Below are positions 1 to 20,000 of a stretch of 20,000 bases of DNA, in pieces. The position numbers and the translations under genes are program-made. Numbering within the stretch: position 1 is the stretch's first letter; each line of letters opens with the position of its first letter. This stretch comes from Vermamoeba vermiformis. Lineage: Eukaryota. The notes below the pieces were generated by a model. It ran no database searches. It was not told where the DNA came from and saw only the letters and a list, made by a program, of their open reading frames with translations. The stretch covers positions 359,144-379,143 of the forward strand of contig JBEWZL010000272.1 in the NCBI GenBank assembly GCA_045837725.1, given 5' to 3'.

Positions 1-198
1 CTAAGATAGTTTGTGATATAATTTAAGGCAGTGCACACGAGATATGTTCATAAGAAATCAAAAAGTCAGAAAATAAATCGCTTCGCCAAAAAAGGGATCC
101 CGGGAGTACGAATGAGTTACTTTCGTTGGAACGTGTCGTTTGTGCTGAAAAGATATTATACCGTGTTAGTGTAAATACTATATATAGGTGAATATGAC

Positions 199-1110
199 CT
201 AACTGATCTTCTCGGCGAATGTTGAATCCACATCCTGAACGTCGGCGACTACCACTTGCTTGTCTTCAACAATTATACTTAGATGACGCAGTAGAAGGAC
301 GGATGCACTGAATTGATAATCAAATCTTCTCGAAGCATTTTTGGTTTGCCGAATTAACGCGAGCTAACGAAAATTCTTTCGTTTTAAAGTTCGAAGCAAG
401 TGACTAACTCTGTAGACATTATAATAACTTGGATTCATAACGTTATGAAGGGATCGTACTTTTATTCTTCTAATACAATGCTAAACTTCAGTACACAATA
501 CAAATTCTGGTACAAGACAAAAAAGTGTTACGCTGCTCACTTTGATAATATCTTGCGGACTTGATCAGTTTCGGGACCTTCGTAAATGAAGACCCATGCC
601 ATCTCGCCGTTCATGTCAGGGGGTCGCTTTTTCGCGATTGAGGAGCAGGCTGTGTGCATTTGGTGGCGAAATTATAGGTCGACCACATGCAGGCAATTGT
701 ATCATCTGTAACAACGCTGCGTTTGTTCTATCCAGATCGAAGCTCAAATCGTTCGAAAGCACTGTTTAATGCTGCCGTTTGTGGCAGAAGAATAAACATT
801 AGAATACACAGTGCACGGCAAGAAGCCTCGATTTGCCACAGCGACCGATGCCCTTCCATTTTTGGAGTAAACTATTACGCTATTGGTCAGTTATTTTAAG
901 AGCGGCCAATAGAATCAATAGGCACCTCCCTAAACAAATTTTAATGTACAATGCAATCGAATGCACAGTTTATTTCGCTACACGAGGAGTACATTTATGC
1001 TCAGAATGGAACGGATCTGTTTTTCTTCTTCTTCGGATAATTGCGTCACGACTCTGGTACAACACTTGCCCACGAGGATTTTAGACCTTAACCACCTTCT
1101 TGTACTAATG
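199..1110 (-). pseudogene. Probable decayed spliced gene of unknown family
   Basis: The minus strand has a clean GTGAGC...TTAG intron (540-481) and further acceptor-like sites near 930 and 308. Protein-like fragments include STRRWLRSKILVGKCCTRVVTQLSEEEEKQIRSILS, MNGEMAWVFIYEGPETDQVRKILS and ASVLLLRHLSIIVEDKQVVVADVQDVDSTFAEKIS*. I could not join them without stops or frameshifts. Confidence 0.25.
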
Positions 1111-1273
1111 TTGTGTTTTAAAGAATGAAATTTAACTAAATACAGCGAAACTATTGGCAGGCTTATTTTTAGAATGGACCAATCGCATTTTACCGATTTT
1201 CCCTACAAAAAAAGAAATTCTGCACGAAATTTTTCTTTCAAACTCACTTTTCACATAAGCACAACACTTCAAG

Positions 1274-1408
1274 ATGGGAAGCTCTTCAAGCAAGCAACCT
1301 CAGTTCGTTAGCACCACCCGCCAATTCTTTTCAAACGATGACGACCTTATGAAGGAGTCCCCCCAAATTGTACCTGCCACTATAGCTCCCCGTGCCTTCT
1401 CACCTTGA
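1274..1408 (+). CDS. Putative 44-aa N-myristoylated microprotein
   Basis: Translates to MGSSSSKQPQFVSTTRQFFSNDDDLMKESPQIVPATIAPRAFSP*. MGxxxSK is the N-myristoylation consensus. The start context ...CAAG-ATG-G matches the histidine kinase start (CAACAAG-ATG-G). A CCAAT lies about 95 nt upstream (about 1179). The ORF is too short for the supplied track. Confidence 0.5.
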   Translation: MGSSSSKQPQFVSTTRQFFSNDDDLMKESPQIVPATIAPRAFSP

Positions 1409-1659
1409 GTCAGATGAACATTAGTAGATAGTAGTATAAGGCTTGACTCCAATTTTGTAATTGTACTCTCAAATAAAAGGACTTTGCACGAGTACATTCG
1501 CGAAACTACTTTGTAACGGGACTATCGAAAAAAAAAACTACTAAATGTTCAAACTCGCTGTATTTTGCATTCCGTAGCGTTCTCAAGAAGCATACCTGGG
1601 ATTTCATGTCACTTCAAGATGGAGGCTAAAATGATCCGGTTTTTATAATAAACCTCGCA

Positions 1660-1727
1660 TTCTGATTGGTCAATTTTATTTAAAGAATTTCTGATTGGTC
1701 CAATTTATTTTTGGAACTTCTGATTGG
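1660..1727 (-). promoter_or_regulatory. Three tandem CCAAT boxes (CCAATCAGAA) at a 29-nt period
   Basis: TCTGATTGG occurs at 1661, 1690 and 1719, with similar AT-rich spacers. This matches the NF-Y/CBF consensus and the typical ~30-bp spacing of multiple CCAAT boxes. Confidence 0.55.
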
Positions 1728-2307
1728 CTCGTTGTATTTATGGAACCCCGCGAGGGTAATCTCCGAGTAAGGAGATGATAAAACTTTGCTACCTGGTCGA
1801 ATACAGCTCACTCCGCTTTGCCCTACTTGGTGCTGTCGGATGTCGTCTTATTAATTGCATTAATGTTCCGTACATATGATGCTATTATTGGACTTATGTC
1901 CTCCAAAATCCTTACTCTCAATGCATTATGAGCCATGGATAGAAATTCTGTCAATTGCAATTCGCTCTAGGTGGATCACGACCGATAAACTCGTACGCTG
2001 TTGTAACTACCGTAAGGAGGTCACTATTTGCTCAAACGGATTTTTTGACCTTGTGCACGCCATAAACATGCCGCCCTATGGCACGTTTACGTTCCCAACT
2101 TATCGCCTCAGGCGTACGTATGTTTTGTTACAATTTCGTTTAGAACACGACATTAGCTTTAAAAATGATCTAAACGAGCAACGGTCATTTTGAACTTGTT
2201 TATCGGGAGGCAACTCTGTACCTTCTTCACTAATGAATTTTAGAATTGAACTCTAACGCGTAAGAAACAAATAAATAAAGTTTATAAAATACTCCTCGTA
2301 TTTCTTG

Positions 2308-4292
2308 TTAGAAATTGTAAGTAATGTCGTAAAAAGTGCGCACAGCCACGAGATTTTCATCGATCCACTTGGCCAGCTCTGCATCGACTGGTTGATATTG
2401 CCACAACGTCAGCGAGTGCGTCGGATCTGCTAACAGCGCTTGAGCCACATTCCACGAGTCTAATAATAGAGTAATAATTAATACATTATTATTAGCAAAA
2501 TTCGGAAAAATGCTCAAAGGACGATGGTATTTTAAAATGAATTGAATTTTCCGACTCGGCCGATGTTTTCCATAGAAGGAAATGCTCTAACGCGAGATAT
2601 ACTATGTTTGGTAAACTCTATTTAAGGCGACACTTACTGCGCAATATTCTAACTTCGAGCGCGAAAGTGATGTGCGTGATTTCAGGCGAATATCTGTTGC
2701 TGTAGTAGAGCATGTCGTTGATGTTGGTCGCGCTGTATCTAATAATAGGAACAAAAAAATATAAGATTTATATATTATCAGCGATGTACAATAGAACTTC
2801 GAATTCAATTGAAAAATTAAGAAAAAATTTGATTGGACTCTAATAATATAGCTATTATTATTGTTATAGCTATTTTAGGCAATCGAATAATTAATGAATT
2901 AATTAAGCTAATAATTTCACGATCAATCCACGAAAGCATGAAAATTACAATGAAATTGATTCGAAGATAAAATCATTGAGCTTGATCCGCCTTATTATAC
3001 TAAACTCAAGTGGTATATGACAATATTAATGCACTTACTTGGCAGTCGTGGCGTTAGTGACACCACTCATGGCCCAGCCCAAGCTGAGTGTCGCACTCGG
3101 CAACAATTGGCGGCACGTGTAGATGAACCAGTTGGGGTCGAATAAGGAGCGACCACCGCCTAGTGTAGAGAACTCGGATTAATAGGCGTATCATATATAG
3201 TAATATTTGTTGTTAAGTTCCGTGAGGAGGTTTGGATCTCTATTACCAAATAAGGAGAAATTTAATTACTGTACGTAGTAAAATTAGGAACGTATAAAAA
3301 TGACTCGAATTTTCATAATAAGCGTCTATTGTAATTTCAACGTAATTAATTCGATTGATTTCCTTTTTTGGTAATTTAAATGTAGAGTGTCAAGAGGGCG
3401 ATCTGGCCCGTTCTTGCATTGTACGTACCAGGACCAGAGACAATATCAGCATTGAGCATAATAGGCATCTTATTCGTATTAATGGTTTTGAGCCAATTCA
3501 GCGCTGGTTCAACTGCCGCCATTTCTTTGAAATCCAACTTGAATCCTCTTTTCGGTCCAGATGTGGCGTTCAAAATCGACAAAACGAATTCATGTAGAGT
3601 TAAATCGCTAGTCTTATTAGGCGGATGAGCCATAATTAATTCGCCAGTTGAAGACAAGCTCACATCTGCCTCGATCATGTTCGTTACGTTGTTATTCAAA
3701 ACTTGTCTTAATGTCGCTCTATCATTGACCCCGTGGCTCCATTTAATTTGTGTGCCATCTTCTACGTCAAAATATTCATATAATACACTCATTTCAAGGC
3801 CTGGTCGTGCATCTGAAAATTGAGATCGTTAGATCAACTTTTCTATCGAGGTTATAGCATTATTTTGCACGTATTTAGTTTCAAAATAATATTTAAAGTA
3901 ACATATTACAAAAAACAACGTATGAAATGCAAGACAGTTTTAAATCTGAAAGGGCAAACCAAATTTCGGATCTGGTATTATTCTGCTTTAAATAACTTAT
4001 TGCACCAATAATAAATATACACTCGCTATGTTAATGTTATTTTGAGTGATACGATAAATATCCGGAATTTTTTGAATTATTTGAATAAATAGCCGTTGGA
4101 TCAACTTACTTCGATGCACGTATGAGAACAGGCCCGTGAATAATATAATAAATCCAATAAATAAAAATCCGACAGCGTGGAGTATTCTTTTTTCCCTCTG
4201 CGTGCTGTTGTCAAGATGAGATTAGCGGTTAGCCAAACAAACCAGATGTGAGCTTACTAAGGGTCTAAATTAGGGTTATATTCTTCTTGCAT
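2308..4292 (-). CDS. FAM151: FAM151/menorin-like PLC-like phosphodiesterase (DUF2181) with N-terminal TM anchor, 6 exons, ~295 aa
   Basis: Exons 4292-4258, 4204-4110, 3812-3429, 3159-3039, 2738-2638, 2459-2308; all GT-AG, 888 nt in frame. FAM151-type motifs WSHGVN, MIEADV, IMAHPP, KLDFK, LNADIVSGP, LSLGW and SLTLW are present. Exon 2 encodes a hydrophobic helix, ILHAVGFLFIGFIILFTGLFSYV. Confidence 0.88.
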
Positions 4293-4440
4293 GGTTATAC
4301 TGTAGTTGTTGTTTTATATACAGAAGCACGAACAGTAATTGGGACCGCTAAACACAAAAAGGCAAGTATGGCACGTGCTTTTTTGAATTTGATCTGTCTT
4401 GACTCCTTTATGTTGTTTGGATGGAAAAGAAGGACTTGCA

Positions 4441-5350
4441 GCGGTTATAGAGCGTTTCGCTGTTTATTCAAAGCCACTCTCGCCAAGAGACTGATCTCGA
4501 GATCGTACTTCTCTCCGCATCTGGCAACTCACCAGAGATTGACAAACAATAACGAAGTCTAGACGATCGTAGAGAGGTCCTTAAAGAAAGAATTTCCTCA
4601 AATTGAAGCCAATGCCTGAAGGCGAAGCTTATTCTTCGGTCCTCAACGCATTTTTGAGCTTGACGCTGGAACGAGAGAATGGTTGGACCAGCGAAACGAA
4701 AAAGACTGGCGTTGTGGTTCATGAACGGCAGTTTTTCATGAAATAGCAAATCTCGCGTTGTATCTCCGGCTTCTCCAAGGCAGTAATCATTGGAAATCTG
4801 GCTTATTAGAGCTCACAGCTTTCGTACCTCGGTCAAATTCGACAGTCTACGATCCATACTCGAAGCTGAACCAGGTTTAGTTTCGGATGCGGATTTGTAA
4901 CGGCTCAGATCTCGGCTTGGCAGTATCCTGGAGCATTCCGAGTAGTGAATATGTTGCACTTATGGCATGTTGATAACATGGCAACAGCTATTTAGCGTCC
5001 ACAACGTAGTGGCTCGTAGATCCGCAATCGGCCTTGGTTCCTGTGATGAAGAATCAGCTCGTAGTTGCATATTATCATAGTATAAGACTGACCTATTAAT
5101 TTCCTTGGATTAGCCAACGTTTACACGAGGCAGAGAGAGGAAACGAGCGAAAGATTGCGCAGTAAATTTCGTTCCAACCAAGTTCTTCGGCAGACCAAAA
5201 CAAAAGTCCAGCCAAAAAGCGTGTAACGATTCATGAACGATTTTGTTCTCAGAATATTCCTATTTTTATCGGCTATTGGCAAGCCACAAGCGTGCTCAGA
5301 TCTCGGTTTGCCGACATCGTAGAGGTACTAAAGTTGCTGTTAGTATACTG
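4441..5350 (+). pseudogene. Possible decayed gene with START-like and kinase C-lobe-like remnants
   Basis: One frame from 4441 reads ...KPLSPRD*SRDRTSLRIWQLTRD*...RKNFLKL...ENGWTSETKKTGVVVHERQFFMK*, which is START-domain-like but has several stops. About 5268-5350 reads IGYWQATSVLRSRFADIVEVLKLLLVY*, resembling the kinase CW...RP.F..IV..L motif. The region is richer in GC than the flanking introns. Confidence 0.25.
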
Positions 5351-6218
5351 AATAGAGTCATATAATGCTATGCATTACTTGATATTTTGAAGAAAGCGAG
5401 CAGAGTCCGGATGTTGAGTCAGAGTAACCTAAATCTGGCTTTGTCGAAGCCTATCTTCAACAGACTAGTTCAATGACGAACCATTCATGCTTATCTCGTT
5501 ATTAAACTTAACTTGCTGCTATAGAGCCATCAGCATGCTCCTGAACAAATAACCAATTAGTTTGTTTGAGTAGTTCGTTGCTCTTCGACCCAAACCAGCT
5601 CAACTCAAAGTACTTATATAATTATTAGCGAATGGTTGTAATACAATATCTCTAAAGGATCGGAGAACGGTTGGTTGTCTTAGCCAAACCGGGGCTTACT
5701 TGGACTATGATTAAAATTTTCTATTCTACTGGAATAATATAAATCCTATTATATTGAAAGTTCCGTACGTAGGTAAGAATCCTTTGCTGCTTAAAAAAAT
5801 TTGAAAATTAAAAAGTTTCAAATCTCCGATCCCGAGCTGTAATTAATGTAATAAATTCTCGTTCGGGTATTGCGATATTTACGTGCACAGATGTTAATTC
5901 TTACCAATAGTATTTAAGAGAAAAAAGTTCCGCGCGAGATTTGGTAAACTAAATCCACTTCGGACCTTTCCGTAATGCTCATTGATTAGCAATGGTACGC
6001 TAGTATGTTGTATAGTTCATCATATTTAATTCAACTAACCGGGCAAGGTACCAAAATTCCTTCATGATGAAATCCGGCTAGGAAACTCGATTAATTTTCG
6101 ATTTTTCAGGCAAAGTGTCACATACTGACGCGTGGAGCAGTTTGAATTACACAAGACCAACTGTGGTACATAAATGCGCTTGTCCACGTCTTAAATTCGG
6201 TTATATTCATCCAACAAG

Positions 6219-9200
6219 ATGGCATCCGAAACAAGAGAAGAATTATTGAAAGAACTGCAACGTTTACGCGAAGAAAATAAACAACTCGAATGTAATACGA
6301 CGCAGCAAGCTAAAAATGCAAAAATTATTCTTGATGGCATGCAACAAATGGTTTTACTTTGGGATCTGGAAGGAAAAATTCTGACGGCAACTTCAACTTG
6401 TTTAAAGACAGCAAATATATCGATAGAAGAGTCTAAAAATAAGCCAGCATGGTAATATTAATATTATATTACATACTAGCGAATATTCGATTCAAAGTTC
6501 AAATAACTGGTCGATAATCTTATTAATTTATTTTAATTGCGTTAAATTGAATCAATTTGCTGGTTTAATACGCCCCATATTACATTATTATATAATATGA
6601 TGGCTAATATAAATTAGTTCGGTTCAATATCGAAAGTCAAGATTCGATCTGCTGAACTAACGACATTTTTTCAGGGATGTTGGAATGTTCGATGATAATG
6701 AGCGCAAAAAAGTGCAAACATATTATACGAACCTTATTCAAACGAAAAAACCTCAATTACAACGGACTGCTGCGTGGGATCACTTTTTTGGATCGAAACA
6801 AAAAATCATGATGGAGATGCTCTTAAATCCAGTATTCAAAGACGGTACGTATATATTAGTTAGTATTGTTTCAAAATATTAGGGCACTGTTTGAAATTAA
6901 TTTTGTTTGTGGTCGTATTTTTCGCAGATTCGATCTGTAACACTGACTTTTTGCTAACCTTCCCTTAAAATTCAGAAACGAGCGAAGAGCTCGAATATAT
7001 TATAGTCGAAGCGTGGAATATAACCCAAAAACATCTCGCGGAAACTGAATTGGCAAAGAAAATTGAAGAAATGCAAAGTTTGACAAGTCGCGTCCAAGAA
7101 ATCGATGCACTGCGCAGTAAATTTCTTGCTAATATTAGCCATGAGCTGAAGACCCCTTTGGCACTTATTTTAGCTGCGCTGGATAAAATGAAATCGATCC
7201 ACGAAGGCGAAAATGGTTCGGAAAATTCGTTGAGCACATCCAGCGAAGATGATGCCAAATCATTAGAAGTCATCAAACTCAATTCATTTACACTACTAAA
7301 GGTATGTATATGATATATGGACGATTAAGAGCTCTTCGTAAATTAGTTTGCCGTAATCTAATTGATGTAGAAAAATTCGTCACAGAGAATTCTCCTTTTA
7401 TGGCAAATCGCAATATATTTTCATCTTCGAATACATCTTAGTATTACCTATATATAATATAGTGCCGTTATCGTTTATTCTTTTCACTAACGAATACTTT
7501 TTTTCGGATGCATCCAGTACGTGAATGATCTGCTGGAAATTTCGAAGTTAGATACGGGCAAAATAGAAATGATATACAGCCAAGTCATATTCACCGATTT
7601 TATCAAAAGAATTGCTTCACATTTCGAATTACTAGCAAAAGAAAATCAAATCAATTACGAGATTCAAATGCCCGATCCATTCGCAGCGCACATCGATATT
7701 GATAAGATGGAGAAGACCTGCTTTAATTTAATATCAAATGCATTCAAGTTCACGCCACAAAATGGAAATATAAGAATAAGGTGCGTAATTACATCGTAAA
7801 ATTATTTTCAATTTGGTATACCGCAACAGTAGATCCGGTATACAATTAATTAGATCAACAAATAACGGTATTATTCCATATTAGTGAATTTCGGATTATT
7901 GTTTTTCAATTTTTTTCTTGATTTTCTTTGTTTGGCCGTTTATCGAAAAAACTCGAATCGAATCAAAAATATTTGCATTAATTTTATTACCAAATAAAGA
8001 GTTCGCTCCGAATCTCCGACGATAGAACAGTTGCAAGGATCAGTCGAGGTCTCCGTGTCAGATTCGGGGCCCGGATTAATTCCCGAAGTTCAAGATCGCG
8101 TGTTTGAACGGTTCAATCAAAACGTGCCACGTGCCGCTGGTGGCACTGGGCTGGGTCTATCAATAGCCCACGAATTTGTGCAATTACATGGCGGCAGCGT
8201 GACGATCGCTACATCCGAATTTGGTGGCGCGGAGTTTTTACTGAAATTTCCGATGTTTGCGACAGCAGGCACCAAGATCCACTACAACTTTGTAAATAAT
8301 TCAACGAGCAATACGAATAAGACTAAAGATATATATAAGAAGATAGAAGACATCAAAAAATCATCGCCCATCTCGGATGTAGCGGCGCAGACATTAGCCG
8401 ATCTGAAATTGAACAGAACCAACATGCCCGATGAAGCAGCATACGCAGAAGCGGAAAAACGGATAAATACAGTGACACGTGTCAAGGGCCCGTTCTCGAG
8501 TCAGCCCCTGCCAGAAGGCGCGGAAAAACCTTTAGTCCTGGTCGTGGAGGACAACATTGCCATCGGCGAGTACATTCAAAAGATCTTGCGCGAGGACTAC
8601 AGAGTGGTGTATGCCTATAACGGTGAAGATGGACTCATGAAGGCGAGGAAATATCGACCTGATTGCATTGGTACGTACTACTCAGATCTTGTTGTAGTTG
8701 GATCCGGATCCAAACCCTTTAAAACTCCCTTTTATTATCGACCTTATTGATCCAAATAATAATATGATCTTATGTTATAATCAGTATTATTTGATCGAAA
8801 GCGGATCCGGATGTGATTGACGATCGATGACTTTAACCGCGTTGAGAGTTTGACACTAATGATTGTTTTCCTATTATAGTAACGGACTTGATGATGCCGC
8901 TCATGACGGGAGATCGAATGATTGCAGAAATTCGTAATAGTCAAAATATGGATATTATTCCGATCATCATTTTGACGGCCAAAGAAGACGATAAAATGCG
9001 CATTGCATTGCTACAAAATGGCGCGCAAGATATCATTGAAAAACCATTCAACGCATCAGATCTGCTGGCACGTGTCAATAATTTAGTCCGCACGAAAGTC
9101 ATGTGGCAACAACTCGTCACGGCCATTGCGAAAAACAACGAGGGCATTGAAGAGCTCATGGACGATTTGTCTTATTTATTTAAAAATCCGCAATTGTTGG

Positions 9201-9313
9201 ATGAAGTCTTGACCAAAGAAAACGAAGATAGTAATAACAATAATAATAATAATAATAATAACTCTCAAGGTTCTTCGTCACGGCGTGGATCTCAAACTCG
9301 AAACAACAAATAA
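6219..9313 (+). CDS. Hybrid sensor histidine kinase (PAS/PAC - HisKA - HATPase_c - receiver), 6 exons, ~698 aa
   Basis: Exons 6219-6451, 6675-6844, 6976-7301, 7518-7780, 8000-8670, 8880-9313; 2097 nt in frame. H-box FLANISHELKTPL, N-box NLISNAFKFT, G1 DSGPG, F-box FERF and G2 GGTGLGLSI are present. The receiver has VLVVEDN, IVTDLMMP (phospho-Asp, rejoined by splicing), ILTA and KPF. The N-terminus is PAS/PAC-like (LWDLEGKIL...NPVFKD...VEAWNIT). No TM helix seen. Confidence 0.95.
8698..8713. repeat. Perfect 16-bp palindrome in intron 5 of the histidine kinase gene
   Basis: TTGGATCCGGATCCAA is its own reverse complement. A related GGATCCGGAT recurs about 100 nt downstream (about 8803). Confidence 0.6.
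9233..9262 (+). repeat. (AAT/AAC)10 microsatellite encoding poly-Asn
   Basis: Encodes the N10 run in the C-terminal tail of the histidine kinase. Confidence 0.9.
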
Positions 9314-9444
9314 ACGCGGAACAAAACGTAATTAATCGGCAATCGAGTCAATCATCAAAGTCTAGTAAGTATAAACTATATTACAGTTATATAAATACAA
9401 ATATACAGTTTTTCGCCGGTGTCAAATAGACCGAGCACTTCGTT

Positions 9445-11956
9445 CTATTTTCTAACAAACAGGCCTGGCGTACGTTGAACAACAACGACGGGAGCAAGCG
9501 CATTCGGTGCAACATTTTCTTTGTCCTGTGCATAGGCCTGCTTTGTTTGGCTCACCCCAGACGCAGGACTAAGAGCTTGACATTGAGGCTTGGCAATCAC
9601 CTTCACGGGCACTGTTCGTTGATTCAACGATGCCTCAATCTTCTGGCACTCTGTCAACGCGTCTGCAGCACTAATGCGTTGCGTCGAGTCCTCTTCAAGC
9701 ATTTGACGAACAAGCTCAACTGAGAAAAGATAGTAAGTACAATGGCTAAGCAATAGTACGCTCAATGAAGATACTCACTTAGCGATGTAGGAGCCAATGG
9801 CGAAGCGCGCAAAGATATTACCTCGGACAAAATATCAGCCCGATCTTGGTTGTTTGCAATCTTTCTGTTGTAGATCTATCGCCAAATGATTAGTTCAAGT
9901 AAGAATTTCAACGAACGCTGCAAGTTTACCAAGGAAGCAAGAACAAGGCCCATGGAGAACACATCCGACTTTTCACAGATCGGCTCTCGTCTGAGCATCT
10001 CGGGAGCCATGAACAGCTTGGTGCCGCAGTAGAACTCAGCTTTCTGGCCCGGAACAATCCGCCGTGCAGTCTACAACAAGTTAGCTTCATTTGGTATTGT
10101 AAGTTTTTAAGTATGCGTACCTCGAAGTCGATGAATCTCACTCGCTGACACTCAGTGTCATAGACAATGTTGTTCAATTTGACATCGCCGTGCAGGTACG
10201 ATGCCTCATTGAGACTAGACAGCGCCTAATTAATCATGATTAGCGCTTAGCTTTACTCTTCGAAGATAATGTATTACCGTTAATAATTGCTTGCTCAGTC
10301 GTACAGTCTCCTTTGCTGACGTCGGCTGTGGTACTTCATCGTACAACGGTGTGGCTATGGCAAAAAAATTGTCGCCCTTGTCCAACCACATCAGCGGAGC
10401 AACATACGGACCTATGGAATAATCGTGAGTCCAAAGATTATGAACGCTCTTCTAATACCTTTCAAAGCTTGTAACCTCCTTGCTTCCAACTTGATGCGAT
10501 CACGTGGGCCGGCTTTTCGCGCAAATAGTTGGTTATTGCACGATACCACCTGCACGTTATCTGCAATCTAAAAGGTGTCAGTTAACGATTGATTTGTTGA
10601 TTGTACTAGCTCACGTCTTCCACTGCAGAGCATTGCTTTGGATTGTATCCAGAATGTTTGTTCGGAGGTTGGTTCTCTTTGCTAGCAGACTTAATTGCTT
10701 TAACAGGGCTCGATTTCTCTGTGGAATTCGTAGACCTTTTGGAACGTGAAGAATTTGTGTTTGTACTTCGGGGCAACGCTTGCTCTTCTGCCATCGCTGC
10801 CTTCCTTCGCTTGACTATATCGAGCAGTTGGTTGATAATCTCCAACCTTCGTTTGTGGGATACCATCTTCACGCCAAGCAGTATGTGATGGATGTAAACA
10901 GCCAAACGGTTGAGGACGGTGACAATATAGGCCCGATCCAAATAAGTTGTTGCTCTGTGCTGGAACAGCAGCGTATCGAGCAACTGGCCGTCTGCATCGC
11001 GCTTCATGGCAAAGATACGCCATTCTCTGTCGTCCACAAAATAGCCAAAATTGAATTCTGGAGCGTTTTCCCAAACAAGTTCCATCATTTCTCTGGTGTA
11101 ACGCATCTCAGCGAGTAACTTTGATCTAGCAACGTTTGTTAATTAAGTGTGTTAATTGAACGAACGGTAAAAAACTTACACTCCGTCGCTGTACTCGCTA
11201 GCATCGTCTTCCTTCATGTGTTCGCCAATGAATATTGGTAGAGGAAGGACGGTAGTTCCTAAGTGCTCTTCAGCGATTGTGTGGAACAATTGTAGGAACT
11301 TCGCCGTTGTGTTTAGATCTGGGGTGTCGATTGCTGAGCACACAGATTGGGAGGCTTCGTTGTAGTAGAAGGGACCGGCGGCGCAGTCTGGCTTTAACAG
11401 AGGCATGTCGGGGCACATAAGGTTGCTAAGTAGATGATTGTTGCTACGTAGCAATCGTCAGTATTCATCTGAACTCAATGCTAACTCGATCGATCTTACC
11501 CAACGTGAAAGAGTAAGCTCTGCATGATTGATAATGCATTCCTACCAAGGCATGAACCCTGCATAGCCATTTTCATAACGACAACGGAGGAATGCGTTGG
11601 GTACCACAGATAATTCCAAGAACCATCAGGAGTGCCGAGATTAGTCGCTACTGCTGCAGAATTAACCTCGCCAAATTTAACGGCGATGTCTGACTGTTTG
11701 CTCTGGCCAGAGTTAGCTTCCGAATCCGGATTCGATCTGAACTTACCTGCTCAGTCAGCATCTCCTTATAAGCCTCCCATAGGTGAGGAAACGTCACACA
11801 TTCAGGCGTGAATATAACTTCTTTTTCATCGAAAGAAGGCAGGTCTTCGAAACCGTTTTTGAGCAGATTCGTTTCAAACTTGATGCCCTCTCTGGTCAGT
11901 ATGAAGCGCTCCATATCGGCGGACCAATTTTCAGGTGTTAGAGTTGACTTGCTCAT
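9445..11956 (-). CDS. Ser/Thr protein kinase with a putative N-terminal PD-(D/E)xK restriction-endonuclease-like domain (Crinkler-like REase-kinase), 10 exons, ~682 aa
   Basis: Exons 11956-11747, 11702-11500, 11443-11180, 11125-10615, 10567-10459, 10411-10278, 10225-10121, 10070-9930, 9875-9779, 9719-9445; 2049 nt in frame (the exon 2 acceptor may lie 9 nt further in). Kinase motifs: FARK, LEAR, LHGDVKLNN, FIDFE, CGTKLFMAPE, KSDVFSMG, RISAADAL. The N-terminal pattern is KPDC...IFIGEHMK...KLLAEM...FGYFVDDREWRIF. The kinase call is strong; the nuclease call is a pattern-based inference. Confidence 0.85.
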
Positions 11957-11959
11957 GGT

Positions 11960-12112
11960 TGTTTGAATAATCAAATGAACGAAATTCAAAAATAAAAATT
12001 GTAACGGGAGGGAAATTTTATCAATTTTATTTCAAAATTCGACCAATCAGAGTTATACGATTCCTCAAATGGCGTAACGGCTAGAAAACTGTTTCAAAAA
12101 AGGCGGGAAATT
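11960..12112 (-). promoter_or_regulatory. Cell-cycle-type promoter (E2F + CHR, Myb/MSA AACGG, CCAAT)
   Basis: Minus strand: TTCCCGC (12109-12103), 4 nt, TTTGAA (12098-12093). Further TTTGAA/TTCAAA at 12031, 11985 and 11962. GTAACGG at 12001 and 12074. CCAATCAG at 12043. Confidence 0.5.
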
Positions 12113-12294
12113 GGAGTTCGGTTCGCCAGCGTTAGGAACAAGAGCCAATTATCAATTGCGCCAGCTTTTCGCGCAACTGAAAGACAGGAGGAACGGAGTA
12201 AATAAGCTGCACAACCTGCATTATTGGTAAAGAGGGAAACTGTGGACGGTAGTTCGGTCTCGTGCTGTTAAAGATTAAAAAAGGTTGTTAAATG

Positions 12295-12295
12295 G

Positions 12296-12329
<34 letters not shown>

Positions 12330-12330
12330 A
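12295..12330. repeat. T15-A21 abutting homopolymers (self-complementary)
   Basis: T run at 12295-12309 directly followed by an A run at 12310-12330, in the intergenic region. Confidence 0.85.
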
Positions 12331-12646
12331 CTGCTCTGAACAGTTCCAGCAGCGGAGCTTCATCGACGGACATTGTCAGGGATAAATGGATGCACCTAAG
12401 GTAATATATGAGCCGTTGAGTCCGTTGCGAGTGCGGGGTTACAACAAAAGCTATGAATGAAATGAACTAATTTGAATGAAAAATTAAAAAACACTTGTTT
12501 TTTTTTTGTTGCCCAAACGAACATCACTTTGAAAAAATTAAAATTCTTTGATACAGTACGCGAAGATAATACCAATAAGCTGTCTTATACACTCGAATTC
12601 ATTATTTATTACGATGGATCAAAGCGTAATTTATTCCAAAGCTCGC

Positions 12647-13873
12647 TTAGAATTTAATCATGTTGTTACGACCATCGACGCACATGTAAGATGTAGCAGC
12701 GTTCTGGCACTCATTCGTGGTAATCGAATCATACACCTCGCAGTTCTGGCAGAACGGATTGTACTTGCAATCGAGGAACTGGACCTCGTCCTCATCGCAA
12801 TCAACAGCGTAGCGGATAAGGTCGCCGTAGCAAACATCAGTAGCAATGTAAGTGACTGACGTAGGACTATGAATTAAATTTTTAGTCAGATCCGAATCTC
12901 GTCGTCCACATCCAAAAAAACTTACTCGAAGTTGCAATTGTTATCATTGTCTTCAAAACGAACAATTTGTACCCACTTCTTCTTGTCAATTCTAAGTTGC
13001 TTGCCACAAGTTCTGTAGATGGTGTAGTCCGGTGTTTTGATGCACTGTTCCTCGCAGCCCGTAGCGTACATTTGGTCGATCGTGTACGGCAAGCTGTCAT
13101 TGCACAAGTGATAGTAGTTGTAGTAGTCGATCTGAAGGACGGGCTCTGATGCAACAGGGCTAGTTGGGTCCACTGGGGGTGAAGGGAAGTTGCAGAACCA
13201 TTCACCAACAATAGTGAGATCCGCATCCGTCGGGCTAATGACGGTAGTATTTTCAGCTTGAATAATGCCTTCTGGCACTATATATGTAATTAATATATAT
13301 ATACACCTCGTTTTATAACTTACAAAACTGGTTGCAGATCAGCTTTAAGGTCGTTCTTCGGGTCGATCCGCCGGAACAGCCAGTACAATTAGCACCGTCA
13401 TTGTAGGTAATGAGAATACCAAGACCATTATCTAAATATTATTAGTATAATATTATACAATTTATTAGCCATACCTAACGGCTCAACCACAGTTAAGGGA
13501 TCATAAGCTCCGAAGCAGGTTGCACCGTGATCCGGCGCAGAACCGCAGGCGCTGCAAGAATCGACGCCGCAATATTCATCAAGAGCCCCACATATAGTCA
13601 CGTTGACTACGTAGTCGCTGTACTCGTTGAAGACTTGGATCTTCCTACAACGAAAATCAGAAAAATTTATTTTTCTTACCCGCAGAGGCGTTTTAACAAG
13701 AATAATATTGTCAAAAATAGTAAAATGCAATAACAATATTCTTACTGTCCCATGAGCCAGCTGATATCGTAAGCTGTTCCATCCGAAGCAACCACAATAG
13801 TCTGGTCGCAAAAAGCATGAGACAACGCTACGAAGCAGCCAAATACCAAAAAGAAGCTTAAATATGCCTTCAT
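12647..13873 (-). CDS. Secreted Cys-rich protein with an N-terminal mannose-6-phosphate receptor homology (MRH)-like domain, 5 exons, ~325 aa
   Basis: Exons 13873-13746, 13644-13475, 13431-13324, 13277-12926, 12866-12647; 978 nt in frame. Signal peptide MKAYLSFFLVFGCFVALSHA. MRH-like motifs YDISWL, VTICGAL...C, GILITYNDGANC and RRTTLKLIC. A Pro-rich linker leads to a Cys-rich C-terminal region. No TM segment. Confidence 0.8.
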
Positions 13874-14025
13874 TGTGCTGATATACACTATTTAAGACTT
13901 TCTGGGCTGCTACAAATTTTGCTAGCAACAAAAATCTGATCGCGGTCAGAAAAAGTCAACGGACAATTAAGGCGCAAAAAAATCAGAATTCCAAAGTACA
14001 TATTGTCGTATATAATATTACCACT
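13874..14025. promoter_or_regulatory. Compact bidirectional promoter region
   Basis: Only 152 nt separate the divergent ATGs of the MRH-like gene (13873, minus) and the F-box gene (14026, plus). Confidence 0.55.
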
Positions 14026-17000
14026 ATGGACACAGAAAGCTTTCCATTTTTCTCGTTGCCAAATGAGCTCATCCACCAGTTGATGCAGTTCTTCGAGCCG
14101 TTGTCGTTGTGTCGCTTATCACAATGCAGTCACGAGCTAAAAGAACTTGCAAATGCTGATCATCTTTGGCAGCGATTAATTCCTGTCTATAAGGGCAAGA
14201 TTATTGCGGTTAGCCAGGATGTAACAGGTATCCATCATTACCGCTCAATAATTAATTTATTAATGCTTATTATTTTCATTAGTATTATTTTCATTATTTT
14301 GCTTGCTAAATGAATAATTTAATTTTGTGGCGTAACTTTTCAAAATAAAATTTAGATGTGACGTCGTCAATTTACTTACCCTTTATTAATTTTAGGCTGG
14401 AAAAATATATTCAAGGACGCCCAAGTGCACGAAATCATCGAGGATGCGTTGGAAACAACATTTAATCCCGAAGAGATTCTTGAAGGCAAGCCGATGCGCG
14501 TTGGCATCAAGCGCGTCATTTTGAGTCCTGGCGTGTATAACGTCGAGCTCAAATATACGGGCTACTCTCCTGTGATACTCGAGGGCTTATATGACAATCC
14601 TTGGAGCGAAAAGGAAGAGAATGAAAAAACATTTTTGACGCAGGTAAAAGACAAAGAAAACCCGCTGTTTGTGACTTATGGAGACTCGACTTTAAGAGTA
14701 AGTAATATATAAATATGCCTAGTATATTTAATTTTTGTGCTTTAATTGTTGATTTCTGGATTTGCTCATGCTCACAAGTTTTTGTTCAAAACTTCCGCAA
14801 TTTATTCAGCGAAACGAATTATCTAATGTAATCTAATTATAGAACTTGGTAATGAAAACTGAACGCGGTAATTTGAGCGTTGCAGTATTAGGCATGGACT
14901 GCAACATTACCGTCGAGAACTGCGAGATCGAGGCCAAGAGTTCATACGGCGTTGGTTCATTGTAAGCTATTTCTCATTAATATACCCTACTTGTAATACG
15001 TACTAATGTTTTATATCTACTCGCAGTGACTCCCGTGGCAAGACACTGACCATCAGCAAGTGTCACGTGTACAACTGCTTGCACGCCATTGCCGCGAACG
15101 GAGCGGGTCTGAAAGTGATTGACACGCGTAAGTACTGCTCGATAATAGGAGGGTCTCTCGAGCTTGAGAACATTACGTAGGCCGTCGGTATTGCGTACAG
15201 TGGCGAGCTATATTTAGACTGCTTGGACTGTCATTGCCTTTTTTGGAAGCATTGATGGTTGGAGCGTGCTGATACTGCGCATCATGCCACGTGCTTGAAA
15301 TTTCCCTTCACTCGTGTCACCTGAGCTGCAGTTGACACGTGTCATACGGAGGTTCGTCCGACGTGTCAGTGACTTATATTTTCTATTCATAGTGGTCCAC
15401 AACTGCGCGGGGGCGTTAGAAATCAAAGACCAGTTGGAGCCAGTGTCCATCGTGAACAGCGTCTTTCACCACATTTCCACCGAAAAAGTCGATTCCCGTG
15501 CCATCGCCATCGCGAACAGCAAGAACATTGAGTTCAAAAACTGTCAGATCTACGCGTGTCAAGGCACAGCGTTTTGGATCATGCAGACTGTGATCACAAT
15601 CGAGGACTGTACTATCACCGACAACAAGCTCGGCGTGATGGTCTTCGAGAAGGGCAATTTGACCTTTAAAAACAACAAAATTTCGAAGAATTTGAACGGC
15701 ATGGTCCTCAGACCGTTGTACACGCTCACTGCTTTTGAAAACAACGAGTTCATGGATAATCAAGAAGTCGGTAAGTCTCACTTGTTTAACGTCCTTACTG
15801 CCACCAAAGCACTTTCCTTTTAAGGAAACACGTAGCTTATTAATTGTTTGTCGGTCTCGGAAAATTAGAATCTCGAACAATTTGATTTTTTTTTGGCCAA
15901 CCAATTCTTTTTCGCTCAAAGGACCTGCAACTATTTTAATTACTATTTCTGTTAAATTTGCCATTCACGGATATGTTAAAAACCTTACTAATATGGAAAT
16001 TGTTTTCATTCAGGTCTGAGTGTGTTGCGCTACACGACGGACAGTCCATTGACCGAGGACTGGGTGAAGAGTCAAAACAAATTCGATCGCAACACGACGA
16101 ACATCACAATCTCCACGCGTGAAGGCGTTGACATGAGTGATGACGTCGAGACTGACATTGGCGTCGAGGCTAATGACGCTGAGATCCAAAAACAAGTTGG
16201 TAAGAAACACTATAATAACGTCGAATATAATTATAGTATTCGTATTATCAATCAACAAAATTTGAGATCCCATTTTTTCACTGAACGATCGATTCACTGA
16301 AATTCCTTGCTAACTCTCGATAATATTTGCAGCCGAGAAAATGAACAAGGCTGTCAAGGACAAATTGTGCACTTTTACGGCCACGCACTGCAACTTTGTC
16401 GAGCAAGACTGGTACGTAACTTAAGAATATAGTATAAATACGTATAATAAGCTTATTAATATTAAATTACGCCGTTAATTTTTGCTTGCACGAGCGGGGC
16501 TTTTATCTTTGCAAAAATTTTGAGCAGTGCGGCAACGCGGTTCAGTGAAAAGGTCCTATCGGAATGAAAGTCCACGTGCAGATGGTGCCAAATCAAGCGT
16601 AGATTTCATTGCGTGTGATGTGTTGGACCAATCACATCGCTCCAATCGCGAATCACGCACCAATTACGGCAACGCGTTGTTCATTTCTTTTATTTTTGTA
16701 TTTTTTCCTTCTCTTCCTGTTTTTTGTTTGTTTATCTATTTATCAATAATTACCTATTTACTAATAATACTGTGCCTTAGGTACGAATGTTTTACTTGCG
16801 GCCTGGCAGGTGACGCTGGATGTTGCGCTTCGTGCGTGGATGTGTGCCACAAAGATCACGCGGTGTCGCAGCAACCGAAGCACACATTGTTCTATTGGTA
16901 CGTGATTGATTAATACGATGCACTAATAATTATGTAATTATATCAAATTTTACTTGAAATAACTCTGGTGTACCACATCCGGATTTCAAAACTTTACCTC

Positions 17001-17103
17001 TTCGTATCATCGGATGTAGTTAAATACTGAACTAATATTATGCTACTATGATAGTGATTGTGGCTCTTCATTCCCCGATTGCAAGGCGTTAAAGAAGAAC
17101 TGA
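14026..17103 (+). CDS. FBXO11: FBXO11-like protein: F-box, right-handed beta-helix (PbH1/CASH) repeats, C-terminal UBR-type zinc finger; 9 exons, ~510 aa
   Basis: Exons 14026-14227, 14396-14697, 14843-14961, 15027-15127, 15393-15770, 16014-16199, 16333-16411, 16781-16897, 17055-17103; 1533 nt in frame. F-box LPNELIHQLMQF...LSQCS...LW. LSPGVY is followed by beta-helix repeats (ITVENCEI, FKNCQI, IEDCTITDN, FKNNKISKN). UBR box CTF...QDWYECFTC...CCASCVDVCHKDH...FYCDCG. Architecture matches FBXO11; orthology is not established. Confidence 0.85.
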
Positions 17104-17363
17104 ATCTGATCCAGTTCCGTTATGATCTGTTTGAACGGTAAATATTGTCAATTTACTTTCTCGTGTTGTCGTTGAACGGAAAATTAGCCCTAGAATTTAA
17201 TTGAAAGAATTGATTATTCGGATATTTATTTGCGCAAGTTTGAAAGGAGGTGGTATCGATTTTTCAAATAAAACTGCCTAATAAGGAAATAATCGGGTAG
17301 TATACGGACCATGGTATAAAATGCAATATTGCGCATTGTAATATATTCAATAATACTAGCGCC

Positions 17364-18614
17364 ATGGAAAAGCAATTTTTTGGAGTTTTAGTTTTGATTT
17401 TTATCTGCGGATGTGGATGTGCCGGCACTCTGCAAGCCAACGAGCTCAAATTGTCGCAAAAAACAAAAGGATATGTTGTTGGCGACCAATCGGTGCTCTA
17501 TGTTTATATAGCGGACACTAATAACTTGGCTAACGCTAAGAAAGCGATATTTTTTCCTCACGTGGATTCGTTCAGCAGACTCGAGATCAAGAACAGTAAG
17601 TCGTCAATATAGATTATATAATATACGTATATATTTATCGTACTCTATACACTTTACGTCAGTTTGCTAATGGATCTGATTAGGTTTTTTGAACTTTTCG
17701 AATCTAGTTCGCGTCAACAATACTGACAGCGCCAATAGCAGTTCATCGCTGCGATATATTTATCGGACCTCCTCCGACACTACCTACGTCTGGGTCGAGT
17801 TCGGCGGAAAAACTCTCAACTTGACAACAATGCCAAAACGTTACGCGAAAGGCGAATATATTTTAGCCTCGTATTCTGTTGTCGTGCAAATGAATAAGGG
17901 CGTAAGTTGTTATTATTATTATTTTTCAAACCAGATCTGCCATCAAAAATCATTTGCTGTCAATAACGCTTCAAAATTTCGGTTTCGGACCATTACAAAT
18001 AACAATTTCAAATAATTAATACTGTCCGTATTGCGATAGTCATATTCAAATATTAATGCCATTCATTATGACAATAGGAACCTACAGCGATTACTTGGGA
18101 CGACGGATGCCACGAGTGCATGAAGACGACCAATGAAACGGATCCTGAGCAATGCATCGATAATTCGTGCGGTGTGACGATATTAGAGTGCTTAGTATGT
18201 GAGTCTTGCAATCAGAACGGCAGTGTTTGGCAGACTTGCAATATCAAGGTAAGCTGGTTTACGTTTGATACATCCGTTTATTTAATGCTATGAGCGGCAA
18301 TGTTATATAGTAGTATTATTGATATTTTTACCGTTAAATAGCAAATATTATGAGGTCGCCTGCCTTTTTAAAAATAAATCAATAACTGGTTTATTTTCCA
18401 GATCTACCTCGGTTTTATTGGTACCGATGCCAATAGCAAACCACTGACTAGTGGAGGCAGTGTGCCATCTAACTTCTCGAAGTTCTCACTGGTACCTACA
18501 TTCAGAAGTGCAGCTGGAACTATCACGCAGCAGTTGACCTCGCAGAACACATCCACGAATTATGACCCACGCTGGGATCCGAACGTTAATGACCCACAGT
18601 GGGTCATTAACTAG
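17364..18614 (+). CDS. Secreted Cys-rich protein resembling the plant Expp1-like family, 4 exons, ~277 aa
   Basis: Exons 17364-17595, 17684-17901, 18078-18248, 18402-18614; 834 nt in frame. Signal peptide and several N-glycosylation sequons. The motifs LASYSVVVQMNKG...WDDGCHEC...C...C...CNIKIYLGFIGTD...LTS...FSKFSL resemble, from memory, the plant Expp1-type pattern SFTLV.EF..G....W..DGC..C...C..GIQLAFSGTD. Confidence 0.8.
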
Positions 18615-19354
18615 AATAGGTGCAATTATATTTATTACTTGTGGTAGAAAACTAGTATTTTCTCGTTCGTTTTTGTTCCATCGGCGATCTACTAAATTAA
18701 GACCAATAAAATAGCTCTTTTTCGTTTTGAATTAATTCCGAGCTCAAGTTGGACGGGTGTGAGTCAGGAATAAGATCGTCTCCTTAAACTTAAAACATTC
18801 TGGAGTAACCATTGCGTATTTGGACCTTAATTCCGCTGCTGCCACTTATTGCTACCGATTACTTAATAGAAATATATAAAACAACTACGGAGAATTATTG
18901 CTGTCGCTTCAGCATTAAATTTTGCAGTTGATTGTGGATTCACATCCGTTTTCTAAAGCGGACGGTGTTTCTGTTTCTGCATCAATTATTAAGCGTCTCA
19001 TATTAATAGTATCACATCTTATGCGTATTGGTTTATCAGCGAAAGAAAAACCCAGATCAGCGTCGTAATTTAGACCGTTTTTTTCATTTTGAAAGCTGAA
19101 ATTAGAATTGCATCTTATTATAATCCTCTTCTATGTTAAGCCTAATTCTCCTCACGTTCCACGTGGAACGGATTAAACTTCGTTTGCATTTTTAGCATAA
19201 TTTCTGCGCAGATCGCACTTTGGTAAACAATTTCATTCGTATATAGAGTACATGCCTTAGTACTAATTTGCTGCCACCAACGTACGGACCGAATTAATTA
19301 ATTTGATAAAAGTTATTATTTTCGGGTTTTCTATTAATTTTTTTTCTCGTTCAA

Positions 19355-19994
19355 ATGGACAACAACGACTCGCCCGCAATAAACGACGAACTAAAATTAT
19401 TAAAAGAAGCAGTTAATGCCTGGTTGTCCAAAGAGCTTCGGACTGAAGTTGGTGGAGCGGTTGCAAGACCTTACGAGGAATTATTGGATTACATCTGGGC
19501 TCAACGTGAAGCCAGAAATTTAACGAACTATTCGGTCGGTCAATATTGTGCATCTATTTTAAAAATAATAGAAGGCCACGATGAAGGATTTATCTTTCGC
19601 TTGAATTTCATCCCGACAGCAGTTTCGTTTGCACAGCAGCGATTTGGGAGATCAGCCACGATTGACGATGTTCTTCATCATGAAATTATTGACGACTATG
19701 GTACATTTAAGGACAATACGGTAAGAGTGTTACAATTGTTGCTGCTTGCAACTAAATCTGTTGTTGCAGGGCTGCATCGTGACCAATGGATGGCTGACGT
19801 TCAGAGAAATTTTAACAACTTCACTAATGTCTGAAATTCTGCCGTGGTTCAACAAAAAGCCATCTGATGCACCCAAATATTGTTTGATGGAAAATGGAGT
19901 TGGGCCTGTTGAAGAGCTGCAGCCCTGCAAGACTTACACTTTGTGCAAGAAGTCAGTCCAGCCAATTGAACCCAAAAAACAAAAATTAGAGTAG
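19355..19994 (+). CDS. Hypothetical protein, 2 exons, ~196 aa, with a C-terminal NLS-like PKKQKLE
   Basis: Exon 19355-19720, a 49-nt GTAAGA...TTGCAG intron (19721-19769), then exon 19770-19994. Splicing joins the two overlapping ORFs of the track in frame (591 nt). No family recognised. Confidence 0.7.
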
Positions 19995-20000
19995 TGTAAA

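Follow-up and report, generated by a model that had tools for sequence, protein, structure and literature searches.

We have found that a gene of Vermamoeba vermiformis encodes an orphan kinase whose catalytic domain lies between two consensus KEN boxes, and whose compact promoter holds a cluster of E2F-, CHR-, Myb- and CCAAT-type motifs. Judged from these sequence features, the kinase is probably division-timed. Its best explanation is that of an APC/C client, probably with E2F-type transcription, and we give this reading a probability of roughly 0.45, a little short of even. All positions below are those of the window, i.e. the whole 20,000-nt (20-kb) stretch of DNA that was analyzed.

Results

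Gene structure and protein architecture

The introns of the gene model (Table 1) measure 44-59 nt and have GT..AG borders. A single spliced contig of a public run, X1, bears out two of them (10071-10120 and 10226-10277), and the remaining seven are predicted. Transcription and splicing of the gene are seen in a few low-depth spliced contigs of this one run, and the model is partly RNA-confirmed. Three raw RNA-seq runs gave 0-4 partial reads across a 4-kb stretch, too few for a test, and the RNA data yielded no read starts. The end of exon 4 (..VS, with the GT donor read through) recurs in homologues. The short introns contain CTNAY branch sites. Within the 20-kb window the gene stands singly among ordinary genes, and searches of this stretch with Rfam and for tRNAs returned no match.

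The gene product is an ePK-type Ser/Thr protein kinase. Pfam Pkinase matched exon 8 (E 3.9e-9; 36.7 bits at a cut-off of 31.7 bits) and exon 7 (E 0.006), the latter also being matched by OspG_kinase (E 6.4e-5). The translated domain has the catalytic loop HGDVKLNN, of the D-x-K-x-x-N form, as well as APE; DFE replaces DFG, and a Gly-rich loop is not evident. In the linker that precedes the domain, AlphaFold (alignment A1) gave pLDDT <50 over exon-4 residues 120-170, consistent with disorder.

Table 1 Features of the kinase gene, its product and its promoter, with window coordinates
Feature	Coordinates	Strand	Remarks
Whole gene, ten exons, ~682 aa	9445..11956	-	longest open reading via GT..AG introns
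Exon 1	11956-11747	-	begins with ATG at 11956
Exon 2	11702 (or 11693)-11500	-	start has two alternatives
Exon 3	11443-11180	-	
Exon 4	11125-10615	-	
Exon 5	10567-10459	-	
Exon 6	10411-10278	-	
Exon 7	10225-10121	-	
Exon 8	10070-9930	-	
Exon 9	9875-9779	-	
Exon 10	9719-9445	-	stop included
N-terminal globular region, ~aa 1-340	10795..11956	-	'REase' of the sequence-only reading
Disordered linker 1, S/T/K/N-rich	10615..10794	-	low pLDDT; homologue linkers align only around KEN
Ser/Thr kinase domain, eukaryotic-type, exons 5-10	9640..10567	-	Pfam and motifs in translation
C-terminal low-complexity tail	9448..9639	-	translation; putatively disordered, from composition only
SPVK, full CDK consensus (S/T-P-x-K/R)	10699..10710	-	10 aa upstream of KEN1
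KEN1, S-KENQPPN, aa 375-381	10660..10680	-	codons AAA GAG AAC CAA CCT CCG AAC
KEN2, D-KENVAPN, aa 658-664	9502..9522	-	codons AAA GAA AAT GTT GCA CCG AAT
Composite CCAAT-TTCCCGCC-TTTT-TTGAA	12093..12114	-	E2F/CDE-like + CHR, -137 to -158 from ATG
CCAAT on gene strand	12114-12110	-	abuts E2F site
E2F site TTTCCCGC	12110-12103	-	4 nt CTTT, then TTTGAA
TTTGAA, CHR hexamer of composite	12098-12093	-	
Second full E2F 8-mer TTTCGCGC	12167..12174	+	~215 nt upstream of ATG
CCAAT, inverse	12043-12047	+	
TTTGAA, gene strand	12036-12031	-	
TTTGAA, gene strand	11990-11985	-	
TTTGAA, inverse	11962-11967	+	
GTAACGG, Myb core YAACGG	12074..12080	+	inverse to gene
Second GTAACGG	12001..12007	+	inverse to gene

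KEN boxes in the kinase protein

The sequence-only reading had proposed that this gene is wired into the cell cycle at both the promoter and the protein level, and direct reading of the sequence found every motif that it had listed in its place, the gene being on the minus strand. KEN-box substrates and regulators of the APC/C include Cdc20, securin, Cdc6 and mitotic kinases of the Aurora/Nek2 type. Both KENs of the kinase fit the extended degron consensus, which PMC3690534 gives, from 46 validated boxes, as P at P+3 (or P+2) and preferably D/N at P-1: KEN1 reads S-KEN-Q-P-P, with P at both +2 and +3, and in KEN2, D-KEN-V-A-P, D occupies -1 and P occupies +3. When the whole protein was shuffled 50,000 times, at least two KENs arose in 0.9% of shuffles, at least one KEN..P in 0.8% and at least one KEN..PN in 0.04%; two KEN..P arose in 0/50,000. 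The flanks of KEN1 and KEN2 are unrelated, and the pair therefore does not stem from an internal duplication.

KEN1 lies in the stretch of pLDDT <50 that adjoins a domain modeled at ~90, in a region predicted to be disordered and accessible, and the KEN2 segment is predicted to be disordered from its composition only. SPVK is the sole [ST]P.[KR] of the protein; its aligned counterpart in the homologue P0002 is SPFK, and P0001, with SAFK, has lost the site. A scan of the kinase protein for a D-box (RxxLxxxx[NDE]) or an ABBA motif alongside the KENs found none. The protein is like the APC/C KEN substrates named above in having [S/D]-KEN-x-x-P in disordered segments and a CDK site beside KEN1, whereas it has no sequence relation to them, has no D-box and belongs to a family in which the motif is missing from half of the clusters.

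Promoter motifs

The motif cluster in the promoter is real and locally unusual. At 12109-12093 it reads TTCCCGC-CTTT-TTTGAA, a CHR preceded at 4 nt by a GC-rich CDE, and 4 nt is the CDE-CHR spacing given in PMC4176359. In post hoc statistics for which this 20-kb window is the only background, TTSSCGC-N4-TTYGAA occurs once in 20 kb against 0.01 expected (and is present in 1/200 shuffles), the four TTTGAA in 156 nt are the window maximum and are reached by 0.3% of sliding windows, two of the five GTAACGG and two of the four TTTSSCGC of the window fall in the kinase promoter, and this promoter is the sole region of the 20 kb with at least three CHR, at least two MBS, a CCAAT and an E2F site. The GTAACGG copies are contained in a weak 24-nt direct repeat (12001-12024 for one copy; 71% identity, 73-nt spacing).

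It is quite possible, although less probable, that there is no cell-cycle wiring at all, the promoter motifs being chance occurrences in a T/A-rich promoter and KENxxPN serving some other partner (import, or substrate/regulator docking) or being a linker remnant. Window-wide counts favor such an account, given that TTTGAA is over-represented (51 against 31.7 expected, ~1 per 390 nt), that AACGG/CCGTT occurs 51 times in 20 kb (~1 per 390 nt) and that TTSSCGC matches its expectation (8 against 9.3). The composite E2F-N4-CHR, expected 0.01 times per window and found in the promoter of the very gene that encodes the KENs, argues against it. The sequence-only reading had named background frequency of the motifs as one of the points on which its claim might fall; measured over the 20-kb window, the single hexamers and pentamers are indeed common, but the composite is not.

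As a literal motif match, the promoter is a candidate for a DREAM-like grammar. With the CDE/CHR and E2F promoters of animal cell-cycle genes that DREAM/MMB binds (PMC4176359), it shares a GC-rich E2F/CDE-like site exactly 4 nt upstream of TTTGAA, the extra direct and inverse CHR hexamers and the CCAAT boxes. Animal CHR promoters are not known to need Myb sites; unlike them, the kinase promoter has two YAACGG cores and in this is closer to plant MSA elements. LIN9 is reported absent from fungi in PMC7225089, and short introns that contain CTNAY branch sites would be at home in a fungus, a point that counts against the DREAM-like reading.

Conservation among homologues

A HMMER search with exon 4 against 1.84 billion representatives returned nine homologue clusters, which are 30-40% identical to the window protein. 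KENxxP is present in four of the nine, 21-26 aa short of the point where the exon ends in a conserved way, as KENQPPN in P0001, KENNNPQ in P0002 (row P0002/P0010), KENKSPN in P0004 (row P0004/P0016) and KENRNPN in P0008; the chance of a KEN..P is 0.001-0.004 per homologue linker. The consensus of the exon-4 alignment reads KENxxPN amid linkers that are otherwise unalignable, and the KEN-bearing rows fall into two separate clades at least 1.7 substitutions per site apart. KEN is absent from another four of the nine clusters in which the linker is covered by the ORF (P0005, P0006/P0017, P0007 and cluster 9, the last via P0020). Cluster P0003 ends before the KEN position and was excluded from the presence/absence count, which stands at four with and four without. 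Read from these alignments, KEN1 conservation is partial but deep. The proposed cell-cycle wiring is partly supported, namely at the protein level, by the fit of the KENs to the consensus, the disorder around KEN1 and KENxxP in four of nine clusters; the expectation of KEN conservation in homologues holds, for KEN1, in those four clusters and fails in the four that lack the motif.

These homologues also bear on the account without cell-cycle wiring. In its favor, KEN is missing from half of the informative clusters, and the block N-K-x-S-G-[YTF] beside KEN is kept as well, including in the KEN-less P0006 and P0007, so the target of selection may be a bigger element or another one. A close variant in run X1 also seems to delete KEN1: over 10705-10992 its contig shows 97.6% identity, and the letters that come next fit 10653 onward (23/30, by eye), which implies a 51-nt in-frame deletion that takes out VKAIKSASKENQPPNKH (single contig, depth 2.7), and KEN1 may thus be dispensable. 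Against this account, the KEN..P with D/N at -1 fits a consensus that was defined beforehand, KEN..P occurs twice in one protein, and KENxxP is found in two deep clades.

For the last exon, which carries KEN2, the sole other database copy (P0022) is 100% identical. The kinase family is lineage-restricted. The exon-4 search for longer homologous proteins returned none, and a search with alignment A1 at near lengths returned 6 proteins only, each of them either found before or encoded by the window itself. Homologous DNA was sought with a degenerate pattern derived from the conserved block W..P.F[NT]FG.[FY].....W....M, which matches the window once. This pattern gave three loci in metagenome contigs (L001-L003), all unrelated, 0 matches in viral contigs and one locus in genome contigs (L004), of the same unrelated family as L001-L003; alignment A2 against genome contigs gave 52 pattern matches, 0 of them confirmed. 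Several copies, deeply diverged and mostly from environmental assemblies, make up the family, and P0010, P0004 and P0019 sit on JGI contigs of 291-472 kb.

Comparison with KEN-based docking proteins

The KENs might also serve co-activator docking or act as pseudosubstrates, as in Mad3/BubR1 and Acm1, and so bring the kinase to the APC/C or inhibit the APC/C; we consider this unlikely. Efficient APC/C substrates usually combine a D-box with a KEN, and the kinase protein, in which two KENs flank a folded domain, is without a D-box. In Bub1/BubR1 the kinase is C-terminal and its catalytic loop is of the HGD type; the window protein resembles Mad3/BubR1 and Bub1 in its two KEN boxes and Bub1/BubR1 in its C-terminal HGD-loop kinase. 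According to PMC3690534, Acm1 and Mad3 inhibit through KEN boxes, which provides a precedent for KEN-based inhibition, and in these terms KEN-K-S-P of P0004 is an Acm1-type KEN-x-S-P overlap with a CDK site. Unlike in Mad3/BubR1 and Bub1, however, exons 1-4 have no Mad3_BUB1_I/TPR Pfam match, and the KENs flank the kinase domain instead of an N-terminal domain. Neither the TPR domain of Mad3/BUB1 nor Acm1 is related to the protein in sequence, Pfam gave no hit to either, and the data do not distinguish docking from degradation.

The N-terminal region

The N-terminal region had been labeled an 'REase' from the sequence, a label to be read as putative. Pfam gave no family for exons 1-4 and none for 14 aligned exon-4 sequences. 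PD dipeptides are present at aa 95, 149, 156 and 179, none of them with a [DE].K downstream; the post-PD candidates read VMK and EHMK, the best being PD..VMK, and the sole [DE].K of the region is DEK at aa 43, before the first PD. Exon 4 is modeled by AlphaFold (alignment A1) as a helix, three strands and two helices at pLDDT ~90, and Foldseek found no PDB match to the model of this sub-domain at E<=0.001. The best VIA matches of the sub-domain were SH2-like at Z 5.0-5.5, which is below the tool's stated noise level, and PARP-like ESM Atlas neighbors of exon 2 were weak, with low shared features, and were disregarded. In the ESM Atlas cluster that lies nearest (score 0.91, 175 shared features), 29% of the members carry PDDEXK_12, and this language-model neighbor is the sole support for the label.

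A nuclease-kinase had further suggested a selfish driver or toxin acting during division. Such a SPOK-like toxin-antidote system, in which a nuclease-like killer and a protective kinase would be expressed around division or meiosis, is most improbable. In PMC6660238, SPOK3 is described as an N-terminal folded region (the nuclease in SPOK), an unstructured linker and a C-terminal kinase; a hallmark is the cysteine cluster C-x3-C-x13-C-x5-H-x7-H that precedes the kinase, and the kinase is called ELK-like. The window protein echoes SPOK of Podospora and other Ascomycota in having the same part order and about 700 aa. Its nearest language-model clusters are fungal PDDEXK_12 proteins, and several deeply diverged family copies, mostly in environmental assemblies, would likewise suit a selfish element. 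Yet the SPOK hallmarks that were checked did not appear. The canonical PD-(D/E)XK is absent (the best candidate being PD..VMK), HMM and fold support is absent for exons 1-4 in Pfam and for the exon-4 sub-domain fold, and the cysteine cluster is not in the translation by eye. The kinase is ePK-like (DxKxxN, APE, Pkinase match), which sets it apart from SPOK as described in that source, and the gene stands single among ordinary genes.

Discussion

In the mechanism that we propose for an APC/C client, the catalytic domain would be flanked by two disordered segments, each with a consensus KEN box, and the KENs would be bound by the WD40 propeller of an APC/C co-activator, Cdh1 or Cdc20. Upon docking, the kinase would receive ubiquitin and be cleared, beginning in late mitosis and continuing through G1, and the CDK-type SPVK beside KEN1 may gate co-activator recognition. 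Transcription would probably proceed via the E2F-type sites of the compact promoter, to which the CHR, Myb and CCAAT motifs may contribute, and this would restrict synthesis to proliferating cells. Binding to the APC/C, degradation and a periodic course of transcription are our inferences, as is any function of the N-terminal region.

A more far-reaching version holds that this is an undescribed family of kinases with a nuclease-like domain that is doubly cell-cycle-gated, by CCAAT-CDE/E2F-N4-CHR plus Myb transcription and by two-KEN APC/C clearance, which could confine SPOK-like toxicity to division. We regard it as improbable; if true, it would place DREAM/MuvB-type promoter grammar beyond animals and plants. 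Should the CCAAT-E2F-N4-CHR arrangement be functional, animal CDE/CHR logic would extend to another eukaryotic lineage, and this would bear on the age of MuvB/DREAM-type regulation. As for the reading as an APC/C client, if the KENs work, the orphan kinase family would be a lineage-specific APC/C client and a clean case of a degron surviving within an unalignable linker, and it would open a way into the control of the cell cycle in a microbial eukaryote that has been little studied.

Gene structure and kinase domain

The minus-strand gene called an REase-kinase in the sequence-only reading is a member of a previously undescribed protein family. As judged from its translation, the catalytic domain is a eukaryotic-type Ser/Thr kinase in which a glycine-rich loop is not evident, carrying HGDVKLNN, DFE (replacing DFG), APE and SDVFSMG. 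It is the only part recognized by Pfam (Pkinase in exon 8, E 3.9e-9, and exon 7, E 0.006; OspG_kinase in exon 7, E 6.4e-5). With GT..AG introns of 44-59 nt spliced out, the longest open frame encodes a protein of ~682 amino acids. These introns have CTNAY-type branch sites, a style that would fit a fungus or some other microbial eukaryote. One spliced contig from a public RNA run (X1) agrees exactly with the window over two introns, so the gene is transcribed and these introns are real; the seven others are predicted.

The neighboring genes are eukaryotic. Stop codons of the kinase gene and the convergent hybrid histidine kinase lie only ~135 nt apart, so their 3' UTRs probably overlap. Upstream lies an unannotated minus-strand gene in which no long frame matched Pfam; a spliced X1 contig confirms one of its introns. 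It diverges from an F-box gene whose order of parts recalls that of FBXO11.

Positions of features in the window
Feature	Position	Strand	Remarks
Menorin-domain exon	3379-3828	-	E 1.3e-30
Hybrid histidine kinase	6969-9310	+	HisKA, HATPase_c, Response_reg
Kinase gene	11956..9445	-	ten exons; ATG at 11956
KEN2, KENVAPN	9522-9502	-	C-terminal tail, last exon
KEN1, KENQPPN	10680-10660	-	linker 1, exon 4
Confirmed introns	10071-10120, 10226-10277	-	
Intron 1 acceptor	11702 or 11693	-	ambiguous
E2F-like site	12110-12103	-	TTTCCCGC, followed by CTTT
CHR	12098-12093	-	TTTGAA
Further TTTGAA	12036-12031, 11990-11985	-	
Inverted TTTGAA	11962-11967		
GTAACGG	12001-12007, 12074-12080		
CCAAT	12114-12110	-	abuts E2F-like site
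Inverted CCAAT	12043-12047		
Second full E2F 8-mer	12167-12174		TTTCGCGC
Direct repeat, 24 nt	12001-12024, 12074-12097		71% identity, 73-nt spacing
T-run then A-run	12296-12333		at least 14 nt each
Upstream gene	~12650-13955	-	intron 12867-12925
F-box gene	13882-16910	+	multi-exon; F-box E 8.9e-9, right-handed beta-helix repeats 1.6e-17, weak UBR-box zinc finger 4.8e-4

The N-terminal region

The nuclease half of the earlier label is tentative. Exons 1-4 match no Pfam family, nor do any of the 14 aligned exon-4 sequences, and none of the protein's four PD dipeptides is followed by (D/E)xK (best candidate TPD...VVVMK). The predicted structure, which covers exon 4 and took the alignment of exon-4 homologues (A1) as input, comprises a helix, three strands and two helices (pLDDT ~90 over residues 1-110). 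Foldseek returned no PDB match to it at E<=0.001, and the best score in an exhaustive VIA search was Z 5.5 (SH2 domains), under the tool's own noise level. The sole positive pointer to an REase is a hint from the ESM Atlas, where the nearest clusters hold fungal PDDEXK_12-bearing proteins (score 0.91, 175 shared features); 29% of the proteins in the top cluster have the domain, as do 94% of those in the second.

A selfish driver or toxin had also been proposed. SPOK proteins, according to PMC6660238, join a killer domain of the PD-(D/E)XK type to a cysteine cluster and a protective kinase that is ELK-like. Neither the cluster nor the canonical nuclease motif has a counterpart here, and the kinase is ePK-like. 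A SPOK-like toxin-antidote gene we consider highly improbable.

KEN boxes

Both KENxxPN motifs were recovered where they had been reported. Among 50,000 whole-protein shuffles, at least two KEN occurred in 0.9%, at least one KEN..P in 0.8% and two KEN..P in none. The flanks of KEN1 and KEN2 are unrelated, so the two did not arise by duplication. In the revised consensus drawn from 46 validated motifs (PMC3690534), position P-1 is D/N and P+3 is P, a P at P+2 being less frequent; KEN1 shows P at both +2 and +3, and KEN2 combines P at +3 with D at -1. The exon-4 model places KEN1 in a stretch with pLDDT <50; SPVK, the protein's only full CDK-consensus site, stands 10 residues upstream of the motif. 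Neither a D-box nor an ABBA motif was found in the protein. Both boxes would dock on APC/C co-activators; that they are instead docking or pseudosubstrate elements of the Mad3 or Acm1 kind we consider improbable.

Exon 4, searched with HMMER against 1.84 billion representative proteins, gave nine clusters, all short ORF fragments on eukaryotic-looking contigs (NCBI, JGI, ENA, Logan), in which a '..VS' read-through of the GT donor shows a common exon end. Four carry the motif: KENQPPN in P0001 (90% identity to the window), KENNNPQ/KENTNPQ in P0002/P0010 (38-40%), KENKSPN in P0004/P0016 (30-32%) and KENRNPN in P0008 (33-34%). In all four it lies 21-26 residues before the exon end, and the alignment consensus is KENxxPN within an otherwise unalignable stretch; composition-preserving shuffles of each linker produced KEN..P in just 0.1-0.4%. 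Four other clusters (P0005, P0006/P0017, P0007 and cluster 9, via P0020; ~27-33% identity) cover the linker and lack KEN, and the P0003 ORF (36-37%) ends 20 residues into it.

A tree built on the folded part, with weak support for its deep branches, places the rows with KEN in two separate clades at least 1.7 substitutions per site apart and requires at least three gains or losses; this fits an old motif, repeatedly lost. A close expressed variant also appears to lack KEN1: one X1 contig (depth 2.7) shows 97.6% identity over 10705-10992 (7 of 288 aligned bases differ), and its next 30 letters fit the window from 10653 onward (23/30), a junction placed by eye that implies an in-frame 51-nt deletion (10654-10704, 17 codons including KEN1). 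The sole further database copy of the last exon, which encodes KEN2, is identical to the window. Conservation of KEN1 is partial.

Four bacterial or metagenomic contigs (L001-L004) sharing a near-identical 39-codon frame (SSIW..MKRS) were rejected as relatives, being unrelated chance matches to a degenerate DNA pattern; they may represent a conserved bacterial gene read in its opposite frame.

Promoter

All promoter elements of the sequence-only reading are present. In animals, according to PMC4176359, a spacing of exactly four nucleotides separates the CDE from the CHR downstream of it; the canonical CHR is TTTGAA, and CHRs in inverse orientation work too. The window has a single TTSSCGC-N4-TTYGAA (0.01 expected), and one was present in 1 of 200 shuffles. 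No stretch of 156 nt in the window has more TTTGAA than the four in this promoter, a count that 0.3% of sliding windows reach, and the promoter is the sole region of the 20 kb with at least three CHR, at least two YAACGG, CCAAT and E2F. All these statistics are post hoc against one 20-kb window. Of the four TTTSSCGC in the window, two lie in this promoter, as do two of the five GTAACGG. Single words are common: TTTGAA occurs 51 times (31.7 expected), AACGG/CCGTT 51 times, and TTSSCGC as often as expected. Chance promoter matches, together with conserved motifs unrelated to APC/C, form an alternative that we regard as somewhat unlikely.

LIN9 homologues are reported from animals, plants, Amoebozoa and alveolates and not fungi, and LIN52 only from Metazoa and Amoebozoa, according to PMC7225089; lineage bears on a DREAM reading.

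Each copy of a weak 24-nt direct repeat in the promoter contains GTAACGG and TTGA[AT]A ~17 nt apart, and may be a duplicated module or chance. A perfect T-run/A-run, intergenic and self-complementary, lies ~340 nt before the ATG; between the two co-oriented genes this tract may exclude nucleosomes or be terminator-like.

Interpretation

The proposed cell-cycle wiring is partly borne out: consensus fit, rarity and partial conservation of KEN favor it; absence from four of nine clusters, the variant that appears to lack KEN1 and the absence of a D-box or ABBA motif weigh against it. The best-supported combined reading, to which we assign a probability of about 0.45, is a Ser/Thr kinase restricted to its lineage, with two KEN boxes that would dock on APC/C co-activators and a compact promoter that would be at least E2F-like, KEN function being rated higher than the CHR/DREAM part. 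The gene encodes a kinase that bears KEN boxes and is probably coupled to the cell cycle.
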